Source: a virus
DNA length: 64,000 bases
Strand: one strand, 5' to 3'
IMG/VR virus record: IMGVR_UViG_3300012954_000009
Coordinates: 1 to 64,000 of that record
Program-made: the position numbers and the translations under genes
The notes under the pieces: generated by a model
Seen by the model: the letters and a program-made list of their open reading frames with translations, nothing else
Database searches by the model: none
What the model was told of the DNA's origin: nothing
Part shown: positions 1 through 64,000 of the stretch, in pieces
How positions within the stretch are numbered: position 1 is the stretch's first letter
Layout: every line of letters begins with the position of its first letter

Positions 1-2
1 GA

Positions 3-38
3 GAAGAAACTGGATTATTCTGGGTTGAGGCTTTATAA
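3..38 (+). CDS. 3' end of an upstream gene truncated by the window edge (EETGLFWVEAL*)
   Basis: Open frame from the window edge to TAA at 36-38, followed by hairpin-rich intergenic DNA. Confidence 0.4.
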   Translation, partial: EETGLFWVEAL

Positions 39-145
39 GTCTCACCAGAAGCCTGCAATGCAGGTAATGTGTAGACACACTGAGTATTGTTACGCCACAG
101 ATTCCTACACATAATCCTATTCATTTACCAACTGTAAAGAGTTTT

Positions 146-213
146 ATAGAAGATTAGTTAGGTTGTGTACTGTTATTGCAAGATAACTACTACAACCTGG
201 CTAAATCTTTTAT
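146..213 (+). terminator. Long imperfect RNA hairpin (terminator or processing site)
   Basis: ATAGAAGATTAGTTAGGTTGT pairs with ACAACCTGGCTAAATCTTTTAT; inner GTTATT-GCAA-GATAAC with GNRA tetraloop; G-U wobbles fit the + strand; T-rich tail. Confidence 0.6.
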
Positions 214-218
214 TTTTG
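211..218 (+). promoter_or_regulatory. Bacteroidota-type -7 promoter box
   Basis: TATTTTTG matches TAnnTTTG, upstream of the first early genes. Confidence 0.4.
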
Positions 219-270
219 CAGTAAAAATCTTTTTTTAATGTGTGTGTCACGCTATAAAGTAGGCCTCAAA

Positions 271-297
271 CACCACATATTACCACTTATTACCACA
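271..297 (+). repeat. Three 10-bp-phased direct repeats (ACCACWTATT)
   Basis: caccacatat taccacttat taccacat read directly from the sequence. Confidence 0.65.
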
Positions 298-467
298 TCC
301 AATAAAGTTACAGACAGTATAATATATACATAGCTACCATTAGCGTAATTGCACTAAACATAATAACACTAGTGACAATCACCATAGCTTATGTTGTATT
401 GTCTTCTCTCTCTATAGGATAAGAGTAATAGTACCCGCAATATTGCACATCACTTAATATAATAGTT

Positions 468-587
468 ATGAAAACTATAGTCAATAAGATCACAGACCGC
501 ATAACAAGTAGTTATGTAATATCAGTATTAATAATCCTAGGATGGTTTGTATGTATAACTGCATTAGCCACCTTCTTAACATCTTAA
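468..587 (+). CDS. Small single-TM membrane protein, 39 aa (absent from ORF track)
   Basis: MKTIVNKITDRITSSYVISVLIILGWFVCITALATFLTS*; stop lies 2 nt before the next ATG at 590. Confidence 0.6.
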   Translation: MKTIVNKITDRITSSYVISVLIILGWFVCITALATFLTS

Positions 588-589
588 TC

Positions 590-868
590 ATGAATATCAC
601 TATCAATAACCAAGATGCTTTCGTAAGCTATAAAAATGAAATAGGTATATCGTTATATCCTAATGATAACTGTATCCACTTCTTTAATGAAGATGGAGAT
701 CACTTGCGTATAAAGCATGAAGAAGTATCACCTGTTAGAAAAGAGTTCCTAATGGATGAACTAAAAGAAAATATAGAGCTCAGAGAATTAGCACACCATC
801 ATAACCTCATCAACGTATGTAGCTTTGATCGTGTAAGCTATCTTAACTATACTCTTAAACACTGTTAG
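590..868 (+). CDS. Hypothetical early protein
   Basis: ORF track 542..868; ATG 590 preferred because it directly follows the 468..587 ORF. Confidence 0.65.
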   Translation: MNITINNQDAFVSYKNEIGISLYPNDNCIHFFNEDGDHLRIKHEEVSPVRKEFLMDELKENIELRELAHHHNLINVCSFDRVSYLNYTLKHC

Positions 869-894
869 TTAATAACCTTTTAATAATTAAGAAA

Positions 895-1227
895 ATGAAA
901 TCACTATTTAGACAAATAATAAAAATCACATACTGTATAGTATTACCGTTAGTAATGCTATTAGTATTAAGAACTGCAATCAAAGATTGGTCAGATGAAC
1001 TACCAGTAGTAGCTTATGGTATACTCATTGTAGCAACAATAGCTACATTGCTAAACGCTGTATTCTATTTAATCTTTATGCAGAACACTAGAATAATACC
1101 CAAGAAATTAATACCTAAACTATCTGTAGAGAAGTGGAAAGGTGTTGGTCTAGGATTTGGGTTTGAGAAAAGGGGAACAGGAGTACTGCTTGTTCTACCA
1201 TTAATAGTACTAGAACTGTCGTGGTAA
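895..1227 (+). CDS. Hypothetical membrane protein (2 TM helices plus hydrophobic beta-rich C-terminus)
   Basis: Two hydrophobic stretches; A-rich leader. Confidence 0.75.
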   Translation: MKSLFRQIIKITYCIVLPLVMLLVLRTAIKDWSDELPVVAYGILIVATIATLLNAVFYLIFMQNTRIIPKKLIPKLSVEKWKGVGLGFGFEKRGTGVLLVLPLIVLELSW

Positions 1228-1853
1228 ACATAATACATGATATGGTTAGTGGTGCATGGGAGAGAATCGTTGAATGGTTCTCTCCTGCTGTACCTGCAAG
1301 AGAAGAGTTTAAGTCTAAAACTTTAATGAAGTTTGACAATCATAAACTATTTAAAGGCCATTCAGGTAGCATAGCAACATTCCAAGGTAATCTTTGTATA
1401 TATAATCAGTACTATGAAGCGTCAAGCCATCAAAGAGTAGATGGTAATAAGGTTCATATAAAAATACAACAAGAGTTTACCAATCCTAAATGGCTTGAAA
1501 ACAAGATATATAACTTACACAGACTGTTAATAACATTGCAATATGAGAATATGCCTGAAAACAGTAATGAGTTTGTAATGTATCATCAAGGCATGGAGTA
1601 TCATATTAAGCCTCATTATAGTCATGTATGTAAGAAGTATGTGACTGATGTAGATAATATGCTAGGTCATTGGGATAGTATCCAGATCTTTAGAAAGATG
1701 AAAAGACTATACCCAATACTAAGACAGACATTTAAAGACATGACAATAGAAAACTTAGCAGAAATGGTAAGTGAACTACATCATGAGAGTAATAAGACAT
1801 GGATAATACATCCAAATATTTTACATAGTGGTACCAATAATGGTACTACATAA
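1221..1853 (+). CDS. Hypothetical protein
   Basis: 210-aa ORF overlapping the previous stop. Confidence 0.75.
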   Translation: MVNIIHDMVSGAWERIVEWFSPAVPAREEFKSKTLMKFDNHKLFKGHSGSIATFQGNLCIYNQYYEASSHQRVDGNKVHIKIQQEFTNPKWLENKIYNLHRLLITLQYENMPENSNEFVMYHQGMEYHIKPHYSHVCKKYVTDVDNMLGHWDSIQIFRKMKRLYPILRQTFKDMTIENLAEMVSELHHESNKTWIIHPNILHSGTNNGTT

Positions 1854-1932
1854 CAACACCAGTATCTAAAACCATATTATGTGCTAGCATTAAGGCTATG
1901 AAAAAATTTGTTTTGGTTAGGTAGTGGTAACC

Positions 1933-2014
1933 AGTTGATGGCAAAGGTATCAGTATGGGGTCAATTAGACGGGTAAACTATAGTTTACAACCTACTGATC
2001 CTTTGTCGTTGACT
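1933..2014 (+). ncRNA. Candidate structured RNA (long stem closing a three-way junction)
   Basis: AGTTGATGGCAAAGG-T-ATCAGTA pairs with TACTGAT-CCTTTGTCGTTGACT; inner hairpins GTC-AATTA-GAC and GTAAAC-TATA-GTTTAC. Confidence 0.55.
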
Positions 2015-2038
2015 TTAACTTTTAAAACAAAAAAGAAA

Positions 2039-2197
2039 ATGAGAAAATTTATTTATTTATTAATTGCTGTATTCCTATTAGGACCAATTGTAACATCATG
2101 CTCATCCTCAAGAGGCATGTGTAAGAGTAAAAAGAAGTATTATAAACAATCACAAAAGTGTTGGAATGCAAAGAAGCAACGCTATACAAGATGTTAA
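2039..2197 (+). CDS. Small basic lipoprotein, 52 aa
   Basis: MRKFIYLLIAVFLLGPIVTS-C signal peptide II/lipobox; start reassigned from 1955 to ATG 2039 after an A-rich leader. Confidence 0.75.
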   Translation: MRKFIYLLIAVFLLGPIVTSCSSSRGMCKSKKKYYKQSQKCWNAKKQRYTRC

Positions 2198-2209
2198 AAT
2201 CAAAAAACT

Positions 2210-2689
2210 ATGAGTAATAACGTATCAATATCAAGTACTACACTTAAAGAAATACTTAGAAATATTCTCAATCCAGATATAAATGCAACAAACCGTAATA
2301 TAATTATAGATCATTTGTTGTGTGAGTTATCATCAGACTCTGTAGATATGTTAGTATACTTACAATATATCAAGCATGCATTTCAGACATTTGATATAGG
2401 TGATACTGTATTAGTACCTTCTAGTTATCTAGACAGGTCCTCTTACAATATAGATATGCTAGTAGATCTTGGTATATATCATAGTGATCAGTTCTACTAT
2501 GGTATTGTAACCGGTGATTCTAGTTGGCGTAGTCAAGGACAGTACAATAAAGCATCATCAAAGCTAAAGATAGATGTGTATGTCCATGATGATGATGGTA
2601 ATATTGCAAAGAAAAGTGTAGATGTATTACAAACACAACTTTTTAAATCTAATAAACCAATAAACACTGTTATAAATGCCACTGATTAG
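2210..2689 (+). CDS. Hypothetical protein (possible SH3/KOW-like beta domain)
   Basis: 159-aa ORF; FDIGDTVLV resembles the start of a KOW/SH3 fold. Confidence 0.7.
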   Translation: MSNNVSISSTTLKEILRNILNPDINATNRNIIIDHLLCELSSDSVDMLVYLQYIKHAFQTFDIGDTVLVPSSYLDRSSYNIDMLVDLGIYHSDQFYYGIVTGDSSWRSQGQYNKASSKLKIDVYVHDDDGNIAKKSVDVLQTQLFKSNKPINTVINATD

Positions 2690-2885
2690 TATAGAATTAT
2701 TAAATACCCATAGAGAAAGATGGGATGACCTATGTAAAATGTCACACTCTGACCTTGTAGCTCAAGGTTTTGGTGTTTATATGAATATGACTTATTGCTG
2801 GAAAGATGATAAGCTTGCATCAATTAAAGATACAGATAAAGCTTATGAGCACATCAAACAAAAACACGTCAAGAAAGAAGTATAG
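2676..2885 (+). CDS. Hypothetical protein
   Basis: 69-aa ORF with overlapping operon packing. Confidence 0.65.
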   Translation: MPLISIELLNTHRERWDDLCKMSHSDLVAQGFGVYMNMTYCWKDDKLASIKDTDKAYEHIKQKHVKKEV

Positions 2886-3117
2886 ATTTGGTATAGTATC
2901 ATATGATATTATATCTGATCCGGATACATCTCCTAAATGTAAAGCACTATATGCATTATTATCATGCTATGCTGACAAAGAAAGAGTATGTTTTCCAACT
3001 AAATCTAGACTAGCTGATGAACTAGGTGTATCAATTACTACATTAAAAAGATATTTAAAGGAGTTATATGCTAAAAATTATATCAAAAGAGATGGAGTAA
3101 AGATTAAACTTAAATAG
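2845..3117 (+). CDS. Winged helix-turn-helix protein (HTH_36-like, as in phage replication-protein N-termini)
   Basis: KALYALLSCYA..CFPTKSRLADELGVSITTLKRYLKEL..NYI; start 2845 preferred to 2806. Confidence 0.85.
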   Translation: MSTSNKNTSRKKYRFGIVSYDIISDPDTSPKCKALYALLSCYADKERVCFPTKSRLADELGVSITTLKRYLKELYAKNYIKRDGVKIKLK

Positions 3118-3199
3118 TGTTAGCTATATATATGCAATAAAACTGGTGAGCTATTAGAAATTCAAGAGTATAAAACTTTCAGGCTGTATAAAATAATGA

Positions 3200-3207
3200 T
3201 ACATTTG
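3200..3207 (+). promoter_or_regulatory. Bacteroidota-type -7 promoter box
   Basis: TACATTTG just upstream of ATG 3214. Confidence 0.55.
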
Positions 3208-3213
3208 TTTATC

Positions 3214-3480
3214 ATGATTATACAACTAGCCAATGGAAGAATTATAGAATGTTCAGTAGAACAGTATCTTTCATTGACTGATCAAGAAGTCAAAGATCTT
3301 GAAGGCCTAAGCTCACATTATACAAAAGAGGTAGGTAATCCATATTATCACATGTTTCATAAAGGCCGCACAGCAGCTGAAAGAGATATGTTAGATGAAG
3401 AGGAGTATGAACCTCAACTTGATGAGATAACTGCAGTAGAAAAGATGGATGATCCATACTTTCGTGCTGATGATATCTAA
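3214..3480 (+). CDS. Hypothetical acidic protein
   Basis: MIIQLANGRIIECSVEQYL...; start moved from 3196 to 3214, downstream of the promoter box. Confidence 0.75.
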   Translation: MIIQLANGRIIECSVEQYLSLTDQEVKDLEGLSSHYTKEVGNPYYHMFHKGRTAAERDMLDEEEYEPQLDEITAVEKMDDPYFRADDI

Positions 3481-3509
3481 ACTAAACAATAACTTTTAAA
3501 TTTTTTATT

Positions 3510-4085
3510 ATGAGCAAGGTTCAAATTATGCCTGATGAATTAGGCAATGTCGTTAGACAATCAAAAAATAACTCTGAGTATGGTTATGTAAGACTACAAC
3601 AAGATAGAGTTACTTATTCCAACGGAGGTTGGTTAAAGAGATCAAATGTAAGTACGTTACTACACGGTAAAGTAGAAGACTTTGATGCTATAGGTATTAA
3701 AGATCAAACAGAGCTTACAGGTAAGATCATTATTAAAGAACAAACAACACCATTTAGCAACAATGATCCAGATAGAGATCTAAAATATGCAGGTGATACT
3801 GGTATTATATGTTGTGCACATGGTGAACCTATTTATAGGAAAACATTCTTTGTAGCTGATTTAGAAGCTGAAGATGTATTTGTAGCACATACTAATGGTG
3901 ATGCTATTAGAGAAGCTAACGGTACAACTACTAAGACAAGTGCTAATGAAGCTTTAGATAAAGTTATGGCAGATAAAGAAGAGTCTAACCCAAACCAGGT
4001 AGATCTTGAAGATGCTATAGCTGCAGAAGAGTCTGAAGAAGTAATGGAAGAAGTAGATGAAGTAGAAGCAGACTTTGAATTATAA
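3510..4085 (+). CDS. Hypothetical protein, possibly SSB/OB-fold-like, with acidic tail
   Basis: Beta-rich N-domain, long acidic tail ending EADFEL, followed by a strong terminator. Confidence 0.6.
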   Translation: MSKVQIMPDELGNVVRQSKNNSEYGYVRLQQDRVTYSNGGWLKRSNVSTLLHGKVEDFDAIGIKDQTELTGKIIIKEQTTPFSNNDPDRDLKYAGDTGIICCAHGEPIYRKTFFVADLEAEDVFVAHTNGDAIREANGTTTKTSANEALDKVMADKEESNPNQVDLEDAIAAEESEEVMEEVDEVEADFEL

Positions 4086-4111
4086 GATATTAGCGTAAGC
4101 TAAGAGATAAT

Positions 4112-4142
4112 AAGGGACAGTGTAAAAGCTGTCCCTTTTTTT
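4112..4142 (+). terminator. Rho-independent terminator
   Basis: AAGGGACAG-tgtaaaag-CTGTCCCTT followed by a T-run. Confidence 0.9.
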
Positions 4143-4177
4143 ATCACCATATTATTAACCACTTAAATCAAAACATT

Positions 4178-4756
4178 ATGTTATCACTAAAACAACAAAA
4201 AATTCTAAAACAAGAACAAGATATACTAAAACTTAAATTAAGAGAAGAAAGATATGCATATATTGGGATATTATCTGAGTATCAGTTACACCCACCAAGT
4301 TTAATTCAACAATTGGATTACACTAAACTTAATCCTTATCAACATTTTTTGTTTAAACGTGTACTCCACGGTTTAAACATGTATGATAAGACTGAGATTG
4401 AGAAAATGCATTGGGATAAAAAGAGAAGAATAAAAAAAGTTTGGAGGAAAGGTCAAGAGACTATAAATGAGTTCAAACAATACATATGTTATAAGGATGC
4501 TAACAAAATTTTTAGTATCTTTAGCCATAGTCCTTTAGCTAAAGGTTTCCTGGATACACCTTTTGAATATGTACCAGGTATAAGAAACAAGATGACTCTC
4601 AAAGAAGTTAATCTTACCTATGAAGATGTTATCATTAAGTTTATGCAGAAGGGACTATTACCTAAAAACTTTTTATCAATAAAACCACATGGGAATCAGA
4701 AAAGTTTCACAAAAAATGGCCCAAAAAAACAGAGAGTACAGCAAGCTCAGGCGTAA
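4178..4756 (+). CDS. Hypothetical basic protein
   Basis: 192-aa ORF. Confidence 0.75.
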   Translation: MLSLKQQKILKQEQDILKLKLREERYAYIGILSEYQLHPPSLIQQLDYTKLNPYQHFLFKRVLHGLNMYDKTEIEKMHWDKKRRIKKVWRKGQETINEFKQYICYKDANKIFSIFSHSPLAKGFLDTPFEYVPGIRNKMTLKEVNLTYEDVIIKFMQKGLLPKNFLSIKPHGNQKSFTKNGPKKQRVQQAQA

Positions 4757-4958
4757 GTACCTGACTGACAACTCTATATGTAGGGCAAAAATCAATAAAT
4801 GCACTGTCGTAGCTACTGACGTGCATCACATGAGAGGCCGTGGAATCTATCATTTAGATGTAGATACATGGCTTCCCGTGTGTAGAAATTGTCACACTTG
4901 GATTGAGAACAACCCAGTAGATGCTAAGGAATTAGGATACTCTATTAGTAGAGCATAA
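4689..4958 (+). CDS. HNH endonuclease
   Basis: C..C-ATDVHH-RGRG...CRNCHTWIE pattern. Confidence 0.85.
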   Translation: MGIRKVSQKMAQKNREYSKLRRKYLTDNSICRAKINKCTVVATDVHHMRGRGIYHLDVDTWLPVCRNCHTWIENNPVDAKELGYSISRA

Positions 4959-4963
4959 AACCT

Positions 4964-5037
4964 GGTCCCATAGCTCAACTGGATAGAGCAACAGCCTTCT
5001 AAGCTGTAGGTTCTAGGTTCAAATCCTAGTGGGATCA
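4964..5037 (+). tRNA. tRNA-Arg, anticodon TCT
   Basis: Acceptor GGTCCCA/TGGGATC, D-arm GCTC/GAGC, anticodon stem ACAGC/GCTGT with TCT at 4998-5000, T-arm CTAGG-TTCAAAT-CCTAG; no encoded CCA. Confidence 0.97.
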
Positions 5038-5050
5038 CAAAACCAATAAG

Positions 5051-6166
5051 ATGAATAGAGAAGAAGTTCAAAAAAAAGCATTAAGTATATTAGAAGCAAA
5101 TGATAGATGTGGTCTAAGTATATCTATGGGAGTTGGCAAAACTAGAATTGCAATAAAGCATATGCTTGGGCATTTATGTAGTATTGCTCAGTTCTTAGTA
5201 GTTGTACCAAAACATTCTGTGACCCAGTCATGGATAAATGAGTGTAATAAAATGGGCTGCACAGATTTATTAAATCATATAACGTTTGTTACATATAGAT
5301 CTATAAATAAAAAGAATCCAGATGATTATGATTCTGTTTATCTAGATGAGTGTCATAGCTTATTAAATAGCCATAGACCTTTTTTATCTAGATTCAAAGG
5401 TATTATTGTAGGTTTAACAGGCACACCACCTGCAAGAACAGGGAGTGAAAAAGAGATGATGGTTGAACAATTTTGTCCTATTAAATATGAGTTCTCTGTT
5501 GATGATGCAACTGATAGTAATATATTAAATGACTATAGAATAATTGTACATAAATTATCTTTATCAGGGATCAGAGATCTACCAAAGAAAAAGAAAGATG
5601 GTACATACTGGTATAGTTCTGAAAAGAAAGACTATGAGTATGTTACTAAGAGATTCATAGAAGCTATAAAACCAAAAGATAAACAGTTTACTTCTATAAT
5701 GAGGATGAGATCTGTTATGGAGTATAGAACTAAAGAATCTTATGTAAAGTCTTTGATACAAAATATGAAGAGTAAGTGTATTGTATTTGCTAATACACAA
5801 GCACAAGCTGATAGAATATGTACACACAGTTATCATTCTACTAATAATAATTCAGAACGTAATCTTGAATTATTTTCTGATGGTAGAATAGATAAGCTAT
5901 CATGTGTGTTACAATTATCAGAAGGTGTTACAATACCTGGTCTTAAGTCTGGTATCATTATGCATTCATATGCTAATGAAAGAAAGACATCTCAAAGAAT
6001 AGGAAGATTACTTAGACTCAACCCTGTAGAAACTGCTGTATGTCATATACTATGTTATAATGATACAGTAGATAAAAACTGGGTATCTCAAGCATTAAAG
6101 ACATTTGATCAATCTAAGATTAAATATTACAACCCTTTAATAAAGCAATATGAAATGGATATATAA
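5051..6166 (+). CDS. SF2 (DExH, UvsW/ResIII-like) helicase
   Basis: MGVGKT Walker A, LDECH, GLTGTP motif III, QRIGRLLR motif VI. Confidence 0.92.
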   Translation: MNREEVQKKALSILEANDRCGLSISMGVGKTRIAIKHMLGHLCSIAQFLVVVPKHSVTQSWINECNKMGCTDLLNHITFVTYRSINKKNPDDYDSVYLDECHSLLNSHRPFLSRFKGIIVGLTGTPPARTGSEKEMMVEQFCPIKYEFSVDDATDSNILNDYRIIVHKLSLSGIRDLPKKKKDGTYWYSSEKKDYEYVTKRFIEAIKPKDKQFTSIMRMRSVMEYRTKESYVKSLIQNMKSKCIVFANTQAQADRICTHSYHSTNNNSERNLELFSDGRIDKLSCVLQLSEGVTIPGLKSGIIMHSYANERKTSQRIGRLLRLNPVETAVCHILCYNDTVDKNWVSQALKTFDQSKIKYYNPLIKQYEMDI

Positions 6167-6293
6167 ATTAAATAGATGGTTTGATCTTAACTATGGCTGG
6201 TTCTTTGTGAACGGCTATAAAAGAGAAGACTGGAATAAAGAACTAAAACAAAAGTATGGGAAAAATGAAAGAGATATTCATACAGATGCGTGA
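6150..6293 (+). CDS. Small aromatic-rich hypothetical protein, 47 aa (absent from ORF track)
   Basis: MKWIYKLNRWFDLNYGWFFVNGYKREDWNKELKQKYGK...; fills the gap between the helicase and the 6256 ORF. Confidence 0.6.
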   Translation: MKWIYKLNRWFDLNYGWFFVNGYKREDWNKELKQKYGKNERDIHTDA

Positions 6294-6495
6294 AGAAGAG
6301 TGGCAGGGAGATCCAAATGAATATTTAAAACAATATGTTAACAACCAAAAAAAGGATTATGAAATCCACATATCAGAGACGTTATGTCCAAACTGTTTTC
6401 GTACCAATCTACATCAAGTAGGTGAGCATGATTACCATTGTGAAGTTTGTGCATATGATTTTATAAAAGTAGAAAACTCAATTAGATTTAAATAA
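6256..6495 (+). CDS. Zinc-ribbon protein
   Basis: CPNC...CEVC. Confidence 0.8.
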   Translation: MGKMKEIFIQMREEEWQGDPNEYLKQYVNNQKKDYEIHISETLCPNCFRTNLHQVGEHDYHCEVCAYDFIKVENSIRFK

Positions 6496-6560
6496 TGGAA
6501 ATAATAATTAGTGATCCTGGTGATGAACAACCAGGATATCACATCAAAGTTAAGATATGA
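6495..6560 (+). CDS. Micro-ORF, 21 aa (MEIIISDPGDEQPGYHIKVKI)
   Basis: TAATG coupling upstream and ATGA coupling downstream. Confidence 0.5.
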   Translation: MEIIISDPGDEQPGYHIKVKI

Positions 6561-6703
6561 AGTGCTGTATTTGTGAGAAACCAATTACAGACTATGGAAA
6601 TAACCCACAACCTATAAAGAAAGAAGGTAGATGCTGTGATCAGTGTAATATGACAATAGTAATACCTTCTAGAATGAAATACTTACATGACTATGAAGGA
6701 TAA
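6557..6703 (+). CDS. Small zinc-finger protein, 48 aa (absent from ORF track)
   Basis: MKCCICEKPITDYGNNPQPIKKEGRCCDQCNMTIVIPSR. Confidence 0.8.
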   Translation: MKCCICEKPITDYGNNPQPIKKEGRCCDQCNMTIVIPSRMKYLHDYEG

Positions 6704-7076
6704 TTTTTTTGTAAACGCAAGTATAAAAGATGGTGAATTACATTTCCCTATAAAAGCACAGGAGACTAGATATAAGTCATTCTTAAAACAGTTTCCTGAT
6801 GATACCAGGATTGAATTATTTGTTAGTGCAAATAATCAAAAAGGTACTGCTGCTCAGTTAGCTAGAATTCATGCTATGTGTAGAGAAATAGCTAATGAAA
6901 TTGGTTATACTTTTGAAGAAGTAAAATTACAAGTAAAAAGAAAAGCAGGCTTATGCTTTACTAAGAATAATACAGAGTACTGTAAATCATTTGCTACTTG
7001 TGATAAAGAAGAATTAAATTTAGCTATTCAAGCAGCTATGGAAATAGGTGAATATGCAGGTATGCAATTAAGATGA
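6687..7076 (+). CDS. NinB/Orf-like recombination mediator
   Basis: QLARIHAMCREIANEIGYTFEEVK...SFATCDKEEL resembles the NinB family. Confidence 0.6.
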   Translation: MTMKDNFFVNASIKDGELHFPIKAQETRYKSFLKQFPDDTRIELFVSANNQKGTAAQLARIHAMCREIANEIGYTFEEVKLQVKRKAGLCFTKNNTEYCKSFATCDKEELNLAIQAAMEIGEYAGMQLR

Positions 7077-7508
7077 TTCATCTTTGAAGCCAAGCTTCTC
7101 ATTGATGCCTTTTAACATCTCTTGAGCTTTTGTTCTATCACCTGTAGTTATTTCAGTGATCCAATTCTCAACTTCTCCTTGAGTTACATTTGTTTCTTCA
7201 ACCTTTTCAAGACCTTGCTCTTTAGCTTTTTGTCTAAGAAGCATCATCATTGAATAGATTGTCCACATATGTGCCTCAATGGGATTTAATTCAACAGTAC
7301 CAGCTTTTTCATCATGCATTGCTTTATAAACCTTTTCAAATTTTTCAAATAAAGGTTTGATTTCTACAGGATTATCAAGAACTTCAGTAATAAAATATAG
7401 AAAAGTTGATTCAAGTAGTCTTATATATGATGGATGAAGTTCAATATTCTTGATTGGTTTGGTTTGATCATAAACCGGTCTAGTTTTAAGTAATCCTTTG
7501 TCTGACAT
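7068..7508 (-). CDS. Hypothetical protein; lone antisense gene in the early region
   Basis: Start reassigned to MSDKG at 7508, downstream of its own promoter box. Confidence 0.8.
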   Translation of the reverse strand: MSDKGLLKTRPVYDQTKPIKNIELHPSYIRLLESTFLYFITEVLDNPVEIKPLFEKFEKVYKAMHDEKAGTVELNPIEAHMWTIYSMMMLLRQKAKEQGLEKVEETNVTQGEVENWITEITTGDRTKAQEMLKGINEKLGFKDESS

Positions 7509-7525
7509 AATGATTATTTTAAATA

Positions 7526-7533
7526 CAAATATA
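7526..7533 (-). promoter_or_regulatory. Bacteroidota-type -7 promoter box
   Basis: TATATTTG on the - strand, 18 nt upstream of ATG 7508. Confidence 0.65.
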
Positions 7534-7541
7534 TTAAAATT

Positions 7542-8267
7542 ATGCCACAAGTTAAAATAAATATACAAGAAAAGAAAGATAGACTATCTCAAAAGCTAGA
7601 AGGATGGAAAGTTGTACAAGATTTTGTACAATCATCTGCTTTTGATTCTGTTATGCTTAACTTAATATCACAAGTTGAGAATGACAATAGATTTACACCT
7701 AAGTTTAAAGATATATTCAATGCATTTATACATTGTCCATATGATAAGCTTAAAGTTATTTTTGTAGGACAAGATCCTTATCCTCAGCTAGATGTTGCAG
7801 ATGGTATATCTTTTAGTTGTTCTAAAACAATGAAAGAGCAGCCATCATTAAGATATATTTTTGATGAGATTGAACGTACTGTTTATTCACCAAAAATAGA
7901 TAAAGATGAGTCAACTATACTTAGAGAAGGATATAATCCAGATCTAAAAAGATGGTCAAAACAAGGAGTTCTTATGCTTAATACAGCACTTACTGTAGCA
8001 ATAGGTAAGATTGGTTCTCATTATGATATATGGAAACCTTTTGCTTCATACTTATTTACTGAGTTAAATAAAAGAGATGACTTAGTATTTGTATGCTTAG
8101 GTAAAAAAGCAGAACAATGGGAAAGTTATATGAATAATAATCATGTTATAAAAGTAACACACCCAGCATCTGCTGCATATAAAGGTGGTAAGTGGAACTC
8201 ACAGGACCTATTTAATCAAGTCAATAATTACCTAGAATCTATAGACAAATCTTTGATAGTCTGGTAG
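7542..8267 (+). CDS. ung: Uracil-DNA glycosylase family 1
   Basis: GQDPY catalytic motif, QGVLMLN, HPAS. Confidence 0.95.
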   Translation: MPQVKINIQEKKDRLSQKLEGWKVVQDFVQSSAFDSVMLNLISQVENDNRFTPKFKDIFNAFIHCPYDKLKVIFVGQDPYPQLDVADGISFSCSKTMKEQPSLRYIFDEIERTVYSPKIDKDESTILREGYNPDLKRWSKQGVLMLNTALTVAIGKIGSHYDIWKPFASYLFTELNKRDDLVFVCLGKKAEQWESYMNNNHVIKVTHPASAAYKGGKWNSQDLFNQVNNYLESIDKSLIVW

Positions 8268-8304
8268 ATTTTTTGTATTTTTAAAGGCTCAAAAACCAAT
8301 AAAT

Positions 8305-8883
8305 ATGTGGGAACTTTTTCAGAAAGTTTTGGCTCATGGTATATCACCAAATCAATGCTTTCTACTATTTAGTATACATAACAAAACTACTCCTAGTACA
8401 TACATAAAAGAAGATTATGATGAACTTGTAGAGCAGGGATATATAAAAGATAAAGAGCTCACACCAGATGCTCTTAAGATCATTACCCAATTAGATAATT
8501 ATTTTATTATAAACAAGAAGAAAACTACTAAGCAGTTGCTTGGTAAGTCTGGTACTTTAAATATAAAACAGTACCGTGAAATATTTCCACCTGGTAAATT
8601 ACCATCAGGTGTGCCATCAAGAAACAATGTAAAGATACTTACAGAAAATTTTAGATGGTTCTTTAGTGAATATGATTATACATGGGAAGAAATTATAAAG
8701 GCTACTAAAATGTATGTAAATGAATATAGAGATAATCAATATATGTATATGCAGAATAGTCAGTATTTTGTTTCTAAACAAGATAAGCATAGAGTGAAAA
8801 GATCACAACTAGCAGACTACTGTGATATGATCCGTGATGGAGTTACAGTAGAAGAGAAACACTTTAAAGAAAAAGTTGTATGA
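8305..8883 (+). CDS. Putative replication initiator / helicase loader
   Basis: Directly upstream of DnaB with ATGA overlap; wHTH-like N-terminus and FPPGK...WEEIIKATKMYV...YF C-domain. Confidence 0.55.
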   Translation: MWELFQKVLAHGISPNQCFLLFSIHNKTTPSTYIKEDYDELVEQGYIKDKELTPDALKIITQLDNYFIINKKKTTKQLLGKSGTLNIKQYREIFPPGKLPSGVPSRNNVKILTENFRWFFSEYDYTWEEIIKATKMYVNEYRDNQYMYMQNSQYFVSKQDKHRVKRSQLADYCDMIRDGVTVEEKHFKEKVV

Positions 8884-9833
8884 GTAAAAAACCAGCCTGG
8901 AATGGACAACATGAGTCATTTAATGAGGCACTTAAATATATGTTTCAAAGACAATCCGGTGAGGAGAAGTCTATATATACACCGTGGCCTAAATTTAATG
9001 ATGCAACAACTGATGGGCTAGAATGGAATACACTTACAGTTATAGGTGGTAGACCTGGTTCAGGTAAAACACTTATAAAGGATCAGATTATTAGAGAATC
9101 TTTTATATTGAATCCTGAAGATAAGTTTAGAGTTTTAGAGTTTCAGTTTGAAATGGTTGGTAGAACCTCAGCAATTAGAGAGTTTAGTTCTATAACAGGT
9201 AAGACGTATAAAGAATTATGTTCTGCTGGGAGTGTTGTACACTCTGATGTTTTAAATCAGTGTCATCAATATGCAAAAGAAAGAGTAAAGTATCCGGTTG
9301 ATATTATTGGTACACCAATGACTGTTAACCAGATGCGTGATCAGATAGATATGTATATGAATGAACATAAGGGTATGAAAACTATCATTACTCTAGACCA
9401 CACAATTCTTGTAAAGCGTGCACCTTATCAAAATAATAGATTAGATATGTTATTTGAACTAGGTGAGTTCTTTACACAAGTTAAACGTGAGTATCCAGTT
9501 ATGTTTCTAGCCTTGTCACAACTCAATAGGAATATAGATAATCCTGATAGAGCTGTTGATGGTAAGTATGGTAACTATATTTTAGAGTCAGATATATTTG
9601 GTTCAGATGCAATGCTCCAACATGCTGATACCTTGATAGGTATTAACAGACCGGCAAAGCAAAAGATTAGATTCTATGGGCCAGATAGATATATAATAGC
9701 TGATGATAAGACATTAGTACTACACTTCTTAAAAGCAAGAAATGGTGATACAAGGATGAGTTTTTTCAAAGCTCAGTTTGAGAAGATGGAAATAATAGAA
9801 ATGGAAACTCCTGAAACACAACAAAGAAGATGA
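8880..9833 (+). CDS. dnaB: DnaB-like replicative helicase (C-terminal ATPase domain only)
   Basis: GGRPGSGKT, FEM, LSQLNR, SDIFGSD, KARNG. Confidence 0.93.
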   Translation: MSKKPAWNGQHESFNEALKYMFQRQSGEEKSIYTPWPKFNDATTDGLEWNTLTVIGGRPGSGKTLIKDQIIRESFILNPEDKFRVLEFQFEMVGRTSAIREFSSITGKTYKELCSAGSVVHSDVLNQCHQYAKERVKYPVDIIGTPMTVNQMRDQIDMYMNEHKGMKTIITLDHTILVKRAPYQNNRLDMLFELGEFFTQVKREYPVMFLALSQLNRNIDNPDRAVDGKYGNYILESDIFGSDAMLQHADTLIGINRPAKQKIRFYGPDRYIIADDKTLVLHFLKARNGDTRMSFFKAQFEKMEIIEMETPETQQRR

Positions 9834-10372
9834 TAACAACAAGTACAATAGATAAGAGTATAAATAAAAAATTAAATATGACACCAGCTGAGCGTAAAGC
9901 AAAAATAAATAAGTTAATGGAGGAGCATAAGGAATTCTTTGATAAATTCCCAAAGCGTGCTCTATATATACCAAAGATGGCTTATAGACCACCCGGTAAA
10001 GATGACCTACATGTATCTTTCTTTCCAAGTGAGATGAAAAAAGGTCAAGGTAATACTATATATACAGAGTTTGTAAGTATAGATTATGATGCAGAAGATC
10101 CTAAAAGAACACTATATGCATTTAAAGTACCAAGTAACTGGGTAGATAAGTATGAGCTTGTAACATCTAATTCAGGTTTTGAGAGACATCTTATACCTGT
10201 CAGTGAATTGACAGCTGTTAGTGATGTAACTTCTAAGATTAAAAATCTTGAAGAAAAGATTAAAGATGTACCTGACTATAGTATCCCAAATCCAGAAACG
10301 GAAAGAGATATAGTTGATGTGCTAAAAGGAATAGAAAAAGCATTGTTAAGTATTAATTCAAAATTAAAGTAA
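9830..10372 (+). CDS. Hypothetical protein (start may be 9878)
   Basis: ORF coupled to DnaB and the AAA gene. Confidence 0.75.
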   Translation: MITTSTIDKSINKKLNMTPAERKAKINKLMEEHKEFFDKFPKRALYIPKMAYRPPGKDDLHVSFFPSEMKKGQGNTIYTEFVSIDYDAEDPKRTLYAFKVPSNWVDKYELVTSNSGFERHLIPVSELTAVSDVTSKIKNLEEKIKDVPDYSIPNPETERDIVDVLKGIEKALLSINSKLK

Positions 10373-10375
10373 AAA

Positions 10376-11059
10376 ATGGCACAAAGTGTATTAGTAATTG
10401 CAGACTCCGGTTCAGGTAAGTCTACATCAATTAGGAATTTACTTCCTAAAGAAACATTTATTGTTAATATTGCAAACAAACCATTACCTTTCAAAGGATG
10501 GAAGAGTAAGTATACTCAGATATCTAAAGATAATCCTAAAGGTAATATGACTTCAGCATCTAGTGCTGCAGGAATTGTTAAAGCAATGAAGCATGTAAAT
10601 GATAATATGCCACACGTAACTAACTTAGTTATAGATGACTGGCAGTATATGAGTTCATTTGAATATTTTGATAGAGCAAATGAAAAAGGATATGATAAGT
10701 TCACTCAAATAGCTTCTAACCTGGCACAGGTTGCAAAGATGCCAAAAGATTTGAGGGATGATTTATATGTATTTTTCTTAACTCATTCAGAAGAATCAAC
10801 TGATATCAACGGTAACCGTAGGGTTAAAGCAAAGACTATAGGTAAAATGATAGACAATGCATTAACACTAGAAGGTTTATTTTCAATTGTATTATTTGGT
10901 AAAGTAAAGAAGACTGAAGATGATACACTAGAGTATGTATTTGAAACCAAAAATAATGGTGAGAATACATGCAAATCACCAATGGGTATGTTTGAAGATG
11001 ATAACATTCCTAATGATCTTAGCTATGTAAGAGATTGTATAGTTAAATATGAAGAGTAA
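10376..11059 (+). CDS. AAA_24 / Sak4-like ATPase
   Basis: ADSGSGKST Walker A, LVIDD, LTHSE, KTIGKMID, CKSPMGMF. Confidence 0.88.
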   Translation: MAQSVLVIADSGSGKSTSIRNLLPKETFIVNIANKPLPFKGWKSKYTQISKDNPKGNMTSASSAAGIVKAMKHVNDNMPHVTNLVIDDWQYMSSFEYFDRANEKGYDKFTQIASNLAQVAKMPKDLRDDLYVFFLTHSEESTDINGNRRVKAKTIGKMIDNALTLEGLFSIVLFGKVKKTEDDTLEYVFETKNNGENTCKSPMGMFEDDNIPNDLSYVRDCIVKYEE

Positions 11060-11091
11060 ATTAATTAATAATCATTTAAAAAAAGAAAAGT

Positions 11092-11760
11092 ATGTTAAGT
11101 ACAAAAGACATGTCAGCCGGATCAGGTAAGGCAAAACCAGTAATTGGAGTTGGTAATCAAGTAATTAGAATTAATTCTATTAGTTTTGATGTTACTCCTT
11201 ATGACAGTGAAGCACATAATATTGTGTTACACGTAGAAAGTGAGCCTGTTAAAGGTGAGTTTCAAGGTTTCTTGAAAGATGTAAATAAACCAGATGGCCC
11301 AAGATATGAAGGGCAGGTAGGTAGAATTAGATTTTCTCCTTACCCTTATAAAGATGCTACTTTACCTTCAGGTAGAGAGATTCAAAAAGATACTGAAGTA
11401 TTAAAAGCTATGGTATATCTAAGTGAAGTTCTTAATAAAAGGAAAGAGCTAGATATGATTGAGGCTCAGACTATTGAAGATTTTATGGTTTCATGTAATG
11501 AGTTATTTAGTAACAGTGGATTCTTCAATGCATGTGTAGGCGGTAGAGAATGGGAAAATAAAGAAGGTTATGTTAACTATGATCTATATTTACCAAGGAT
11601 GTCTAAAGATGGTATCCCTCTAGAAGCTTTAAATGCTGAGAGCTCTAGACTATTAGAGTTTAATAAGAAAGATCATGTTAGAGAGCTTCAGAAGAAGCAA
11701 GAGTCAAATCAAACTTTTGAACCTGTTAATGCAAGTGCAGGAGATGATTTTGATCTCTAA
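11092..11760 (+). CDS. Putative single-stranded DNA-binding protein
   Basis: Follows the Sak4-like gene; beta-rich; acidic tip GDDFDL. Confidence 0.6.
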   Translation: MLSTKDMSAGSGKAKPVIGVGNQVIRINSISFDVTPYDSEAHNIVLHVESEPVKGEFQGFLKDVNKPDGPRYEGQVGRIRFSPYPYKDATLPSGREIQKDTEVLKAMVYLSEVLNKRKELDMIEAQTIEDFMVSCNELFSNSGFFNACVGGREWENKEGYVNYDLYLPRMSKDGIPLEALNAESSRLLEFNKKDHVRELQKKQESNQTFEPVNASAGDDFDL

Positions 11761-11768
11761 TATAAACT

Positions 11769-11889
11769 AGTAGATTGGGGAGCTGCAACAGGGTGTTAGA
11801 CCAGACGTGGCAACGAGTGCATAAGGATGTCAAATTACAATAGCTATTGTGCGCAATAGTGTGACCAGGGCTCCAGCTCCCAAACTACT
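11769..11889 (+). ncRNA. Candidate multi-stem structured RNA
   Basis: AGTAGATTGGGGAGCTG pairs with CAGCTCCCAAACTACT; inner GACGT/ATGTC and GCTATTG-TGCG-CAATAGT; visibly GC-rich relative to flanks. Confidence 0.65.
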
Positions 11890-11893
11890 TTAA

Positions 11894-12901
11894 ATGTACA
11901 ATATGATAAATACTAAAAAACTTGTAGTAAATATATCAGATGTACCAAGCTATTGGGTTTTCCAATACTATTTAAATCTTAGTGAGAAGTTAACTGGACA
12001 GGATGTAAAGATTAAATCAATCTTTAATCCATCAGAAAGAACACCAAGCATGTGTTTATATGTAGATAAGGCCGCTAATATAGATGGCTCAAAAGCAAAA
12101 CAATATGTCTACAAGGATTTCTCAACAGGTAAATATGGTAATAAGATACATTTAGTTATGTATCTTTTTGATATACAGTTTGCTTATGCTGTGGATAAAA
12201 TAGTGAATGATTACAATAAATTTATACAGAGTGAAAGCTTTGAAGATATTGTATTAAAACCACAAGCACGGTGGAAAGTAGATTATATAAAGAAAAGACA
12301 ATGGACAAAAGCTGATGCAAACTTTTGGTTACCCTTCAATATAGGTGTTAGTATGCTAACATATTATAATGTCTATCCAATAGAATATTATAATTTAATT
12401 CTTGAGGAGGATGGTAATTCAAAGAGTAGTAAAATAAGCGGTCCAGGTATTTATGGATACTTTGATAAAGATGATAATGTATATAAGATTTATAAACCTT
12501 ATAGTAAAAAGCATAAATTCTTCAAAGTTAAACCTCATCTGCAGGGATTAGATCAACTAAAGTATAACCAACCGTATCTAGTTATATGCTCATCTTTAAA
12601 AGATGCTATGTGTATAAAGAGTATGGGTTATAATATAGAAGTTCTTGCACCTGATAGTGAGAATACTGTTATTAAACCTTATGTGCTTGAGAATTTAAAG
12701 ACAAAGTATAAGAAGATAATTACTTTGTTTGATAATGATGAAGCAGGTAAAGCAGCAGTAGATAAATACAATAAGTTATATAACATAACAGGGATAGTAT
12801 CCCCTTTATGTAAGGATATATCAGATGCTATGAAAGAACATGGCTTTGACATCCTTCATAAAGGACTTAAACCTTTACTAAAAAATGTAATAAATGGCTA
12901 A
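11894..12901 (+). CDS. DNA primase, crAss-like DnaG/TOPRIM
   Basis: ERTPSM..YKDFSTG N-domain; SSLKDAM, FDNDEAG, KDISD. Confidence 0.9.
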   Translation: MYNMINTKKLVVNISDVPSYWVFQYYLNLSEKLTGQDVKIKSIFNPSERTPSMCLYVDKAANIDGSKAKQYVYKDFSTGKYGNKIHLVMYLFDIQFAYAVDKIVNDYNKFIQSESFEDIVLKPQARWKVDYIKKRQWTKADANFWLPFNIGVSMLTYYNVYPIEYYNLILEEDGNSKSSKISGPGIYGYFDKDDNVYKIYKPYSKKHKFFKVKPHLQGLDQLKYNQPYLVICSSLKDAMCIKSMGYNIEVLAPDSENTVIKPYVLENLKTKYKKIITLFDNDEAGKAAVDKYNKLYNITGIVSPLCKDISDAMKEHGFDILHKGLKPLLKNVING

Positions 12902-13313
12902 AAGAAAATGGTTCATACCTTTTAATGTGCCTAGCAGTAAGAACGGTAGACGGTGGACTGGTAAGTATTTTATATCTAGTAAGACAGTAATGACTTATAG
13001 AAAGAATACAAAGTCTATTTATGCTAAGTATGCAAAGGCATTTAGAAAAGAGTTTGATAAATATGAAACACCGGTCAAGATTGGCTTTACTTTTATTAGA
13101 GGTACAAGACATAAGTTTGACTACATAAATCCAGCACAGACTGTACAAGATGATATGGTTAAGAATGGTTGGATAGAAGATGATAACGCTGAGTTTATAA
13201 TACCTGTTTTTGAGCGTTATACATATGATAAAAATAAACCGGGTGTAATTATTGAAATTATTAAAGATGGAAATAAAAGACATGAAGATCCTAGCAATAG
13301 CAAATCAGTTTAG
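12894..13313 (+). CDS. RusA-like Holliday junction resolvase
   Basis: VPSSKN...FDYINPAQTVQDDMVKNGWIEDDN. Confidence 0.85.
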   Translation: MAKRKWFIPFNVPSSKNGRRWTGKYFISSKTVMTYRKNTKSIYAKYAKAFRKEFDKYETPVKIGFTFIRGTRHKFDYINPAQTVQDDMVKNGWIEDDNAEFIIPVFERYTYDKNKPGVIIEIIKDGNKRHEDPSNSKSV

Positions 13314-13638
13314 AGATGCAGGTGCTACATGGTTAAGAGTAGAATTTGATGGTAGTGGAGATGATGGTGATATAGGTGATATTATTATGACTGCGGATAA
13401 AGAAGATTGGAATGCAGAGATACCTGGTAATCCTTTAGATTCACAGGCTGATAATATTCTCAGAGACTTTCTTTACTATAAAGTTAGTGATGGTGTTGGG
13501 ATGCACGGTGATTGGATAAATAATCAAGGTGGGTATGGTACTCTTTGGTGGGACTTATCAAGTAATAAATTCAGTATTGAATATTATCAAAGAACTACTG
13601 AAGACATTGAGATACCTGAGAAACCAATGTTTGCCTAA
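13267..13638 (+). CDS. Acidic protein, DUF6878-like
   Basis: EFDGSGDDGDI...DWINNQGGYG motifs; ATG 13267. Confidence 0.7.
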   Translation: MEIKDMKILAIANQFRDAGATWLRVEFDGSGDDGDIGDIIMTADKEDWNAEIPGNPLDSQADNILRDFLYYKVSDGVGMHGDWINNQGGYGTLWWDLSSNKFSIEYYQRTTEDIEIPEKPMFA

Positions 13639-13985
13639 TGGCTCATCCAAACATTCATTCAAAAAGTTCTGTAAGAAAATGGGGTGGTGTTTTAGAAGAT
13701 TATCAAAAGATACATGAGTGGTTTGATGAAACTAAGCAGTGGCTTGGTCACTCAAATCATAGATTGTGGAGGCATCACTCAGAAGGAATATTTGAATGTG
13801 AAAGAATATTCGGTAAGAGTTTTACCAATTCAGATGGTAGAACAGTATACACAAGATATGTTGGTGAGCAACATGTAAAAGAAGATTGTAATAACTATAT
13901 ACCCTCAGCAAAGGAATGGATATTACATATAACAAATAAAAGTAGACCATTATGGATGCAAAAATCAGCAAAGATTCAAGATTAA
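13638..13985 (+). CDS. His-rich protein, DUF6915-like
   Basis: MAHPNIHSKSSVRKWGG..IHEWFD..HRLWRHHSEGIF..EQHVKED..IPS. Confidence 0.8.
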   Translation: MAHPNIHSKSSVRKWGGVLEDYQKIHEWFDETKQWLGHSNHRLWRHHSEGIFECERIFGKSFTNSDGRTVYTRYVGEQHVKEDCNNYIPSAKEWILHITNKSRPLWMQKSAKIQD

Positions 13986-14359
13986 AATCAAGATTAAATA
14001 ATAAAGATTTCCATGCTTTGGCAACTATGATCAGATCACAGGAAGATGATTTAACAGTAGCTGTATCTAATATTAAAAATCTTAAATACAGTTTCTTGGA
14101 TATAAAGCTATTGTGTAAAACAATAGCAGGTACTAAAAGATTAGTTATGAGAAATGCCTTAGCAGAGGCAGGATACCCTGACTTTTTTCAAGATGAAGAT
14201 TTAAAATTTAAGAACCTTCATACAGAAATAAAAATGGAAGGAACTAAAGAGCAACAGTCAATATTTGAATTTTTAGTAAATAAGAATATTCAAATTAGCT
14301 ATAGCCAAATAGAAAGCTTTTCTTTTATAGATAATATAAAAACTAAGATAAGATGGTAG
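13952..14359 (+). CDS. Hypothetical helical protein sharing a motif with 16784..17821 and 17818..18981
   Basis: LNNKDFHALATMIRSQEDDLTVAVSNI. Confidence 0.7.
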   Translation: MDAKISKDSRLKSRLNNKDFHALATMIRSQEDDLTVAVSNIKNLKYSFLDIKLLCKTIAGTKRLVMRNALAEAGYPDFFQDEDLKFKNLHTEIKMEGTKEQQSIFEFLVNKNIQISYSQIESFSFIDNIKTKIRW

Positions 14360-15513
14360 ATGTACAAAACCAGGTAGCTAAAGCTGCCAAAACTTTAATA
14401 TTTGAGGAGCCCTTTTACGGGCTCTTTTTAGTAGGTCTTAATAAGACATATAGAAAAGATATACCTACTGCAGGTGTATCTAAGAATGGTATTGGAGTAC
14501 AGCTAAGTGTGAACCCTGAATACTTTACTGGACTTACAGTAGAGCAAAGGATAGGTTTATTGAAACATGAGTTGTTACACATATCATTTGGACATTTAAT
14601 AAGCAGGGATTTGTATTCAGATAAAAAGCTATTTAATGTAGCGGCAGATCTAGAAATAAATCAATACATAGATGCTAATGCATTACCTCCTGGAGGTTTA
14701 GTATTAGATATGTTTCCTGAATTAAATCTTCCAAAGAAAGTAGGTACTGATAAATACTATGAGCTATTAGAACAAGCTCAGCAGGATGGTACTTGCCCTT
14801 CACTTGATGATCTTATGGATAGGATGGATGGTTCTTCTCAATATGATCATATGACCTGGGATGAGTTCAATGAATTACCAGAAGCTGAAAAGAAACTGAT
14901 ACAAAAGCAAATTGAGCATCAGCTAAAAGAAACAGCAGAGCAGACTGAGAAGAGGCGTGGTAATATACCCGGTGAGCTTGCTGATTTAATTAGAAAGCTA
15001 AGGTATGTTGAACCTCCTAAGTTTGATTGGAAAGGATATCTTAAAAGATTTATAGGTAATTCTACTGTTGTATATACTAAGAAGCTTAGGCGTAAGTATA
15101 ACAAGAGATACGTAGAGAACCCTGGTCTTAAGATAAAGTTCAAAAATAATATCTGTGTTGGTGTAGATACATCAGGTTCAGTATCTAATGATGAACTAAG
15201 AGAATTTATGGGTGAATTAGTACATATGCATAAGACTGGTCATAAGATCACTGTTGTGCAGTGTGATACACAAATAAATTCTGTAGAAGAATTCAATCCA
15301 AAAAAAGATTGGGAAATAAAAGGTAGAGGTGGTACATCATTTCAACCAGTTATAGATCATTATAATCAGAATGGGCGTTATACAGCTCTTATATACTTAA
15401 CAGATGGTGAAGCTTATGCTCCAGAGAACTGTCCACATAATACTTTGTGGGTACACAGTAGTCGCTGTAACATAAATGAAGATTTACCAGGTAAAAAAAT
15501 ACAATTAAATTAA
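14353..15513 (+). CDS. Metallopeptidase (HExxH) plus vWA domain protein (DUF2201-like)
   Basis: HELLH, NVAADLEIN; MIDAS DTSGS, GGTSF, LTDG. Confidence 0.92.
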   Translation: MVDVQNQVAKAAKTLIFEEPFYGLFLVGLNKTYRKDIPTAGVSKNGIGVQLSVNPEYFTGLTVEQRIGLLKHELLHISFGHLISRDLYSDKKLFNVAADLEINQYIDANALPPGGLVLDMFPELNLPKKVGTDKYYELLEQAQQDGTCPSLDDLMDRMDGSSQYDHMTWDEFNELPEAEKKLIQKQIEHQLKETAEQTEKRRGNIPGELADLIRKLRYVEPPKFDWKGYLKRFIGNSTVVYTKKLRRKYNKRYVENPGLKIKFKNNICVGVDTSGSVSNDELREFMGELVHMHKTGHKITVVQCDTQINSVEEFNPKKDWEIKGRGGTSFQPVIDHYNQNGRYTALIYLTDGEAYAPENCPHNTLWVHSSRCNINEDLPGKKIQLN

Positions 15514-15518
15514 ATAAA

Positions 15519-16784
15519 ATGGCAGAAGTACAATTAAACATTGATGAGCTAAAAGGATTTGTAAACCACATAATCCAGAATAATAGATTCCTTCAAAAGC
15601 AAGGAAAGAACCCAGTATCTACAGAAGTTGTAGGTGAATCAGGGATTGGTAAAACATCTACTATTATTGAGCTAGCTAAAGATAACAATCTAAATTTTGT
15701 TAAGCTTAATCTAGCACAGATAGAGGAGTTAGGTGACCTAGTTGGTTTTCCTGTACGTCAGTTTCAGATGTATAAAGAAAAAAAGGTACAACCTAAACAA
15801 ATAGATGACTTATCATATACAGCAGCCCAAAGAGCTGCAGCTGCTGCACAAGTTGGTAATGCAGCTGTTACTAAAAAAGTTGGCCAATGGGTTGATGAGC
15901 TTGCAGTGGAAGAATATATGAGACAAGGTTGGAAGGTTACCGGTAAGAATAGAATGTCTTACTGTGCACCAGAGTGGATTGCAGATAAAAAAGAAGGAGG
16001 TATATTGCTTCTTGATGACTGGAACCGTGCAGATGTAAGATTTATACAGGCTGTGATGGAATTAGTTGACAGACAAACTTATATCTCTTGGTCCCTTCCA
16101 CAGGATTGGCATATTATATTAACGGCTAACCCGGATAATGGGGACTATATGGTAAACTCTGTTGATGCTGCACAAAAGACCAGATATATTACAGCAAACC
16201 TAAAGTTTGATGTAGAAGTATGGGCTCGTTGGGCAGAAGAGGCAGGAATAGATACAAGATGTATTAACTTTATGCTATTACATCCTGAACTTGTAACTCA
16301 AGAAACAAATGCTAGATCAATTACTACATTCTTCAATGCAATATCTAGCTTTGAAGACTTTGAAAAAAGTTTATCTATGATACAACTTATTGGTGAAGGA
16401 TCAGTAGGTGATGAGTTTGCATCTATGTTTACCACATTTATTAATAATAAACTAGATAAGTTAGTTACACCTAAAGATCTATTGACTCATGATAATGAGC
16501 AGTATATCCTTGGTGAGTTGACCTCATGTGTTGGAAAAGGAGATGCATATCGTGCAGACATTGCTTCAACACTTGCAACAAGACTTGCTAACTTCTCTGT
16601 TGTGTATTCTAAGGAGAATACAATTTCTCAGAAAATAACTGAGAGACTAGAGACACTGTGTACTAAAGATTATTTTACTAATGATCTTAAGTATTTAGTT
16701 GTCAGAACTATATTCAATGGTAACAAGAGTAAGTTTAATAAACTTATGATGAAGCCGGAGATTATTAAAATGACTATGAAATAA
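15519..16784 (+). CDS. MoxR-like AAA+ ATPase
   Basis: GESGIGKT, GDLVGFP, LLLDDWNRA, TANP; adjacent to the vWA gene. Confidence 0.9.
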   Translation: MAEVQLNIDELKGFVNHIIQNNRFLQKQGKNPVSTEVVGESGIGKTSTIIELAKDNNLNFVKLNLAQIEELGDLVGFPVRQFQMYKEKKVQPKQIDDLSYTAAQRAAAAAQVGNAAVTKKVGQWVDELAVEEYMRQGWKVTGKNRMSYCAPEWIADKKEGGILLLDDWNRADVRFIQAVMELVDRQTYISWSLPQDWHIILTANPDNGDYMVNSVDAAQKTRYITANLKFDVEVWARWAEEAGIDTRCINFMLLHPELVTQETNARSITTFFNAISSFEDFEKSLSMIQLIGEGSVGDEFASMFTTFINNKLDKLVTPKDLLTHDNEQYILGELTSCVGKGDAYRADIASTLATRLANFSVVYSKENTISQKITERLETLCTKDYFTNDLKYLVVRTIFNGNKSKFNKLMMKPEIIKMTMK

Positions 16785-17821
16785 TGAGTAAAAAAGCGGT
16801 ACATCAAAAATTTAATAATGATGCACTGAAACACTTTGGTTTGATTGATGAGCCCTTCTATGGGCTCGTCACATCACACCAGGTTGATGAGGTGCTTATA
16901 ACACAAGATGAAAGTACATTTGAGAAGATTAGAAATATTATTACTAAATCTTCATATAACTTTACTAATACACCAGCTCCTGGAGTATTAAAAGGAATGA
17001 AGCGTGCATTTGTTTTACCAAGATGTGGGGTATCATTAGATAGAGTTAAGGCTGCATGTAAAGAGCATTCAATAACAGTCACTAATGATTATACAAAAGC
17101 AGACTTTATAATATCACATAATGATATATATGATAGATTTGAGAATGGTGAAAGAATCAAGACAACATCTATGATGTTTAGGCTTTGGAACTATGAAGCA
17201 TATGATCAGGTTGGTCTTAGTTATGTTGATAGTTTTGTGCATCCTGTTATATGGGATGAGAAGCTTATTGATAAAGGTATACAGAGTTATAATCTTGATG
17301 ATGGAGATTCTTTATATGATGAATGGGCTATAAGCGGTCTAGCTATGAACTTAGCTTATCTAGTAGACACTGGTGAGCTTACTGTTATAGATGTTAATGA
17401 TGTACTAAGTGCATCTGCTAATATTACAGAGTTAACACCTGAGCTTATAAATGATATGAGTAAATGGTTAGACTCCTATGATGATGATAACATTGCTGTA
17501 GCAGGAAAGATACTTCCTACAATTGATTATACAAAGAAGAAACATCTTGTGTGGGAGTTAGCTCAAAGTCTATATCATAAGAGTCATAAGTTTAGTAGAG
17601 ACAAAGATGTCAATTATTGGATAGAACAATCCCGTATAGAAGAGTTCTACCATATGACTGCTCAAGATATGATACTTCATCTTGAAAAAGTGGAAGAGCT
17701 AAGTAAAGAGAGCTTTAGATATTTAGAACCTATTGTCAGAAAAGAAATTAGAATTGATAATAGAGACTTATATGTATTTAAAGTAAGTGTTAAAAAAGAA
17801 TATAAAAAATATTTACAATGA
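16784..17821 (+). CDS. Hypothetical protein with BRCT-like segment
   Basis: AFVLPRCGVSLDRVKAACKEHSITVTNDYTKADFII. Confidence 0.6.
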   Translation: MSKKAVHQKFNNDALKHFGLIDEPFYGLVTSHQVDEVLITQDESTFEKIRNIITKSSYNFTNTPAPGVLKGMKRAFVLPRCGVSLDRVKAACKEHSITVTNDYTKADFIISHNDIYDRFENGERIKTTSMMFRLWNYEAYDQVGLSYVDSFVHPVIWDEKLIDKGIQSYNLDDGDSLYDEWAISGLAMNLAYLVDTGELTVIDVNDVLSASANITELTPELINDMSKWLDSYDDDNIAVAGKILPTIDYTKKKHLVWELAQSLYHKSHKFSRDKDVNYWIEQSRIEEFYHMTAQDMILHLEKVEELSKESFRYLEPIVRKEIRIDNRDLYVFKVSVKKEYKKYLQ

Positions 17822-18981
17822 AAATAAAATATATAAAAATAGAATTTGCTGATCATAATGGTTTAGTTAAAACTGATATGATAATGGCAGCAGAATATGG
17901 TTTATTTATTGGCAAGTCAAAAGGTTATTATAGTCATGGTAGTAGTTATGTTAAAGATCTTATAGATCAAAGCATACTTAATAGACCAACTATGATGCAG
18001 ATAAAAGACACAACTATATATAGATTTCCAAAACTTAGTTTACCAAGGCAGAAGGTTGATCATTTAAAAGAAACAGCTAATGTATCTGTAACTAGAAATA
18101 AAGATAGTGCAGACTATCATATTATTTCTGAGAAGCTGTTAGATAGTTTCTTTGAATCATCATGGAATAATTTTAGTACTAGTGATGAAGCAAAAGATTT
18201 CTTACAGTCATGTCAGAATTGTTTTACTAATGATGCATATATAATGCTTCGTGATATGATTGAGGATGATATGTTATATCACTATGAGATAAATGCAGAT
18301 TGGAGAAATCAGAATCCTCATAAAGATAAACTATCAGAGGTTTATCATAAATTAAGTAGAAACAAGGAAGGTTATGATATATATGTTCCTAGTAAAAATG
18401 TTAATGATTATACGTCTATTACAAGTAATCCAAAACTAGTTCTTGATCAACATATCAAAGAACTATGTGATGAAGGGCTACATATTCTTACAGAAGAAGA
18501 GACTCTTAACATTGAAAAGATACTAGGTACTCATGATGTTGAGAATCTAACATTAGCTTTAGAGATGATGTCTAATTGTAATCTTGATAAGTCATTTGAT
18601 TATGTTAGTTATCTATATTATTTTAACTTTGAGAATCTTAAGATGGCTAGTAATTGGAATAATATTAATGCAAAAACTCTAAGAAAAGCATTAGATAAGT
18701 TCACACCTTACTCTAATAACAGTGCTATATATTATGAGGCCTATCTCAAGAAGCTTATAGAAGCTGATAAACTTACAGAGTGGGCTTTTAAAGCCACAGC
18801 TAAAAGGCTATTTGATGGAGGTATGAAAAGCTTTGGTCTTAATAGAGATGTATTTAGTATTTCACTAGATGATATCAAATTGAATCCAAAGTATGCTGAT
18901 GTCATGAAGAAAGCTGAGTCAGCTGAGGAGATTATTAAAGAACTAACAGGAGATCCTGCCTTTGATGATTTACCTTTCTAA
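17818..18981 (+). CDS. Hypothetical protein with BRCT-like segment and SSB-type C-terminal tip
   Basis: IYRFPKLSLPRQKV...VSVTRNKDSADYHII; ends FDDLPF. Confidence 0.6.
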   Translation: MKIKYIKIEFADHNGLVKTDMIMAAEYGLFIGKSKGYYSHGSSYVKDLIDQSILNRPTMMQIKDTTIYRFPKLSLPRQKVDHLKETANVSVTRNKDSADYHIISEKLLDSFFESSWNNFSTSDEAKDFLQSCQNCFTNDAYIMLRDMIEDDMLYHYEINADWRNQNPHKDKLSEVYHKLSRNKEGYDIYVPSKNVNDYTSITSNPKLVLDQHIKELCDEGLHILTEEETLNIEKILGTHDVENLTLALEMMSNCNLDKSFDYVSYLYYFNFENLKMASNWNNINAKTLRKALDKFTPYSNNSAIYYEAYLKKLIEADKLTEWAFKATAKRLFDGGMKSFGLNRDVFSISLDDIKLNPKYADVMKKAESAEEIIKELTGDPAFDDLPF

Positions 18982-19814
18982 TGATCAAGGTTCAAAGAAC
19001 AAGAACATTAGATACCAAAGACAATAACAATAGTGCCAACTGCATTGCACCAAATCTAGTCTACGGATGTTTTGGTAGATGCGTTGACACTTATTGTTAT
19101 ATGTCCAGGTACAATGGTCATAGAGTTTTTGTAAATGAAAACGTTGATGAGATATTTCAGTCTGTTGTTGAATGGGAAAAAAGTTTTACTAAAACACCAG
19201 ATCAACAAGACCCTATATATACTATGGTAGATATAGCATGCAATACTGATTTAGTTCTGATGCAAAAACATTTACCAGAGAAACTTCATGATTATTTAAA
19301 GAGATATGATGAGCATCCTAGACTCAATACTACTATGGCTACTAAGTATCCTAGGTTATTGAAGCTGGATGTAAATCATTTTAAAAAATCACCAAGAGTT
19401 CGTGTTAGTCTTATGCCTCAAGTTTATTCTAATATATTAGAACCTAAGATGCAAAAGATTGAATCAAGAATTCATGATGTGAATAGATTGAAAGGTTTAG
19501 GATGGCAAGTTCATTTAAATTATAGTCCTTTAATATTTCATGAAGGATGGCCAGAACTATATGATGAGCTATTTACTATGGTAAAAAGCATAGCAGGTGA
19601 AAATAAATGTGAAGTTATAGCATTAACTAATCACCATAGGCAAATGATGAAGGCATCTCCAGAAGCAAGAGAGTTAATGAAACACTCTTATGAGATTAAA
19701 AATGGTACAGGTATTATGAGGTATCCTCTTAAGTATAAATCCATATGGATTAATAACTGGAAGAAGATATATTCAAAACACTTTAATACAGAAACAATTA
19801 GATATATATTTTAA
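18981..19814 (+). CDS. Spore photoproduct lyase-like radical SAM enzyme
   Basis: GCFGRCVDTYCYM, DIACNTD, ATKY, RVRVSLMP, VHLNYSP, MRY. Confidence 0.85.
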   Translation: MIKVQRTRTLDTKDNNNSANCIAPNLVYGCFGRCVDTYCYMSRYNGHRVFVNENVDEIFQSVVEWEKSFTKTPDQQDPIYTMVDIACNTDLVLMQKHLPEKLHDYLKRYDEHPRLNTTMATKYPRLLKLDVNHFKKSPRVRVSLMPQVYSNILEPKMQKIESRIHDVNRLKGLGWQVHLNYSPLIFHEGWPELYDELFTMVKSIAGENKCEVIALTNHHRQMMKASPEARELMKHSYEIKNGTGIMRYPLKYKSIWINNWKKIYSKHFNTETIRYIF

Positions 19815-19816
19815 CT

Positions 19817-20800
19817 ATGAAAGATATTCAAAAAGAAAAAGAATTTTATGACAAAGAGTTTAGCTTTAGCTACTCCTCTTTAAATAAATTATTATTTTCA
19901 CCATCCCTGTTTTACAAGGATTATATATTACAAGAAAGAGAAATAAGAACAGATAGACACCTTATTGAAGGTAAGTTAATACACTGTTTATTATTTGAAC
20001 CTGAGAACTTAAAAGAGAAGTTTAATGTTGTCCCTGGTAAAACGCCAAGTGATAATATTAGAAAAGTTCTTAAAGATATGACACTATACACTGATGAGAA
20101 GAATCTAGATAAGGTGGAAGACCATATTATATTAGACTCTCTTAAGCATATGAACCTTTATCAGTCATTAAAAGCTGATGAAGCAAGAATTGCAAAAGTC
20201 AGAACAGAAGATCATAAACCTTATTGGGAGTTCCTAAGCAACCCGGTTGTGGATGTAGTAGATAATGATACCTTAGTAAGATGTCAAGAACAAGTAGAAA
20301 TAGTTAAATCTAATAAAGATGTTATGGAACTTCTACAAATTGTTGAGACAGACTTTGAATTAGATCCAGTATCATCTTATACAGAGCAGTACTTAGAAAC
20401 TAAATTAAACAATTATAAGTTTGGCCTTAAAGGTTTCATTGACTATTATAAAATAGATACAGAGAGTAAGACCATTACTATTTGTGACCTAAAAACTACA
20501 AGCAAAAGCATTGCTGAGTTTGGAGAAACTGTAGAATTCTACAATTACTGGTTACAAGCTGCTATTTATAGTACTCTAGTTATCAATAATGTTGATGATG
20601 AGTACAAAGATTACCAAATTTTATTTAAATTTGTAGTAATAGATAAGTATGACCAAGTTTACGTATTTGATGTTCAAGACTCAACACTTGAACAATGGGG
20701 ATTATCTCTCAAGGAAACACTAGATCAAGCAAATTATCATTATACTGAAAAGAACTACTCACTCCCTTATCAATTTCTAACCGGTCAGGTTATATTATAA
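19817..20800 (+). CDS. PD-(D/E)XK exonuclease (RecE/ExoVIII-like)
   Basis: SYSSL, GKLIHCLLFEP, KGFID...DLKTT, YWLQAAIY. Confidence 0.9.
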   Translation: MKDIQKEKEFYDKEFSFSYSSLNKLLFSPSLFYKDYILQEREIRTDRHLIEGKLIHCLLFEPENLKEKFNVVPGKTPSDNIRKVLKDMTLYTDEKNLDKVEDHIILDSLKHMNLYQSLKADEARIAKVRTEDHKPYWEFLSNPVVDVVDNDTLVRCQEQVEIVKSNKDVMELLQIVETDFELDPVSSYTEQYLETKLNNYKFGLKGFIDYYKIDTESKTITICDLKTTSKSIAEFGETVEFYNYWLQAAIYSTLVINNVDDEYKDYQILFKFVVIDKYDQVYVFDVQDSTLEQWGLSLKETLDQANYHYTEKNYSLPYQFLTGQVIL

Positions 20801-20802
20801 GT

Positions 20803-21402
20803 ATGAGATCAGTATATACACAGTATTTTCAAAAGAGTAAAGTGTTTCTTTACCCTTTGCTTAAGTTAAAAAGAGGAATATCACATGTTCCAGTAGAGAC
20901 ATATATCTGCTGGGACAATGTGTACTCTACAGATGACTTTAAATTTTTATGTGTATATCATTGTGAACGGGATGATAAATTTCAAAAATTTGAAAGTAAG
21001 TACCTGATAGATCATAAGATGCTAGAGAATATAATTGAGTTGTCAGAAGATAAACGTGTTTACATTTTTAATCTGTATGACTATAAATATGACTTCAAGC
21101 GTTTTATAGAAGGTAAGTATTCAAAGTTTTCTTTGGGTACTAAAAATTTAATTCTAAATTTCTTTGGTAGTATTGGTAATATATCAGAGTATATAAGTTC
21201 ATTTTTAGATCCAGAACCATATCATGAAAAGTATGCTGAGGCATTGCAGGTTTCAGTAGAATCTATTCAAGATGTGTATGAGGTATGTAGTATACCTGAC
21301 CTGGAAAAAGAAACATTAGTGACAGATATTCCTTTAGAAAGTGAACTATTAAAAAATAAATACATATATTTGTCTAATAATAAAAAATCAATACATGAGT
21401 GA
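20803..21402 (+). CDS. Hypothetical protein
   Basis: 199-aa ORF in operon. Confidence 0.8.
   Translation: MRSVYTQYFQKSKVFLYPLLKLKRGISHVPVETYICWDNVYSTDDFKFLCVYHCERDDKFQKFESKYLIDHKMLENIIELSEDKRVYIFNLYDYKYDFKRFIEGKYSKFSLGTKNLILNFFGSIGNISEYISSFLDPEPYHEKYAEALQVSVESIQDVYEVCSIPDLEKETLVTDIPLESELLKNKYIYLSNNKKSIHE
21365..21372 (+). promoter_or_regulatory. Bacteroidota-type -7 promoter box
   Basis: TATATTTG ~22 nt upstream of ATG 21395. Confidence 0.6.
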
Positions 21403-21808
21403 GATAGGAAAAAATATGATGATAATCTCATCACCATTTAGAAATGCTGAGTCATTTGCACTTGTTCCAGTAACAAATGACACTCCATACGTAGAGGCTA
21501 TGTTTGACCCAGCGTCAGGCATCTTAGCCGTTATCAGTAAAGTAAGTAAACAATCTTTTCATATGGTACCAAGATTGGATGACAATGGTCAACCACAAAG
21601 ATTAAAGGTTCCTAATAAAGCTACAGGTAAGACTGTAAAAGAACAAAGAGTATCTATGGAAACATTCTCTGAATTTTATATTACTGATAAAAAAGAGATC
21701 AAAGATTTTATAAATATATTTGCTATTAATTCAGAGTCATTTGACTTTGATAAATATGTAGATGTAGATATTAAAAAGACCGAGAAAAAACCTCTCATAA
21801 TTACATAA
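21395..21808 (+). CDS. Hypothetical protein
   Basis: 137-aa ORF bounded by its own promoter box and a terminator. Confidence 0.85.
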   Translation: MSEIGKNMMIISSPFRNAESFALVPVTNDTPYVEAMFDPASGILAVISKVSKQSFHMVPRLDDNGQPQRLKVPNKATGKTVKEQRVSMETFSEFYITDKKEIKDFINIFAINSESFDFDKYVDVDIKKTEKKPLIIT

Positions 21809-21841
21809 TTATTTGAGTTAGTTTAGTTTAGTTTTTAAATT

Positions 21842-21875
21842 AGAGGGATATGTCTATTGATGTATCCCTTTTTTT
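21842..21875 (+). terminator. Rho-independent terminator
   Basis: AGGGATATGTC-tatt-GATGTATCCCT followed by a T-run. Confidence 0.85.
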
Positions 21876-21889
21876 AACCAAAAAAGAAT

Positions 21890-23881
21890 ATGAATCATTG
21901 GGTAATGGACTATGAAACATTATCTAATTGTTTTGTTGCAGTGTTTGAGCATTATAAAACATCTGAAAGGAAAGTTTTTGTGATACATGACAATCAAAAT
22001 GATTTAGTAAGTTTTGTAGACTTTTTAAGACAAAATACAGAAAATAAAGAGTGGCATATATCATACAATGGTTTAGCATTTGATGCACAAGTAACCCATT
22101 TTGTAATTGAAAATCACAGTGAGTGGTTAGATCTTCACGGATCAGATGTGGCTAGCATAATATATAACTATGCTGCTGAATGCATCATAAAAAGTAATAA
22201 GAAAGAGTTCCAGCAGTATCCTTTATGGAGAATGTGTATTGGACAAATTGATTTATTTAAGTTACATCATTGGGATAACCCGGCTAAGAGATCTAGTTTA
22301 AAGTGGATTCAGTATAGTATGGATTGGGATAACATGTTAGATATGCCCATACACCATGAAACTATTATTAAAACACAAGAAGAAATAGATCTTATAATTG
22401 AGTATTGTATAAATGATGTAGAATCTACTAAAGAGATTTATAAAAAATCACAGTCCCAGATTGCTTTGAGGAAAGAGTTGACAAAGAAATATAATATAAA
22501 TCTTTTCTCAGCTTCAGAGCCTAGGATTAGTAAAGAGCTTTTTGCATATTACTTATCTAAGATGCTTAATATATCTAAACCAGAGATCAAAAGGATGCGT
22601 ACTTATAGAGATACTATAAAGGTTAAAGATATTCTATTACCGTATATAAGTTTTAAGTCATTAGAGTTTAAAAACTTATTGGACCGGTTTAAGATGCTTG
22701 AATTAAATCCTGATAGTTTAAAAGGTAGCTTTAAGTATTCAGTAAACTATAAAAATGTAAAGACTGACTTTGGTCTAGGTGGTGTACACGGTGCAATATC
22801 TAGTGGAGTATACAAATCTGATGATGATTATGTTATTATGTCTTCAGATGTTACTAGTTTTTATCCAAATCTTGTTATTAAGAACAAGTGGGCTCCTGGA
22901 CATTTCCCAGAAGAAGAGTTTTGTAATCAGTATGAGTGGTTCTTTGAGGAGAGGAAGAAGATTCCAAAGAGTAATCCTATGAACTATGTGTATAAGATTA
23001 TACTTAATTCAACATTTGGTCTTAGTAATGATATCAATAGTTTCTTTTATGATCCTGAACTGTGTATGCGTATTACAGTTAATGGACAGTTGACACTTAT
23101 GATGTTGTATGAAATGATTATGGAAGAAATACCAGATGCTGTATCTCTTATGCAGAACACTGATGGTATTGAGATAAGAATACCTAGGGATCAAACTGAT
23201 AAGTATATGGAAATATGTTCAAGATGGGAAGATATTACAAATCTAAATCTAGAACATGATACATATCAAAGGATCATAGTTGGAGATGTCAATAATTATA
23301 TTGGTGTTAATGACTTTAAGCAGATTGATCTCAAGAGCTGGAGAGATATTAAACATGATAATCCTCATTATTTATTTAAAGTGAATAATGATAAATTTTA
23401 TTATGCTCCTACCAAGATGAAGGGTAGATTTGATTTCCACAATTTAGCTCTGCACAAGAATAAGTCAAAGCTTATAATTAAGAAAGCTATATTTTATTAT
23501 TTTGTACATGATATATTACCAGAGGATTATCTTGCTAAGAATAGAAACATCCTTGATTATTGTATAGGTGGTAAGTCTAAAGGCAACTGGAAACAGTTTG
23601 CAAGAGGTCTCAACAAGGGTGAGTTCTTTCAAGAAGAGTTACAAAAGATAAATAGATACTATATTAGTAAAAGCGGTGTTAAGATTGTCAAGATTAATAG
23701 TCAAGATGATAGAGAAATACAACTTGAATCAGGTCGTTGGTTACAAAGTGTCTTTAATAAGATGGAATTGAAACCAAGATGGGATGATTATGATATAGAT
23801 AATGCTTATTATATGAAAGCAATTGAGTCTGAAATTGACAACATTCTTGAAGTCAGCATCAATCAATTAAAATTATTCTAA
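21890..23881 (+). CDS. DNA polymerase family B (crAss-like) with 3'-5' exonuclease
   Basis: ExoI DYET, ExoII YNGLAFD, ExoIII YCINDV; pol motifs DVTSFYP, KIILNSTFG, NTDG. Confidence 0.95.
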   Translation: MNHWVMDYETLSNCFVAVFEHYKTSERKVFVIHDNQNDLVSFVDFLRQNTENKEWHISYNGLAFDAQVTHFVIENHSEWLDLHGSDVASIIYNYAAECIIKSNKKEFQQYPLWRMCIGQIDLFKLHHWDNPAKRSSLKWIQYSMDWDNMLDMPIHHETIIKTQEEIDLIIEYCINDVESTKEIYKKSQSQIALRKELTKKYNINLFSASEPRISKELFAYYLSKMLNISKPEIKRMRTYRDTIKVKDILLPYISFKSLEFKNLLDRFKMLELNPDSLKGSFKYSVNYKNVKTDFGLGGVHGAISSGVYKSDDDYVIMSSDVTSFYPNLVIKNKWAPGHFPEEEFCNQYEWFFEERKKIPKSNPMNYVYKIILNSTFGLSNDINSFFYDPELCMRITVNGQLTLMMLYEMIMEEIPDAVSLMQNTDGIEIRIPRDQTDKYMEICSRWEDITNLNLEHDTYQRIIVGDVNNYIGVNDFKQIDLKSWRDIKHDNPHYLFKVNNDKFYYAPTKMKGRFDFHNLALHKNKSKLIIKKAIFYYFVHDILPEDYLAKNRNILDYCIGGKSKGNWKQFARGLNKGEFFQEELQKINRYYISKSGVKIVKINSQDDREIQLESGRWLQSVFNKMELKPRWDDYDIDNAYYMKAIESEIDNILEVSINQLKLF

Positions 23882-23911
23882 TAGGGTCAAAAAATAGGCC
23901 CTATTAGTTTT
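23878..23911 (+). terminator. Rho-independent terminator
   Basis: CTAATAGGGTC-aaaaaata-GGCCCTATTAG then TTTT. Confidence 0.75.
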
Positions 23912-23930
23912 ACTTTATCAAATATTATAT

Positions 23931-23938
23931 TATATTTG
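23931..23938 (+). promoter_or_regulatory. Bacteroidota-type -7 promoter box
   Basis: TATATTTG upstream of ATG 23964. Confidence 0.65.
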
Positions 23939-23963
23939 TTTAAACTTTAAATGTTTATATATT

Positions 23964-24869
23964 ATGGGTTATAAAAAACCAACAGAAACAACAAAGGCAT
24001 ACTTAGAAAATGCCCCTCTTCCAAACCACGGTAAGAGTTATACAGTCATATCTCATAAGCAGGTAATTGACAATACTCTCCAGATGTTAAATCAGAGTGG
24101 ATTTACAGTGGAGAAAGAATTATATAGAGCAAATAACAATGCACAAGTTGCTCAAGGTATATTCCATATTAAACCAAATAACACATCTGATACTCAGATA
24201 CTTGAAGAAGAAGAGTTAGGGATGATGTTTGCTTGGACTAATAGTTATGACAAGTCAGTAAGGTTCCAATGTGCTATTGGAGGATATGTGCAAGTATGTT
24301 ATAACGGTATGGTGTGTGGAGATATGATGACTTTTGCAAGAAAGCATACAGGATCTGCAGATCATGAAATCAAAATGCAAATCTCTAATCAAATTAAGAA
24401 TGCTGAGAAGTATTTTAAAAGAATTCTAGATGATAGAGATGCACTTAGAGGCCTACCTTTAAATAAAAGACAACAGTCTGAACTATTAGGTAGATTATAT
24501 TTTGATGAAAATGTATTAGAAGCTAGTCAACTTACTTGTATAAAGAGTGAGATGGAGGAGCCTTCTTATGATTACAAGTGTGATCAGGAGAATGCCTGGG
24601 CTTTTTATAATCATGTAACACATGGATTAAAAAAGGCACACCCTAGAAATTGGCTAAGTGATACTAAAAACTTCCATGATTTTATTGCTGCAGACTTATT
24701 GGGCAATATGGGTATTCATAAAACAGATAATATAGATCTCAGTAAGTATGAGACATCTAATGATTCTACTATGATAGAAGTAGATTTTGAAGATGCTCAT
24801 GTTGAAACAGTAGATGAAGTTCTAACTAGTTCTATGGAACACCAGTTAAGTTATCTTGGAAGATCCTAA
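23964..24869 (+). CDS. DUF932-like phage/plasmid protein
   Basis: YTVISH, NSYDKS, VCYNGM, RKHTG, NAWAFYNHVTH. Confidence 0.8.
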   Translation: MGYKKPTETTKAYLENAPLPNHGKSYTVISHKQVIDNTLQMLNQSGFTVEKELYRANNNAQVAQGIFHIKPNNTSDTQILEEEELGMMFAWTNSYDKSVRFQCAIGGYVQVCYNGMVCGDMMTFARKHTGSADHEIKMQISNQIKNAEKYFKRILDDRDALRGLPLNKRQQSELLGRLYFDENVLEASQLTCIKSEMEEPSYDYKCDQENAWAFYNHVTHGLKKAHPRNWLSDTKNFHDFIAADLLGNMGIHKTDNIDLSKYETSNDSTMIEVDFEDAHVETVDEVLTSSMEHQLSYLGRS

Positions 24870-24948
24870 TTTCATAAGACCGGCTATATTGTTAGTAGTA
24901 GGACTAGCAATAATATACCTGTGCTATGTAAGACAGGATGAAGATTAA
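24856..24948 (+). CDS. Possible small TM peptide, 30 aa, TTG start
   Basis: (M)EDPNFIRPAILLVVGLAIIYLCYVRQDED*. Confidence 0.4.
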   Translation: MEDPNFIRPAILLVVGLAIIYLCYVRQDED

Positions 24949-24974
24949 ATAAATTCTGTGATATAATTTGATTA

Positions 24975-25025
24975 AGAAGGAAAACCAGCCAGCAGGTTTT
25001 TAAGAATTTCCCTGCTGTTCCTTCT
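24975..25025. terminator. Hairpin at the convergent early/late junction
   Basis: AGAAGGAA..CAGCAGG / CCTGCTG-TTCCTTCT. Confidence 0.55.
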
Positions 25026-26157
25026 ATTTAGCATCTGGAGGAGTATTACAGAATGCTATCATGTTTTCTCTGAATTTAGCATAGTCACTAGAATTATTTA
25101 ATACAGTTACAAGATCTTCACATGAAATTGAGGGGCTTGTTTCTATTACATCACCACTTGAATCAACAGATAAATTGTATGCAGCTGTTCCTGTAAGATT
25201 GCCATCACCATATTGAGGTAATCTTACTTCACCGGTCTGACCAACTAACTCCATCACTCGTTGTAAATTGTTAGCACTATTAACTGCTTTAAAAGCTAAT
25301 ACTTGACCAGCTTGTGTAGCATTATAAAATGTATCTATACTTGCTGCATCTATATTATTTTGATTCTGAGCATTACCTTGAAACAAAATTCTAGCACTTC
25401 CTTGTGCTGAAGAACCAACAATAACAGGTCTTATAATTAAAGCATTGTTAGGTATACCAAAAAATCCATCTTTATAACCTACTGTTAGGCTGCTATTTGT
25501 AATGTCAACATTGTTATTTATAGTTACTGTAGTTGCTGCTGCATCTTGAGTAATTTTACTATCACCTAATATACCACTTGGTCCATCTGTCCAAATTGGT
25601 ACAGTGTCTGTTGTACCAGTTCCAGCTCCACCACTATCACCAGCAGCTAAGTCTATTTCATTACCATCTTCTGATTCTGTTATAGTAACTGAACCATTAT
25701 TTGATGTAAGAGTTCTAAAGTTTAATGTCTCTCCTGTCTTATCTTTAAAGATACCTTGACCAAGACCAACATTATCTGCTTGATTCTCTTCTGCTGTAGT
25801 ATCAAATTCTACATAAGGTCCGTTTTCTACTATAGTAAGATTTAAATTAAGTGATTTAAGTCTTCTAAAAGCATAATAACATGATGACTCCTGAGTTGGG
25901 TCTTCTGCCGGTATAATCTCTTTACCAAGAAATACACCTGCTTCTAATCCTTCTAGAGGCCAATTAACACGCTCACATGGATCTCTAAGATCTTTTACAG
26001 TTATAAGCCTTGCATCTTTAGGGGGTATAGGAGAAGCAACACCTGTCATATCAGGTTTATCATGTACACCTATAACAAGTACATCATGATCTTTAGGTGC
26101 TGTCTCATACTTCTTCTTTTTGAAGAAGCCCATTATATCAGTAAGAATATTGCTCAT
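25024..26157 (-). CDS. Putative tail fibre / structural protein
   Basis: G/T/S-rich, LNFRTL..GSVTITE and GTGTTDTVPIWT..LGDSKITQD fibre-like repeats. Confidence 0.6.
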   Translation of the reverse strand: MSNILTDIMGFFKKKKYETAPKDHDVLVIGVHDKPDMTGVASPIPPKDARLITVKDLRDPCERVNWPLEGLEAGVFLGKEIIPAEDPTQESSCYYAFRRLKSLNLNLTIVENGPYVEFDTTAEENQADNVGLGQGIFKDKTGETLNFRTLTSNNGSVTITESEDGNEIDLAAGDSGGAGTGTTDTVPIWTDGPSGILGDSKITQDAAATTVTINNNVDITNSSLTVGYKDGFFGIPNNALIIRPVIVGSSAQGSARILFQGNAQNQNNIDAASIDTFYNATQAGQVLAFKAVNSANNLQRVMELVGQTGEVRLPQYGDGNLTGTAAYNLSVDSSGDVIETSPSISCEDLVTVLNNSSDYAKFRENMIAFCNTPPDAK

Positions 26158-26478
26158 TTATTTTTTTCTTTTCTTTTTCTTCTTACCTGAGTAAGTACTA
26201 GCCTGACCATATGAACCTCCACGGCCATAGTTATACTTTTCTCCTCCTGCTTCCATCATAGACTTCCCAGATCCTTGAATAAGCATATCCACCATATCAG
26301 CACCACCGCCAGCTCCACCATAAGTCATTGTAACTAGTGGTTTAGTTTCTAGACCAGCTTGAGCTTTAATTCCTTTTTTTGCTAAAGCTTGTACTAATGC
26401 TTTTGCGCCTGATAAGTTTTTTTCTCCGTTTCCTTTTCCTGCTTTAAAAGCACCTTTATATCCTGCATTTGTTGGCAT
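26158..26478 (-). CDS. Small Gly/Lys-rich basic protein with xxxGG motifs
   Basis: KAQAG, MTYGG, MEAGG, YGRGG; poly-K tail. Confidence 0.8.
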   Translation of the reverse strand: MPTNAGYKGAFKAGKGNGEKNLSGAKALVQALAKKGIKAQAGLETKPLVTMTYGGAGGGADMVDMLIQGSGKSMMEAGGEKYNYGRGGSYGQASTYSGKKKKKRKK

Positions 26479-26490
26479 AATTTCTAATTT

Positions 26491-26637
26491 TTAATTGTTT
26501 ATATCTAATTCTAATGTTGCTATTAATAAATAAAGCTTATAAGTTGAATAGTCACAGTTATCATCTGGTCCTATGTACTCATAACCTAAAGCAAACCTAT
26601 TATGAGGCCAGTGAAATGTTATTGTTAAATGCCACAT
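26491..26637 (-). CDS. Small hypothetical protein, 48 aa (absent from ORF track)
   Basis: MWHLTITFHWPHNRFALGYEYIGPDDNCDYSTYKLYLLIATLELDINN; TAATG-coupled. Confidence 0.7.
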   Translation of the reverse strand: MWHLTITFHWPHNRFALGYEYIGPDDNCDYSTYKLYLLIATLELDINN

Positions 26638-26759
26638 TATCTTCCTTGTCCTCTATATTTCTTTTTAAATCCTTTCTGACCCTTGCTTGCATTTTTTGAA
26701 TGCACACCTGGTCTTTTAGTATTCACTTTGAAGCTGTAATCAACCTTCTTTAGTCTCAT
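26637..26759 (-). CDS. Small basic protein ending KKYRGQGR, 40 aa (absent from ORF track)
   Basis: MRLKKVDYSFKVNTKRPGVHSKNASKGQKGFKKKYRGQGR. Confidence 0.8.
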   Translation of the reverse strand: MRLKKVDYSFKVNTKRPGVHSKNASKGQKGFKKKYRGQGR

Positions 26760-26985
26760 CTTTTTTACTTCTAAAAACTTTACCAGCTTCCGCTATACCA
26801 AAACTTCCTAATGTAATGATAACAAAAGAATTATATATGTATTCTTGTATCTGGAGTTCTTTTCCCCATAAACCGGTAGCAATATCTACTACACCAAATA
26901 TAACCATCATTGTAAATGCTGCAAATCCTACCACATTCTTTTCGTTAATGTCATTATCATCCTTAAATATATCACTAAACGCCAT
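26740..26985 (-). CDS. Two-TM membrane protein (holin candidate)
   Basis: Two TM helices, charged C-terminus. Confidence 0.65.
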   Translation of the reverse strand: MAFSDIFKDDNDINEKNVVGFAAFTMMVIFGVVDIATGLWGKELQIQEYIYNSFVIITLGSFGIAEAGKVFRSKKDETKEG

Positions 26986-27194
26986 TATTTTTTCTTTTTC
27001 TTGCTTAATTTTCTTAGTGTTAATGCAAATCTTGCACGCTGTGCAGTTTTACTATCTCCACCCTTTGCTTTTTCACGCAACCAAGAAACTTTTATAGTAC
27101 CATCCTTCTTTATAGCTCCTGCACGTTTAGCAGTTGCAGTTAAAGAGCCTGGTTTTTTAATGGCCTTCTTTATATTAAGCTTCTTTTTTGCCAC
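26985..27194 (-). CDS. Small very basic protein (IKKPG...RARFALTL)
   Basis: GTG start at 27194 gives MAKKKLNIKKAIKKPGSL... Confidence 0.8.
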   Translation of the reverse strand: MAKKKLNIKKAIKKPGSLTATAKRAGAIKKDGTIKVSWLREKAKGGDSKTAQRARFALTLRKLSKKKKK

Positions 27195-27489
27195 TTTTCT
27201 TTGGTCTTCCTCTACGTTTTTTACCTTTAGCTGCTTCAACAACATCGTCTACCTGATTAACAACTTCTTTAGCTGCATCAGCAACATCTTTAAGTTCTTT
27301 TTTTACAGCTTTAACTCTTCTTTTAGTTTCTTCAACTACTTCTTTAACGTCTTCTACTACTTCTTCTACTTCATCAGGAATATAATCTCCATCACTATCA
27401 TTGATTTTACCAGTTTTGTAAAAACCAAAATAGTAGACAGCAACTCCTACAACAGAGAGAACTACAATAAGACCTATAATTTGTAACAT
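27175..27489 (-). CDS. Membrane-anchored coiled-coil protein with DxDxD motif and basic tail
   Basis: N-terminal TM, DSDGDYIPDE, heptads, KKRRGRPKK. Confidence 0.8.
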   Translation of the reverse strand: MLQIIGLIVVLSVVGVAVYYFGFYKTGKINDSDGDYIPDEVEEVVEDVKEVVEETKRRVKAVKKELKDVADAAKEVVNQVDDVVEAAKGKKRRGRPKKSGKKEA

Positions 27490-27510
27490 GATTTTTTTAT
27501 TATTAATTGT

Positions 27511-27530
27511 TATAATAATAATATACAAAA
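27511..27530 (-). promoter_or_regulatory. Putative late promoter (TATATTATnnTA)
   Basis: TTTTGTATATTATTATTATA on the - strand; same core at 29172 and 34411. Confidence 0.55.
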
Positions 27531-27554
27531 AATATGTGAAGAATACAAAGAGAT

Positions 27555-27935
27555 TTAATCTTTGTCAAAGACACCTGTGTTATCCCAGAACTCTTTAGTA
27601 GGTTTAAAGTTAAAGTTATAAGGGTTTACAGTATAAGGATTTGTTTTAGGTTTTCTACTGATAGGTTTTTGTTTTAATCTAACGTTGACATTAGTTCTTT
27701 GAGCAGGAGGTGTATAATAATAGTTTATACCGGCTCTATCATATCTAGCATTAAAACTATTTAGATCTGTATTTATTGGATAAGATATTACATATCTATT
27801 ACCTACCCAGTCTGTACCTTGTACATAAACAGTTTGACCAAAGGCTGTACTGAAACCTAACAAGAAGACTATTACAATTATTAAGATAGTTAAAGCTTTA
27901 ATTGAATGGCTTTCAACTTTTTCTTTTCTATTCAT
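27555..27935 (-). CDS. Hypothetical exported or membrane protein
   Basis: Hydrophobic segment ending AFG-Q (SPase I-like); start 27935 or 27971. Confidence 0.65.
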   Translation of the reverse strand: MNRKEKVESHSIKALTILIIVIVFLLGFSTAFGQTVYVQGTDWVGNRYVISYPINTDLNSFNARYDRAGINYYYTPPAQRTNVNVRLKQKPISRKPKTNPYTVNPYNFNFKPTKEFWDNTGVFDKD

Positions 27936-27954
27936 AGATGTAAATATAAGAAAA

Positions 27955-28827
27955 TTATCTGAGTCTACCACACTTTACTAAAAACTTAAAGTAGTTCATA
28001 CTTGTAAAGTAGTGCAGGTTTCTATATTTATTAGGATTGAAGTTCTGCAGTCTAGTCTGGGTATATGTATCTTCTTCTAAAACTCTTATGTTCAGATCTT
28101 TAGCTGTCATATTATTATTAATTAAATAATTTTTGAAGTCTTTTACAAAATCATCTGTCTTTACTCTACAAGAAAAGTATTGAGTGTTAGGTTTAGAAGG
28201 ATAGAGGCTTGTTACATTTAGTAAGAAGAATAAAGAATTTAAAAGTTTATCTGTGGTTCTTGATTTATAATAAGACACCTCAGCTATAAGAACATCTAGA
28301 GGATCAATTCTAGATGATGTTACTTCTATAAATAAATGTTTGTATGTTTTGTCAACATTAGTGTAGTTGTCTAAGGAAATATTATTGGTTAAGTATAACT
28401 CTTTAAACTTGTATGCATGCATACCATATACATTAGAGTTGTCTATAGTTTTTATAGTATCTTTTATGATCCGGATGTTGGGGCGTAATCTTATCTTATT
28501 TATTAAATCCTGAATAAAAACATTAGAGCCTGTATTAATATGATAAATAGAATAGTCTGTATACTTTTTATTATCTAAAGTCTTTATGTGCTTTAGCGGG
28601 CCCTGCAGCTGATACTTTGCATCAACAAAAGAAAGATCTTTATTTATAGAGTCTATGTAGTTTTTATTGTTAACCCACTGCATGTGAACTCTAGCATCTG
28701 ATACTTGCCAGGCACCACCTAAATTAGATTCTTTATCTATTATACAAAGTTGTAGATCTCTATATGAATTTATATAGCAGTCTAACAGAAAAGATATATT
28801 TGATGATAAGTATATCTTATCATACAT
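27955..28827 (-). CDS. Degenerate FAD/NAD(P)-binding Rossmann-like protein
   Basis: IIDKESNLGGAW resembles the NAD_binding_8 GG motif; GxGxxG is absent. Confidence 0.55.
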   Translation of the reverse strand: MYDKIYLSSNISFLLDCYINSYRDLQLCIIDKESNLGGAWQVSDARVHMQWVNNKNYIDSINKDLSFVDAKYQLQGPLKHIKTLDNKKYTDYSIYHINTGSNVFIQDLINKIRLRPNIRIIKDTIKTIDNSNVYGMHAYKFKELYLTNNISLDNYTNVDKTYKHLFIEVTSSRIDPLDVLIAEVSYYKSRTTDKLLNSLFFLLNVTSLYPSKPNTQYFSCRVKTDDFVKDFKNYLINNNMTAKDLNIRVLEEDTYTQTRLQNFNPNKYRNLHYFTSMNYFKFLVKCGRLR

Positions 28828-29131
28828 TCTTTAATCTCTCATTTTCTTTTTCAAGGAATGCAACTTTAGTGCGCAGTTCACTAACTTCTTGTGTTAGAGA
28901 TAAGATTTGACCTCTCATGACATCTTTTTCTTGTGAGCTGTCTGCTAAGAGGCTCTCAAGTCTTTTTACTCTACCTCTAAGGTCATCTCTATATAAGTTT
29001 TGATCATTTTTTTCAGCCATATTTTTTCTTGCGTTTAGTTTCATTCTATTCTCGTAGAATCTCCAAGCACCAGCTGAGAATAAAACAGTAATGAGAGTTA
29101 TAATTATTGTTACTAAGCTTTCTTCAATCAT
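28820..29131 (-). CDS. TM plus coiled-coil protein (holin/lysis accessory candidate)
   Basis: N-terminal TM, long heptad repeat. Confidence 0.7.
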   Translation of the reverse strand: MIEESLVTIIITLITVLFSAGAWRFYENRMKLNARKNMAEKNDQNLYRDDLRGRVKRLESLLADSSQEKDVMRGQILSLTQEVSELRTKVAFLEKENERLKNV

Positions 29132-29171
29132 AATAAATATATATATTTACAATACTTTATAAGATGTCTTA

Positions 29172-29190
29172 CTATTATAATATACAAAGA
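29172..29190 (-). promoter_or_regulatory. Putative late promoter
   Basis: TCTTTGTATATTATAATAG on the - strand. Confidence 0.55.
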
Positions 29191-29231
29191 AAATTTAACT
29201 ACTAAAAATTTTAAACATAAAACCAACTGAT

Positions 29232-29426
29232 ATGGATCAAATAAATCAAAATACTTTTAATAACAGATTTAGTTTAGAACTCCTTCCTACAGAAATGTTA
29301 CTAGGAATTAAAACTGTAAACTGTGAAGTCAAATGTGAAGATGAAATATATAGACAAGTAAACGGTGTTGAGCTTGGCTTTTTATTTTTTAAATTTACAT
29401 ATGCACATATGAAATGGGAAAATTAA
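29232..29426 (+). CDS. Hypothetical protein, 64 aa
   Basis: ORF upstream of nrdB with A-rich leader. Confidence 0.65.
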   Translation: MDQINQNTFNNRFSLELLPTEMLLGIKTVNCEVKCEDEIYRQVNGVELGFLFFKFTYAHMKWEN

Positions 29427-29473
29427 GAAAATCCTTTTCTCTCTGATAATTTTTCAGTAAATTAAATAGTGAC

Positions 29474-29503
29474 GGAGCTGCACCAAGGTGTGGCTTTATT
29501 TTT
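29474..29503 (+). terminator. Terminator-like hairpin in the nrdB leader
   Basis: GGAGCTGCAC-caag-GTGTGGCTTT then ATTTTT. Confidence 0.45.
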
Positions 29504-29526
29504 CTTAAACTTTTAAAATAACAATT

Positions 29527-30507
29527 ATGAACGGAAACATCTTTAGTTCAAGGGTAAATATTATGCCTTATGAATATCCACAACTACTGAAATATAAAGA
29601 CGCAATCAGACATTCCTACTGGATTGATACTGAATATAATTTTACAGAAGATATATCTGACTTTAGATCTAAGATAACTGATGAAGAAAAAGAAGTTATT
29701 AAAAGAACTATGCTAGCAATAGCCCAGATAGAAGTTAATGTTAAAACCTTTTGGGCAGACATGTACAAGAGAATGCCTATCACAGAAATAGGTGACGTAG
29801 GTATGACATTTGCTGAATCAGAAGTAAGACATAAAGATGCTTATGCAAGACTGTTGAGGATCCTTGGACTAGAAGATGAGTTTAAAACAGTTGTTGAACA
29901 ACCTGCAATTAAGAATAGACTTAAGTATCTAAAGAAATACTTAGATGGTACAAGATCTAAAGACAATAAGATGTATACTAAATCTGTATTACTATTCTCT
30001 CTGTTTATAGAGCACGTAAGTTTATTTAGTCAATTCTTGATTATGATGAGTTTTAACAAAGACAGGAATGTACTTAAAGGTATATCTAATGTTGTTGAAG
30101 CTACATCAAAAGAAGAAGATATACACGGTAACTTTGGTGCTGAAATTATAAACATTATAAAAAAAGAAAACCCGGATTGGTTTGATGAAGAGTTTAATAA
30201 ACTAGTATACTCTGCATGTGTTAAAGCATATGAAGCTGAGTGTGGTATTCTTGATTGGATTTTTGAGAAAGGTGAACTTTCCTTTATTCCCAAAGACACT
30301 ATACAAGAGTTTATTAAAAATAGATTTAATAACTCTTTACAGAAGATTGGTATGAGTAATTTATTTGATATCAACCAGGATCTTCTAGAGTCAACTAAGT
30401 GGTTTGATGTAGAGATTACTTCTACTAAAGAAGGAGACTTCTTCTACAAAAAACAGATAGACTATAATAAGAAAAGTAAAAGTATAACCGCAGATGATAT
30501 ATTCTAA
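29527..30507 (+). CDS. nrdB: Ribonucleotide reductase class Ia beta subunit
   Basis: Di-iron ligands QIE, ESEVRHKDAY, IEHVSLFSQF, KEEDIH; DFF..DY tail. Confidence 0.95.
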   Translation: MNGNIFSSRVNIMPYEYPQLLKYKDAIRHSYWIDTEYNFTEDISDFRSKITDEEKEVIKRTMLAIAQIEVNVKTFWADMYKRMPITEIGDVGMTFAESEVRHKDAYARLLRILGLEDEFKTVVEQPAIKNRLKYLKKYLDGTRSKDNKMYTKSVLLFSLFIEHVSLFSQFLIMMSFNKDRNVLKGISNVVEATSKEEDIHGNFGAEIINIIKKENPDWFDEEFNKLVYSACVKAYEAECGILDWIFEKGELSFIPKDTIQEFIKNRFNNSLQKIGMSNLFDINQDLLESTKWFDVEITSTKEGDFFYKKQIDYNKKSKSITADDIF

Positions 30508-30511
30508 AAAA

Positions 30512-32137
30512 ATGAAATACTCTAAATACTATTGGCTGAATGAAAATAGCCGCACCTTTTTATCAAGAGGATATATAACAGAAACACCAGAACAAAGAAT
30601 AAAAGACATAGCAAACACTGCAGAGAAGAATCTTAACATTGAGGGATTTGCACAGAAGTTTGAGGAGTATATGGCTAGAGGCTATTACTCCTTCTCTACT
30701 CCTGTGTGGATTAACTATGGTAAAGAAAAGGGACTTCCTATTAGTTGCTATGGGTCCAACGTTGATGATAACATGGACAGTATTCTAAATGCTGGTAGAG
30801 AAATAGGTATGATGTCAAAGTACGGGGGAGGTACTAGTATTTATCTAGGTAACATACGTCCTAGAGGTAGTAGTATATCAACCGGAGGGACTGCAGATGG
30901 TCCAGTACATTACGCTAAGATTTATGACACTGTGGTAGATGTATGTAAGCAATCAGAGGCTAGGCGTGGAGCATGTGCTGTATGGCTGCCCATAGATCAC
31001 ACTGACATTGGTGAGTTCTTAGATATAGGTTCAGAAGGTAATCCAATACAAAACCTTCAATACGGTGTAACTGTTACTGATGAGTGGCTTAAAGATATGG
31101 AAGCAGGTGATCCTGACAAGCGTAAAGTTTGGGCCAAGATAATCCAGAGACGTAATGAGTTTGGATTTCCTTACATCATGTATAAAGATAACTCCAACAA
31201 TAATTCACCTTATCAAGAATTGGGCTTGGAGATTACTGCATCTAATTTATGTTCTGAGATACAGCTGCCAACGGATAGCTTTAACTCGTTCGTATGTTGT
31301 CTAGGTTCAATCAACCTATTGCACTGGGATGAGTTAAAAGAAACGGACGCAATAGAAACATATGTATTGTTTCTCAATGCTGTTATGAATGAGTTCATTA
31401 CAAAGTCTCGTAATCTAACCGGTCTTAAAAGGGCATACAGATTTGCAAAAGATCATAGAGCTATAGGTCTTGGTGTACTCGGATATCACTCTTTATTTCA
31501 ATCTAAGCTTATTGAATTTGATTCGTTAGAAGCTAAACAGCTGAATCATGAAATATTCAAAACGTTAAATGAAAGAAGTAATGAAGCGTCTAAATGGCTT
31601 CATGATGCAAAAGGATATGAGTCTTTGAGAGATGGTTATGCAAATACTACACTACTTGCAGTAGCCCCTACAAAGTCTAGTTCTTTTATTCATGGTGCTG
31701 TATCTATGGGTATAGAGCCTATTAAATCTAATTACTTTATTAAAGACTTAGCAAAGTCTAAGACTGTATATAAAAATCCTTTTCTAGAGTGTGAACTAGA
31801 AAAGCATGGACTAAATACTCCTGAAGTATGGGAAGACATTCTTAAAAAAGATGGTTCCGTTCAACATCTTGACTTTCCTACAAAAGGAGTATTTAAGTCC
31901 TTTATAGAGATCTCACCAAAAGAGATCATTCTTCAAGCCGCACAAAGGCAAAAGTTTATTGATCAATCACAATCATTAAACTTAATGATTCATCCAAGTG
32001 TTCCTGCAAAAGATATAAATCAATTATATCTTTACGCTTGGAAAGAAGGAGTTAAGACTTTATACTATCAATTTAGTCAAAGCTCAGCCCAGGCTTTCTC
32101 AAGAAATATACTTGAGTGTTCTAGCTGTGAAGGTTAG
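30512..32137 (+). CDS. nrdA: Ribonucleotide reductase class Ia alpha subunit, no ATP cone
   Basis: PISC, GGG, SNLCSEI, APTKSS, DQSQSLN, KTLYY, C-terminal CSSCEG; start 30512 or 30494. Confidence 0.96.
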   Translation: MKYSKYYWLNENSRTFLSRGYITETPEQRIKDIANTAEKNLNIEGFAQKFEEYMARGYYSFSTPVWINYGKEKGLPISCYGSNVDDNMDSILNAGREIGMMSKYGGGTSIYLGNIRPRGSSISTGGTADGPVHYAKIYDTVVDVCKQSEARRGACAVWLPIDHTDIGEFLDIGSEGNPIQNLQYGVTVTDEWLKDMEAGDPDKRKVWAKIIQRRNEFGFPYIMYKDNSNNNSPYQELGLEITASNLCSEIQLPTDSFNSFVCCLGSINLLHWDELKETDAIETYVLFLNAVMNEFITKSRNLTGLKRAYRFAKDHRAIGLGVLGYHSLFQSKLIEFDSLEAKQLNHEIFKTLNERSNEASKWLHDAKGYESLRDGYANTTLLAVAPTKSSSFIHGAVSMGIEPIKSNYFIKDLAKSKTVYKNPFLECELEKHGLNTPEVWEDILKKDGSVQHLDFPTKGVFKSFIEISPKEIILQAAQRQKFIDQSQSLNLMIHPSVPAKDINQLYLYAWKEGVKTLYYQFSQSSAQAFSRNILECSSCEG

Positions 32138-32532
32138 AATTGTGAAGACTTTTGTGCTTGTTGGATTGCCTCATTTAATTCAGGCAATTCAACAGGACAC
32201 AATAAGTCCAAACCTGCTTTAAATGTTTCTTCTTTTACTCCATCAACAAATATTATAATTGTAGGAGCCATTCTAATACGGAATTCTTTTTTAGATTTAG
32301 GTGACTTAGCTACATCACATCTATAATACTGTACACCCTGTAGTTTTTTCCAGTCTTTAAAAGCATTGTCTTTATTAAACTCAGCCCAGAATTCTATAAC
32401 TACTACAGAATTACCATCATCAAACTGACTCTGACTACTTATCTTGCTATGTATATCTTTATCTGTAACCCAGCTTTGACTATATAATGTAGTTGAAAAT
32501 AAAATAAGTATAAATAAGAAAAGTGTTTTCAT
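32134..32532 (-). CDS. Exported thioredoxin-fold protein lacking CxxC
   Basis: Signal peptide; VVVIEFWAEFN...FRIRMAPTIIIFVDG. Confidence 0.8.
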   Translation of the reverse strand: MKTLFLFILILFSTTLYSQSWVTDKDIHSKISSQSQFDDGNSVVVIEFWAEFNKDNAFKDWKKLQGVQYYRCDVAKSPKSKKEFRIRMAPTIIIFVDGVKEETFKAGLDLLCPVELPELNEAIQQAQKSSQF

Positions 32533-32813
32533 CTTTGTTTTTGTATTTCATAGAGTCTCTCATCTATCTTATCAAGTTTATCCTTGATATCATCAACATC
32601 TTCTTGAGTATCCATGATAGTTTGTCTAATAAGCTCATCTTTTAGATCATATTCTGTTCTATCTATAACCGGTTTGGGAAGTTCTTTTGCTTCTTCTATA
32701 TCAGACTGTAAAGCAAACCACATACCTACAATAGTTGCTACTCCTGCCAGAATCATACCTATTGTTTTTAAGTCTAGTGTTACTTTTGTTTCTTCTCCTA
32801 TTTGCTTTGCCAT
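32529..32813 (-). CDS. Single-TM coiled-coil protein
   Basis: TM at residues ~18-35, C-terminal heptads. Confidence 0.8.
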   Translation of the reverse strand: MAKQIGEETKVTLDLKTIGMILAGVATIVGMWFALQSDIEEAKELPKPVIDRTEYDLKDELIRQTIMDTQEDVDDIKDKLDKIDERLYEIQKQR

Positions 32814-32814
32814 C

Positions 32815-34047
32815 TTATTTAAATGTATAATTAATACCTACTGATGAGTTAAATAGTTTACTATCCCATAGTTTTGCATATTCACCTTCTAAAAACACAC
32901 CAACGCTCTTGCCTATTTTCCAACCAAAGTTTACACCTGCTGAATAATCTGACCACTGTTCTGGTTTAGCATCTTCAGCAATACCACCTTGACCCCAGTT
33001 GTTTCTATTAAGATAACTAAAAGTCTCATCTCCGGCTATATACTTATGATACGGTAGTATCCAATTTGCATAAGCATGAACCCAAAAATTTCTTTTATAA
33101 TGATAAAAATCAAAACCAACTATAGGAGCAATCTCTGCAAAAGGATCTAGCTCTGCCCATCTTTCTCTGTTATATCTGTTCATCAGCTGTGTAAATACTG
33201 TCTCTCTAAACTCTAGATCTGTATCAGCAATTCTATTACCTTGTGGATCTATCCAGTACCAGTCACTTACTTCATTGCCAAACTCATCTTGTTCTGTATA
33301 GTATATATCATCATACCCATATTCAAATCCTAGAGTATACCATGGATTTATTGGATACTCTACTACAGTACCATCTGGAGCTGTAAAGGTTTCTGTTTCA
33401 TTTAACCATATCTCAATTGGATTATATCCATAAGCACGTTGATGAGTTCTTGCTATTGCACCGGCTGATATGCTAAACTTTTTACCTATTGGTAATCTTG
33501 CTCTTATTTCAGCTGATTGAAAGTTTAAGTTTATTCTACCAACTTCTCTAACCTCAGCTTTTACAATATGATATTTACCAGTATGTTTTAAAAAATATCT
33601 ATGATTATCATAGTTCTCTCCTCTAAATCTTTCTTTCTCATAGTGAAACTGATACTCTAAACCTTTAAATGCTGATGTTGGTGCAGAGAATGCTAGTTGA
33701 TTTTCTGTACCATCATAGTAGTTTCTTGGTTTTCTTTCATAATCAAATCTTGCTAGCTTACGTATACCAACGCCTATTCTATAGTCAAAAGGAAAGTCAG
33801 GTGTATTATCCTCTACTCTTGGTATGTCATAAATAGAACCGTTTGGATTAGTTCTCACAAAGTAAATGGGGTCTTTTGCTTCAATAGAATTACGTGCATC
33901 TCCTGCTGCATATACAGTACCATACTGTAAGAAGTCTTCATATATACCTTTAAAAAATCCTGGTTTTTCCTCTTGACCAAATGCAAATACACACATACAT
34001 AAAGCTAGAACTAACAGGATATACTCTTTACTTAAAATTCTTTTCAT
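32815..34047 (-). CDS. Putative outer-membrane beta-barrel protein
   Basis: Signal peptide, amphipathic aromatic beta strands, C-terminal SVGINYTFK. Confidence 0.7.
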   Translation of the reverse strand: MKRILSKEYILLVLALCMCVFAFGQEEKPGFFKGIYEDFLQYGTVYAAGDARNSIEAKDPIYFVRTNPNGSIYDIPRVEDNTPDFPFDYRIGVGIRKLARFDYERKPRNYYDGTENQLAFSAPTSAFKGLEYQFHYEKERFRGENYDNHRYFLKHTGKYHIVKAEVREVGRINLNFQSAEIRARLPIGKKFSISAGAIARTHQRAYGYNPIEIWLNETETFTAPDGTVVEYPINPWYTLGFEYGYDDIYYTEQDEFGNEVSDWYWIDPQGNRIADTDLEFRETVFTQLMNRYNRERWAELDPFAEIAPIVGFDFYHYKRNFWVHAYANWILPYHKYIAGDETFSYLNRNNWGQGGIAEDAKPEQWSDYSAGVNFGWKIGKSVGVFLEGEYAKLWDSKLFNSSVGINYTFK

Positions 34048-34388
34048 AATTTTTTCTTTTTAATTCCTTTCTTTTTTTTTCTGTTAAATAAACTAATAGT
34101 AATATTAATACTCAAACCACCTAGAACAGTTGCTGCTAAATCTTTTTTATCAAATCTATTTTTAGGGTCTGTGCTATCTAAATATTCTTTTCCAACACCG
34201 GCTAGTACAGATGTTAATACACCACCTATAAAAGCTTTCTTCTTGTCACCAGTTTCATGTAAAATGATAGCATAACCAAGACCACCTGTTATAACTCCTG
34301 CACCATAATGCAGTTTTTTATCATCAGGAATTTGTTGACCTATCATAAGGCCAGAGCATAAGAACAACAGAATTTGTATTATCTTCAT
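34044..34388 (-). CDS. YfiM/DUF2279-like membrane protein
   Basis: DDKKLHYGAG...GVGKEYLD...FDKKDLAATVLG. Confidence 0.75.
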   Translation of the reverse strand: MKIIQILLFLCSGLMIGQQIPDDKKLHYGAGVITGGLGYAIILHETGDKKKAFIGGVLTSVLAGVGKEYLDSTDPKNRFDKKDLAATVLGGLSINITISLFNRKKKKGIKKKKL

Positions 34389-34410
34389 GATACACGGTTT
34401 TCCGTTGGCT

Positions 34411-34430
34411 TATACTATAATATAACCAAT
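34411..34430 (-). promoter_or_regulatory. Putative late promoter
   Basis: ATTGGTTATATTATAGTATA on the - strand, ~22 nt upstream of ATG 34388. Confidence 0.5.
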
Positions 34431-34475
34431 ATTGTACAAATGTAAAAGTAATACAGGGAGAATTTTCTGTATATT

Positions 34476-34559
34476 CTACTTAGAGTTGGACCATTTATCA
34501 TCTAGTCCATCCCAGTAAATATAAACTGAATCATCAGATGACTCTTCGGGATCTGTCAT
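34476..34559 (-). CDS. Acidic micro-ORF, 27 aa (MTDPEESSDDSVYIYWDGLDDKWSNSK)
   Basis: TAATG-coupled to the stop of 34559..35314. Confidence 0.45.
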   Translation of the reverse strand: MTDPEESSDDSVYIYWDGLDDKWSNSK

Positions 34560-35314
34560 TACCACTGAAATATTTTGGGTGTATATTGTATTCCTATACC
34601 TATGTAGGGTCTTATTCTATCTGAGTACCCAATTCCAAGCTGTAGTCCAACACCAAACTCTTTTCTCTGTGATCTAGAAAAAGCTTTGAATTCATCATCT
34701 CTTTTGATTAATATTCCTTTGGCACTGTTAAACTGTAGACCAGGATAGTCAGTTTTTAAATTTACAAAAACTTCTTTAGATTTCAAATTTTGAGAAAGGC
34801 TTGCCTCTAACCATATGTCTTGTGTTAAGTTAAGACTACCAGCACCTGTTGTTATTAAAGTGTCTTTACTAAAAATAGGCATCTTAAAATCTATAACTCT
34901 TGAGCTCTTCCCAAACTTTATAGAATCAGTAAAACTTACAGGATGTATATATGTACCGTCTAGCTGTGCTATACTTGGGTCAACAACTGCCTGGAACACT
35001 ATACTATCACGTACTTCAGTTATATATTCAACAACCGTTACAGGAGGTTTATTTTTTTCATACTCTACTTCATCTCCTAACTCACTAACTTTGAGATGTA
35101 ACCCTCTTATCTCACCGTTAAGTATACCGTTCTCATCAACATAATTCTTGATTGTATCTGTTAAAGCAAGATTGTTATTAGTTATTCTTGTTACTTCCTC
35201 TTTTGCAACCCTTGTAGAATTACATTGACGCATCAATAACATAAATAATATTACAATACCTATCCCCATTACTAATTTTATATTCTTTAGTAATTGTTCT
35301 ATCACTCCCATCAT
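34559..35314 (-). CDS. Spanin-like protein (N-terminal TM, coiled coil, C-terminal amphipathic beta-hairpin)
   Basis: TM ending RQC; FGVGLQLGIGYSDRIRPYIGIGIQY C-terminus. Confidence 0.55.
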   Translation of the reverse strand: MMGVIEQLLKNIKLVMGIGIVILFMLLMRQCNSTRVAKEEVTRITNNNLALTDTIKNYVDENGILNGEIRGLHLKVSELGDEVEYEKNKPPVTVVEYITEVRDSIVFQAVVDPSIAQLDGTYIHPVSFTDSIKFGKSSRVIDFKMPIFSKDTLITTGAGSLNLTQDIWLEASLSQNLKSKEVFVNLKTDYPGLQFNSAKGILIKRDDEFKAFSRSQRKEFGVGLQLGIGYSDRIRPYIGIGIQYTPKIFQW

Positions 35315-35318
35315 ATCT

Positions 35319-38300
35319 TTATTTTATAAAGAAGTTGCTTTCATTGATATAATTATCCCACTTCTGAAGAGTATACAGAATTGGAATAGCATCCTTCCAG
35401 TTTTTATTAATCTTGAGCTCTCCTGCTCTTATCCCTCTTTGATACACATACTTAGAATCACTGTAAAACTCATCTTCACTTTTTGTAAGCATTGCTAAAG
35501 GTGTTCTTACAGTTAATGACATAGCTTCACCAAACTCTCCAAGAGTTCTTGTTGCTGCTATAGGTGACTTCATCATTTGATACATTTGTGTCCATGCATC
35601 TGGTGCTATTGGTACAAACAGTATAAGTTCTTTATAAGTTCTATCAGTTTGATATCTTAAATAGTTCTCTAATCTCTTTTCAAAATCTGAATCATCTTCA
35701 TCATCTGCAAACAGTGCAGATAATATTTGTGATATTGCTATAGTTGAAAGTATAATTCCTATCTCACCTAAAGTTCTATATGTATTTAATAATTTATTCT
35801 CTGCTCTTTGATCATTTTGAGAACCATCACCTTTAAAACCATATGCTTCTTTAAAACCTTTACCATATTCAGTAAATGCTAACTCACCTTTTCTAATCTC
35901 ACCAAGAGAATATTTAAGAAAACTCATAAAAGATTTATATCTACCTTCCATCCATCCTAAGTTCTCATCATAGTACTCTCTACGGAATCTAGCCTTTATA
36001 GCTGGTGCAACCCATTTATGGAACTGTGCAGCTAATCTACCAACAGCATGTGATTGCATTACCATTCTATCTTCTCTAGCATAGTTACCGTGTATCTGTT
36101 TATTTACTTCACGTATTTTGTTTCTAAGATCAAATCTAAAGTCATCATTATAATCTACTTCATTACCGTTCTTAAGAACAATTTTTGTAAAGCCTTTCTT
36201 TAAAACATTTGTTTGTGTTTCACCATCAAAATCAAATGCATCAAATAGAGATAGCTCTTCACCGGTTGTTGGATTCTTAATTATTGTATCCATTAACATA
36301 GCCATACCTACTTTAGTTTGTACGTTATATTCTGCAGCATCCTGGAGTATATAACCAAACTCTGTGGCTTTCTGGTACCAGGATGAATATGCTTTCTCTC
36401 CTTGTCTGCCTGATTCACGTATATCTGTTTTGTCATCCATCATTCTGAATAAGTCAACAAACGCTTCATATTTACTTAGTGGTCTCTGTGGATCATAAGC
36501 AGATCCTTTTGAAAAACTAAATGCATTTCCTGTAGCAATATCTGCTAGATTGTTTAGTGTATTGCTTTGTGCTGTTCTTTGTATTAGATCTGAAAGACCT
36601 CGTCTGTTAAACTCATATACTGCTCTATGGTATGCTTTCTTACTAAAGAACCTACCACCTAACATTTCTATATTATTGTTTAACTTACCTAGAACATAGT
36701 TATTAAAGTTACCAAACGGGTTAAATGCTACATATGATAAAGATGAATAACTAATAAGACCATCAGAAAGTTTTTCTAAAAATCCTCTTGTCATTTGTTC
36801 ATTGTCATAGTATACCATACTCATCCACTTCTTAGCTCTCCTAACTATATTAGACTCAATATCTTTTTTCTGGCCTGTCTTAACCCTCTTTCCATTTATA
36901 TACTTATATAGCTTTGTATCACCTGAAGGTTGATATTCTCTTTTTTCTAATACTTTAATCATAGCCTTCAAAGTATTTTCTACCTGACCCATAGTCTCAT
37001 AGTGCTCTGCCATGGAATTAAACTTAATTAAGGCTGTTCCTAGATCTAGATTAAGTTCACCAAGTGTAGGTGCATTTTGTAATGAAGCCCTCCTACCTTT
37101 TAAAATCTTCATTTCTTCAGTATACCTTGTAAGATTTATCTGACCTTTCTTTTTCTTTTCATTTAAAGCATCTATCTGCGCTTGTACATCAGCTATATCT
37201 TTTTCTGTAATAGGTTTTCCTGTATAGAATATAGGTAACTGATCTACAAGGTTACCACGTTCATCAGTAAGTACAACTTTTTGTTGTGCAGTCTCAGTAA
37301 ATAAATTTTCTACACTCCTTGACATTTTAGACCAAAGTCTTGTAACTAGATTAGGTTTTTCTTTTAAGTTTTGATATAACCTTGCCTTTATCAATGGGAC
37401 TCTTCCAAGCATCTGACCTCTCTGACCCATAGGAAGTTTTGCTAGCAACTCTTTCTCATACAACCTTACAAATGTTTCATAAAAATCTTTTTGTGCTCTA
37501 CCTAATTCATCAGTAGGATTCATTATAGCTTGGTATTTTTCACTAGTCAGAAGCTTACCATCACTACGTCTTGATTCTCTTGCAACTTTAAATTCTGGTT
37601 TTACTACAGATATTGTTTGTCCATATATGACCTGCCCTGTAGGTACACCATCTTTTCTTACAGCCTTTGTATATTCTCTTTTATCAAAGTACTTAGCCTG
37701 GTATTGTGCGTATGCTCTTGCAGATACACTAGATCTTTTCTTCCAATATCCGTGCTGGCCAGTTGGGACATAGTATTCAAACTTTTTTCTTTCCCTTTTA
37801 AATTCTTCTGTGTATTGATGATACTCACCACTTATAGGAGAGTTACCTAAACCTCTTGTTTCCGCTCTCCAAAAGTTAGCATAAGCAGCTTTATCCTCTG
37901 CAAGTTGTTTATTCCAAGCAATATCCTCTGCAGTTGCTGATGTGATATCTGTTACATCTCTATACTCTTTCCACTGTCCATTATCATCCATAAGCTTATC
38001 TCTAAGCATCTGCTCTTCATTACTATAAGCTTGACCTAATTTACTAACATATCTACCTGTAGGTTCACCATTCTCATCAAACTCCAACATAAAGTGATAT
38101 AACTTCTGAGGATCGGTCTCAGGAGATAGTCTCTGTAACTTAGACGCTTTAGATCTGATTAAAGTATCTCTTTCTTCCAGCCTATCAAGAAGTTCTTGCT
38201 TTTTTGCTTTATAGATTTTATCCATAACAGCAAGTATAGTATCACCAGATGTTGCCAAATCACCGGTCAAGTATTCAGTCATACTAATATCTTGCCCCAT

Positions 38301-40964
38301 AGTCATTAGGTCATCAAGATCTTCTTTTGTAAAATCTCTGCTTGATCTACTTTTTATAACTTCTCTTGTATAGTTTGTTATAGCTTCATCTACTAAACCT
38401 TCAGTAGCTTGATCACCAACCAACGTATTAAGTAATGTTTGAAATTCTAATACAAGAGATCTTTGAGTAGCATTTAAATCTTTTGATTGTTGTATAGTAA
38501 AAAGTCCACGGTATGTTTCTATAAATCTATTAAAGTTAAGAACATAACCAATATACTCTGGTTTACCAAAGTTTGCAGGATCTTGTATATACTCAGAAAA
38601 CTTTCTTGTTTGTTTTAAACCATCTCGTAGTAGTCTAGTATATAATGTACTTCTAGCTTTAGGGCCTTCTTCTTTAGCAACAGCAATAGCTGCAAGTGTG
38701 TGTTGTATATTTTCTTTAGTTGCTTTAGCAGTCCTATCCATGAAAATGCTACTTTCTATTTTATCAATAGCATCCTCTTTTTTAATTAGTGCAATCTCAT
38801 ATGAATCTAATGCACCGCTTATTGTTGCATACTCTGTAAGACCGTTAGCATCTAATGTATCTTCTGACATCTGATCAACTGGATCTAGTATATCATCAGG
38901 TGTTATTCTTGCATCATCTGATAACTCATCTGCTGCATCTATTTGATCCTTGGCAACTGGGTCTACAAATGATGGTATTAACGTGTTTACCATGTTAATG
39001 TTTTGGCTGACAGGATGAGGCATCCAAGTGTCAAACTCAAAATCACCATTAAACTTTTGCTTCTTTCCTTTACCGGTTATATCAACCTTTATATGAAATG
39101 TAGAAGTAGAGAACTCACTCTGGTCAACTTCATAACCCATATTCTCTAGCATTCTTCTGTATAGATTTACTTGGAGATTATGTTGTTGTCTTGTAGATAG
39201 TCTGTCTACACCTTTTTGTTTTAAGAAACTATCATTCTTGAGATCCCAACCTTCATCATACTCTTCATTATTTCTAACAAAGTTTTTACTAGTCTTTAAA
39301 TCTATAACTCTTAAAGCACCACTGCGTGTTACAATAACTAAATCAGCTGTACCAGCAATCCCGGTCTCTTTATCATAAAGAACAACTTGAGGTATTGCTA
39401 TTGCACCATCTGTTGTAAGCATTCTTACATTAGCCTCCATAGTTTTGTAGGCTGCTTCTGCTTTAACAGGGTCTAAGAATTTAATATTATCTTTTATTTC
39501 GTCAAAAGTTTTGTCAGATACAATAGCATCTAATATCATATCAAACTCATTACCAATATCTAAGTTAAGCTGATTCTCTGCTTGTTGCTTTGGAGTCATC
39601 TTACCTTTGATAACTTGAGTGGCTGACAAATAATCTTTACCGTTAACTATATCTAGGTATGTATGGTCTTTCTCATTTAGAACTACAAGCGTATCTGCAC
39701 CTTCTTTTGCACTGGCAGATAGTGTATCAACCTCTTGATCAGAAGTCTGTGCTAAGTTAAATAACCTCTTTATTACTTCTTCTTGTTTTGAGTTTACAGC
39801 TTGTCCTAAAGCATAATCTATAATGGATTGCTTCTCTGGAGTAAGATTATATCTAACCTTTGTATCAGCTACTCTTTCTAATTTAAACTCTATGTCTGAA
39901 GTATTAAGAAGTCTTGCAATATCAGATAGTTTGGCATTAGTAGTTAAAGATGATGCTTTAAATTGTAATGGACGCCCTGTTAAATACTGACTAAAGTTTT
40001 TAATTATCTCAGAAAACCACTGTAAAAATTGTTTTATAACATCTTTGAATGATCTTGTTGGATTTGTTTCATACTCATTATTAAAATGTCTAGACAGTGC
40101 TTGAGTAACAAGTTCTAGGTTTCTATGTCTTTGATTAAAACCTCTAGCGTCTGTATAGGAGTCTTCTATTTCTTGATTTAATACAGGAAAGTTTTGTTTA
40201 GCTTCTGCTAGTAATTTGTTAAACAATTCTGTATTATCTACAAGTAACCCATCTACAAATGGGTGTAGTATTTCTTCTATTGCTGTTTCATTGCTTACTC
40301 TTCCTTTTATTAAGACAGCATTGCCATTTACATAGAAAGATCTAATCTTATCAAAAGGCACCTTAGCTTTTTGTGATTCAGGTAAAGAATCATAGTACCG
40401 CTTTGCTTGAGCAACTGTGACAACCTCAACATTAATCTGCGGGAATATATTTGCTAAGTGTTGTACTAATTGTACAGAGTGTGTAGATTTATTATTTGTT
40501 GTAGCATCAATTAGATCTTTAGGAGTAAATACATTTTGCTTAACTATTACTTCAAAAGCTTTTTCTGTTCTCCTAAATGTTACAGCTTCTTCAGGTATAT
40601 TATTTATCCTTAAATATCTTTTAGTAAGAGTTAGATTCTTCTGTAATACTGATTCATTGTATGTCCAAGTGTTTTGATCCCATGTTGTTCTCTCTGAGTT
40701 ATTAATATAGAACCTACCTTTGTACATGCTACCATAACCAAGCCTACTAAGATTACCTAATAAAGCATCACCAAACTCTCTTCTTTTCAAAGAAAACAAA
40801 GCTTGTTGATCTTTCTTAAGCTGCATTGCTTGTTGTAGTGTTGGCAACTCTTCTGATCTGTTTAGCTTCTGCCAAGTATTAATAACATTTTCTGTTTTAA
40901 GATCAGTTTTAAATTGTTGCTTTAATGCTTGAAACTCACTTGTATTTCTATTTATACACGCCAT
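35319..40964 (-). CDS. Giant virion/ejection protein, 1881 aa, with a PD-(D/E)XK nuclease domain
   Basis: HTY..SATQVI..GIAGTADL..IDLKTS..LQVNLY; degenerate zincin EEILH; neighbours the virion RNAP as in crAss-like phages. Confidence 0.85.
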   Translation of the reverse strand: MACINRNTSEFQALKQQFKTDLKTENVINTWQKLNRSEELPTLQQAMQLKKDQQALFSLKRREFGDALLGNLSRLGYGSMYKGRFYINNSERTTWDQNTWTYNESVLQKNLTLTKRYLRINNIPEEAVTFRRTEKAFEVIVKQNVFTPKDLIDATTNNKSTHSVQLVQHLANIFPQINVEVVTVAQAKRYYDSLPESQKAKVPFDKIRSFYVNGNAVLIKGRVSNETAIEEILHPFVDGLLVDNTELFNKLLAEAKQNFPVLNQEIEDSYTDARGFNQRHRNLELVTQALSRHFNNEYETNPTRSFKDVIKQFLQWFSEIIKNFSQYLTGRPLQFKASSLTTNAKLSDIARLLNTSDIEFKLERVADTKVRYNLTPEKQSIIDYALGQAVNSKQEEVIKRLFNLAQTSDQEVDTLSASAKEGADTLVVLNEKDHTYLDIVNGKDYLSATQVIKGKMTPKQQAENQLNLDIGNEFDMILDAIVSDKTFDEIKDNIKFLDPVKAEAAYKTMEANVRMLTTDGAIAIPQVVLYDKETGIAGTADLVIVTRSGALRVIDLKTSKNFVRNNEEYDEGWDLKNDSFLKQKGVDRLSTRQQHNLQVNLYRRMLENMGYEVDQSEFSTSTFHIKVDITGKGKKQKFNGDFEFDTWMPHPVSQNINMVNTLIPSFVDPVAKDQIDAADELSDDARITPDDILDPVDQMSEDTLDANGLTEYATISGALDSYEIALIKKEDAIDKIESSIFMDRTAKATKENIQHTLAAIAVAKEEGPKARSTLYTRLLRDGLKQTRKFSEYIQDPANFGKPEYIGYVLNFNRFIETYRGLFTIQQSKDLNATQRSLVLEFQTLLNTLVGDQATEGLVDEAITNYTREVIKSRSSRDFTKEDLDDLMTMGQDISMTEYLTGDLATSGDTILAVMDKIYKAKKQELLDRLEERDTLIRSKASKLQRLSPETDPQKLYHFMLEFDENGEPTGRYVSKLGQAYSNEEQMLRDKLMDDNGQWKEYRDVTDITSATAEDIAWNKQLAEDKAAYANFWRAETRGLGNSPISGEYHQYTEEFKRERKKFEYYVPTGQHGYWKKRSSVSARAYAQYQAKYFDKREYTKAVRKDGVPTGQVIYGQTISVVKPEFKVARESRRSDGKLLTSEKYQAIMNPTDELGRAQKDFYETFVRLYEKELLAKLPMGQRGQMLGRVPLIKARLYQNLKEKPNLVTRLWSKMSRSVENLFTETAQQKVVLTDERGNLVDQLPIFYTGKPITEKDIADVQAQIDALNEKKKKGQINLTRYTEEMKILKGRRASLQNAPTLGELNLDLGTALIKFNSMAEHYETMGQVENTLKAMIKVLEKREYQPSGDTKLYKYINGKRVKTGQKKDIESNIVRRAKKWMSMVYYDNEQMTRGFLEKLSDGLISYSSLSYVAFNPFGNFNNYVLGKLNNNIEMLGGRFFSKKAYHRAVYEFNRRGLSDLIQRTAQSNTLNNLADIATGNAFSFSKGSAYDPQRPLSKYEAFVDLFRMMDDKTDIRESGRQGEKAYSSWYQKATEFGYILQDAAEYNVQTKVGMAMLMDTIIKNPTTGEELSLFDAFDFDGETQTNVLKKGFTKIVLKNGNEVDYNDDFRFDLRNKIREVNKQIHGNYAREDRMVMQSHAVGRLAAQFHKWVAPAIKARFRREYYDENLGWMEGRYKSFMSFLKYSLGEIRKGELAFTEYGKGFKEAYGFKGDGSQNDQRAENKLLNTYRTLGEIGIILSTIAISQILSALFADDEDDSDFEKRLENYLRYQTDRTYKELILFVPIAPDAWTQMYQMMKSPIAATRTLGEFGEAMSLTVRTPLAMLTKSEDEFYSDSKYVYQRGIRAGELKINKNWKDAIPILYTLQKWDNYINESNFFIK

Positions 40965-40966
40965 AC

Positions 40967-43900
40967 TTATATATTATAACATTCTTTTAATTTGTCTAAG
41001 AACTCTTGCTCACTTGCATATGTACCTGTCTCATACTCATTTATAAAGTCCTCTAAGCTATTTATACCATTCTCTGCTAAGGTAGCTTTTTTCTTGCTAT
41101 CTTGTTGTATATTATCATCCCAATATTCAGTAAGCTCAGGATTTGTAGTTTCATTTGTACTACTTGAAGTGTTACCTAATAAAGCAGCTATTGCTTGATT
41201 ATCATTTTGTATATCATCTTCTGTAACTTCTCTTTCTACAAGCTCAGCTTGTGGTACTTCACCAACTGTAGTATTCTTACCATCATACTCTACTGGTGCA
41301 CCTTGTGCAATTTTTTGTGCACTATCTGTTGGTCCATCACCAATATTAATCTTATCAATCTCATCTAGCACATCTCCATAATTATCTGCAGTATCCTGAC
41401 CAGTTGTATTACGTACATACTTTCTAACTTCTATCATAGTTGGTCTTTCACCAAACATAAACCCTATTGGATTTTGTGAATCTGATCCCATTGGCTCTAC
41501 CTCAACATATTCAGCATAGTTTCCACTAACTAAGTTAGCTGCTGTTATAGGTTGTGGATTTACACTTTGTACTTTTGATAACTCAAAGTATCTATATCTT
41601 GGTTGATCCTGAGTTCCAACATTTACTTTAATTACATAAGGTAATAATGCTTCCATATAACTTCTATCCCCAGACTTCTCAAGAGTAGTTGATATATTCT
41701 TTCTGGCTAGTGTATTCTCAGCATTACCACTCTTAGAATTACTAGGTTTTCTTACTGACAAGAAATCGTCTGACTGAGTTATCCTTTGCCCTGGATATAC
41801 ATTAACTATTAACTTTGATGTCTCTGTTGTTTCATCTATGTATGCTACTTGTTTATTTGCATTTTGAGAACTCTTACTAACAGCCTTCTTGCCATCTGCA
41901 ATATTATAACCAAACCTATTATTTAAACTATCCTTAATATACTTAAATACCTCTGGACTATTCTTCTGTAAAGCTTTTAGTTCTGACCTTGGTATTAAAT
42001 ACTTAGGGAACTTAACATTTTCATACTGACCTATTAAACTATCTAATGCATCCAGTTGAGCTTCAAAGTTTGCAACAAAAGTATCTAGCTCTTCATTTGT
42101 ATAGTAGTTAGACTCAATATCAGCTAGTCCTTTCTTATATATAACTCCAAAACTATTACCATTGTCTCTAACAGAACGGTTGCCATCTTTTCCTAAAGCA
42201 GAAGCATTATCACCAAACACATACAATGTATTCTCATTAATACTTACAGTATGTGGTTTATAAGGTGAACTTTGGATTTCTATCTTTGTTGGATTAGGAT
42301 TATATGTTGCAATATTATATGTGTTTCTTAAGTCTCTTCTATTACTAGCACTAGTTAAGTAACCCTTTAAGAAGTCTTCTACAAGATCATTATAGTTCAT
42401 TCCAAATGTAGACTCAAAGAATCTATTACTACCATCTCTTAGTGCTGATTCTACATTATTTACTTGCTCTAAATAAGTGTCATAAGTAAATGGTGTGACT
42501 GCATCAAGTAATGATTGATAGCCGTATCTAAAACCATCCTTAACCATCATGTAGTGTATAATTTTTACAGCATCATTTCTGGTCTCTAGATTACCATACA
42601 ATCTTGCAAATGATGATTGCAAGTTTACTTTTTGACTATCACTAATTCTATTAAAAGTATTTGCTGCTGCTTTATCAATACCATCTTTATTTCCTTCTTG
42701 ATTTGCATTCTCTAATATTACAAAACTGTCTAAGAAGAAATTATTATTATCTATACTTCTAAGTCTTTCTACTACATCTGTAATTTTCTCACCCTCTAAT
42801 TGTGGATATATTAAACTATTGCTCAATGATCCGGCTTTTACAGGATCATTATCCACTAATTTTTTATCATAAGCTTTAATGGTAAGGTATGCTAATATAT
42901 CTATCCTAATGTTTTCCTTAACTTCATCAGTAAGCATTCTGCTGTTCATATTAGTCATAACCTTATTATAAAGATCTTTGAACAGCGGTGTTTGAGTTAA
43001 GAATACTTTTGGTAATATCTTAGATTCAATCTCATTAAATATTTTTATGTATTGACCTTGCCATGTATTCTTAAACATAGGTCGTACATCAATCAATGGT
43101 TGCTTGGCAGCAATTCTTTTTTCTCTATAGACTTTGTATGCTTTATCAGATAAACCAATACCTAAGTCTTTTAGATCTTGCTTTCTAGAAGCTATATCTG
43201 TAACTGTTGCACCAAGACCATTAGTAAGATTCATAACAGAACTTAGTTTTCCAAGATAAGTCTTAATACTATGTGCTGTTTGAAATTGTTTCAGTGTTGA
43301 GTATTCTTTTATTGCTTGATCTCTTGTAAACTCATCATCTTTTACTTTCTTTGCTAACCCAGCTTTTGACATACTAATCTTATAGTTAGCATCAATCTCA
43401 TCTATAAGTAATGCATCTGTTACCTCTACCTCTGAAAGATCACCAAACTCTTCTTCAAGATTTGCAAGCCTTTCTCTCACAAGTGTTGCAATACCAGCAT
43501 CAAATTGATCATCTTTATTTGTGGCTTGATAGTAAAGTTGTCTTAGTGATGGGTGGTTTATTAATAATATAGATGTCTTGATAGGTACACCTAATGCTGT
43601 CATTGAAGCAACAGTTGCTAATGCATCTCTATTTAAACCTAACTTACCTGACAATCTTAACTTTCCGTTATCAGTCATTGCTGTAATAAGAGCAGATAAA
43701 ACATATTGGTTTCTATAATTACCATTGCTATCTTGTGTTTCTGAAAAACTATTATATTCTTTACCTCCTAATTCAAGTTGTGTAGTTGTACGTTGTTTAC
43801 CCGCTGTAATTTGCTCTATAGTAATACCATACTCCTGTAGCAAGTTCAAGTATAAGTTAGGTAATACTACAGCACCAATAGATTTAGCTCCTGCTTTATT

Positions 43901-46900
43901 TGCTTCAAAGCTTAATAGTTGACCTAATGGGCTATCAACATCTATATCCTCATTATCTAGCATTTGCTTGAAGTAAGGAACTTCTGCTGCTAACTCCTGT
44001 AACAAGTCTTCAAGAGGCTGTGTAACTGCAGGTTGATAAGTAATAGGAACATCCTCACCAGGTGTATTAGTAACATGCTCATTACCCATTAAGGTAGACT
44101 TATAATCAACAATCTCATTGCTTATTGCTTCTATATATGGTTCATGCCCTGTCTTTTCTTTATACTCTGTGTATTGTTCAAATGTTATAGGTAATCCTAA
44201 AGCACTTAATGCTTTCATTGCATCCTCATTAAAACCTGCATCTGATCCTTGATCAAAGTCCACAGTAACTTCAGCACCGCTATTTCTAAATTTAAGTAAT
44301 GCTTCATTTATACCAGTGCCTGGTTTTTTAACAGAGTTGTTTATTGCTCTTATATAATCTGAATACTTACCATCTTCTGTCTTAGCTTTTCCATACTCAA
44401 AGAACTCACCATCTTCTTCATAAAAGTCTTTTGATTGTACATATACCTTATCAATATCAAAGTCAGCACCTGATATCTCAATCAACTCTCTAGCAAACAC
44501 TGCACTAGAACCATAGTATGTTGGCATAAAGTCAACCATTCTAATGTTTACTGTAGAGTGATTATCCTGTGATGGTATTCTAACACCAAACATTTTACTT
44601 ACAGCTTCTGGCATAGCTTTATCAGTGTCTTTGATAAGATTACCTACATCTGCATGATGCGCTGGCATAATAGATTCTGTATATCTTTCTTGTTGATATT
44701 GACCTTGATCATTATAAACCTTCATGTTAGATCTTAAACGGTCTATTATAACAACACCTTCTGATCCTGCATTTTCTACAAGTCCTGCAAGACCATCAAG
44801 ATTTTTATCATTACCTTCTTGGTATCCGCCTTCATCAATGTTTGCTACAATCTCTGGCTTTGATCCCATTCTTTCCCAAACATCTTCTCTTATAACCTCA
44901 TGCTTATCTGGCATTCCGTTTTCATCTACTGAAAGAACTCTTCTATATATTCTTACACCATAGTCAGACACTAGAGCTAATGACATACCTGTAGTCTTTT
45001 CTGCAAGTACACCCTTAGAAAAGAATGAAAGGAATAACTCTTCAAACTTCTTAACTGTTTGCGGGTTATTTAAGTTATACTTTTGTTGTCCTGTTTCATC
45101 AAGTGAGAACATTTCAAGTGTATTACTTGTAGCATTAGATGCTTCTAAACTTGATTGTGCATACTTAAGATATATATAGAGATCTGGTTTGATTTCACCT
45201 TCAGCAATACTTTCTTTTAATAATTCATTTGCATATTCAATATCAAAATTAAATAAGGAGTTTCTTCTATTTAGGTACTTGAGAGTTACTCTATCACTAA
45301 CAGCTTTATTATAGTTTTCTCTTATCTTACCAACAGTAGTCTTCTCACCATTTAAAATTACAGGAGTATTATCGTTCTGCTCAGATGTTACAAGAGTTTT
45401 AACCTGTGTAGGATCTGTAACTAAAAGCTTATTAGATGGATTTACTGTCTGTAGACCCATAAAGTTTGCATCAAGAACCATAGATTGGTCTTCTTTAAAC
45501 GCATTTGTATTATCTAATTCTGATAGTGGATTAACATTCTCCTTCAGCATCTTAAGTGCTGATACAGGTGCAGCTAAGGCAATAGTTTCTTTACCTTTCT
45601 CAAACTCCTCCAACTTAACTCTTAAGTTATGTAGTCTTACTTTATTTGCTTTTGGTTCTGTAAATCCAGATTCTTTTGTTGATGTATATTCAGGAGTTAA
45701 AACAAAAGCTGACATCTTAACAAAAGTTTTACCATCAGCATAGACAAACTTCTTAGAGTTTATCATTTCACTTGCTTTAGCATAGCTTTCATTTGTCTGA
45801 TCAGCATTTCCAACTAACTCTTCATATGCTATATCTTCTCCTTTTTCAATTCTATTTAATAAGTCTGCTTGCTTAGCACTTAGCTTACCAAGACCAAACC
45901 ACATATATCTAAACGCCTTGGTTGTCATCCAAAGTTGTGCATCAGCATTATCAGTCTTACCATCATTAAATGTATTATCTACACTTGGTTCTGTAAAAGC
46001 AAATAGATTCATCTTTTGCAGAGGATGATTGATACCATACTCTTCTGCTTTTATTATTGATGCAACACTATCGTATGCTGCATTCTGTGCCTTAGCTCTT
46101 TTGACCTCATCAGTAGGATCTTTAAGAGTCATAGCAACATCACCTAGTAATACTTTATTTAACTCAGAAGCATTAATCCAGTTGTTAAAGAAAATCTGCC
46201 TTAAGTTGTAGTTAATATCATCTGTTAAATTTAACAACCTATTAGACAGTCTAACTTCTGGAGTTACTGATCCATTTGCATTTTGCAATCCGTTTCTAAT
46301 ATATGTACTAAGATCTGATTCATTAGCAACAGAGTCTAGCTTTCTTCTAAAGTTGAGATACTCTTGCTCTAATCTATCTCTTAAGAAGTTGTCAAATGCA
46401 GCTTGATCACCTATAGCATCTTCAAATGATATGTCTTCTCCATTTCTGTAAGCTTCATTAATCTTAGACTCTAGGTAAGTTTCATAGTTATTAATAACTT
46501 CTGATGCACCATCTGTATCTTCTGTAGCATTGTCTTCTGTTCTAACCACTTCATATAGGAACATTTCTTTTGTACCCTTTAAGAACTGTCTCATGTCACC
46601 AGACTCAACCCAGTATTGTGCCTCACCTATACGTACAGGATTTGTGTGCGTATCTGTCTTTTCATTGCTAACAGCTGCACCAAGTAGATTAATTATTCTA
46701 TCTCTGTTTTCTGAGTTAACTCTCGTCTTACCTAAACTCTTTATAGGGCCTTCAAAACTATTTGTTGCTTTATCAAACTGCTGGATTAATACATTACGTA
46801 CTTCGTTGTCAGCAGTAAACTTAATAACATTTTTTGCATTCTTTTCATTATATACAAATGCATTCTGATCACCCTCTTTAATTCTATTTACCTGTACTTC

Positions 46901-49900
46901 TGAAGTTTTAGCTCTTACAGTTTTAGTAAAAGTATCTGTTTCCTTTGCTTCTCTAAGTATATAACCAGTCTTTGTAAACTTAATATTTCTCTTCTTACCA
47001 CTATTATAGTCTACTATGTTTCTTTCAGTTGCTGTATCAGGATTTGTTTCTTTTTTTATTCTTTCAAACTCTGCTTTAATTTGATTTTTAAATACATTAA
47101 GAGCTTGATCAGTCAATACTATTTCACCTTTCTTATTTTCAACAGCTTTGATGATTGGAAGTTTTGCCATATCACCAGTATTAGAAGCCTCAATAACTCT
47201 TATCAATACAGGAGCTAAAGCTGTTTCTACAAGCTCACCTGTCACAGGATCTTCTGTAATAATTACTTGATCCATTCTACCTGTATTATTTCTAAATAAA
47301 TAAGTATATGAGTTAACTAAGTTTGTAATAAAATCCTTTGGAGTAAAGTCACCATACGTTGTACCTGTACTTCTTGATTCATCTACACCATCTTCTGTAA
47401 TATCTATGTTACCTGTTTTACCACCTGATATTCTAGTAATCCCTATCATACCAGCAGAAGCCATGCTTATAAACGCATCATTATTTAGTAACCAGTTATT
47501 AATTAAGAAGTCATCATCCTTTGTTTTAAGATCTTCTAACAGCTCAGGATTATTTAATGCAGCCATTCTTTTTAAATGATATGTAGGCTTTTGATGTGCG
47601 TATACTAAGTCACCGTTTGCATTTTTAAATACTGATGCACCAATTGTTTCATCAAATGGAGCGTTTGTCATAGACATTTTTTTAAGCACTCCCTGCATAC
47701 CTACCTCAGATGTACTAAATACATATACATTATTTTTTATGGTACCTTTTAAATTACTAAGGTCTTCTGAGTCTAATGGTTCTGCGTTTTGATAAGCATC
47801 TAATAGTAGTTTTTCATCTGCAGAAAGATTCTCAGGTTTTACTCTTTGTAGTATGCTATACTTAATAAATGTAGGACTTATAGTAATACCAACTGTTCTA
47901 GATAAGTTCTTTGATAGTCTTGTAAATAGATCATTACCGTTCTCATCTTCCTTATACATATTCTCTTTAGTCTTTTTACCTAAAGGTTTATTTGGTGAAA
48001 CTGCACTCTGTAAAACATTTAGTACGCTAACAGCTTCATCTCTTGCTGTTTTATCTACTGATAAACTATTTCTGTAAAGGAAGCTATAAGCTTGACCCCA
48101 CTTATCTATCTGTGAACTTGCATCATCTCTATTTGCTGCAGAATACGTTAATACTCTTCCGTTCTTATTTCTATGTATAAAGATGTAGTCAACTCTAAAG
48201 TTTTCCATACCCTTGATAAGAGCATTAAAAAACAGAGGATTCTCAACACCTTCTGTCCATTGATTATTATTTATTTTATCCTGAGTGATCCCAAGGTCAT
48301 TAAAAAATCTATTAACAACAGCTCCTGTTTGTGGATTTGTTTGACCAAATACATATAACTGTTTTAGTATTTGTGTTGGATCTGTGGTATTCTTTACAGC
48401 TTTTAGCATACCATTATATACTTCTGCAAAATCTACAGGAACAATAAGTTTTTCTCCAGGTGTTAATTCTGTATTTCCAAAGATGTCTTGCTGTTCTAGC
48501 GTAGTAGTCATTATATAACGTCTAAGCTTTGCAGATAAAGAATTAAATCCACCAATTAATGATGCATCTACATCCCAATTATCAACGTTTCTTAAACCTT
48601 GACTATCTTCTTTTTGCTCTGCCACAAATATTTGATCTTCTAAATTTATATCTACAAGATTTAAAAACTTAGATACAGAGTTTTTAATTTCTTCAGGGAA
48701 GTTTTCTAATGCATCACTATAGTCATTCATTAGTAGTAGCCTCTCGGTAGTTTGATTTTCATTAGCAGGACTACCTACATCATATAGCTTTTTAAAATCT
48801 TTTAAGACATCATCTAATAACTCTTCTCTTGTTATATTTGCATTAGTATTAGCCTCTTCTCTTTGTATATAAATAGCAGCCATGCTTCTGACCATTGCAT
48901 TAGCATTGTCAGAATCTAAATATTGAAAACCAACCTTATCTCCTACCTCTATCTTTTCAAAAGGCACTAGAGCATTTGCTTCTATTGTTAACCCCTGTAA
49001 CGCAGCTTGTGTAAAGCGGTTTTCAACCGGTTGTGCTGACTTATACTTACCAGAATCAATATTTTTAAATAGCTCTGTAAGCTCATTCTTACTGTATACA
49101 CCCAGTACAGATTTAATCCATTCAAGGATTCTAGTGAATAAAGACTTAACCTCACTACTTGTGTTAGTGTCTTTTGGGCTCGTCTTGAATTTCTCAAATT
49201 CATCTGCCAAATACTCTTCATAATACTCTTCTATCAAACGTGCTTCTGACATATTCTGATATGTGTCAGCAGAGTTTCTAAATTTATTTAATTCTTCTTT
49301 AAAGTTTTTACCCTCAGCTCTTAGCTTAGCTCTTACTTCTCTTCTTGCTATACCTAGATATTTAGTTATCTCTTGATCAGTAAGTAGCATTCTAAATACA
49401 CCGTGGAATGCTTCATGATATTTAAATGGGCTTGTTGCTCCTGTATATATAGTACCTTTAACATTAAGACCACCAGCTAAACTGTTAAGACCTAAAACAA
49501 ATGCACCAACTCTAACACCACCTGCTTTCTGATTATTAGCTAATGTTCTTATATCTTGTACAGTAATATATGCTGGTAAGTTAGCAATAGCCCACGCTTC
49601 AAACTCATCTATACTTGTAACATCTGTAACTGATAGCTCAGGACTTATTACTTTATTAGCAATAAGATTATTTAATTCTGCATTTAATCTTTTTAATTCA
49701 GCATCTTGTTTAAGTGCTTTCTTTAAATTCTTTAATTGCTTTGCAGCTTTTAACTCTTCTGTAATCTGAGCTTTTCTAGCTTTAATATCTTCTTTTAACT
49801 TAGCTTTTTGAATTTCTAAATTAGCTTGTGGATTATTAGAAGCAAGTTCTTTAATCTTTTTGTTAACCTGTGCTGTTTTATCAGACATTATTGCAGTCTC

Positions 49901-52900
49901 TCTATCTGATAAAGTTTCTCCTGTCATTACTTTTCTTGCAATGTTCTCTATTCTTTCATTGCTAACTTTACCATTATCAATAAAGGCTTGATACTCTTGA
50001 TCAGAAATTTGTCCAATAGGTGCATCTTCTTCACTCATTTGAGCAACCATGTCTTCTAGAGTCCTAGTATTCTGTTTTTCTTGCTCAGTCTTTTTCTCTT
50101 CTACGTTAGCTGCATCTTCACTAGCTTGCATGCTAGCAGAATCTTGCGTAAGATCCAATCTTATATTGCTTCTAACTCTACCATCTAGTGTTGTAGTAGT
50201 AAGGTCAACCAAGTTTCTAACACCTTTATCTGAAGAAGTAACAGGTATTTTCATATCAAAGCTCTCCTTCATATTCTTTGTGGTGACTTTGATACCTTTT
50301 TCTTTGGCTACTTCTGTTTCATTCAATAAATCAAATAGTTCTGCTACATCCCCATAGCTTTCTGACTCTGCTATTTTTGCTACACCCTCTTGAGATATTA
50401 CAATAGGATTTGGTTTACCTTTTAGTTTACCCTTAGTGTGTAGTATAATAGGCTTACCCGTCTCTTTATCTATAATATTTGCTTCTATTCTACCTCCTGG
50501 ATCTACTCTTAACTGTATCTTATAACCAGGAATTGTAGAGATAAAAATATCTTTAGTAAAGTCTTCATTCCATTTCTTATTATAAACTAAGTCTTTTCTT
50601 TTTGACTGGCTTACATTTTCTGGATCAGATAAGTTTTCTTGTCTTGTTTTAACTGCTCTATCTATAAGTTGCTTAAACTTGTCATTGACAGCTGCTGGTG
50701 TAAGTTCTGCTGGGTTTAGTTGTGCTAAAGTATAAACACCCATAGGAGACTTTATGATTGCAACATATGCTCCCATATTTCTTGCTGTCTTATATAATCC
50801 TTGTGATGTTAAATCTTGTTTTATTTTTTCTACAACTGCTGCCTCTTCTTCAGCATCTTCTATATTAGTCTTAAAGTCTTCCCTTCTTGTTACTTTTGTT
50901 TTACCATTCTCATCTACATCAGTCTGGTATCTGTTATCTAGAATAACAATATTACCATCAACAGTATAGTAGTCTAATTCCGTTAGAGACTTAGGTGCAT
51001 CAAAGCTAAATGATCCTTCATTATATGTAAATCCAAAACCAGTACCTAAGAAATCACTAAGTTTTACAGTAACTGTGCTATTCTTACCTAACTTCTTTTC
51101 AACAAACTCTAAGAAGTTAGCTGATATAGTAAAGTTATCTCTAATTTTAGAAAGTGCATTTACTTGATTACCAAAGAATGTATTTTGCGCAGTATCTTTA
51201 TCTATTGTTCTAGGATCAATAGCTTGACCTTGTTTATTGTAAATAACAACATTGTCATTTGGTACATATCCAAATATACCACTTGCACTATCAGACGGTT
51301 TAATACCTTTTGATTTTAAAATACTATTTATTTTTTTAGCAACTTTTGGGTTTCCTATCTTAAGAGCAATAGTATATTTCTCTGACTTTCTCTTTATATA
51401 TGGGTTTGAAGATTTACCTTCATATGCATAGTTCTCTCCTATAACCCCTCCATTAGGATTTACAGTTATAACTAGTTCTATAGTAGCTCTTTCTTCTGGA
51501 GTAAGCTCAGTCATAATCACATCATATCTTCTCTGAGCTTCTTCTCTTGATTCTCCTTTGTTTTGATGAGCATATGTTTTAGTTGGTTCACTAATTTGTA
51601 ATCTACTTACATCAGTTGGTACCGTGCTAAAGTCTAGTGTATCTATTATTGTATATGCATTAGCAAACTCACCCGGTTTGATTACTTTTGTAGCATCTTT
51701 TCTTTCTTGACCTTTTGTATCTACTTTATCAACAGGAAGCAAGGAAAGATTTCCAAACTTTTCTAGAGATGTAGGAGATGTAGTTACTATAAATTTGTTA
51801 CCGTCTGCATCTTCTACTTCTGTACCATATGATAACATTATATCATTTCCGTTTACATCTTTATCAAATGCAAACGTATCTGATGTAGGTACTTTTTCTG
51901 CTAAAGTATTTAAACCTTTTACTGCTGCCCCTACTTTGCTATATACTCCATTTGGTGTTAATTCAGCTGCTTGTAAAAGTTCTTCTGATACATCTTTATT
52001 ATCAACAGTTCTAATTTGCCAGTACTTTGTGGCATCTCCTGAGTCTGGATCTATAGTAGAAAACTCTACAACAACATAACCACCTCTTGGTTTTCCAATA
52101 ACTTTACCACCATACTCTACTTCTTGAACACCGTCTCCTAAATCTTCTGCTTGTTCTACTGTATAGAAGTCATTGTATGTCAATCCACCTGCCTCAAGAA
52201 TATCTTTTACATCTGGATTTGTTTCTTGATTTACTAACCATGATGTAAAACCTTGATCAGTATTATAGGCTTCCATTAGATCTTTCTGTGATTTATACTC
52301 TTCTTTTAAACCACCTTTGTCATACCAATACTTTTTAAGAGCTTCATAAGCTTTTACTGCCAACACAGCTTCTTGTGAATTTAACCAAGCTGCTTGACTC
52401 TTAGCTTTCTTACCAAGAGATTGCTGATCTCTCTTATGCTTTCTATATAATTTATTTAGCAGTGCTTTAATTGTAGGATTCTGTGTAGTATCAGTACCAA
52501 ACGTTTGACTTTCTGGAGCATTTATTTCTGCATTATCTAACACACTATCAATCTTATCCTCTGACTCTTTAGTTTCTTTAGCTCTTGTTTCTGCAGCTTG
52601 TGGATCTTGTTGTACATCTTCTGTATCAGATATGTCCATACTATCATTATAATTATCAATGGCTGCACGGACTTTTAGATATAAATCTTTATCCATTTTA
52701 GGATCAACAACACCTTGTTCATTAAAGAATAATTGTAGGTATCTTGCATCTCCTGTTTTTAGGAACATCTCAGCTTGATCAGCATCAGGGTATACACCTA
52801 AATCATTTAATTTATTGAGTAATAAATTTGCTTCAATCTTGTTAATATACTTCTTTACTCTCTTTTCAAAATCAGTCTTGTTCTTTTTAAATAGCTCTTT

Positions 52901-55798
52901 GTTGATAGCATACTGTCTCGCAACAATTTTATCTAATTGTTCAGGATTGCTTAAATATTGTATTGCTTTATCATATGTTTTTGCTCTACCTTTTAGTGCT
53001 TTGTAGTCTACAATTTTCTTCAATACCTCATCTATTCTTGCATTATCTACAAACCCATCTTTACTCTCTGCTAGGAACTGGACATAGTTTTGAAATACAC
53101 TTCTTACTTTACCTATCTTTCTTCTATCAAAAGAACCATCTTTAGTAAGATTCTTTGGATCATTTAATATTTTTCTAATAGCATCTAAACGTTTTGCTTT
53201 GTCTACTAGTTTTTTCTTCTGTTCTTTATTTCCTTCTATGTCATCTAGAACTGCAGCTTCAGTCATTAAAGTCTGAATCTCTTTTGTAAGAGTGTCCTTA
53301 TCTAATAACACTGTTAAATCAGAAGCCTCTAACTTTGATAAGATAGGATCTGCAGCTAGTTCATTATATATTTTATTTGATCTTTCAAGTGCTCTGTTGA
53401 AACCATCTTCAGTAAACATTTGCAAGAACCTAGCATGTTCAAATGCTATTTCTTTTAATGCCTCATCATTATACTCTCTTGTTCCTTTTTCAAACTTACT
53501 TCTATCAAAAGGATTTACATACTTATCTTTATTTCTATTATATCTATCTTCATAAGTATCTATCTGACCAAGCATGTCTGTTATCCTTTCTCTAAGCTTA
53601 CCTGATTTAATTTCTTTTTTAGATGCAGGAAATGCTTCTGATAGTTCTTGATCTGTCAAGTTTAAAAAGTCTTGAAGTTGGTTTCTAAATAAACCTGCTG
53701 TTCCATTTTGGAATATGGTGTGATACTGATGAAACTTACCAAAGTCTTTTGCATCTGTAAAACCAAATTGATCTTGGTCATATAGATTTTTCTTCATTTC
53801 ATTTGCAACTTCTTTTTGCACCATGAAGTTCATCTTCTGTGGATCAAATAATGCGCTAGGATCTTCTGCTTGTTTATTCCATGCTTCATTATGTGTGTCT
53901 ACAAGAGACTTAATAAAATTTTCTCTCTTCTGTTTTATATCAGCCATACCTTTAGGATCAGTAACCCTTTGGTACACATAAGGTAAAGCTTGGAAATATA
54001 GCTTTTGCGGTCCTTGCACAATACCACCCATCAAGAAACCAGACATAAATGTTTCAAAACCTTGTGCACTAAACTGACTACCAACTGCTGATGCAACAAC
54101 ATTACTATGTAGATCAATACCTCCTTGCGTTGGATCATTCAATACTGCAGAATAGTAGTCTTTAGTTCCTTTTGATATAGCTTCTTGAGCAACTTCTTGA
54201 ATACCCTCCGCAAGATTTTGTGAAAAGTATCTTAGACTGGCACCAGCCGCCATAGACAGTGATCCTTTTACACCTGCAGCTTTTAATCTATTAAAATAAC
54301 CTTTGATTCCCGTTCCTGCATCTTTAAATACATTCTTTGCAATTTTACCATCAGCACCAATTGTCTTAGTTCCTTGTATAATTCTTCTACCAAATCCCGT
54401 TATTCTATCATTCATTAATCTACCAAGTGACTTATTAAAACCACCCATTGCATTACCTAAGACAAACTGATTTGATAAGTATATAAGAGGAGCATTCCTC
54501 ATGATTGTTCCAAATGCTGCTTTCTCTGCATTCTCAGCAATACCTTCCATTTGTTCAGGTGATATATTCTCATTACCACTCTTGGCTCTTTCTATAAGCA
54601 TACCATTAGATATCTGCTGTTGGTACACCATACCCCCTTCAAGTTTAGACTCAGCCATAGCAAGGTTTAGTGATCTTGCATCTCTATAGAATCCTCCCAT
54701 AAATTTACTGGCCTTAGCCATATTGGTAAGATTCTGAGCACCATTCTTAGCTGTATGTAAACCTTTAACAGCAGCCATAGTCTCAGGAACAAACAATGTA
54801 CCTATTGCACCCCACTCACCAGCTTTAGTTGCTTTCCAAAAATCTCTTGCTTTATCAACATTATTTATCGTCTTAAGCATATTCCTTGTAGCCTTAGCCA
54901 TTCTAGTAATAGCAAAACTATTTGCAATAGCTTTTCCAATTCTACCAAAATTCCACGCTGTTCTTGCAGCTGCCGGTCCTCCTGCAGCACCACCTGTAGC
55001 TAATGTTGCACCTGCTAATAATAATTCTTCTACTGCAATAGATGATATAATACCTACAGTATATCCACTATTTAAAAGCATGTTATTTGCAAAGCCACCA
55101 AAACCACCTCTAGAAGACATACCTATAGCCATTGCATCCTCAAACTCTCCAGCTGTTTTAAGATCTGGTGCACTAAAATAAGGGTCTGCATCAAATAAGT
55201 CACCTACAGATCTATATACACTTGTAAATCCAGAACCTACAAGTCTTCCAAATTGACCCCACATTCTAGACATATCATCATATATATCTGAATTAGCATT
55301 ATAAAATTCTTCATTATTTGCATATGGATGAAAACCTAATTCAGCAAACTTAGGATGCTCGTAATATCTATCAAAACCAGATGCTTTTCTACTAGCATAT
55401 ATAGGATCTTCTATAAAAGGTTTTTCTGGACCTAAATCAACTCTGCCTGGATTGTCTATTAAGTTCTGTAGATTACGCATAACACCCTCTTCAGTACTTA
55501 TATCAGCGGGAAGTTGTTGTAATCTTGGATTGTACTGACCTACACTATTTTCAGGATAAGGTGTATTCATATTAGCCAATGAAGTTGGTGCATAACTATT
55601 TATGACCGGCTTATAAGAGTCCAGCATTTTTACATAGTCAGCATCTAAGCTTGGATCAAACTCTTCTGTATTAGGTCCTTCCCACCACTGATCTGTAGGT
55701 ATAAACTCAAATCTATCAGTAGGAACCGATGCAGGTACTGTACTAGCACCTAGCCCTGCTGATTCAGCATTTATTTTTGGTTCATTTGGTAAGCTCAT
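40967..55798 (-). CDS. Giant virion-packaged RNA polymerase polyprotein, 4943 aa
   Basis: RIPSQ (44567-44581) and GADFDIDK (DFDIDK at 44447-44464) catalytic motifs as in crAss-like virion RNAP; HEAFH zincin at 49403-49417; hydrophobic N-terminal segments. Confidence 0.93.
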   Translation of the reverse strand: MSLPNEPKINAESAGLGASTVPASVPTDRFEFIPTDQWWEGPNTEEFDPSLDADYVKMLDSYKPVINSYAPTSLANMNTPYPENSVGQYNPRLQQLPADISTEEGVMRNLQNLIDNPGRVDLGPEKPFIEDPIYASRKASGFDRYYEHPKFAELGFHPYANNEEFYNANSDIYDDMSRMWGQFGRLVGSGFTSVYRSVGDLFDADPYFSAPDLKTAGEFEDAMAIGMSSRGGFGGFANNMLLNSGYTVGIISSIAVEELLLAGATLATGGAAGGPAAARTAWNFGRIGKAIANSFAITRMAKATRNMLKTINNVDKARDFWKATKAGEWGAIGTLFVPETMAAVKGLHTAKNGAQNLTNMAKASKFMGGFYRDARSLNLAMAESKLEGGMVYQQQISNGMLIERAKSGNENISPEQMEGIAENAEKAAFGTIMRNAPLIYLSNQFVLGNAMGGFNKSLGRLMNDRITGFGRRIIQGTKTIGADGKIAKNVFKDAGTGIKGYFNRLKAAGVKGSLSMAAGASLRYFSQNLAEGIQEVAQEAISKGTKDYYSAVLNDPTQGGIDLHSNVVASAVGSQFSAQGFETFMSGFLMGGIVQGPQKLYFQALPYVYQRVTDPKGMADIKQKRENFIKSLVDTHNEAWNKQAEDPSALFDPQKMNFMVQKEVANEMKKNLYDQDQFGFTDAKDFGKFHQYHTIFQNGTAGLFRNQLQDFLNLTDQELSEAFPASKKEIKSGKLRERITDMLGQIDTYEDRYNRNKDKYVNPFDRSKFEKGTREYNDEALKEIAFEHARFLQMFTEDGFNRALERSNKIYNELAADPILSKLEASDLTVLLDKDTLTKEIQTLMTEAAVLDDIEGNKEQKKKLVDKAKRLDAIRKILNDPKNLTKDGSFDRRKIGKVRSVFQNYVQFLAESKDGFVDNARIDEVLKKIVDYKALKGRAKTYDKAIQYLSNPEQLDKIVARQYAINKELFKKNKTDFEKRVKKYINKIEANLLLNKLNDLGVYPDADQAEMFLKTGDARYLQLFFNEQGVVDPKMDKDLYLKVRAAIDNYNDSMDISDTEDVQQDPQAAETRAKETKESEDKIDSVLDNAEINAPESQTFGTDTTQNPTIKALLNKLYRKHKRDQQSLGKKAKSQAAWLNSQEAVLAVKAYEALKKYWYDKGGLKEEYKSQKDLMEAYNTDQGFTSWLVNQETNPDVKDILEAGGLTYNDFYTVEQAEDLGDGVQEVEYGGKVIGKPRGGYVVVEFSTIDPDSGDATKYWQIRTVDNKDVSEELLQAAELTPNGVYSKVGAAVKGLNTLAEKVPTSDTFAFDKDVNGNDIMLSYGTEVEDADGNKFIVTTSPTSLEKFGNLSLLPVDKVDTKGQERKDATKVIKPGEFANAYTIIDTLDFSTVPTDVSRLQISEPTKTYAHQNKGESREEAQRRYDVIMTELTPEERATIELVITVNPNGGVIGENYAYEGKSSNPYIKRKSEKYTIALKIGNPKVAKKINSILKSKGIKPSDSASGIFGYVPNDNVVIYNKQGQAIDPRTIDKDTAQNTFFGNQVNALSKIRDNFTISANFLEFVEKKLGKNSTVTVKLSDFLGTGFGFTYNEGSFSFDAPKSLTELDYYTVDGNIVILDNRYQTDVDENGKTKVTRREDFKTNIEDAEEEAAVVEKIKQDLTSQGLYKTARNMGAYVAIIKSPMGVYTLAQLNPAELTPAAVNDKFKQLIDRAVKTRQENLSDPENVSQSKRKDLVYNKKWNEDFTKDIFISTIPGYKIQLRVDPGGRIEANIIDKETGKPIILHTKGKLKGKPNPIVISQEGVAKIAESESYGDVAELFDLLNETEVAKEKGIKVTTKNMKESFDMKIPVTSSDKGVRNLVDLTTTTLDGRVRSNIRLDLTQDSASMQASEDAANVEEKKTEQEKQNTRTLEDMVAQMSEEDAPIGQISDQEYQAFIDNGKVSNERIENIARKVMTGETLSDRETAIMSDKTAQVNKKIKELASNNPQANLEIQKAKLKEDIKARKAQITEELKAAKQLKNLKKALKQDAELKRLNAELNNLIANKVISPELSVTDVTSIDEFEAWAIANLPAYITVQDIRTLANNQKAGGVRVGAFVLGLNSLAGGLNVKGTIYTGATSPFKYHEAFHGVFRMLLTDQEITKYLGIARREVRAKLRAEGKNFKEELNKFRNSADTYQNMSEARLIEEYYEEYLADEFEKFKTSPKDTNTSSEVKSLFTRILEWIKSVLGVYSKNELTELFKNIDSGKYKSAQPVENRFTQAALQGLTIEANALVPFEKIEVGDKVGFQYLDSDNANAMVRSMAAIYIQREEANTNANITREELLDDVLKDFKKLYDVGSPANENQTTERLLLMNDYSDALENFPEEIKNSVSKFLNLVDINLEDQIFVAEQKEDSQGLRNVDNWDVDASLIGGFNSLSAKLRRYIMTTTLEQQDIFGNTELTPGEKLIVPVDFAEVYNGMLKAVKNTTDPTQILKQLYVFGQTNPQTGAVVNRFFNDLGITQDKINNNQWTEGVENPLFFNALIKGMENFRVDYIFIHRNKNGRVLTYSAANRDDASSQIDKWGQAYSFLYRNSLSVDKTARDEAVSVLNVLQSAVSPNKPLGKKTKENMYKEDENGNDLFTRLSKNLSRTVGITISPTFIKYSILQRVKPENLSADEKLLLDAYQNAEPLDSEDLSNLKGTIKNNVYVFSTSEVGMQGVLKKMSMTNAPFDETIGASVFKNANGDLVYAHQKPTYHLKRMAALNNPELLEDLKTKDDDFLINNWLLNNDAFISMASAGMIGITRISGGKTGNIDITEDGVDESRSTGTTYGDFTPKDFITNLVNSYTYLFRNNTGRMDQVIITEDPVTGELVETALAPVLIRVIEASNTGDMAKLPIIKAVENKKGEIVLTDQALNVFKNQIKAEFERIKKETNPDTATERNIVDYNSGKKRNIKFTKTGYILREAKETDTFTKTVRAKTSEVQVNRIKEGDQNAFVYNEKNAKNVIKFTADNEVRNVLIQQFDKATNSFEGPIKSLGKTRVNSENRDRIINLLGAAVSNEKTDTHTNPVRIGEAQYWVESGDMRQFLKGTKEMFLYEVVRTEDNATEDTDGASEVINNYETYLESKINEAYRNGEDISFEDAIGDQAAFDNFLRDRLEQEYLNFRRKLDSVANESDLSTYIRNGLQNANGSVTPEVRLSNRLLNLTDDINYNLRQIFFNNWINASELNKVLLGDVAMTLKDPTDEVKRAKAQNAAYDSVASIIKAEEYGINHPLQKMNLFAFTEPSVDNTFNDGKTDNADAQLWMTTKAFRYMWFGLGKLSAKQADLLNRIEKGEDIAYEELVGNADQTNESYAKASEMINSKKFVYADGKTFVKMSAFVLTPEYTSTKESGFTEPKANKVRLHNLRVKLEEFEKGKETIALAAPVSALKMLKENVNPLSELDNTNAFKEDQSMVLDANFMGLQTVNPSNKLLVTDPTQVKTLVTSEQNDNTPVILNGEKTTVGKIRENYNKAVSDRVTLKYLNRRNSLFNFDIEYANELLKESIAEGEIKPDLYIYLKYAQSSLEASNATSNTLEMFSLDETGQQKYNLNNPQTVKKFEELFLSFFSKGVLAEKTTGMSLALVSDYGVRIYRRVLSVDENGMPDKHEVIREDVWERMGSKPEIVANIDEGGYQEGNDKNLDGLAGLVENAGSEGVVIIDRLRSNMKVYNDQGQYQQERYTESIMPAHHADVGNLIKDTDKAMPEAVSKMFGVRIPSQDNHSTVNIRMVDFMPTYYGSSAVFARELIEISGADFDIDKVYVQSKDFYEEDGEFFEYGKAKTEDGKYSDYIRAINNSVKKPGTGINEALLKFRNSGAEVTVDFDQGSDAGFNEDAMKALSALGLPITFEQYTEYKEKTGHEPYIEAISNEIVDYKSTLMGNEHVTNTPGEDVPITYQPAVTQPLEDLLQELAAEVPYFKQMLDNEDIDVDSPLGQLLSFEANKAGAKSIGAVVLPNLYLNLLQEYGITIEQITAGKQRTTTQLELGGKEYNSFSETQDSNGNYRNQYVLSALITAMTDNGKLRLSGKLGLNRDALATVASMTALGVPIKTSILLINHPSLRQLYYQATNKDDQFDAGIATLVRERLANLEEEFGDLSEVEVTDALLIDEIDANYKISMSKAGLAKKVKDDEFTRDQAIKEYSTLKQFQTAHSIKTYLGKLSSVMNLTNGLGATVTDIASRKQDLKDLGIGLSDKAYKVYREKRIAAKQPLIDVRPMFKNTWQGQYIKIFNEIESKILPKVFLTQTPLFKDLYNKVMTNMNSRMLTDEVKENIRIDILAYLTIKAYDKKLVDNDPVKAGSLSNSLIYPQLEGEKITDVVERLRSIDNNNFFLDSFVILENANQEGNKDGIDKAAANTFNRISDSQKVNLQSSFARLYGNLETRNDAVKIIHYMMVKDGFRYGYQSLLDAVTPFTYDTYLEQVNNVESALRDGSNRFFESTFGMNYNDLVEDFLKGYLTSASNRRDLRNTYNIATYNPNPTKIEIQSSPYKPHTVSINENTLYVFGDNASALGKDGNRSVRDNGNSFGVIYKKGLADIESNYYTNEELDTFVANFEAQLDALDSLIGQYENVKFPKYLIPRSELKALQKNSPEVFKYIKDSLNNRFGYNIADGKKAVSKSSQNANKQVAYIDETTETSKLIVNVYPGQRITQSDDFLSVRKPSNSKSGNAENTLARKNISTTLEKSGDRSYMEALLPYVIKVNVGTQDQPRYRYFELSKVQSVNPQPITAANLVSGNYAEYVEVEPMGSDSQNPIGFMFGERPTMIEVRKYVRNTTGQDTADNYGDVLDEIDKINIGDGPTDSAQKIAQGAPVEYDGKNTTVGEVPQAELVEREVTEDDIQNDNQAIAALLGNTSSSTNETTNPELTEYWDDNIQQDSKKKATLAENGINSLEDFINEYETGTYASEQEFLDKLKECYNI

Positions 55799-55803
55799 AT
55801 TAT

Positions 55804-58800
55804 TTATTTTGTACCGTTTTGTTTTGCATCTGCATCATACAGAGTGTTATTAGAGTTCATTTTATCTTCAAGAGTTATCTCAAAATATTTAACAGCATTA
55901 TCTAAATGACTTTCTACTGTTCCGCCTTTATATGTACTAGCTATCCATTCATTTAAATTAAATGCTGGTGTTGCTATATCTACAAAATTACCTTCTTCTG
56001 AAGGTTTATATTGTTTGTAAGTAATCTGTGCCATATGTGCTCCATTAACATCTTGAAATACTTGAATTGAACCTCCGTTTGTAACCGAGTTAAAATATTG
56101 TTTATTATCAGAAGTGTTTATTTTATCTTGTACATATGAATAATTATACATACCATCTCTTCTTATACTTATATCCATTTCTTTATCAAACGCAAATGTT
56201 AATGTACTATATGATGCTAAGTCTGCATTACTTATCATTGCAGGATTAGTTCCTGTTGTTTTACCTGCTTTAATCAAAGGTAGTGTTTTTTTAACCCATT
56301 CCTGATCAAAATTAATAACATATGCTGCATGAGTCTTATCACCAACCTCTGGGTTACCATATACATTATTATAGGTTATTGTTGCTTGTGGTCTACCCGT
56401 TTGTGGTTGATCTGGATTTTGACTCCAAGATTTCATATCTCTAATGTATGATCTAAATAAGTCCATTGCTATTGTATTACTTACAGCATTAAAGTCTGCT
56501 CTAGTATTTCTACCCATATCACCAGGCTGTATAGTCATCTTTTGAGTAGGAGTCTCATTAAATTGAGTAATTATATCCATAACTATTGATGCACCGTTTG
56601 CATCCTGATTAATCATTGCAGGATCTATATCAATATCATATTGAGGATTAATTATTAAATCACCTACACTGCCTAAATATTCTCTACCACGCATAAACTG
56701 TGTAAAATTAAATGTGGTAAAGTCATCAGTTGGGTTACCACTTACAGTAACTTGTTCTGGTGTACCGCCTTTAGTCAAAACTTCTGTAATATCTGGTGCT
56801 ATAATTGAACCCTGTGATTTATTTAATGCACCATACATTAAATCATAAAGCATTGATGCATCTTTTTTAGCCTCATCTGTCATAAAGTATTTCTCTGTAC
56901 CCGCTAATATTTTGGTACCATCTTTTATACTACCACTTCCATAGTATACATTTCTTTCACCAATATAGTTTTCATCATGCCCTGAATCAGGACCAAACCA
57001 AGTATGTTGTGACCACCATCCTCGGTTACCATCAGTAAGTTTCTTTTGTCTAGCAAGGGTTACATATTCATTTACAAACTCCTCTTTAGTTTTTAAATGA
57101 TGGTTGCCATCACCTAAGTTAGTAAATAAGAAGTCTAATGGAAGTGCACCACTACCGTCTTTATTTAATGTACCCTTATCAGGGTTTGTAAACTCTTTAA
57201 CTTCACTGCTACCTTCAAATAAATCACCAGCTGCTGCCATCAAGTTATACTGATTAAAGTAGTGATTATGCAATCTCTGATTACCTTCAATTAGTTTTGC
57301 TTCATATTGATTTACATTTTCAAACTGAGATTTAAGTTTTAGATAATCAATTCTTTTTGCTCTAGCTACTGCATCAGATGGATCTGCATCTACTGCTGTA
57401 TTATCATAAGCTAAATGCGGATACTTTTCAGCTAAAGCATTTTGATTTTCACTATTTGGTACTAGTATGCTATTAAACTCTGCATATATTCTATCTATAT
57501 CACCTTTATATTTAAAAACACCATCCGCACTTGTATTTAATAATTGATAGAAATTCTGTCCATCTGTTGAATTGACGCCACCTATAGGTAATTTTTTCTC
57601 TTCACCATCAATTGTAAGTGTGTATAAATTATCTGTAACACCCGGTTGCATAGATCTAAGGGCTGTTGTAATAGCTTTTATTTTTTGTTCTGTATTTACA
57701 TTATCAAACTCTGCAACTTTGTTTAAGTTATATTTTACAATATCATATTTTCCTTCTCCATCATCTACAAAGGTAATATTACCAGGACCACCAGGTTTAG
57801 CGTTTAATGATGAATTGCTTAAAACTCCCGGTTGATTCTTAGGATCTAATGATGCCTTTAATACTTCAAGATCAATTCTGTTTTGTTGTCTTATAGCTTC
57901 TAATGCTTTAGAATATTGAAACTTTCTTTGTCTACCATACTCTGGGTTTTCCATTTTAATAGTAGTAGAAGCGTTCATCTTACCAAAAGATCTAGCAGCA
58001 GCAATCATATCATCTTTGATATTAAACTGCATTTGCATATTATAAGCTCTATTAAGAAGATCTTGTGTAGATGAACTAGTAGTAGGCATAACTCCTTCAG
58101 AAATAATATTATTGCTAGTTTCTATTCCAGCCTTTAAAGACTGATATACTTCAAACTGTTGACGCATTTGTCTTTCCTGTACAGAACCAGCAACTATACC
58201 TTTTTGTTTTTTAAATAAATCCCAACTTGCATTACTATTTGTAGATTGATTTAACTCTGTTTGCTGATTGATTTTTCTTTCACCAGCCTGTGTAGTAAAC
58301 TGATTTATTGTTTTAAGAGCCCATTGTCTTTGACCCTCTTGTACAGAGTTAACAGCACCTGAATCAATCATTTTTTGTGCCGTGTTTCTACCATCAACAT
58401 AGCTCTGAGTAAAATAAGCTTGTTGTACTCTTGGGTCACCAGTCAAAGTTCTTTGTAGCATTTCTAAAGCCGGACCTGTTACAAGATCACCGTTCTCTCT
58501 TGTAATAATCCATTGACCATCAGGACTTAATTCATCCATTTTTACATTTAAACCAGACTCTTTTAATACATCTAATGACATTTGATATAAGTTAGCATTA
58601 GGTATATACTTAGGTATAGCCATGTTTAGTGCATCATCTTTTGGTGCATTAACAAAATCTTGCATCTGGTAGTCCATTGCTTGTAGTCCTGTCTGCCACC
58701 ACATCTGCCTTCTATCTTTATCAGGATCGTTCATCAATCTATTAGCATAAGCTCTTTCATTTTGATATGCTTTAGTTCTAACCATATCACCTACAATTAT

Positions 58801-59109
58801 ATCTTCTTCAAAGAAAGGTTTAAATACAGCCTTAGCTGCATCAACATTTTGGATTAATGATAAATCCATTCCTGATATTTTTTGTAGTTTATCAGCAAGA
58901 CCAGCTGTGTACTGATCTCTCATTGTCTGTGTGTCTTCTCTAGATAGTGGTGCATAGACAATCTTACTATACATATCATTTAATTGCTGATAGTTAGTAT
59001 TATATCTATTTGTTTTTATATCTAATACACTAGACAAAAACTTGTAGTCCGGAGTAAATGGTTTAAACTCCGGCATATATGATTTAGAACCTGGTATATA
59101 TGTTGCCAT
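55804..59109 (-). CDS. Putative virion ejection/cargo protein, 1101 aa
   Basis: Directly upstream of the virion RNAP; helical, N/Q/T-rich. Confidence 0.7.
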   Translation of the reverse strand: MATYIPGSKSYMPEFKPFTPDYKFLSSVLDIKTNRYNTNYQQLNDMYSKIVYAPLSREDTQTMRDQYTAGLADKLQKISGMDLSLIQNVDAAKAVFKPFFEEDIIVGDMVRTKAYQNERAYANRLMNDPDKDRRQMWWQTGLQAMDYQMQDFVNAPKDDALNMAIPKYIPNANLYQMSLDVLKESGLNVKMDELSPDGQWIITRENGDLVTGPALEMLQRTLTGDPRVQQAYFTQSYVDGRNTAQKMIDSGAVNSVQEGQRQWALKTINQFTTQAGERKINQQTELNQSTNSNASWDLFKKQKGIVAGSVQERQMRQQFEVYQSLKAGIETSNNIISEGVMPTTSSSTQDLLNRAYNMQMQFNIKDDMIAAARSFGKMNASTTIKMENPEYGRQRKFQYSKALEAIRQQNRIDLEVLKASLDPKNQPGVLSNSSLNAKPGGPGNITFVDDGEGKYDIVKYNLNKVAEFDNVNTEQKIKAITTALRSMQPGVTDNLYTLTIDGEEKKLPIGGVNSTDGQNFYQLLNTSADGVFKYKGDIDRIYAEFNSILVPNSENQNALAEKYPHLAYDNTAVDADPSDAVARAKRIDYLKLKSQFENVNQYEAKLIEGNQRLHNHYFNQYNLMAAAGDLFEGSSEVKEFTNPDKGTLNKDGSGALPLDFLFTNLGDGNHHLKTKEEFVNEYVTLARQKKLTDGNRGWWSQHTWFGPDSGHDENYIGERNVYYGSGSIKDGTKILAGTEKYFMTDEAKKDASMLYDLMYGALNKSQGSIIAPDITEVLTKGGTPEQVTVSGNPTDDFTTFNFTQFMRGREYLGSVGDLIINPQYDIDIDPAMINQDANGASIVMDIITQFNETPTQKMTIQPGDMGRNTRADFNAVSNTIAMDLFRSYIRDMKSWSQNPDQPQTGRPQATITYNNVYGNPEVGDKTHAAYVINFDQEWVKKTLPLIKAGKTTGTNPAMISNADLASYSTLTFAFDKEMDISIRRDGMYNYSYVQDKINTSDNKQYFNSVTNGGSIQVFQDVNGAHMAQITYKQYKPSEEGNFVDIATPAFNLNEWIASTYKGGTVESHLDNAVKYFEITLEDKMNSNNTLYDADAKQNGTK

Positions 59110-59120
59110 AATTTGTTTAT

Positions 59121-61877
59121 TTACGGTAGCATTGACCCACTATAAAATGGGACAGCCATTCTTTTTAATTTTTTTGTTTGTCTTCCTTTCCTTTCTCCAC
59201 CTCTTGCTTGTACATATCCTGGAGTTTGTGTTGACATATTAGTATTATTACCTGGATATCCAAATGGATTTGTATATGGATTCATCATTGCATTTTGATA
59301 TTCTCTTTGGATATTAGTTTGTTGAGGTGTTGAATTATTATTTAGACCCATAAACATTGTAAGCATCTCAGGTGATACCTTGGTATCTGCTGGCAACTCT
59401 CTTCTTAATTTTGCATAACTGTTTAAGAATGCCTGTTGCTGATCAACCGGTTGTACTGCATCAAATGCTCTTGCATCCACTTGTCCTATCATACCGCCTG
59501 TCATAGGATCTATATTAAAGTAATCTTGTGTAAGATTCATATTATATGTATTGGCTCTGTTAGTTAAAGCATTAGCATATGCATCAGCGTATTGCTCTCT
59601 ATCAAAGTTCTTTTCATCCATATAAGTTTGTAATGCATTAACTGTATCATCATACTCTTTAACATTTCTATCTCTTCTCTCACGGTTAATCTTCATGTCA
59701 ATCATTGCATTCTGATACTCACCTCTATTTACAATACCTACATTCTTGGCTTGTATATCATTTACTGCATCTGCAACAGCTTTCATTGTTTTACCAACTG
59801 CAGCACTATTTCTTGCTGATCCTGCAGACGCTCCTGAATACATATTATTTGCATTCATCAATATAGAGTTCTGCTCATTAACTGCAGCAATAGTTCTTGT
59901 TGGATCTATTACATCATAACCAACAGATACATCTTCTACTTCAGGTTGCCATGGTAAAAATAAATCTCTTTCTCTATTAGCAATAGCATCCATCTTTAGT
60001 AAGTCCTGTACCCAAAAATCTGCATTAGGTAAAGGTTTAGGTCGTGCTACATCTGGTGGTGTAAATGGATCTTTTTCTTCTTCTACTACAACTTCACTAG
60101 GTTTATATGTCTTAGTAATATTAAGCTGATCTTTCTGACCTAAAGTTGTATTACCATACCATGTATCTGCTTTAGATACACTTTTCATGTATTTAAATTC
60201 AGGATCATCCCCTTCTTTCCATGCTGGGTTTAATACTACATCACCTTGATCATCAACACCCTCTGTGAAATAGCTACCAAGTATTTCTTCATCAAACTTT
60301 TCACCATTGATCATCTTTTTATACTCCTCAATTCCTTGCTGTTGTAAGTTATTGATATAACCTTGTTGGAAGGTTAGAGTTTCTTGTTTACTAGGTACAG
60401 TTAATGGAATATAGCCAGGTTGACCTTCCATCTTTGTATTATAAAGATCAATAATACCTCTTAATTCTTTTGTTGCATATCCTCCAGCTTTATCTAAAGA
60501 AAATCCTTTATCTAATCCTTTTGATCTTATATCAAAACCATTATCTTCTAAAAGCCCTGGGTGTTCTTGAGCAAACTTATATATCTCAAAGTTTCTTCTT
60601 TGAGCTTCTTTATAAAATTTATGATAGTCATCTTCTGATACTGGTTTCCTACCTGCACCTTCAGTACCTTGAACATAAGCTTCATACCTAAGCTTTCTAG
60701 CATCAGCAAACTGATCTGAGTCATAATATTCTAGATACTCTGGAGAACCACCAGTCAATGATGTTTCTATAGGATCTGTTCCTTCTTCTGGTTGAATGGT
60801 TGTTGTAGTTGTAGATACATTATTAGTATTATTGGTATTGTTAGTATTGCTAACATTAGGATTACCCATACCGTTATAAGGATCAAGAGGATATCTATCT
60901 TGGAAATTAGGAATACCGTCTCCATCTGTATCTTGTTTTCTAGCTCTTCTGTTGCCAAAGAAACCATACTGTGCTTCAGGTAATTGTTCTCCCATCATTG
61001 AAGGATCACCCATAGGCATTGGAGCAGCCATTCCAGGCTGAGGCATCAACTGTGCTTGTGCTAAATCAACTTGACCTTCAGGTGAAGGTGGCATTTGACC
61101 TTCTCCTTGTTGTTGAGCTTGTGCCATCAACTGCTGCATCATCATTATTTTCTGTTGCTGCTCTGCTGGTAAAGCTTGAAATGCTTTCTCTTGAGCTTTT
61201 TGCATATTTATCTGCTCTATTTTTGCAGTAAATTCTATTGGGTCTTCACCTATAGACATTAGATAAGGGTGAGATGCTACTGGTACACCTTCTTCAAAAT
61301 CTTTTTTAAGTTCTTGACCAAAGGCTAATGTAGATAAACCTAACTTATTTTTCTTCAGCATAAGTTCTGCAGATTTAACTTGAATGTCATCTGCATATTC
61401 ATCTTCAATGGCTCCGTAAAATTTATTTAATTGATATTTTTTAGATACATCAGCAGGTGTCTTAGACTTTCTGCTAGTAATTCCAAACTCTTTAAGCTCT
61501 TCACCTTTCATCTTCAACGCTTTGGTATCAGAAAAGATAAAGGACTGTTCTGGTAAAAACATAGGGACTCCACCACTACTATGTCTTGGACCAGTAATAT
61601 TATATAAACCAAAGTTACCGTCATTATTTAAATCAGTTAAAACAGTTTCTCCTCCTTCAGCTTCTATATTAGCTTCTTCTCTTGGTACAGATGATAAGCT
61701 GAATCTTACATCTTTATCATTATCATCATTTATCTGAGAACCTGATACAGTTGTAGGTATAGTTGTTAAACCAAAATTTAATTGATCTCCTGTAGTAGGT
61801 CCACCTTCTTGCATAGGTATCAACTCTCCGTCTTTCATAGACATTCCTTCCGGTAGACTGTTAATTTTTATTTTCAT
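59121..61877 (-). CDS. Putative virion cargo/structural protein, 918 aa
   Basis: EAEGGE and GPRHSSGG motifs, Q/P/M-rich linker, DTDGDGIPNFQDRYPLDP Ca-binding-like motif. Confidence 0.7.
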   Translation of the reverse strand: MKIKINSLPEGMSMKDGELIPMQEGGPTTGDQLNFGLTTIPTTVSGSQINDDNDKDVRFSLSSVPREEANIEAEGGETVLTDLNNDGNFGLYNITGPRHSSGGVPMFLPEQSFIFSDTKALKMKGEELKEFGITSRKSKTPADVSKKYQLNKFYGAIEDEYADDIQVKSAELMLKKNKLGLSTLAFGQELKKDFEEGVPVASHPYLMSIGEDPIEFTAKIEQINMQKAQEKAFQALPAEQQQKIMMMQQLMAQAQQQGEGQMPPSPEGQVDLAQAQLMPQPGMAAPMPMGDPSMMGEQLPEAQYGFFGNRRARKQDTDGDGIPNFQDRYPLDPYNGMGNPNVSNTNNTNNTNNVSTTTTTIQPEEGTDPIETSLTGGSPEYLEYYDSDQFADARKLRYEAYVQGTEGAGRKPVSEDDYHKFYKEAQRRNFEIYKFAQEHPGLLEDNGFDIRSKGLDKGFSLDKAGGYATKELRGIIDLYNTKMEGQPGYIPLTVPSKQETLTFQQGYINNLQQQGIEEYKKMINGEKFDEEILGSYFTEGVDDQGDVVLNPAWKEGDDPEFKYMKSVSKADTWYGNTTLGQKDQLNITKTYKPSEVVVEEEKDPFTPPDVARPKPLPNADFWVQDLLKMDAIANRERDLFLPWQPEVEDVSVGYDVIDPTRTIAAVNEQNSILMNANNMYSGASAGSARNSAAVGKTMKAVADAVNDIQAKNVGIVNRGEYQNAMIDMKINRERRDRNVKEYDDTVNALQTYMDEKNFDREQYADAYANALTNRANTYNMNLTQDYFNIDPMTGGMIGQVDARAFDAVQPVDQQQAFLNSYAKLRRELPADTKVSPEMLTMFMGLNNNSTPQQTNIQREYQNAMMNPYTNPFGYPGNNTNMSTQTPGYVQARGGERKGRQTKKLKRMAVPFYSGSMLP

Positions 61878-61879
61878 AA

Positions 61880-64000
61880 TTATAGTATTTCTATATCAGC
61901 TCCAGCTGAAATTAATTTAGCAACTGTTTTATAATCTAAATCAACAATATTTTCTTCTTGTTTCATTGGAGGCATCATAAAGGTTTCTTTACCCATTCTT
62001 GCCTCATAAGCTCTTATGTTATCTGGTTGTATTATACCAGTATTCTCATCTGTTAAACCTCTATCTCCTTCTCTTGATTCAACCATTCCATATGCCTTAT
62101 CAGCCATACCAGAATAAACTAAATCTTCTTCTGCTTTACGTGCCTTCCTGTTCTTAAACATTTCATTTATAACTCCTGCTCCTGCTACAAGAAAGTTAGA
62201 CACATCTCCAAACTTTTCAACAAATCTACTATCCTTAATACGGTTGACTGTTCCCATCAACTTATTCTTTCTTTTTATCTTTGGATCTTGCATAGCTGTA
62301 GGATCTTCAGTTTGTGTTGCTGCAGGATCTCCAGTTTGTGCTATATTTAAACCTCTAAGTTGCATGTCCGGAGGATCAACTTCAAGTGGTTGTATACCAA
62401 TTGGTTCTAGTCTAGGAAAATCTCCAGCAGGTGCAGTTACTGTAAATTCATCAAGTTCTATATTCTGTTGAATTTCATCATCTGGTATTGTTGCATTTGC
62501 AGGATCTTGCAAATATTGTAATAACTGTGTATTTTGTGCTGCAGTTCCACTATACTGCTGACCTAAATTAGCATCTTGATAGATAGCACCTCTTTCAGGT
62601 ATGCTGGGTAAATCTTGACCCATACCTGAATAATACTCATAAAGTGTATTAGCACCACCATCTTGTTTTTCATCAAGTGGTTTTTTAGCGTTTAACAAAG
62701 ATTTAATTGTATGTAAGTAGCCACCATCATCATTATACCAAGTTTTTTCGTCCATGTTATATGAGTTACCATCATCATCAACAGGACCTGTATTAAATGG
62801 TATTCTATCTTTATATGTTACTGTAGTTTGACCACCATCAGGATTTATTTCATTTGCTATATGTTGAAGTAAATCAAAATTAGCCATTCTTTTAGCCATG
62901 CCCAAATTCTGACTGCTACCTAAAAGTAAAGTATCAGCACCAGTAACACCCATCTGAGACATAATATCTTTTACAGCTGTCTCATCACCTTTGTTATTTA
63001 ATCCAAACTGCTCTATATATTGCTGCAAGTAAGGATGATCATAATCTTTAATTCTTTTCTTTCTTTCTTTATTAGTTTCACCTGCATTTTGCCTCATGTC
63101 AAGTTCAGGTGGATCTGCCATTTGATCATTTAGAATCAGCTGCATAGGATCATTAGGATCATCTACTTTACCAGTTGTGTAATCACCATCTCTGACACCT
63201 TGTATAACTCTACTTACAACATCTTTATCACTATCAGATCCTACTGAAGTTAAACTTCCTAAGAAATTATTATACATATCTTTACCAGACTCTTTAATTT
63301 GAGTAAGTAAAGTTCTATCTGAATCTTTGCCATAATCCATATAAGCTGATACCTCATGACCTAATCCCAAAGCATTAGCACCTATAATTCCAGCCATGTC
63401 ATCCGCTCCAACAAAATCTAAAAGTCCTCCTATGTATGGTGTACTTTTTATTTTATCACTAATAGCTCTAGCAGTAAGACCACTTGTAGTTCCATGACGT
63501 AATGGATCTGCATTTTCTGTATAGAATTTTCTAATTACTTCACCTTTTCTACCAATATCACTATCCCTAAATTTTTTCTCTAAGTTATCTAATTCTCTAT
63601 AAAGGTTTTGTTCTTGCACATGATCTAGCTGACCTTCTTTCATGTACAAGCTATTTAATTGATCAACAACATTTTGATATTCATCACTTTGATAAAATGC
63701 AATTTCTGCTTCTTCAAACTGTTTGTATCCCGGAATATCTTCTAATCCGGCTTCTTTATCCATAACACCACCTAAAGATTCATTAACCTTTCTTTCTATG
63801 CCTGGGATATCACCTTTCCTTACTAAATCATAAACACTACTTTCATCTCTAGTATTATTTAAATTTATAGTCTCAATTCTTTGCTTTTGGAGTTCTCTTA
63901 ATTGCTGCATTCCAGCTTCTAAGTCTAATTTTTGTTGTTCTGTAGTAGGTATGCCTCCTGCATTTTGATATACAGGTAATTCCGTACCTCTAGATGCTTT
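61880..64000 (-). CDS. Multidomain putative virion cargo protein, 5'-truncated by the window edge
   Basis: Frame stays open beyond 63910 to the edge (KASRGTELPVYQNAGG...); DUF6973-like, DUF3597-like and TonB-box-like segments. Confidence 0.75.
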   Translation of the reverse strand, partial: KASRGTELPVYQNAGGIPTTEQQKLDLEAGMQQLRELQKQRIETINLNNTRDESSVYDLVRKGDIPGIERKVNESLGGVMDKEAGLEDIPGYKQFEEAEIAFYQSDEYQNVVDQLNSLYMKEGQLDHVQEQNLYRELDNLEKKFRDSDIGRKGEVIRKFYTENADPLRHGTTSGLTARAISDKIKSTPYIGGLLDFVGADDMAGIIGANALGLGHEVSAYMDYGKDSDRTLLTQIKESGKDMYNNFLGSLTSVGSDSDKDVVSRVIQGVRDGDYTTGKVDDPNDPMQLILNDQMADPPELDMRQNAGETNKERKKRIKDYDHPYLQQYIEQFGLNNKGDETAVKDIMSQMGVTGADTLLLGSSQNLGMAKRMANFDLLQHIANEINPDGGQTTVTYKDRIPFNTGPVDDDGNSYNMDEKTWYNDDGGYLHTIKSLLNAKKPLDEKQDGGANTLYEYYSGMGQDLPSIPERGAIYQDANLGQQYSGTAAQNTQLLQYLQDPANATIPDDEIQQNIELDEFTVTAPAGDFPRLEPIGIQPLEVDPPDMQLRGLNIAQTGDPAATQTEDPTAMQDPKIKRKNKLMGTVNRIKDSRFVEKFGDVSNFLVAGAGVINEMFKNRKARKAEEDLVYSGMADKAYGMVESREGDRGLTDENTGIIQPDNIRAYEARMGKETFMMPPMKQEENIVDLDYKTVAKLISAGADIEIL

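Follow-up and report, generated by a model that had tools for sequence, protein, structure and literature searches.

Positions 11769 to 11889 (+) of the 64,000-nucleotide stretch of viral DNA analysed here (the window; positions 1 to 64,000 of the IMG/VR virus record IMGVR_UViG_3300012954_000009) hold a member of an uncatalogued family of structured RNAs of approximately 100 nt. The family comprises 39 members with six covarying helices and a pseudoknot, and plain terminators or other structured modules can stand in its place. Tentatively, with a probability of roughly 0.4, the RNA is read as a cis-embedded intercistronic module, which occupies a slot where kin phages carry a plain terminator. 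In kind it is rated among the structured intercistronic RNAs or terminator elements known from phage operons, with the family itself being new.

Phages of the crAss-like group are among the most abundant in guts and oceans, and to our knowledge almost nothing has been learnt of RNA-level control in them. The family offers a test object for the way in which the ratio of SSB (abundant) to primase (scarce) is set in crAss-like phages. It also bears on why the ssb-primase junction attracts structured RNAs, and on whether, in phages of Bacteroidota, RNA sensors or ribozymes do the work of protein regulators.

Locus, relatives and conserved fold

A spacer of 133 nt (11761-11893) separates an SSB-like gene from a DnaG-type primase gene, and the element occupies most of it. 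The flanking genes and the parts of the element are as follows.

11092..11760, +: SSB-like gene, upstream; 222 aa, with an acidic tail ending in DDFDL
11769..11776, +: 5' strand of P1ext, pairing with 11882-11889 (AGTAG/CTACT plus UU/AA)
11778..11784, +: 5' strand of P1, pairing with 11875-11881
11785..11787, +: 5' strand of P2 (GCA), pairing with UGC at 11818-11820
11791..11794, +: 5' strand of the pseudoknot (GGGU), pairing with ACCA at 11864-11867
11801..11810, +: P2b mini-hairpin CCA-GACG-UGG, near-invariant
11818..11820, +: 3' strand of P2 (UGC), pairing with 11785-11787
11821..11824, +: junction J2/3, AUAA (UUAAU in most members)
11825..11831, +: 5' strand of P3 (GGA, bulged U at 11828, GUC), pairing with 11869-11874
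11836..11838, +: 5' strand of P4 (UAC), pairing with GUG at 11861-11863
11839..11844, +: L4 hexaloop AAUAGC, conserved; family consensus R-N-U-W-G-C
11845..11860, +: 16-nt lineage-specific insertion inside the hexaloop, creating the hairpin CUAUUG-UGCG-CAAUAG
11861..11863, +: 3' strand of P4 (GUG), pairing with 11836-11838
11864..11867, +: 3' strand of the pseudoknot (ACCA), in junction J4/3, pairing with 11791-11794
11869..11874, +: 3' strand of P3 (GGC UCC), pairing with 11825-11831
11875..11881, +: 3' strand of P1, pairing with 11778-11784
11882..11889, +: 3' strand of P1ext, ending 4 nt before the primase start codon
11894..12901, +: DnaG-type primase gene (zinc ribbon and Toprim), downstream; 335 aa

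The protein encoded at 11092-11760 has no match in Pfam or PHROG. The best Foldseek matches of its AlphaFold model (mean pLDDT 62) are OB-fold single-stranded DNA-binding proteins (PrgE, SsbA/SsbB; E 0.008-0.1) and these, along with the SSB-type acidic tail, hint that it may be SSB-like. The downstream protein matches PHROG 12622, DNA primase (E 6e-22), and its Pfam matches are Toprim_2, above the cutoff, and Zn_ribbon_DnaG, under it (16.5 bits vs 24.9). Its closest GenBank relatives are the primases of crAss-like phages, at approximately 30 % identity, and as the contigs derive from marine metagenomes, this is an uncultured marine crAss-like phage. The element is present once in the 102-kb virus record and has a GC content of approximately 45-50 %, as against 32-33 % genome-wide, with the spacer being the most GC-rich true intergenic one of the record. 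Folding of the single sequence gave a minimum free energy of -35.4 kcal/mol on the plus strand (z = -0.88), with 38 of 200 shuffles folding equally well, and a z of -1.48 on the minus strand, such that neither strand beats its shuffles. One sequence alone could not show that the fold is real; comparison does.

Over 500 IMG/VR contigs have a gene for a related primase. The window element has two near-identical copies (L002 and L003), and two diverged types (L070 and L094) have the core of the window in common, with stems that are different yet complementary. The same architecture also occurs in L018, L020, L140, L142, L147, L150, L156, L158, L160 and L167, and minimum free energy folding of individual sequences yields the same layout for many types of the family. 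A covariance model, R1, was built from 13 homologues with the lineage of the window left out. It matches the window at 11773-11889 (+) with 40.3 bits (E = 8e-6, model positions 1-100) and has no other match there or elsewhere in the 102-kb record; a leader structure at 1933-2014 goes unmatched even with E up to 10 and is thus no member of the family. The match is full-length and P1, P2, P2b, P3, P4 and, with one mismatched pair, the pseudoknot can all be formed, these being the features by which membership of the family is defined. Enlarged by two motif scans of IMG/VR followed by R1, the family reaches its 39 members, which score between 26 and 107 bits and all derive from uncultured marine crAss-like phage contigs. 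The window copy scores lowest of the members with the full architecture, with only three reduced forms below it. When IMG/VR and the JGI metagenomes were scanned for exact patterns of the window-type core, three close types emerged (window, L070 and L094), the remaining matches being chance occurrences in GC-rich coding DNA.

Beyond these contigs, a scan of 185,579 species genomes of bacteria and archaea for the family motif gave nothing other than chance matches, and neither the window element nor a canonical member has DNA similarity to any of 50,697 GenBank phage records. The Rfam search that the earlier note had named as the check on novelty returned no known family, including at loose thresholds. 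The sole match of Rfam 15 to the whole window at the gathering score is a tRNA-Arg (4964-5037); on 11600-12050, with E up to 10, no match overlaps the element beyond its first few bases and all are far below the gathering scores; on L018, L020, L025 and L016, with E up to 5, the element is likewise unmatched. The tRNA-Arg(UCU), at 4964-5038, directly follows a small Cys-rich, HNH-like ORF (4689-4958). ARAGORN places no tRNA or tmRNA at the element, and a literature search for the core motifs yielded nothing relevant. Contigs of two runs with the label metagenomic RNA-Seq, itself a guess, cover parts of both flanking genes but not the element; being contigs, they would not reveal expression or RNA ends.

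The family is called uncatalogued in the sense that it has no Rfam match. PMC10690425, the one broad catalogue of IMG/VR structured RNAs that was found, has 8,495 candidates, and the motif may be among those that it leaves unnamed. The family resembles the orphan phage and metagenome motifs of the Weinberg/Breaker lists in Rfam and of PMC10690425, in that it is supported by covariation and restricted to uncultured viral contigs, but it differs from the Weinberg/Breaker motifs in that no Rfam family matches it.

The fold consists of a closing stem, a 5' arm, a UUAAU junction and a 3' arm, that is, three stems about one junction, with a pseudoknot that joins the arms. P2 and an inner CCN-GACG-NGG hairpin (P2b) make up the 5' arm, and P3 and P4, the latter with the conserved hexaloop, the 3' arm; the 4-bp pseudoknot pairs an internal loop of the 5' arm with the junction inside the 3' arm. 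All sequences quoted in the earlier note were located at the positions given there. The closing stem, described earlier from the window alone, was recovered as 14 bp (AGTAG 11769-11773/CTACT 11885-11889, TT 11775-11776/AA 11882-11883 and GGGAGCT 11778-11784/AGCTCCC 11875-11881) with one bulged G (11777) and one A.A mismatch. An inner helix of GACGT with ATGTC, proposed at the same time, is not conserved, with GACG forming the loop of P2b (CCA-GACG-TGG) and GTC being part of P3. Two further helices were tried and rejected, namely a long 5' hairpin initially given by RNAalifold, which was lost once more sequences were added, and a 5'-arm inner helix GGUGU/AUACC, which is found in some types only, competes with P2 and was left out.

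The covariation check on the elements of related phages supports this fold. In the 39-member alignment, which was fitted to the helices of R1 and thus favours those helices, 94.3 % of the cells hold standard pairs, as against 74 % in column shuffles and 31-51 % when partners are slid by 1-3 columns, with double changes in 19/23 pairs and a covariation score of 0.564 vs at most 0.131 in the slid controls. P2, P2b and P4 covary already in structure-blind MAFFT alignments, and the covariation signal of the pseudoknot is unbiased, as the pseudoknot does not form part of R1. The earlier proposal of a conserved structured non-coding element on the plus strand is thereby upheld, by the R1 match obtained without the lineage of the window and by the covariation, and so is the remark that it is too elaborate for a plain terminator. 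G-U pairs occur at seven positions, where A.C mismatches would result if the other strand were read; these positions fit the plus strand only, so that the plus (sense) strand is the functional one.

The outer stem differs yet stays complementary in every member (AAUAAAU/AUUUAUU, AUAGU/ACUAU, AGUUAUA/UAUAACU, UUGGA/UCCAA). The P1 core covaries, with AU, GC, UA, CG and GU at one position and GC, AU and UA at the next, as does P2, which is GCA/UGC in the window and elsewhere GCU/AGC, GUUG/CAAC, GUUG/CAGC, AUUG/CAAU or GUUA/UAAC. The closing pair of P2b changes from A-U to U-A (CCU-GACG-AGG) in L018, L020 and L140. In P3, where all five modelled pairs covary, close kin have GGA/UCC, GGG/CCC or UGG/CCA and other members UGAGG/CCUCA, UGAGA/UCUCA or UAAA/UUUA. 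P4 (UAC/GUG, UACC/GGUG, AAC/GUU, UGC/GUA) covaries at 3/3 pairs. Likewise, the pseudoknot (UGGU/ACCA, UGGC/GCCA, GAGC/GCUC, GAGU/ACUC, GCAU/AUGC, GCAC/GUGC) is paired in 92-97 % of the cells and covaries at 4/4 pairs. Approximately 35 unpaired nucleotides are conserved in the family, and the UUAA of J2/3 is at least 90 % conserved in the 39-member alignment.

The conserved core and single copy of the element led to the rejection of a repeat or MITE, as the closing stem varies and the core is conserved, the opposite of the terminal repeats of transposons. The P2 arm, with 36 nt and GUUG...CAAC, recalls type VI-B repeats, which was taken as a lead only. An RNA anti-CRISPR (a solitary repeat mimic) was rejected after the scan for the arm core in 185,579 species genomes, a collection from which uncultured hosts may be missing, gave only chance matches and no array.

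Within this family, the window copy is probably a derived variant, judging by a loop insertion, a broken pseudoknot pair, a weak U-tract and a low score. The hairpin GCTATTG-TGCG-CAATAGT (11843-11860) of the earlier note is present, but consists mostly of the 16-nt lineage-specific insertion at 11845-11860; the palindrome ACAATAGCTATTGT that had been seen to overlap it is also present, at 11837-11850. The insertion is shared by L002, L003, L123 and L135 and absent from L070 and L094. A contig found in run X3, 95 % identical to the window, is without exactly these 16 letters at 11845 and reads UAC-AAUAGC-GUG, like L070. In the window pseudoknot, G 11791 stands opposite A 11867, a mismatch in one of the four pairs. 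L003 and the X3 contig have U at 11791, and in the latter this change (G>T) restores the fourth pair. The same contig has C for T at 11835, in agreement with L070, and G for A at 11875, which turns a U-A pair of P1 into U-G. These changes within the lineage of the window respect the fold.

Distribution and genomic contexts

Most members sit between SSB and primase genes, and at least six different intergenic contexts occur overall. The element follows a ribonucleotide reductase gene in L254 and lies between a DNA polymerase gene and a DUF932 gene in L239, where a Bacteroidetes-type promoter (TTTG, 19 nt, TAAATTTG) is found immediately upstream. In L260 it comes directly after a 397-aa gene ending in ..PLPF, approximately 330 nt ahead of an exonuclease gene. 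In L229 and L233 it precedes an SSB-like gene ending in ..DLPF and is followed first by a U9 tail and further on by the -7 box (TATATTTG) of the next gene. Other slots are used in L236, L265, L263/L270 and L266. All copies (39/39) lie on the sense strand of neighbouring early or replication genes, and each complete genome with the family RNA has one copy. The sole two-copy case seen is the 53-kb contig L270, with a full member at 134-233 and, 3 kb downstream, a reduced member (3210-3294; 26 bits) without the GACG hairpin and with a U6 tail.

Ten complete genomes of kin phages, 110-120 kb in size, are without the family RNA. In most relatives of the primase, the gap between SSB (ending in ..DF[DE]L) and primase is 30-70 nt long and holds a plain hairpin followed by a T-run. 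G001, G007 and G009 have a plain hairpin with a U-tract in this gap, and the family RNA kilobases away from the primase gene. L143, a close relative of L142, retains the flanks and the outer stem and has a plain hairpin instead of the element. The family RNA is optional, single-copy, on the sense strand, within the early/replication region, and exchangeable for a plain terminator.

This distribution weakens the idea, raised in the earlier note with regard to priming or an origin, that the element is a structure of single-stranded DNA, here taken as serving as a replication origin or as a loading signal for primase or helicase. The element does adjoin the primase gene in most members and always lies within the replication module, and folded single-stranded DNA tolerates G-T wobble pairs. 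However, ten complete kin genomes lack it entirely, it is remote from the primase gene in the three genomes named above, a plain hairpin takes its place in L143, and its orientation always follows transcription, on the sense strand in 39/39 copies. Furthermore, the GC skew of the record follows gene orientation and has no extremum or turning point near 11.8 kb. A DNA-level origin or loading signal is thus most improbable. A G4 oric/plasmid ssi-type initiation signal in particular was rejected, as this would have to be present in all close relatives and tied to the priming machinery, which is not the case.

The same distribution would suit an autonomous accessory non-coding RNA that acts in trans on some factor of the host or of the phage core, perhaps as a decoy or in counter-defence. 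Such an RNA would be freed from the operon transcript when transcription terminates after P1 and the long closing stem is processed. A trans-acting RNA is favoured by there being exactly one copy in each complete genome, by the patchy occurrence in close kin and by the six or more intergenic contexts, as well as by the pairing of the 5' end with the 3' end, a trait of many stable RNAs, and by the strongly conserved loops. In addition, the element has a promoter to itself in L239, and in L229/L233 a strong terminator lies ahead of the -7 box of the next gene. Against this, a host-type promoter is missing upstream in 34 of 35 copies, with L239 as the exception, and no partner protein tracks the family. 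In a comparison of five genomes with and eight without the RNA, a small sample with crude gene calling, no protein cluster followed it; with no phage protein co-occurring with the RNA, any partner would be a core phage or host component. A trans-acting role is regarded as somewhat unlikely.

Roles considered for the RNA

The missing host-type promoters fit co-transcription with the upstream gene, in line with the favoured reading of a cis-embedded intercistronic module. The RNA would be transcribed within the operon mRNA and act there in cis. With both ends kept together by the closing stem, it would set off the upstream message (SSB in the window) from the downstream one (primase), either by partial termination, where a U-tract follows, or by blocking 3' exonucleases. 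In the window, the stem would bury 20 nt just ahead of the primase ATG. The conserved core, locked by the pseudoknot, suggests that the boundary function may need a precise, compact fold, possibly with a bound factor, which would be a core phage or host component. In favour of this reading are the kin with a plain hairpin and T-run in the slot, and the U-rich tail that comes right after the closing stem in about ten types (U9 in L229/L233, U6 in L266, U5 in L018/L237/L256). Against it, about half of the types have a weak U-tract or none, and the window has just UUU after the stem, with a consensus terminator scan reporting nothing at the element. In L150, L156, L158 and L256, the element is preceded by another hairpin that resembles a terminator, and the good host-type promoter directly upstream in L239 would make the RNA there a 5' leader. 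A boundary or stability role does not obviously require some 35 conserved unpaired nucleotides, and one copy per genome in varying slots is also expected of an autonomous RNA gene.

Compared with phage intrinsic and intercistronic hairpins, including the RNase III sites of the T7 early genes, the cis-embedded module shares the slot between co-transcribed genes and the stable closing stem, often with a U-rich tail, and kin have a plain hairpin exactly there. It is unlike them in that its "loop" spans 80 nt and forms a three-way junction, complete with a covarying pseudoknot and the many conserved unpaired bases, and in that about half of the types, the window included, have a U-tract that is weak or missing. 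A likeness may also be drawn to the exonuclease-resistant RNAs of flaviviruses, in which a compact fold of junction and pseudoknot could, as a plausible model, protect an RNA end; there is no homology, and the decay enzymes and their direction differ in bacteria.

The earlier note had further proposed a cis-regulator of primase translation. As stated for the element in general this is not supported, as members also occur in other slots and in three genomes lie kilobases from the SSB-primase gap, but a local effect on the primase start is possible in the window, where, as that note had it, the element ends 4 nt before the ATG (11894). The T4 gene 32 operator, a pseudoknot bound by its SSB, and the gene V protein operator of filamentous phages provide models of regulation by protein binding, both resembling the family in that a structured RNA, in its case possibly a regulatory one that binds a protein, adjoins an SSB gene in a replication operon. 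In contrast to both, the family lies downstream of the SSB gene in most members, occurs also without an adjacent SSB gene, and has no similarity to them in sequence or fold. An SSB autoregulatory operator of the gene 32 type was rejected, since it needs the 5' leader of SSB and the window and most other members are 3' of the SSB-like gene. Only L229/L233 precede an SSB-like gene, and there the terminator tail and -7 box intervene.

The RNA has an aptamer-like anatomy, in which a pseudoknot between the arms and a junction go together with many unpaired bases that are conserved, and it could thus be a riboswitch-like sensor whose pseudoknotted three-way junction binds a small ligand, such as a nucleotide-pool metabolite, and in which the ligand stabilises P1 as a terminator stem or as a mask of the downstream start. 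Neighbouring genes of DNA and nucleotide metabolism (SSB, primase, ribonucleotide reductase, DNA polymerase and exonuclease) and the U-tract right after P1 in approximately half of the types agree with a sensor, and the family has what would be expected of a conserved aptamer with covariation. A constant 5'-leader position and an expression platform, however, were not found: the downstream genes vary (primase, DUF932, SSB-like, exonuclease, lipoprotein and unknowns), no alternative (anti-P1) pairing was seen, the next gene in L229/L233 has its own -7 box after the terminator, and the RNA is dispensable in kin with the same genes. A ligand-binding role is held to be unlikely.

Its sense orientation inside operons would also be compatible with a self-cleaving ribozyme, or a dedicated processing site, at which the operon mRNA is cut between cistrons. 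Small pseudoknotted RNAs at scattered intergenic positions of phages are typical of self-cleaving ribozymes, and in its long closing stem the RNA is similar to the RNase III sites between T7 cistrons, which would point to a processing site. On the other hand, the ribozyme models of Rfam give no match to the window (E up to 10), nor to L018 and L020 (E up to 5). The class-specific cores of hammerhead, twister, twister-sister, pistol, hatchet and HDV-like ribozymes were not found by Rfam, and the order of the helices is presumably unlike the nested double pseudoknot of HDV. Cleavage or dedicated processing is held to be quite improbable. That the family forms a new class, whether a ligand-sensing riboswitch or a self-cleaving ribozyme, which controls or cuts replication-gene mRNA, is rather unlikely; if ligand binding or self-cleavage were true, it would be a new functional RNA class.

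Other RNA modules in the SSB-primase slot

A second, unrelated module of approximately 135 nt occupies the same SSB-primase slot in L025 (2870-3003), L151, L163, L166, L173, L175, L182, L183, L187, L188 and L209. Members of this type have a long covarying hairpin and a long-range GCAGG...CCUGC pairing. Their terminator, UAUAGGGG-CACUUACUUGU-CCCUAUA with a U-run, is highly conserved, and its loop is complementary to an upstream AGUAAG, making a switch possible. Among the plain terminator hairpins, those of L034, L052, L054, L061, L092 and L097 share the loop motif CGUGGUUGAC in a GGGUGG/CCACCC stem, and the conservation of this loop suggests that even simple hairpins may be recognised by something.

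Some spacers hold two RNA modules in tandem. In L150 (323-485), L156 (382-482), L158 (355-480) and L256, an extra structured element of 100-160 nt, with a long closing stem and a U-run, lies between the stop codon of SSB and the family member. Long structured SSB-primase spacers of neither module type were seen in L152 (496-600), L153 (502-600), L040 (1407-1509) and L099 (1371-1500), and with such further module types the ssb-primase slot appears to be a hot spot for structured RNAs. L044 (1063-1509) and L266 carry an inserted small ORF of lipoprotein type (MKKLF...C), equipped with terminators of its own, between SSB and primase, which provides further evidence that this junction is an insertion hot spot.

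Follow-up and report, generated by a model that had tools for sequence, protein, structure and literature searches.

The window analysed here is a stretch of 64,000 nucleotides from the 102-kb genome of an uncultured marine crAss-like phage, and the block of interest is located among its DNA-replication genes. Seven plus-strand open reading frames (P1 to P7) are present with the positions and domain assignments claimed in an earlier note on this DNA, and their successive stops and starts overlap or abut. The block is placed in a replication operon, with primase and RusA genes on one side and a nuclease and a putative polymerase on the other; domain searches identified RusA upstream of the block and, downstream, an SPL-like gene followed by a PD-(D/E)XK nuclease. 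The region from before 10 kb to 23.9 kb constitutes a single co-directional, syntenic operon in which no internal terminator was found, and therefore adjacency alone is weak evidence for functional coupling. The gene order of the entire replication operon is kept across the lineage.

The suggested crAss-like affiliation was borne out at the level of portal homology. A tblastn search with the portal retrieved 130 records, mostly from crAss-like, Bacteroides, Flavobacterium, and Cellulophaga phages (22-34% identity), the nearest portal being from a cyanobacterial phage, and further support was provided by phrog_6547, phrog_11589, and phrog_6681. In view of the cyanobacterial portal match, a Bacteroidota host is no more than a candidate. 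As judged from portal, major capsid protein, and large terminase, this phage is a distant relative of the crAss-like (Crassvirales-related) phages. Very large proteins without family assignment (900-4943 aa, minus strand) are encoded beside the structural genes.

The first two genes of the block have a patchy distribution in related phages. P1 (positions 13252-13638, plus strand; 128 aa) belongs to the DUF6878 family (Pfam E-value 1e-10) and was found in 35 of approximately 83 related loci with a median identity of 32%. The His-rich P2 (13638-13985, plus strand; 115 aa) belongs to the DUF6915 family (Pfam E-value 1e-39; phrog_8143) and was found in 37 of these loci. The P2 DNA is 70-75% identical to that of Bacillus phages, in which no MoxR or vWA gene is located near the DUF6915 gene. 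P1 is a facultative neighbour outside the conserved unit, whereas P2 is both facultative and independently mobile. Because both genes occur in under half of the 83 related loci, the conserved unit consists of five genes, P3 to P7, and the proposed seven-gene module, although complete in this genome, has to be reduced accordingly. Gene order within this smaller unit is conserved in the relatives: P4, P5, P6, and P7 are contiguous in every related locus of sufficient length, in each of the 83 loci a small ORF with the motif overlaps or adjoins the start of P4, and P3-P7 are never split, while the SPL-like gene, P1, and P2 shift their places. The linkage of three uncharacterised proteins to an AAA/vWA-metallopeptidase pair is thus tight and persistent.

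The conserved enzyme pair

P4 (14353-15513, plus strand) is predicted to combine a zincin-like metallopeptidase with a vWA domain, similar to N4 gp25. Both Pfam domains score above the gathering threshold, namely DUF2201_N (PF13203; 67 bits at a cut-off of 23.2, residues 6-242) and the vWA-like DUF2201 (PF09967; 66 bits at a cut-off of 26.4, residues 268-383), and they follow in the peptidase-vWA order that the family requires. The protein matches phrog_1314 (E-value 1e-66) and has homologs in 468 phage records, including those of Rak2-like jumbo phages. The zinc-binding motif HELLHISFGH (H72-H81; 14566-14595, plus strand) follows the pattern HE[LIV]LHxxFGH in all 77 P4 sequences, with H72, E73, H76, and H81 being invariant in alignment A5. 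The MIDAS motif DxSxS of the vWA domain (D272 to S276; 15166-15180, plus strand) reads DTSGS in 74 of the 77 sequences and is completed downstream by GRGGT[SD] (68 of 77; GRGGTS in P4 itself) and LTDGE (72 of 77); the MIDAS columns are likewise invariant in this alignment. These assignments correct a widespread misannotation, in which gp25-like proteins are labelled as 'HNH endonuclease'.

The P4 gene adjoins P5, ending 5 nt upstream of it, and such an adjacent vWA partner is expected for ATPases of the MoxR class. P5 (15519-16784, plus strand) matches phrog_1297 'ATPase' (E-value 5e-34) and is assigned by its sequence to MoxR-class (AAA_5-type) AAA+ ATPases related to N4 gp24. The Pfam matches to AAA and AAA_5 are sub-threshold (16 bits for AAA_5 at a cut-off of 22), and a large insertion separates Walker A from Walker B. 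The class assignment also draws on the similarity to the COG0714 'MoxR-like' ATPase of phage AD45-P4 (E-value 3e-11) and the 'MoxR-like ATPase' of S-TIM5 (5e-7), as well as on the best PDB sequence match, which is to midasin AAA modules (2.4e-4). Walker A (GESGIGKT, residues 39-46; 15633-15656, plus strand) is conserved in 84 of 85 loci, and Walker B with its signature (ILLLDDWNRA, residues 162-171; 16002-16031, plus strand) in 85 of 85. In all 85 loci, Walker B contains DD, with Asp replacing the usual catalytic Glu, whereas the AD45-P4 ATPase has LDELNRA at the aligned positions; this variant might confer slow or altered hydrolysis. Conservation within the block is highest for P5 (median identity 83%, dN/dS 0.06). 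With HExxH, the full MIDAS, and Walker A and B near-invariant in about 80 loci, both enzymes retain intact catalytic motifs and look active.

The pair is found in replication or early regions of other phages as well. In the N4-like Litunavirus YH30 it is located next to a helicase and a DNA polymerase, and in AR9 it lies behind an annotated early promoter and next to a topoisomerase.

The partner family and its helical hairpin

The remaining three proteins of the unit, P3, P6, and P7, have no Pfam match at all. P3 (13952-14359, plus strand; 135 aa) is modelled by AF2 as eight helices (pLDDT 85.5, pTM 0.81), and its stop overlaps the P4 start. Its family includes at least 259 clusters at 50% identity, and the 150 members listed are all stand-alone proteins of 63-163 aa. 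D33 is invariant and N43 nearly invariant among 44 diverse sequences, with K56 and R63 as further conserved polar residues. P6 (16784-17821, plus strand; 345 aa; 479 database homologs) is a paralog of P7 with a putative BRCT-like region ahead of a helical domain. In the AF2 model of P7 (17818-18981, plus strand; 387 aa; pLDDT 82.8), an N-terminal beta unit is followed by a BRCT-like domain, an ARM/HEAT-like helical domain, and a flexible acidic tail. The BRCT-like domain (residues 58-221; 17989-18480, plus strand) carries an insertion and gives fold matches to many BRCT structures, while no Pfam BRCT or PTCB-BRCT match above the gathering score was obtained in P6, P7, or 49 P7-family members. 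P7 has 73 database homologs and four confident relatives in BFVD, two of them within one phage.

A motif shared by the three proteins had been aligned by eye, and its starts at 13994 (P3 L15), 17432 (P6 L217), and 18487 (P7 L224) proved to be exact. In P3 (residues 15-41; 13994-14074, plus strand) it comprises a helix, an acidic turn, and a second helix, the modelled helices spanning residues 17-29 and 35-44. The P6 copy (residues 217-244; 17432-17515, plus strand) is the most diverged, yet in register with the other two. In P7 (residues 224-251; 18487-18570, plus strand) the motif corresponds to the first two helices of the modelled helical domain.

The eye-made alignment reflects true homology. 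Single-sequence BLASTP detects the P6-P7 pair alone (E-value 0.029, with the alignment beginning at the motif), whereas the best local alignments of family profiles place all three pairs on the motif in the same register. In hhalign comparisons of wide profiles, P3 and P7 match with a probability of 89.7% (E-value 1.8e-6), and P6 (residues 70-344) aligns end to end with P7 (residues 62-363) over 257 columns (probability 76.7%, E-value 2.1e-5; 3.5e-4 in a separate hhalign result). The P3-P6 comparison is weak (E-value 0.006, probability 6%) and collinear over 104 columns. P3 and P7 map to the same residues of the PDB targets 7wns_A and 4i1a_B in the motif register, and the best BFVD matches of the P3 model are P7-type proteins. 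A motif HMM built from P3 and P7 did not retrieve P6, so that the membership of P6 rests on its whole-protein paralogy with P7; nor did this HMM find the motif in any other ORF of the 102-kb genome. In the models of P3 and P7, the motif forms the opening helical hairpin of a putative ARM/HEAT-like domain; this domain stands alone in P3 and comes after the BRCT-like domain in P7 and, by alignment, in P6. We rejected the motif as an isolated docking peptide, as both the models and the structure matches indicate that the hairpin opens a shared helical domain.

P7 ends in ...DPAFDDLPF, and the final DDLPF (18964-18978, plus strand; pLDDT below 50 at residues 382-387) resembles the C-terminal tip of bacterial SSB, which is D-D-D-I-P-F in E. 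coli. By its sequence, the tail qualifies as a mimic of the SSB tip, with putative binding to SSB partners. Endings of the form [DE][DE]x?hPF are clade-specific and occur in 25 of 131 P7-family members (about a fifth); no other ORF of the 102-kb genome has such an end.

The partners evolve much faster than the genes around them. Their dN/dS values (0.30 for P3, 0.23 for P6, and 0.29 for P7) are 3-5 times those of their neighbours, compared with 0.06-0.10 for the core and neighbouring genes, and their median identities are 28-47% versus 73-83%. Partner divergence tracks that of the core (Spearman 0.55-0.75) with few discordant pairs. Since divergence is mostly vertical, the idea of interchangeable adaptors found no support.

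Partners of this kind were not detected beside the pair in N4-like phages, S-TIM5, AR9, or AD45-P4. The pair thus occurs elsewhere without detectable partners, so its basic function does not depend on them. Among cellular copies of the pair, the closest one is encoded in a Bacteroidota locus (E-value 6e-67 for the P5-like and 1e-55 for the P4-like protein), surrounded by LRR/TPR proteins in a non-replication context. Its P5-like protein passes the AAA_5 threshold (38.9 bits) and remains below that of AAA_3 (21.3 bits at a cut-off of 27). This bacterial pair is directly preceded by two paralogous proteins containing the hairpin and LRRs, in both of which the hairpin is the best match of the P7 profile (E-values 0.0024 and 0.0027); the 1069-aa partner also passes Pfam BRCT (22.9 bits at a cut-off of 21.3). 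A related BRCT-hairpin-LRR pair therefore recurs independently beside the closest bacterial enzymes, at one locus; a second bacterial ATPase copy has no such neighbours.

Possible roles of the P3-P7 unit

We tentatively favour, at a little under an even chance, the view that P3-P7 act as one functional unit of the replication operon, in which the hairpin domain couples the partners to P4 and P5 while their variable parts choose the targets. P5 would be the motor; P4, in which the vWA domain is joined to an intact zincin peptidase, would be its co-factor. All partners would take hold of the enzymes through the conserved hairpin domain as a common handle, most plausibly by its conserved acidic/Asn turn contacting the MIDAS metal in the vWA domain of P4. 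Target choice would be left to what evolves fast outside this handle, namely the BRCT-like domains, the remaining parts of P3, and the DDLPF tail carried by P7 in this clade; we count the rapid evolution of the partners, a behaviour of specificity elements, as support. Proteins located at the replication or repair machinery are the probable targets, and a captured protein may undergo ATP-driven remodelling by P5, to which the P4 zincin may or may not add cleavage. The SSB-like tail is the only hint at these targets, and together with the location of the pair in replication or early regions here, in YH30, and in AR9 it hints at a link to the replisome.

Three other explanations have to be weighed against this coupled unit. 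P3, P6, and P7 may be paralogs without any coupling to the enzymes, that is, phage-specific BRCT/helical scaffolds at the replication fork or in recombination, with the motif as a family signature and the adjacency resulting from operon synteny. The absence of such partners beside the pair, as sampled among 468 other phage records, and beside the second bacterial ATPase copy (G070) fits this explanation, as do the terminator-free operon with its constant gene order and the BRCT-like folds and SSB-like tail, which suit replication or repair scaffolding unaided. We nevertheless consider it rather unlikely, as members of the family lie on either side of the pair and stay with it while the SPL-like gene, P1, and P2 move, the stop of P3 overlaps the start of P4 in virtually every locus, and BRCT-plus-hairpin proteins lie directly upstream of the closest bacterial pair outside any replication context. 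Alternatively, the pair may be a virion-assembly chaperone/protease that folds and processes structural or ejected proteins, maybe the giant ones of 900-4943 aa, with the partners as assembly scaffolds or clients. Such a role has been proposed, with ATV tail assembly as a precedent (PMC7824862; p618 is mentioned in PMC4660213), and both the intact zincin site and the very large proteins beside the structural genes agree with it. The replication setting of the block and of the YH30 and AR9 pairs, as well as the BRCT-like domains and SSB-like tail that point to partners in DNA transactions, makes it improbable.

Finally, the partners may be regulated clients or inhibitors, for example P3 capping the P4 MIDAS or peptidase until removed or cleaved, or decoys titrating host SSB-binding proteins. 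P3 is small, appears translationally coupled to P4, and has conserved polar residues (D33, K56, N43, R63); moreover, MoxR-vWA systems can be accompanied by peptide-processing pairs in which a zincin is combined with a small protein that diverges rapidly (PMC7159879). The present data do not separate client from adaptor, but P6 and P7 are large and multidomain, in contrast to typical protease pro-peptides, and we regard this explanation as more doubtful still. A bolder form of the coupled unit is that the phage took over a bacterial MoxR-vWA conflict scaffold in which an AAA_5 motor and a zincin-vWA protein are accompanied by BRCT-hairpin partners, with rapidly evolving helical surfaces and a mimic of the SSB tail taking the place of the LRR sensors. 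It would then possess a programmable capture-remodel-cleave machine stripping host SSB-interactome or defence proteins from the fork, with the hairpin as a universal plug into the MIDAS. This is a long shot; if true, it would explain the long-unexplained N4 gp24/gp25 pair.

Comparison with known systems

P4 and P5 resemble the bacterial MoxR-vWA remodellers CbbQ-CbbO, NorQ-NorD, and RavA-ViaA, as well as midasin/Rea1, in which an AAA_5/MoxR motor acts with a vWA protein whose MIDAS binds a client carboxylate (PMC4660213; PMC9976466); in CbbQO, the MoxR partner remodels the client so bound (PMC4660213). The clients of these systems are known (rubisco, NO reductase, respiratory complexes, and pre-60S factors). 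P4 shares the complete MIDAS, but it carries a peptidase that these vWA proteins lack.

In the MoxR-vWA 'ternary' conflict systems (Kaur et al. 2020, PMC7159879), the third components are alpha-helical, rapidly diverging, and contain VMAP or iSTAND. The phage unit likewise combines a MoxR-vWA core with diverging helical proteins, and the Bacteroidota partners (locus L114) bear TPR/LRR repeats, comparable to the sensor or repeat domains of ternary systems. However, the effector of ternary systems is C-terminal, whereas here the zincin is N-terminal to the vWA domain and the setting is a phage replication operon. A Pfam search, with no VMAP-C model included, detected no VMAP-C or iSTAND in P3, P6, or P7, and we do not file the module there. 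The likeness to BRCT scaffold proteins consists in fold matches of P7 residues 58-221, with P6 and P7 below the Pfam threshold.

The enzymes themselves are of the already known N4 gp24/gp25 type. N4 gp24 (AAA ATPase) and gp25 (vWFA protein) are conserved in N4-like phages (Schitoviridae), with their function listed as unknown (PMC2784036). They represent the same two families in adjacent genes, and P4 is annotated as 'N4 gp25-like' in relatives. The order is ATPase-vWA in N4-like phages, AR9, and S-TIM5, in contrast to vWA-ATPase here and in AD45-P4, and P5 differs by a longer insertion and an extended C-terminus. Group 2.2 jumbo phages encode an identical architecture, a MoxR-class ATPase with a vWA protein bearing an N-terminal metallopeptidase, described as a chaperone-cochaperone pair (Iyer et al. 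2021, PMC7824862). The MoxR and vWA-metallopeptidase machine noticed earlier is thus present, but already described in phages. Hundreds of phages have kept the pair, among them N4-like, jumbo, and PBS1-like phages as well as the abundant marine crAss-like lineage, without a known function or client. A partner family constant within a lineage, with recognisable interaction domains (BRCT-like, ARM/HEAT-like, SSB-like tail) and recurring beside the closest bacterial copy, provides specific baits and point mutants through which the substrate of the pair can be sought. While the jumbo phage study proposes virion assembly and processing and reports no partner family (PMC7824862), the pair described here lies in a replication operon, flanked by BRCT/helical partners; judged by their sequences, P3, P6, and P7 form one undescribed protein family, and it is this family that is new.

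Conserved gene unit and its surroundings

Between positions 13252 and 18981 the window carries seven plus-strand ORFs, P1 to P7, whose stops and starts abut or overlap. Domain scans assigned P1 (13252-13638) to DUF6878 and P2 (13638-13985) to DUF6915, found both a putative metallopeptidase domain (DUF2201_N) and a vWA-like domain (DUF2201) well above cut-off in P4 (14353-15513), and identified the MoxR-class protein P5 (15519-16784) as a diverged AAA+ ATPase (phrog_1297), in agreement with the domain calls of the earlier note. The remaining proteins, P3 (13952-14359, 135 aa), P6 (16784-17821, 345 aa) and P7 (17818-18981, 387 aa), which we call partners of the P4-P5 pair, had no family match in Pfam, PHROG or NCBIfam.

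The block is preceded by genes for a DnaB-like helicase, an AAA_24 ATPase, a Toprim primase and RusA, and is followed by a spore photoproduct lyase (SPL)-like gene, a PD-(D/E)XK nuclease and a 663-aa protein that has no Pfam match and looks, by eye, like a DNA polymerase. Since the single strong plus-strand terminator in the 10-24 kb region follows the 663-aa gene, we place the block within one long replication operon. This intrinsic-terminator-like hairpin (23878-23907; 11-bp stem, T-rich tail), which overlaps the stop codon of the 663-aa gene (23879-23881), probably marks the operon end. A sigma-70 promoter scan remained at chance level (76 found vs 80.8 expected).

The order RusA-[P1-P2]-P3-P4-P5-P6-P7-nuclease is kept across 85 loci, with P4-P5-P6-P7 uninterrupted in every locus long enough to span it. 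P1 and P2 were detected in 35-37 loci, and DUF6915 also occurs in Bacillus phages without the MoxR/vWA pair. The SPL-like gene (18981-19814; PF20903, E 3e-17), located here between P7 and the nuclease, behaves as movable, since it adjoins the 663-aa polymerase-like gene in loci L002-L005 and is absent from the P7-nuclease slot in most loci. For these reasons we delimit the unit as P3-P7, so that the seven-gene module originally proposed stands without P1 and P2.

Several features of the variable neighborhood were also recorded. The P2 gene has an unusual DNA-level likeness, for a marine crAss-like phage, to Firmicute phages (70-75% nucleotide identity over 110-190 bp to the Bacillus anthracis/cereus phages Tsamsa, Izhevsk and Thrax). 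In some relatives, small Cys-rich, zinc-ribbon-like ORFs (L004 3599-3820, 73 aa; L002 5301-5501, 66 aa) are inserted in the variable stretch that separates RusA from P4. ORFs in the P3 slot (L006-L085) fall into short (95-103 aa) and long (114-157 aa) classes; the short form is devoid of the C-terminal helices and terminal Trp, and is found where P1 and P2 are missing and RusA and P4 lie some 230-290 nt apart. Elsewhere, the minus strand at 35319-63910 carries a series of giant ORFs (1881, 4943, 1101, 918 and 676 aa), with two more farther along (L088 1792-12953; 1563 and 2156 aa); PHROG matches for the scanned giant ORFs were almost nil.

Hairpin domain of the partner proteins

A motif aligned by eye in P3 (from 13994), P6 (from 17432) and P7 (from 18487) was confirmed by profile comparisons, in which, for each of the three pairs, the top local alignment covered the motif and kept a single register. 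Pairwise BLASTP detected P6-P7 alone (E 0.029), with the alignment starting exactly at the motif. The decisive step for the P3 profile was to include the diversity of the ORF directly upstream of P4, which is present in 83/83 related loci (95-157 aa); 39 of these ORFs were not assigned to P3 by phmmer and nonetheless show the same opening pattern. With this diversity, P3 matched P7 with a probability of 82.8-89.7% (E 9e-6 to 1.8e-6). Wider profiles aligned P6 (70-344) with P7 (62-363) end to end (probability 76.7%, E 2.1e-5), and the P3-P6 match was weak (E 0.006-0.04) yet collinear. An HMM built from the P3 and P7 motifs did not retrieve P6 or any other ORF of the genome, and tblastn found no relatives of P6 or P7 in GenBank phages. 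A chance or DNA-level repeat origin of the motif is ruled out, because the similarity exists at the protein-profile level and is kept across hypervariable families.

The AlphaFold models are confident for both P7 (pLDDT 82.8) and P3 (pLDDT 85.5, pTM 0.81), and in each the motif forms a helix, an acidic turn and a second helix that open a helical domain. In 7wns_A and 4i1a_B, the two models align to identical residues, in register with the motif. A comparison of P7 with predicted viral structures gave four confident relatives, of which two come from one phage; those proteins also rank first for the P3 model (probability 0.72 and 0.44, TMq 0.47 and 0.43). Foldseek returned no whole-chain match for P7 in the PDB, and the ESM Atlas no usable match for P3 or P7. 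With moderate support for the fold assignments, we describe P6 and P7 as paralogs composed of a BRCT-like domain followed by a helical domain, and P3 as a free-standing copy of the latter.

Divergence of the partners and the phage lineage

The core enzymes are strongly conserved, with median identities to the window of 83% for P5 and 73% for P4 and dN/dS values, computed on close pairs, of 0.06 and 0.10, respectively. The corresponding values are 47% and 0.23 for P6, 33% and 0.29 for P7, and 28% and 0.30 for P3; the primase, RusA and nuclease have 59-73% and 0.07-0.09. The P3 family splits into no fewer than 259 clusters at 50% identity, all 150 listed being small stand-alone proteins; in the family, D33 and K56 are invariant and N43 and R63 nearly so. 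Partner divergence follows that of the core (Spearman 0.55-0.75) with few discordant pairs, a pattern of fast vertical change plus occasional replacement rather than free shuffling. The interpretation of the partners as interchangeable adaptors with a common motif is partly supported: the homology of the motif holds, and free interchange is not supported.

The available phage genome spans 102 kb, with matches to phrog_6547, phrog_11589 and phrog_6681 for the portal, the major capsid protein and the large terminase. Portal relatives found by tblastn are crAss-like, Bacteroides, Flavobacterium and Cellulophaga phages (22-34% identity), the closest being a Leptolyngbya phage; the crAss-like affiliation implied in the earlier note is therefore best worded as distantly crAss-like. 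The lineage is abundant, as indicated by 466 relatives of the P5 ATPase in IMG/VR and 479 P6 matches among marine metagenome proteins. A scan of genome contigs with the P4 alignment recovered solely contigs of the same phage lineage, with no prophage and no host signal. Near-complete lineage contigs of about 115-120 kb (L093-L097) occur within MAGs, and the labels of such MAGs span four unrelated orders (Rickettsiales, Pseudomonadales, Campylobacteraceae and Flavobacteriales). These contigs are probably misbinned, and the labels are therefore unfit for host assignment.

Core enzymes, distant counterparts and possible function

P4 homologs were found in 468 annotated phage records (N4-like, Rak2-like jumbo, PBS1/AR9 and AD45-P4), often noted as N4 gp25-like and with an adjoining ATPase gene. 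The label ‘HNH endonuclease’, widespread on gp25-like DUF2201_N/DUF2201 proteins (NC_019516 gp056, NC_031039 gp029, NC_029101 YH30_73) and on phrog_1314 itself, is contradicted by their zincin and vWA domain content. N4 gp24 and gp25 are given as of unknown function (PMC2784036), and our literature searches for DUF2201, PF09967, PF13203, COG3864 and crAss-like phages with MoxR found no functional work. Sequence matches of P5 include the COG0714 ATPase of AD45-P4 (E 3e-11), AAA modules of midasin and, at E 6e-67, a bacterial protein that scores above the AAA_5 cut-off. Throughout the lineage there is no variation in the catalytic motifs, namely HExxH, a complete MIDAS, Walker A, and a Walker B in which DD replaces DE. 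The latter (16002-16031) reads LLLDDWNRA in 85/85 loci and LDELNRA in the AD45-P4 relative; replacement of the usual catalytic Glu may slow or alter ATP hydrolysis.

The similarity of the partners may reflect paralogy without any coupling to the pair. Bearing on this, the two enzymes have their closest cellular copies in a Bacteroidota locus (L114), where two proteins are encoded directly upstream, a 1069-aa TPR-LRR-BRCT-hairpin-LRR protein whose BRCT domain passes Pfam and its 531-aa hairpin-LRR paralog; in both, it is the hairpin that the P7 profile matches best (E 0.0024 and 0.0027). A P3-HMM match in L114 was spurious, being located in an AraC-family regulator. DUF2201_N is sparse in Bacteroidota (8/301 sampled genomes), and the genes next to a further bacterial ATPase copy (G070) include neither a P4-like nor a motif-bearing one. 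The bacterial support for a partner-pair link is real, though it comes from one locus. Neighbors of the pair in S-TIM5, AR9, AD45-P4 and YH30 showed no convincing motif. In AR9, gp030 (L087 7579-8259), just downstream of the vWA-peptidase gene, has a 5-bit P7-profile match (E 0.03 among 71 ORFs) that falls exactly on the hairpin region and is too weak to count; as a lead, it raises the prospect of cryptic partners in distant phages.

In characterized MoxR-vWA systems, a client carboxylate is bound by the vWA MIDAS and the client is then remodeled by the ATPase (PMC4660213). By analogy, the common hairpin and its domain would serve as the partners' handle to P4 and P5, and their variable parts would choose the target; alternatively, the partners may themselves be clients or inhibitors of the pair. 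A role in virion assembly and processing has been proposed for the MoxR/metallopeptidase-vWA pair of jumbo phages (Iyer et al. 2021, PMC7824862), and a role of this kind may also apply here as a rival to the handle model. For the handle model, the BRCT-like domains, the replication context and an SSB-like tail point to replication or repair proteins as targets. This tail, a C-terminal DDLPF in P7 like the tip of bacterial SSB, lies in a low-confidence segment of the model; it has no other instance in the genome and is present in 25/131 P7-family members. Rapidly diverging helical third components are likewise added in ternary MoxR-vWA systems (PMC7159879); here, the core pair is already known from phages and functionally unexplained, and the partner family is previously undescribed.

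Follow-up and report, generated by a model that had tools for sequence, protein, structure and literature searches.

An uncultured marine crAss-like phage, represented by a record of 102 kb that is estimated to be 88% complete, carries three consecutive genes whose products are predicted to be an outer-membrane β-barrel, an inner-membrane-anchored coiled-coil protein and a redox-dead periplasmic thioredoxin, and which may form a module that spans the envelope and carries out the outer-membrane step of lysis. We hold this reading tentatively, with belief and doubt nearly in balance; it draws on the gene structure, the predicted folds, the export signals, the strict co-occurrence of the three genes and their linkage to lysis genes in related phages.

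Gene organization of the locus

The window, i.e., the whole stretch of 64,000 nucleotides that was analyzed, had received a first-pass annotation featuring a four-gene cell-envelope operon, and its four open reading frames, all on the minus strand, do have the coordinates given there: a gene for a YfiM-like 114-aa protein (34044–34388) is joined by the three core genes, which code in turn for the 410-aa barrel (32815–34047), a 94-aa coiled-coil protein (32529–32813) and a 132-aa thioredoxin-fold protein (32134–32532). The tight coupling that had been described is also seen, with ATGA overlaps linking the 114- and 410-aa genes and the 94- and 132-aa genes, and the 410- and 94-aa genes lying 1 nt apart. 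Each of the four products displays one N-terminal hydrophobic segment (residues 2–21, 3–28, 11–39 and 4–22 of the 114-, 410-, 94- and 132-aa proteins, respectively), in keeping with the signal peptide or transmembrane segment assigned to every product. A late-promoter motif had also been proposed: the sequence, TATATTATAGTA, is indeed present on the minus strand at 34413–34424, in a 170-bp gap upstream of the 114-aa gene and 25 nt upstream of its ATG, and a second copy (29173–29184) lies upstream of a paralogous coiled-coil gene; however, the motif is statistically weak, with the window containing 4 copies where 1.5 would be expected and 8 of 100 shuffles containing at least as many, and its role as a promoter is thus unproven.

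The trio has a giant virion-protein gene on one side and ribonucleotide reductase genes, running in the opposite direction, on the other, and it comes after genes for injected cargo proteins. Several further minus-strand genes provide context. The 251-aa neighbor (34559–35314) combines a transmembrane segment, a coiled coil and a β-rich C-terminus, barely passes the Pfam DUF6808 cut-off (24.6 against 24.4 bits), and falls outside the conserved module, with no homologue in 80 related loci or in a viral scan. An 81-aa holin-like protein with two transmembrane segments (26740–26985) gave no match in family searches; in 16 related loci a homologue of it is the immediate neighbor of the trio, and it is 62–73% identical to the products of barrel-adjacent genes in loci L006–L026 and L036 (tblastn). 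Finally, a 103-aa protein (28820–29131) resembles the 94-aa protein in having a transmembrane segment followed by a coiled coil, and matches PHROG 6664 (1.9e-4), PHROG 2658 (2e-7) and, weakly, the NCBIfam family TIGR03495 “Rz-like LysB” (E 0.0019).

A conserved three-gene unit

Across the 80 related viral loci, comparison of gene content indicates that the conserved unit is three genes, not four. The barrel and coiled-coil genes co-occur in 76 loci, and a CxxC-less thioredoxin of one of two subtypes is found in 77. The order of the trio varies, but the thioredoxin gene always directly follows the coiled-coil gene, to which it is translationally coupled. The first-pass annotation had staked its proposal on the co-occurrence of the genes in other genomes, and in phage genomes this is what we find for three of the four; the YfiM-like gene is matched, at varying positions, in only 9 of the 80 loci (tblastn), making the quartet specific to this genome. 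Likewise, the trans-envelope set that it had envisaged stands as regards the predicted locations of the barrel, the thioredoxin and the anchored coiled coil, but not as a unit of four.

The YfiM-like gene is a lineage-specific accessory, a rare add-on to the trio. Its product appears to be either a lipoprotein or a small membrane protein and carries a poly-Lys tail, a basic feature that is not seen in YfiM (DUF2279) lipoproteins, to which the resemblance lies in alignment with 86 of the 106 positions of the NCBIfam profile NF008028 “YfiM family lipoprotein” (E 8.7e-6; 25.9 bits, far under the cut-off of 117). It further matches PHROG 26616 “lipoprotein” (2e-7) and does not match Pfam DUF2279 at E-values up to 1; a mere 12 relatives were recovered from a large protein database, one of them named YfiM by JGI. 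Its lipobox is atypical (LFLC), the alternative being a type I cleavage site with Gln at the +1 position.

The predicted outer-membrane barrel

The AlphaFold2 model of the 410-aa protein (pLDDT 82.4, pTM 0.72) displays 14 long strands, and all its significant Foldseek matches are outer-membrane barrels, in line with the original assignment as a barrel. As modeled, the odd gaps between strands (35, 2, 4, 43, 36, 36 and 2 residues) and the even ones (31, 3, 3, 5, 2 and 4 residues) conform to the long odd loops and short even turns of an antiparallel, even-stranded barrel. The acidic aromatic loop noted earlier corresponds to a region around residues 240–270 that is rich in both kinds of residue, and the C-terminal β-signal, of the form G-x-x-aromatic-x-aromatic, is likewise present, as GINYTF followed by one extra Lys (GINYTFK); the pattern G-x-N-Y/F-x-hydrophobic is conserved across the barrel alignment. 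The best VIA-align matches, Omp33 (Z 11.4), CymA (11.3) and OmpG (10.8), share the strand count over 159–213 residues, but at 9–11% identity and an rmsd of 4–6 Å the likeness is confined to architecture. The scores of autotransporter, TamA, BcsC, LpxR and OMPLA barrels come close to these, and a functional inference from these structural matches is not justified.

With the inside and outside of the barrel set by the usual rule for outer-membrane barrels, conservation is highest in VGIRKLARFDYE (score 0.75), at what is predicted to be the periplasmic end of strand 2 and its long turn, and lowest in the predicted surface loops L1, L4 and L6 (0.30–0.35), a pattern that would suit a conserved contact in the periplasm. 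Barrels from phages that share only about 40% identity in their 1881-aa virion protein remain 55–76% identical to one another, and the family is conserved nearly as strongly as the ribonucleotide reductase. The family comprises 2463 metagenomic homologues; it corresponds to no Pfam or PHROG family, and has no match in isolated phages or in the genome of any cultured isolate. We considered membership in the Ail/Lom family or the cyanophage OMP-like family (PF24653) and rejected it, as the 410-aa protein has no Pfam match at E-values up to 1; PF24653 emerges solely as a language-model neighbor (0.92), which is a lead only.

The coiled-coil and thioredoxin-fold proteins

The 94-aa protein is predicted to be a bitopic inner-membrane protein, with an N-terminal transmembrane helix (about residues 17–37) and a charged, helical tail that forms a periplasmic coiled coil of about 57 residues, which is short, spanning about 8 nm when fully extended. 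In an alignment of 30 sequences, K16, E54, K58, D59, R63, E85 and R86 are invariant and the C-terminal motif DERLYE is conserved. Its weak family matches are to PHROG 1009 and PHROG 6664, both of unknown function.

At the position of the thioredoxin WCGPC motif, the 132-aa protein has VVVIEFWAEFNKDN; the earlier description of a thioredoxin fold with WAEFN replacing WCxxC is thus corroborated, and the fold is backed by both profile and model. It scores 24.2 bits against Pfam Thioredoxin (PF00085; cut-off 23.5), the family profile retrieves PDB thioredoxins at E-values down to 4e-10, and the AlphaFold2 model (pLDDT 86.7) superimposes on thioredoxins with TM-scores of 0.70–0.78. None of the 39 aligned family members has a CxxC at the active-site position, and all retain the cis-proline, P90, a Gln at the end of the signal peptide and a C-terminal F or Y. 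The Gln+1 signal-peptide rule of Bacteroidota (PMC5837995) is obeyed by 38 of the 39 thioredoxin-fold proteins and by 26 of the 32 barrels, in which [ASGTN]Q comes after the hydrophobic core (a heuristic pattern, not a SignalP prediction); the signal peptide of the 410-aa protein itself has Gln+1. This compliance points to Bacteroidota-type Sec/SPI export, and to Bacteroidota as the probable hosts of phages bearing the trio.

Association with lysis genes and proposed role

Among the three functions that the first-pass annotation had entertained, namely superinfection exclusion, nutrient import and non-canonical lysis or egress, genomic context favors the last, since an endolysin-like gene, of one of three unrelated types, lies within 1.5 kb of the trio in 54 of the 80 loci (58 within 5 kb). 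These types are Peptidase_M15_3 (Pfam 7e-15; PHROG 894 “endolysin”, 1e-25), the PHROG 3000/33083 “endolysin” (5.5e-35 and 2.2e-13) and Glucosaminidase (1.4e-16). Holin-family genes occur beside the endolysins (PHROG 3427, 1e-10), with further weak holin matches to Phage_holin_4_1 and PHROG 199 (about 1e-3 and 3.6e-4). On the barrel tree the adjoining endolysin type switches several times, with the trio remaining alongside. The window’s own lineage (13 of 78 tree rows) has lost this adjacency: its trio does not adjoin lysis genes, and no endolysin was recognized nearby or anywhere in the 102-kb, incomplete record. Lysis cassettes often lie at module boundaries, where accessory genes accumulate; the adjacency of trio and endolysin may thus partly reflect position rather than function.

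We propose that the host Sec pathway exports all three proteins. Upon cleavage of its signal peptide, the 410-aa protein would enter the outer membrane and form a 14-stranded β-barrel there; the 94-aa protein would be anchored in the inner membrane by its single N-terminal helix, with its coiled coil reaching into the periplasm; and the thioredoxin fold, soluble, periplasmic and incapable of redox chemistry, would most likely act as a binding adaptor or chaperone. Once the endolysin has removed the cell wall, the module would break or open the outer membrane, doing the job of Rz/Rz1-type spanins but using a barrel in the outer membrane where those have a lipoprotein. Such a scheme entails physical contact of the three proteins, late timing and a membrane-breaking activity, which we infer. 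In the genome of the window, the trio has gained the YfiM-like gene and the 251-aa upstream membrane protein, and has become separated from the lysis genes.

Comparison with known systems

The trio parallels the λ Rz/Rz1 spanins (PMC6139136) in having an inner-membrane N-terminal transmembrane helix with a periplasmic coiled coil, a gene for an exported partner directly after the coiled-coil gene, endolysin and holin neighbors in most relatives, and a proposed role in the outer-membrane stage of lysis. As predicted, the 94-aa protein matches the N-in/C-out architecture of an i-spanin, though with one short coiled coil in place of the CC1-linker-CC2 arrangement and with no conserved cysteines for disulfide dimers, and it has no sequence match to spanin families. 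The o-spanin is a small outer-membrane lipoprotein with a lipobox Cys whose gene lies within, overlaps or directly follows that of the i-spanin, in contrast to the thioredoxin fold with a type I signal and the 14-stranded barrel of the trio; at the window trio there is no same-strand embedded open reading frame with a lipobox, nor does the thioredoxin family have a conserved lipobox Cys. With Lom, PF24653/DUF680 and the outer-membrane proteins of huge phages, the 410-aa protein has in common that it is a Sec-exported phage barrel that host machinery would insert in the outer membrane. It differs in having 14 strands, as against 8 in Lom and 6+6 in the cyanophage type, in occurring in phage contigs of roughly 60–120 kb, in always being accompanied by a coiled-coil anchor and a dead thioredoxin, and in its linkage to lysis genes; the preprint on the huge-phage proteins never mentions thioredoxin (doi 10.64898/2026.10.24.761521). 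An exported CxxC-less thioredoxin fold serving an envelope-spanning apparatus instead of redox chemistry is also known in TraF of the F plasmid, and the thioredoxin of one relative shows a faint match to Pfam TraF (E 0.075); however, TraF is larger, acts in conjugation rather than phage lysis and has no significant sequence relation to the trio protein.

Alternative explanations

Exclusion of superinfecting phages, or protection of progeny, is the main rival, which we deem unlikely yet worth serious attention. Here the barrel would mask or disorganize a phage receptor in the outer membrane, with the anchored coiled coil and the thioredoxin keeping incoming DNA or ejected proteins from crossing the periplasm; λ Lom, which acts on LamB, and T5 Llp, which acts on FhuA, provide models of receptor masking. 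It would accord with the position of the trio in a second clade of loci, directly after a tail-fiber gene much as lom, and in the window after the cargo genes. It is now recognized that phages commonly encode outer-membrane barrels, and a 2026 preprint proposes exclusion at the receptor level for those of huge phages, with reference to Lom and LamB (doi 10.64898/2026.10.24.761521). However, genes for exclusion are usually early in virulent phages, whereas the trio is co-directional with late and lysis genes and has kept its place next to the endolysin while the endolysin type was exchanged three times. Moreover, a periplasmic stretch of the barrel is its most conserved part and the predicted surface loops are the least conserved, and the barrel lacks similarity to the Ail/Lom family.

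Control of lysis timing is improbable. The 94-aa protein would then be a single-transmembrane holin or antiholin with a periplasmic domain, in a layout like that of T4 T, the thioredoxin a periplasmic regulator like T4 RI, and the barrel a relay for an outside signal. The invariable coupling of the coiled-coil and thioredoxin genes, the holin genes adjoining the module and the resemblance of the 94-aa protein and its paralogue to small lysis membrane proteins (PHROG 2658 “hol-like”) speak for such a role, but most cassettes already have a separate holin-family gene, the proteins do not resemble T, RI or RIII in sequence, and the obligatory presence of a strongly conserved 400-aa barrel is left unexplained. 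We consider it very improbable that the barrel is an accessory channel for the uptake of nucleosides, say, feeding phage DNA synthesis alongside the adjacent ribonucleotide reductase. Reductase genes do lie a few kb away in 27 of the 80 loci, in three arrangements, and the structural matches include the nucleoside channel Tsx (Z 8.4). Yet many other barrels score at least as well as Tsx, the more than 40 loci of the second clade have lysis genes and no reductase nearby, and the coiled-coil partner would be unaccounted for; nor can the thioredoxin serve the reductase, because it is exported and without active-site cysteines.

Implications for outer-membrane disruption

The trio might represent a third kind of outer-membrane-disruption device, after the spanins and the phiKT cationic peptide, although we regard this as somewhat doubtful; in it, a BAM-inserted barrel would serve as the outer-membrane anchor, linked by the redox-dead thioredoxin adaptor to the inner-membrane coiled coil. 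How Bacteroidota phages breach the outer membrane is poorly understood: in a survey of 677 phages of Gram-negative hosts, 91 were without a spanin (PMC6139136), and for phages of Bacteroidetes the spanins listed in a 2025 survey are all unimolecular (PMC12596118). A third device widespread in marine Bacteroidota phages would, if true, explain the scarcity of recognized spanins there, and the barrel family has thousands of members in ocean metagenomes. Were the role of the trio exclusion instead, no earlier device of that kind would have had a three-compartment layout as an obligatory feature. If the trio supplies the missing outer-membrane step, the question becomes directly testable with three small genes, and the trio would furnish an annotation marker for lysis cassettes in uncultured marine phages.

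The gene cluster and its genomic setting

The window covers the opening 64 kb of an IMG/VR virus record of 102,473 bp, the completeness of which is estimated at 88%. Among sequencing runs, the only one listed as containing the sequence in full is a marine metagenome, perhaps the source sample, and no RNA run was listed. The genes under study are encoded on the minus strand and close a series of giant genes, whose products have 1881 and 4943 aa. Among isolated phages, the 4943-aa protein matches only putative RNA polymerases of the crAss-like Bacteroides phages; hence, we regard this phage as crAss-like. The four ORFs of the cell-envelope operon described in the first-pass annotation are all in place, and code, in order, for a 114-aa YfiM-like protein (34044-34388), a 410-aa barrel protein (32815-34047), a 94-aa coiled-coil protein (32529-32813) and a 132-aa thioredoxin-like (Trx) protein (32134-32532), each with one N-terminal hydrophobic segment. 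As that annotation also stated, they are tightly coupled, the first and third junctions being ATGA overlaps and the second a gap of 1 nt. The late-promoter motif ascribed to them, TATATTATNNTA, is present in the window, but lacks statistical support: its enrichment is not significant, the two upstream regions bearing it align poorly apart from their AT-richness and a sigma-70 scan gave no signal over the background level. Hence, we do not treat it as an established promoter.

A conserved trio rather than a quartet

Comparison of 80 viral loci carrying the barrel family showed that the coiled-coil gene adjoins that of the barrel in 76 of them and that a CxxC-less Trx gene, belonging to one of two subtypes (35 + 42), is found in 77; the loci in which the coil or Trx match is absent are mostly those whose contig or locus ends at the trio. 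These three genes occur in two orders, namely barrel-coil-Trx and coil-Trx-barrel, with the Trx gene always directly following the coil gene. Searches with the window's 114-aa protein (tblastn) recovered a YfiM-like gene in 9/80 loci, and the 251-aa gene found upstream of the cluster is present in none. Given this rarity of the YfiM-like gene and the lack of both it and the 251-aa gene in L042, whose barrel is the closest to the window's in the tree (78% identity), the “four-gene operon” represents a three-gene module with local additions. In relatives such as L042 the barrel gene directly follows the 1881-aa gene; in the window the YfiM-like and 251-aa genes stand between these two as a lineage-specific insertion of 1.3 kb, which is seen in 0/80 relatives. 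Thus, the conservation across phages expected of the operon holds for the barrel, coil and Trx genes but not for its YfiM-like member.

The 251-aa protein itself (34559-35314, minus strand) combines an N-terminal TM segment, a coiled coil and a β-rich C-terminus that ends in Gly/aromatic hairpin-like repeats. It shows a marginal match to Pfam DUF6808, and a search of viral contigs found no relatives.

The predicted outer-membrane barrel and its family

The 410-aa protein has no sequence match in Pfam, PHROG, NCBIfam or the solved structures of PDB. With 33 diverse relatives as its basis, the AF2 model is confident (pLDDT 82.4, pTM 0.72) and displays 14 long strands, with the odd-numbered gaps between them being long and the even-numbered ones short, the usual pattern of outer-membrane barrels; the one exception is a long even gap at 98-128. 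Foldseek searches with the model returned outer-membrane barrels only, albeit with low TM-scores, and an exhaustive structural aligner placed the 14-stranded Omp33, CymA and OmpG at the top (Z 11.4-10.8), with the autotransporter, TamA, BcsC, LpxR and OMPLA barrels close behind. The C-terminus, G-I-N-Y-T-F-K, fits a β-signal with one extra residue. Together, these features bear out the initial prediction of an outer-membrane barrel. Judged from the model, the structural matches speak to architecture and not to function. An enzymatic role was considered and set aside, since LpxR (Z 9.5) and OMPLA (Z 9.1) do not outscore the barrels that lack enzymatic activity and there is no assignable catalytic motif.

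The family has 2463 members in a word-indexed database and 250 representatives at 50% clustering in an exhaustive search. It appears to be restricted to phages: the nearest protein-atlas clusters are 98-100% viral, and a search of 185,579 species genomes with the closer barrel alignment matched no more than 4 MAG contigs, probably phage DNA that was binned in error. Neither tblastn with the barrel and with a distant member nor blastn with the DNA found a match among isolated phages (50,697 records). Barrel-gene contigs L082, L084 and L085 are binned in MAGs labelled Woesearchaeota and Arcobacter, and are most likely mis-binned phage contigs. Further, an unnamed 342-aa viral UniProt protein in BFVD, A0A516LKJ4, closely resembles the barrel in fold (Foldseek E 1e-28, TM 0.71/0.84, 21% identity); it is a distant member of the family that is already public, though unannotated.

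The partner proteins

The 132-aa protein adopts a thioredoxin fold. Across an alignment of 39 members of its family the cis-proline is invariant and CxxC is found in none, in agreement with its original designation as a redox-dead thioredoxin. All 39 end in Phe or Tyr (…SKF, …SQF, …ASY, …QRF). Such an aromatic terminal residue is unusual in a soluble periplasmic protein, and recalls the docking or OMP-like signals of other C-termini. The 94-aa protein is a single-pass membrane protein with a charged helical tail of ~57 residues and a conserved DERLYE end. The YfiM-like label of the 114-aa protein stands as a distant likeness (E 8.7e-6), the score being far under the family cut-off; it has only 12 relatives in a large database, and a YfiM-like gene with 58% identity shares a contig with the closest relative of the barrel (94% identity).

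In 26/32 barrels and 38/39 Trx proteins, the N-terminal hydrophobic core gives way to a small residue and then Gln. Gln at +1 is the rule for signal peptidase I substrates of Bacteroidetes (PMC5837995), and this fit supports, at the level of sequence, the predicted export of both proteins and a Bacteroidota host.

Five metagenomic proteins of 214-229 aa, all singletons, fuse the coil to the Trx domain. In most of them a signal-peptide-like hydrophobic stretch persists mid-protein (with the initiator Met retained in four) and two of the five lack the C-terminal motif of the coiled coil. We interpret them as artefacts of frameshift or read-through between genes that overlap, and do not count them as evidence of contact between the two proteins.

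Association with lysis genes

An endolysin-like gene lies within 1.5 kb of the trio in 54/80 loci. A more distant clade has the genes arranged as tail fibre, coil, Trx, barrel, Peptidase_M15_3 (M15) endolysin (Pfam 7e-15; PHROG 894 “endolysin” 1e-25) and PHROG 3427 holin (1e-10). The trio of a second group has as its neighbors a small two-TM protein, a 201-aa PHROG 3000/33083 protein (“endolysin”, 2.2e-13) and a weak Phage_holin_4_1 match, while in a third a Glucosaminidase endolysin is encoded 2-3 kb downstream. In the maximum-likelihood tree of the barrels, the M15 adjacency occupies the deepest branches, and is followed by several changes of endolysin type through which the trio stays adjacent. 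This adjacency is lost in the window's sub-clade (13 rows of the tree); here, the trio has the giant cargo genes on one side and, on the other, ribonucleotide reductase genes in the opposite orientation. No endolysin was recognised in the whole record, which yielded no match to Glucosaminidase, Amidase_2, Peptidase_M15_4, PHROG 894 or the M15 protein of L047, a relative with the trio, M15 endolysin and holin, and PHROG 3427 was matched at E 0.26 only; five close relatives also returned no Peptidase_M15_3. The wall-degrading enzyme of the sub-clade may have gone unrecognised by these searches or may lie in the missing 12% of the genome.

Several further genes in these neighborhoods deserve mention. 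On the minus strand of the window, an 81-aa two-TM holin-like protein (26740-26985) is encoded 5 kb from the trio, amid small, very basic proteins, and in 16 related loci a homologue of it (62-73% identity) stands immediately beside the trio. A 103-aa protein (28820-29131, minus strand) is a second TM-plus-coiled-coil protein, which has PHROG 6664 in common with the 94-aa protein and matches Rz-like LysB weakly (E 0.0019); a copy of TATATTATNNTA lies upstream of its gene (29173-29184). In one group of loci, an extra signal-peptide protein of 142 aa, small-barrel-like in sequence and ending in GFGLRF, directly follows the trio (L031, 8134-8562); next come a gene of glycosyltransferase type and a further TM-coiled-coil gene. 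In 27/80 loci (L003-L029, L042, L081; 29527-32137 in the window), class Ia ribonucleotide reductase genes occur within a few kb of the trio, in three arrangements and two sequence types (~82% and ~40% identity to those of the window). They probably mark a module boundary. The Trx protein, being exported and free of cysteines, cannot serve the neighboring reductase as its reductant.

Functional interpretation

The main rival to a role in lysis is that the trio acts in exclusion or receptor masking, which has been proposed in a recent preprint for many outer-membrane barrels of huge phages, though that work mentions neither a thioredoxin partner nor this barrel family. Against it, the most conserved stretch of the barrel among divergent members, VGIRKLARFDYE, is placed where strand 2 reaches its predicted periplasmic end and runs into a long turn, and the least conserved parts are the predicted surface loops L1, L4 and L6. 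If the inside/outside topology, which follows from the standard rule, holds for the model, this distribution favors a conserved contact in the periplasm over a role in surface recognition, and we consider exclusion less likely than lysis. Control of lysis timing and nutrient uptake are less likely still.

The inner-membrane component of the trio has the layout of an i-spanin (PMC6139136). Yet, with no lipoprotein partner, no conserved cysteines and no family match, the trio is not a spanin by definition. We tentatively propose, as the reading with which most of the evidence agrees, that the barrel, coiled-coil and Trx proteins constitute a trans-envelope module deployed by these phages in the outer-membrane step of lysis.
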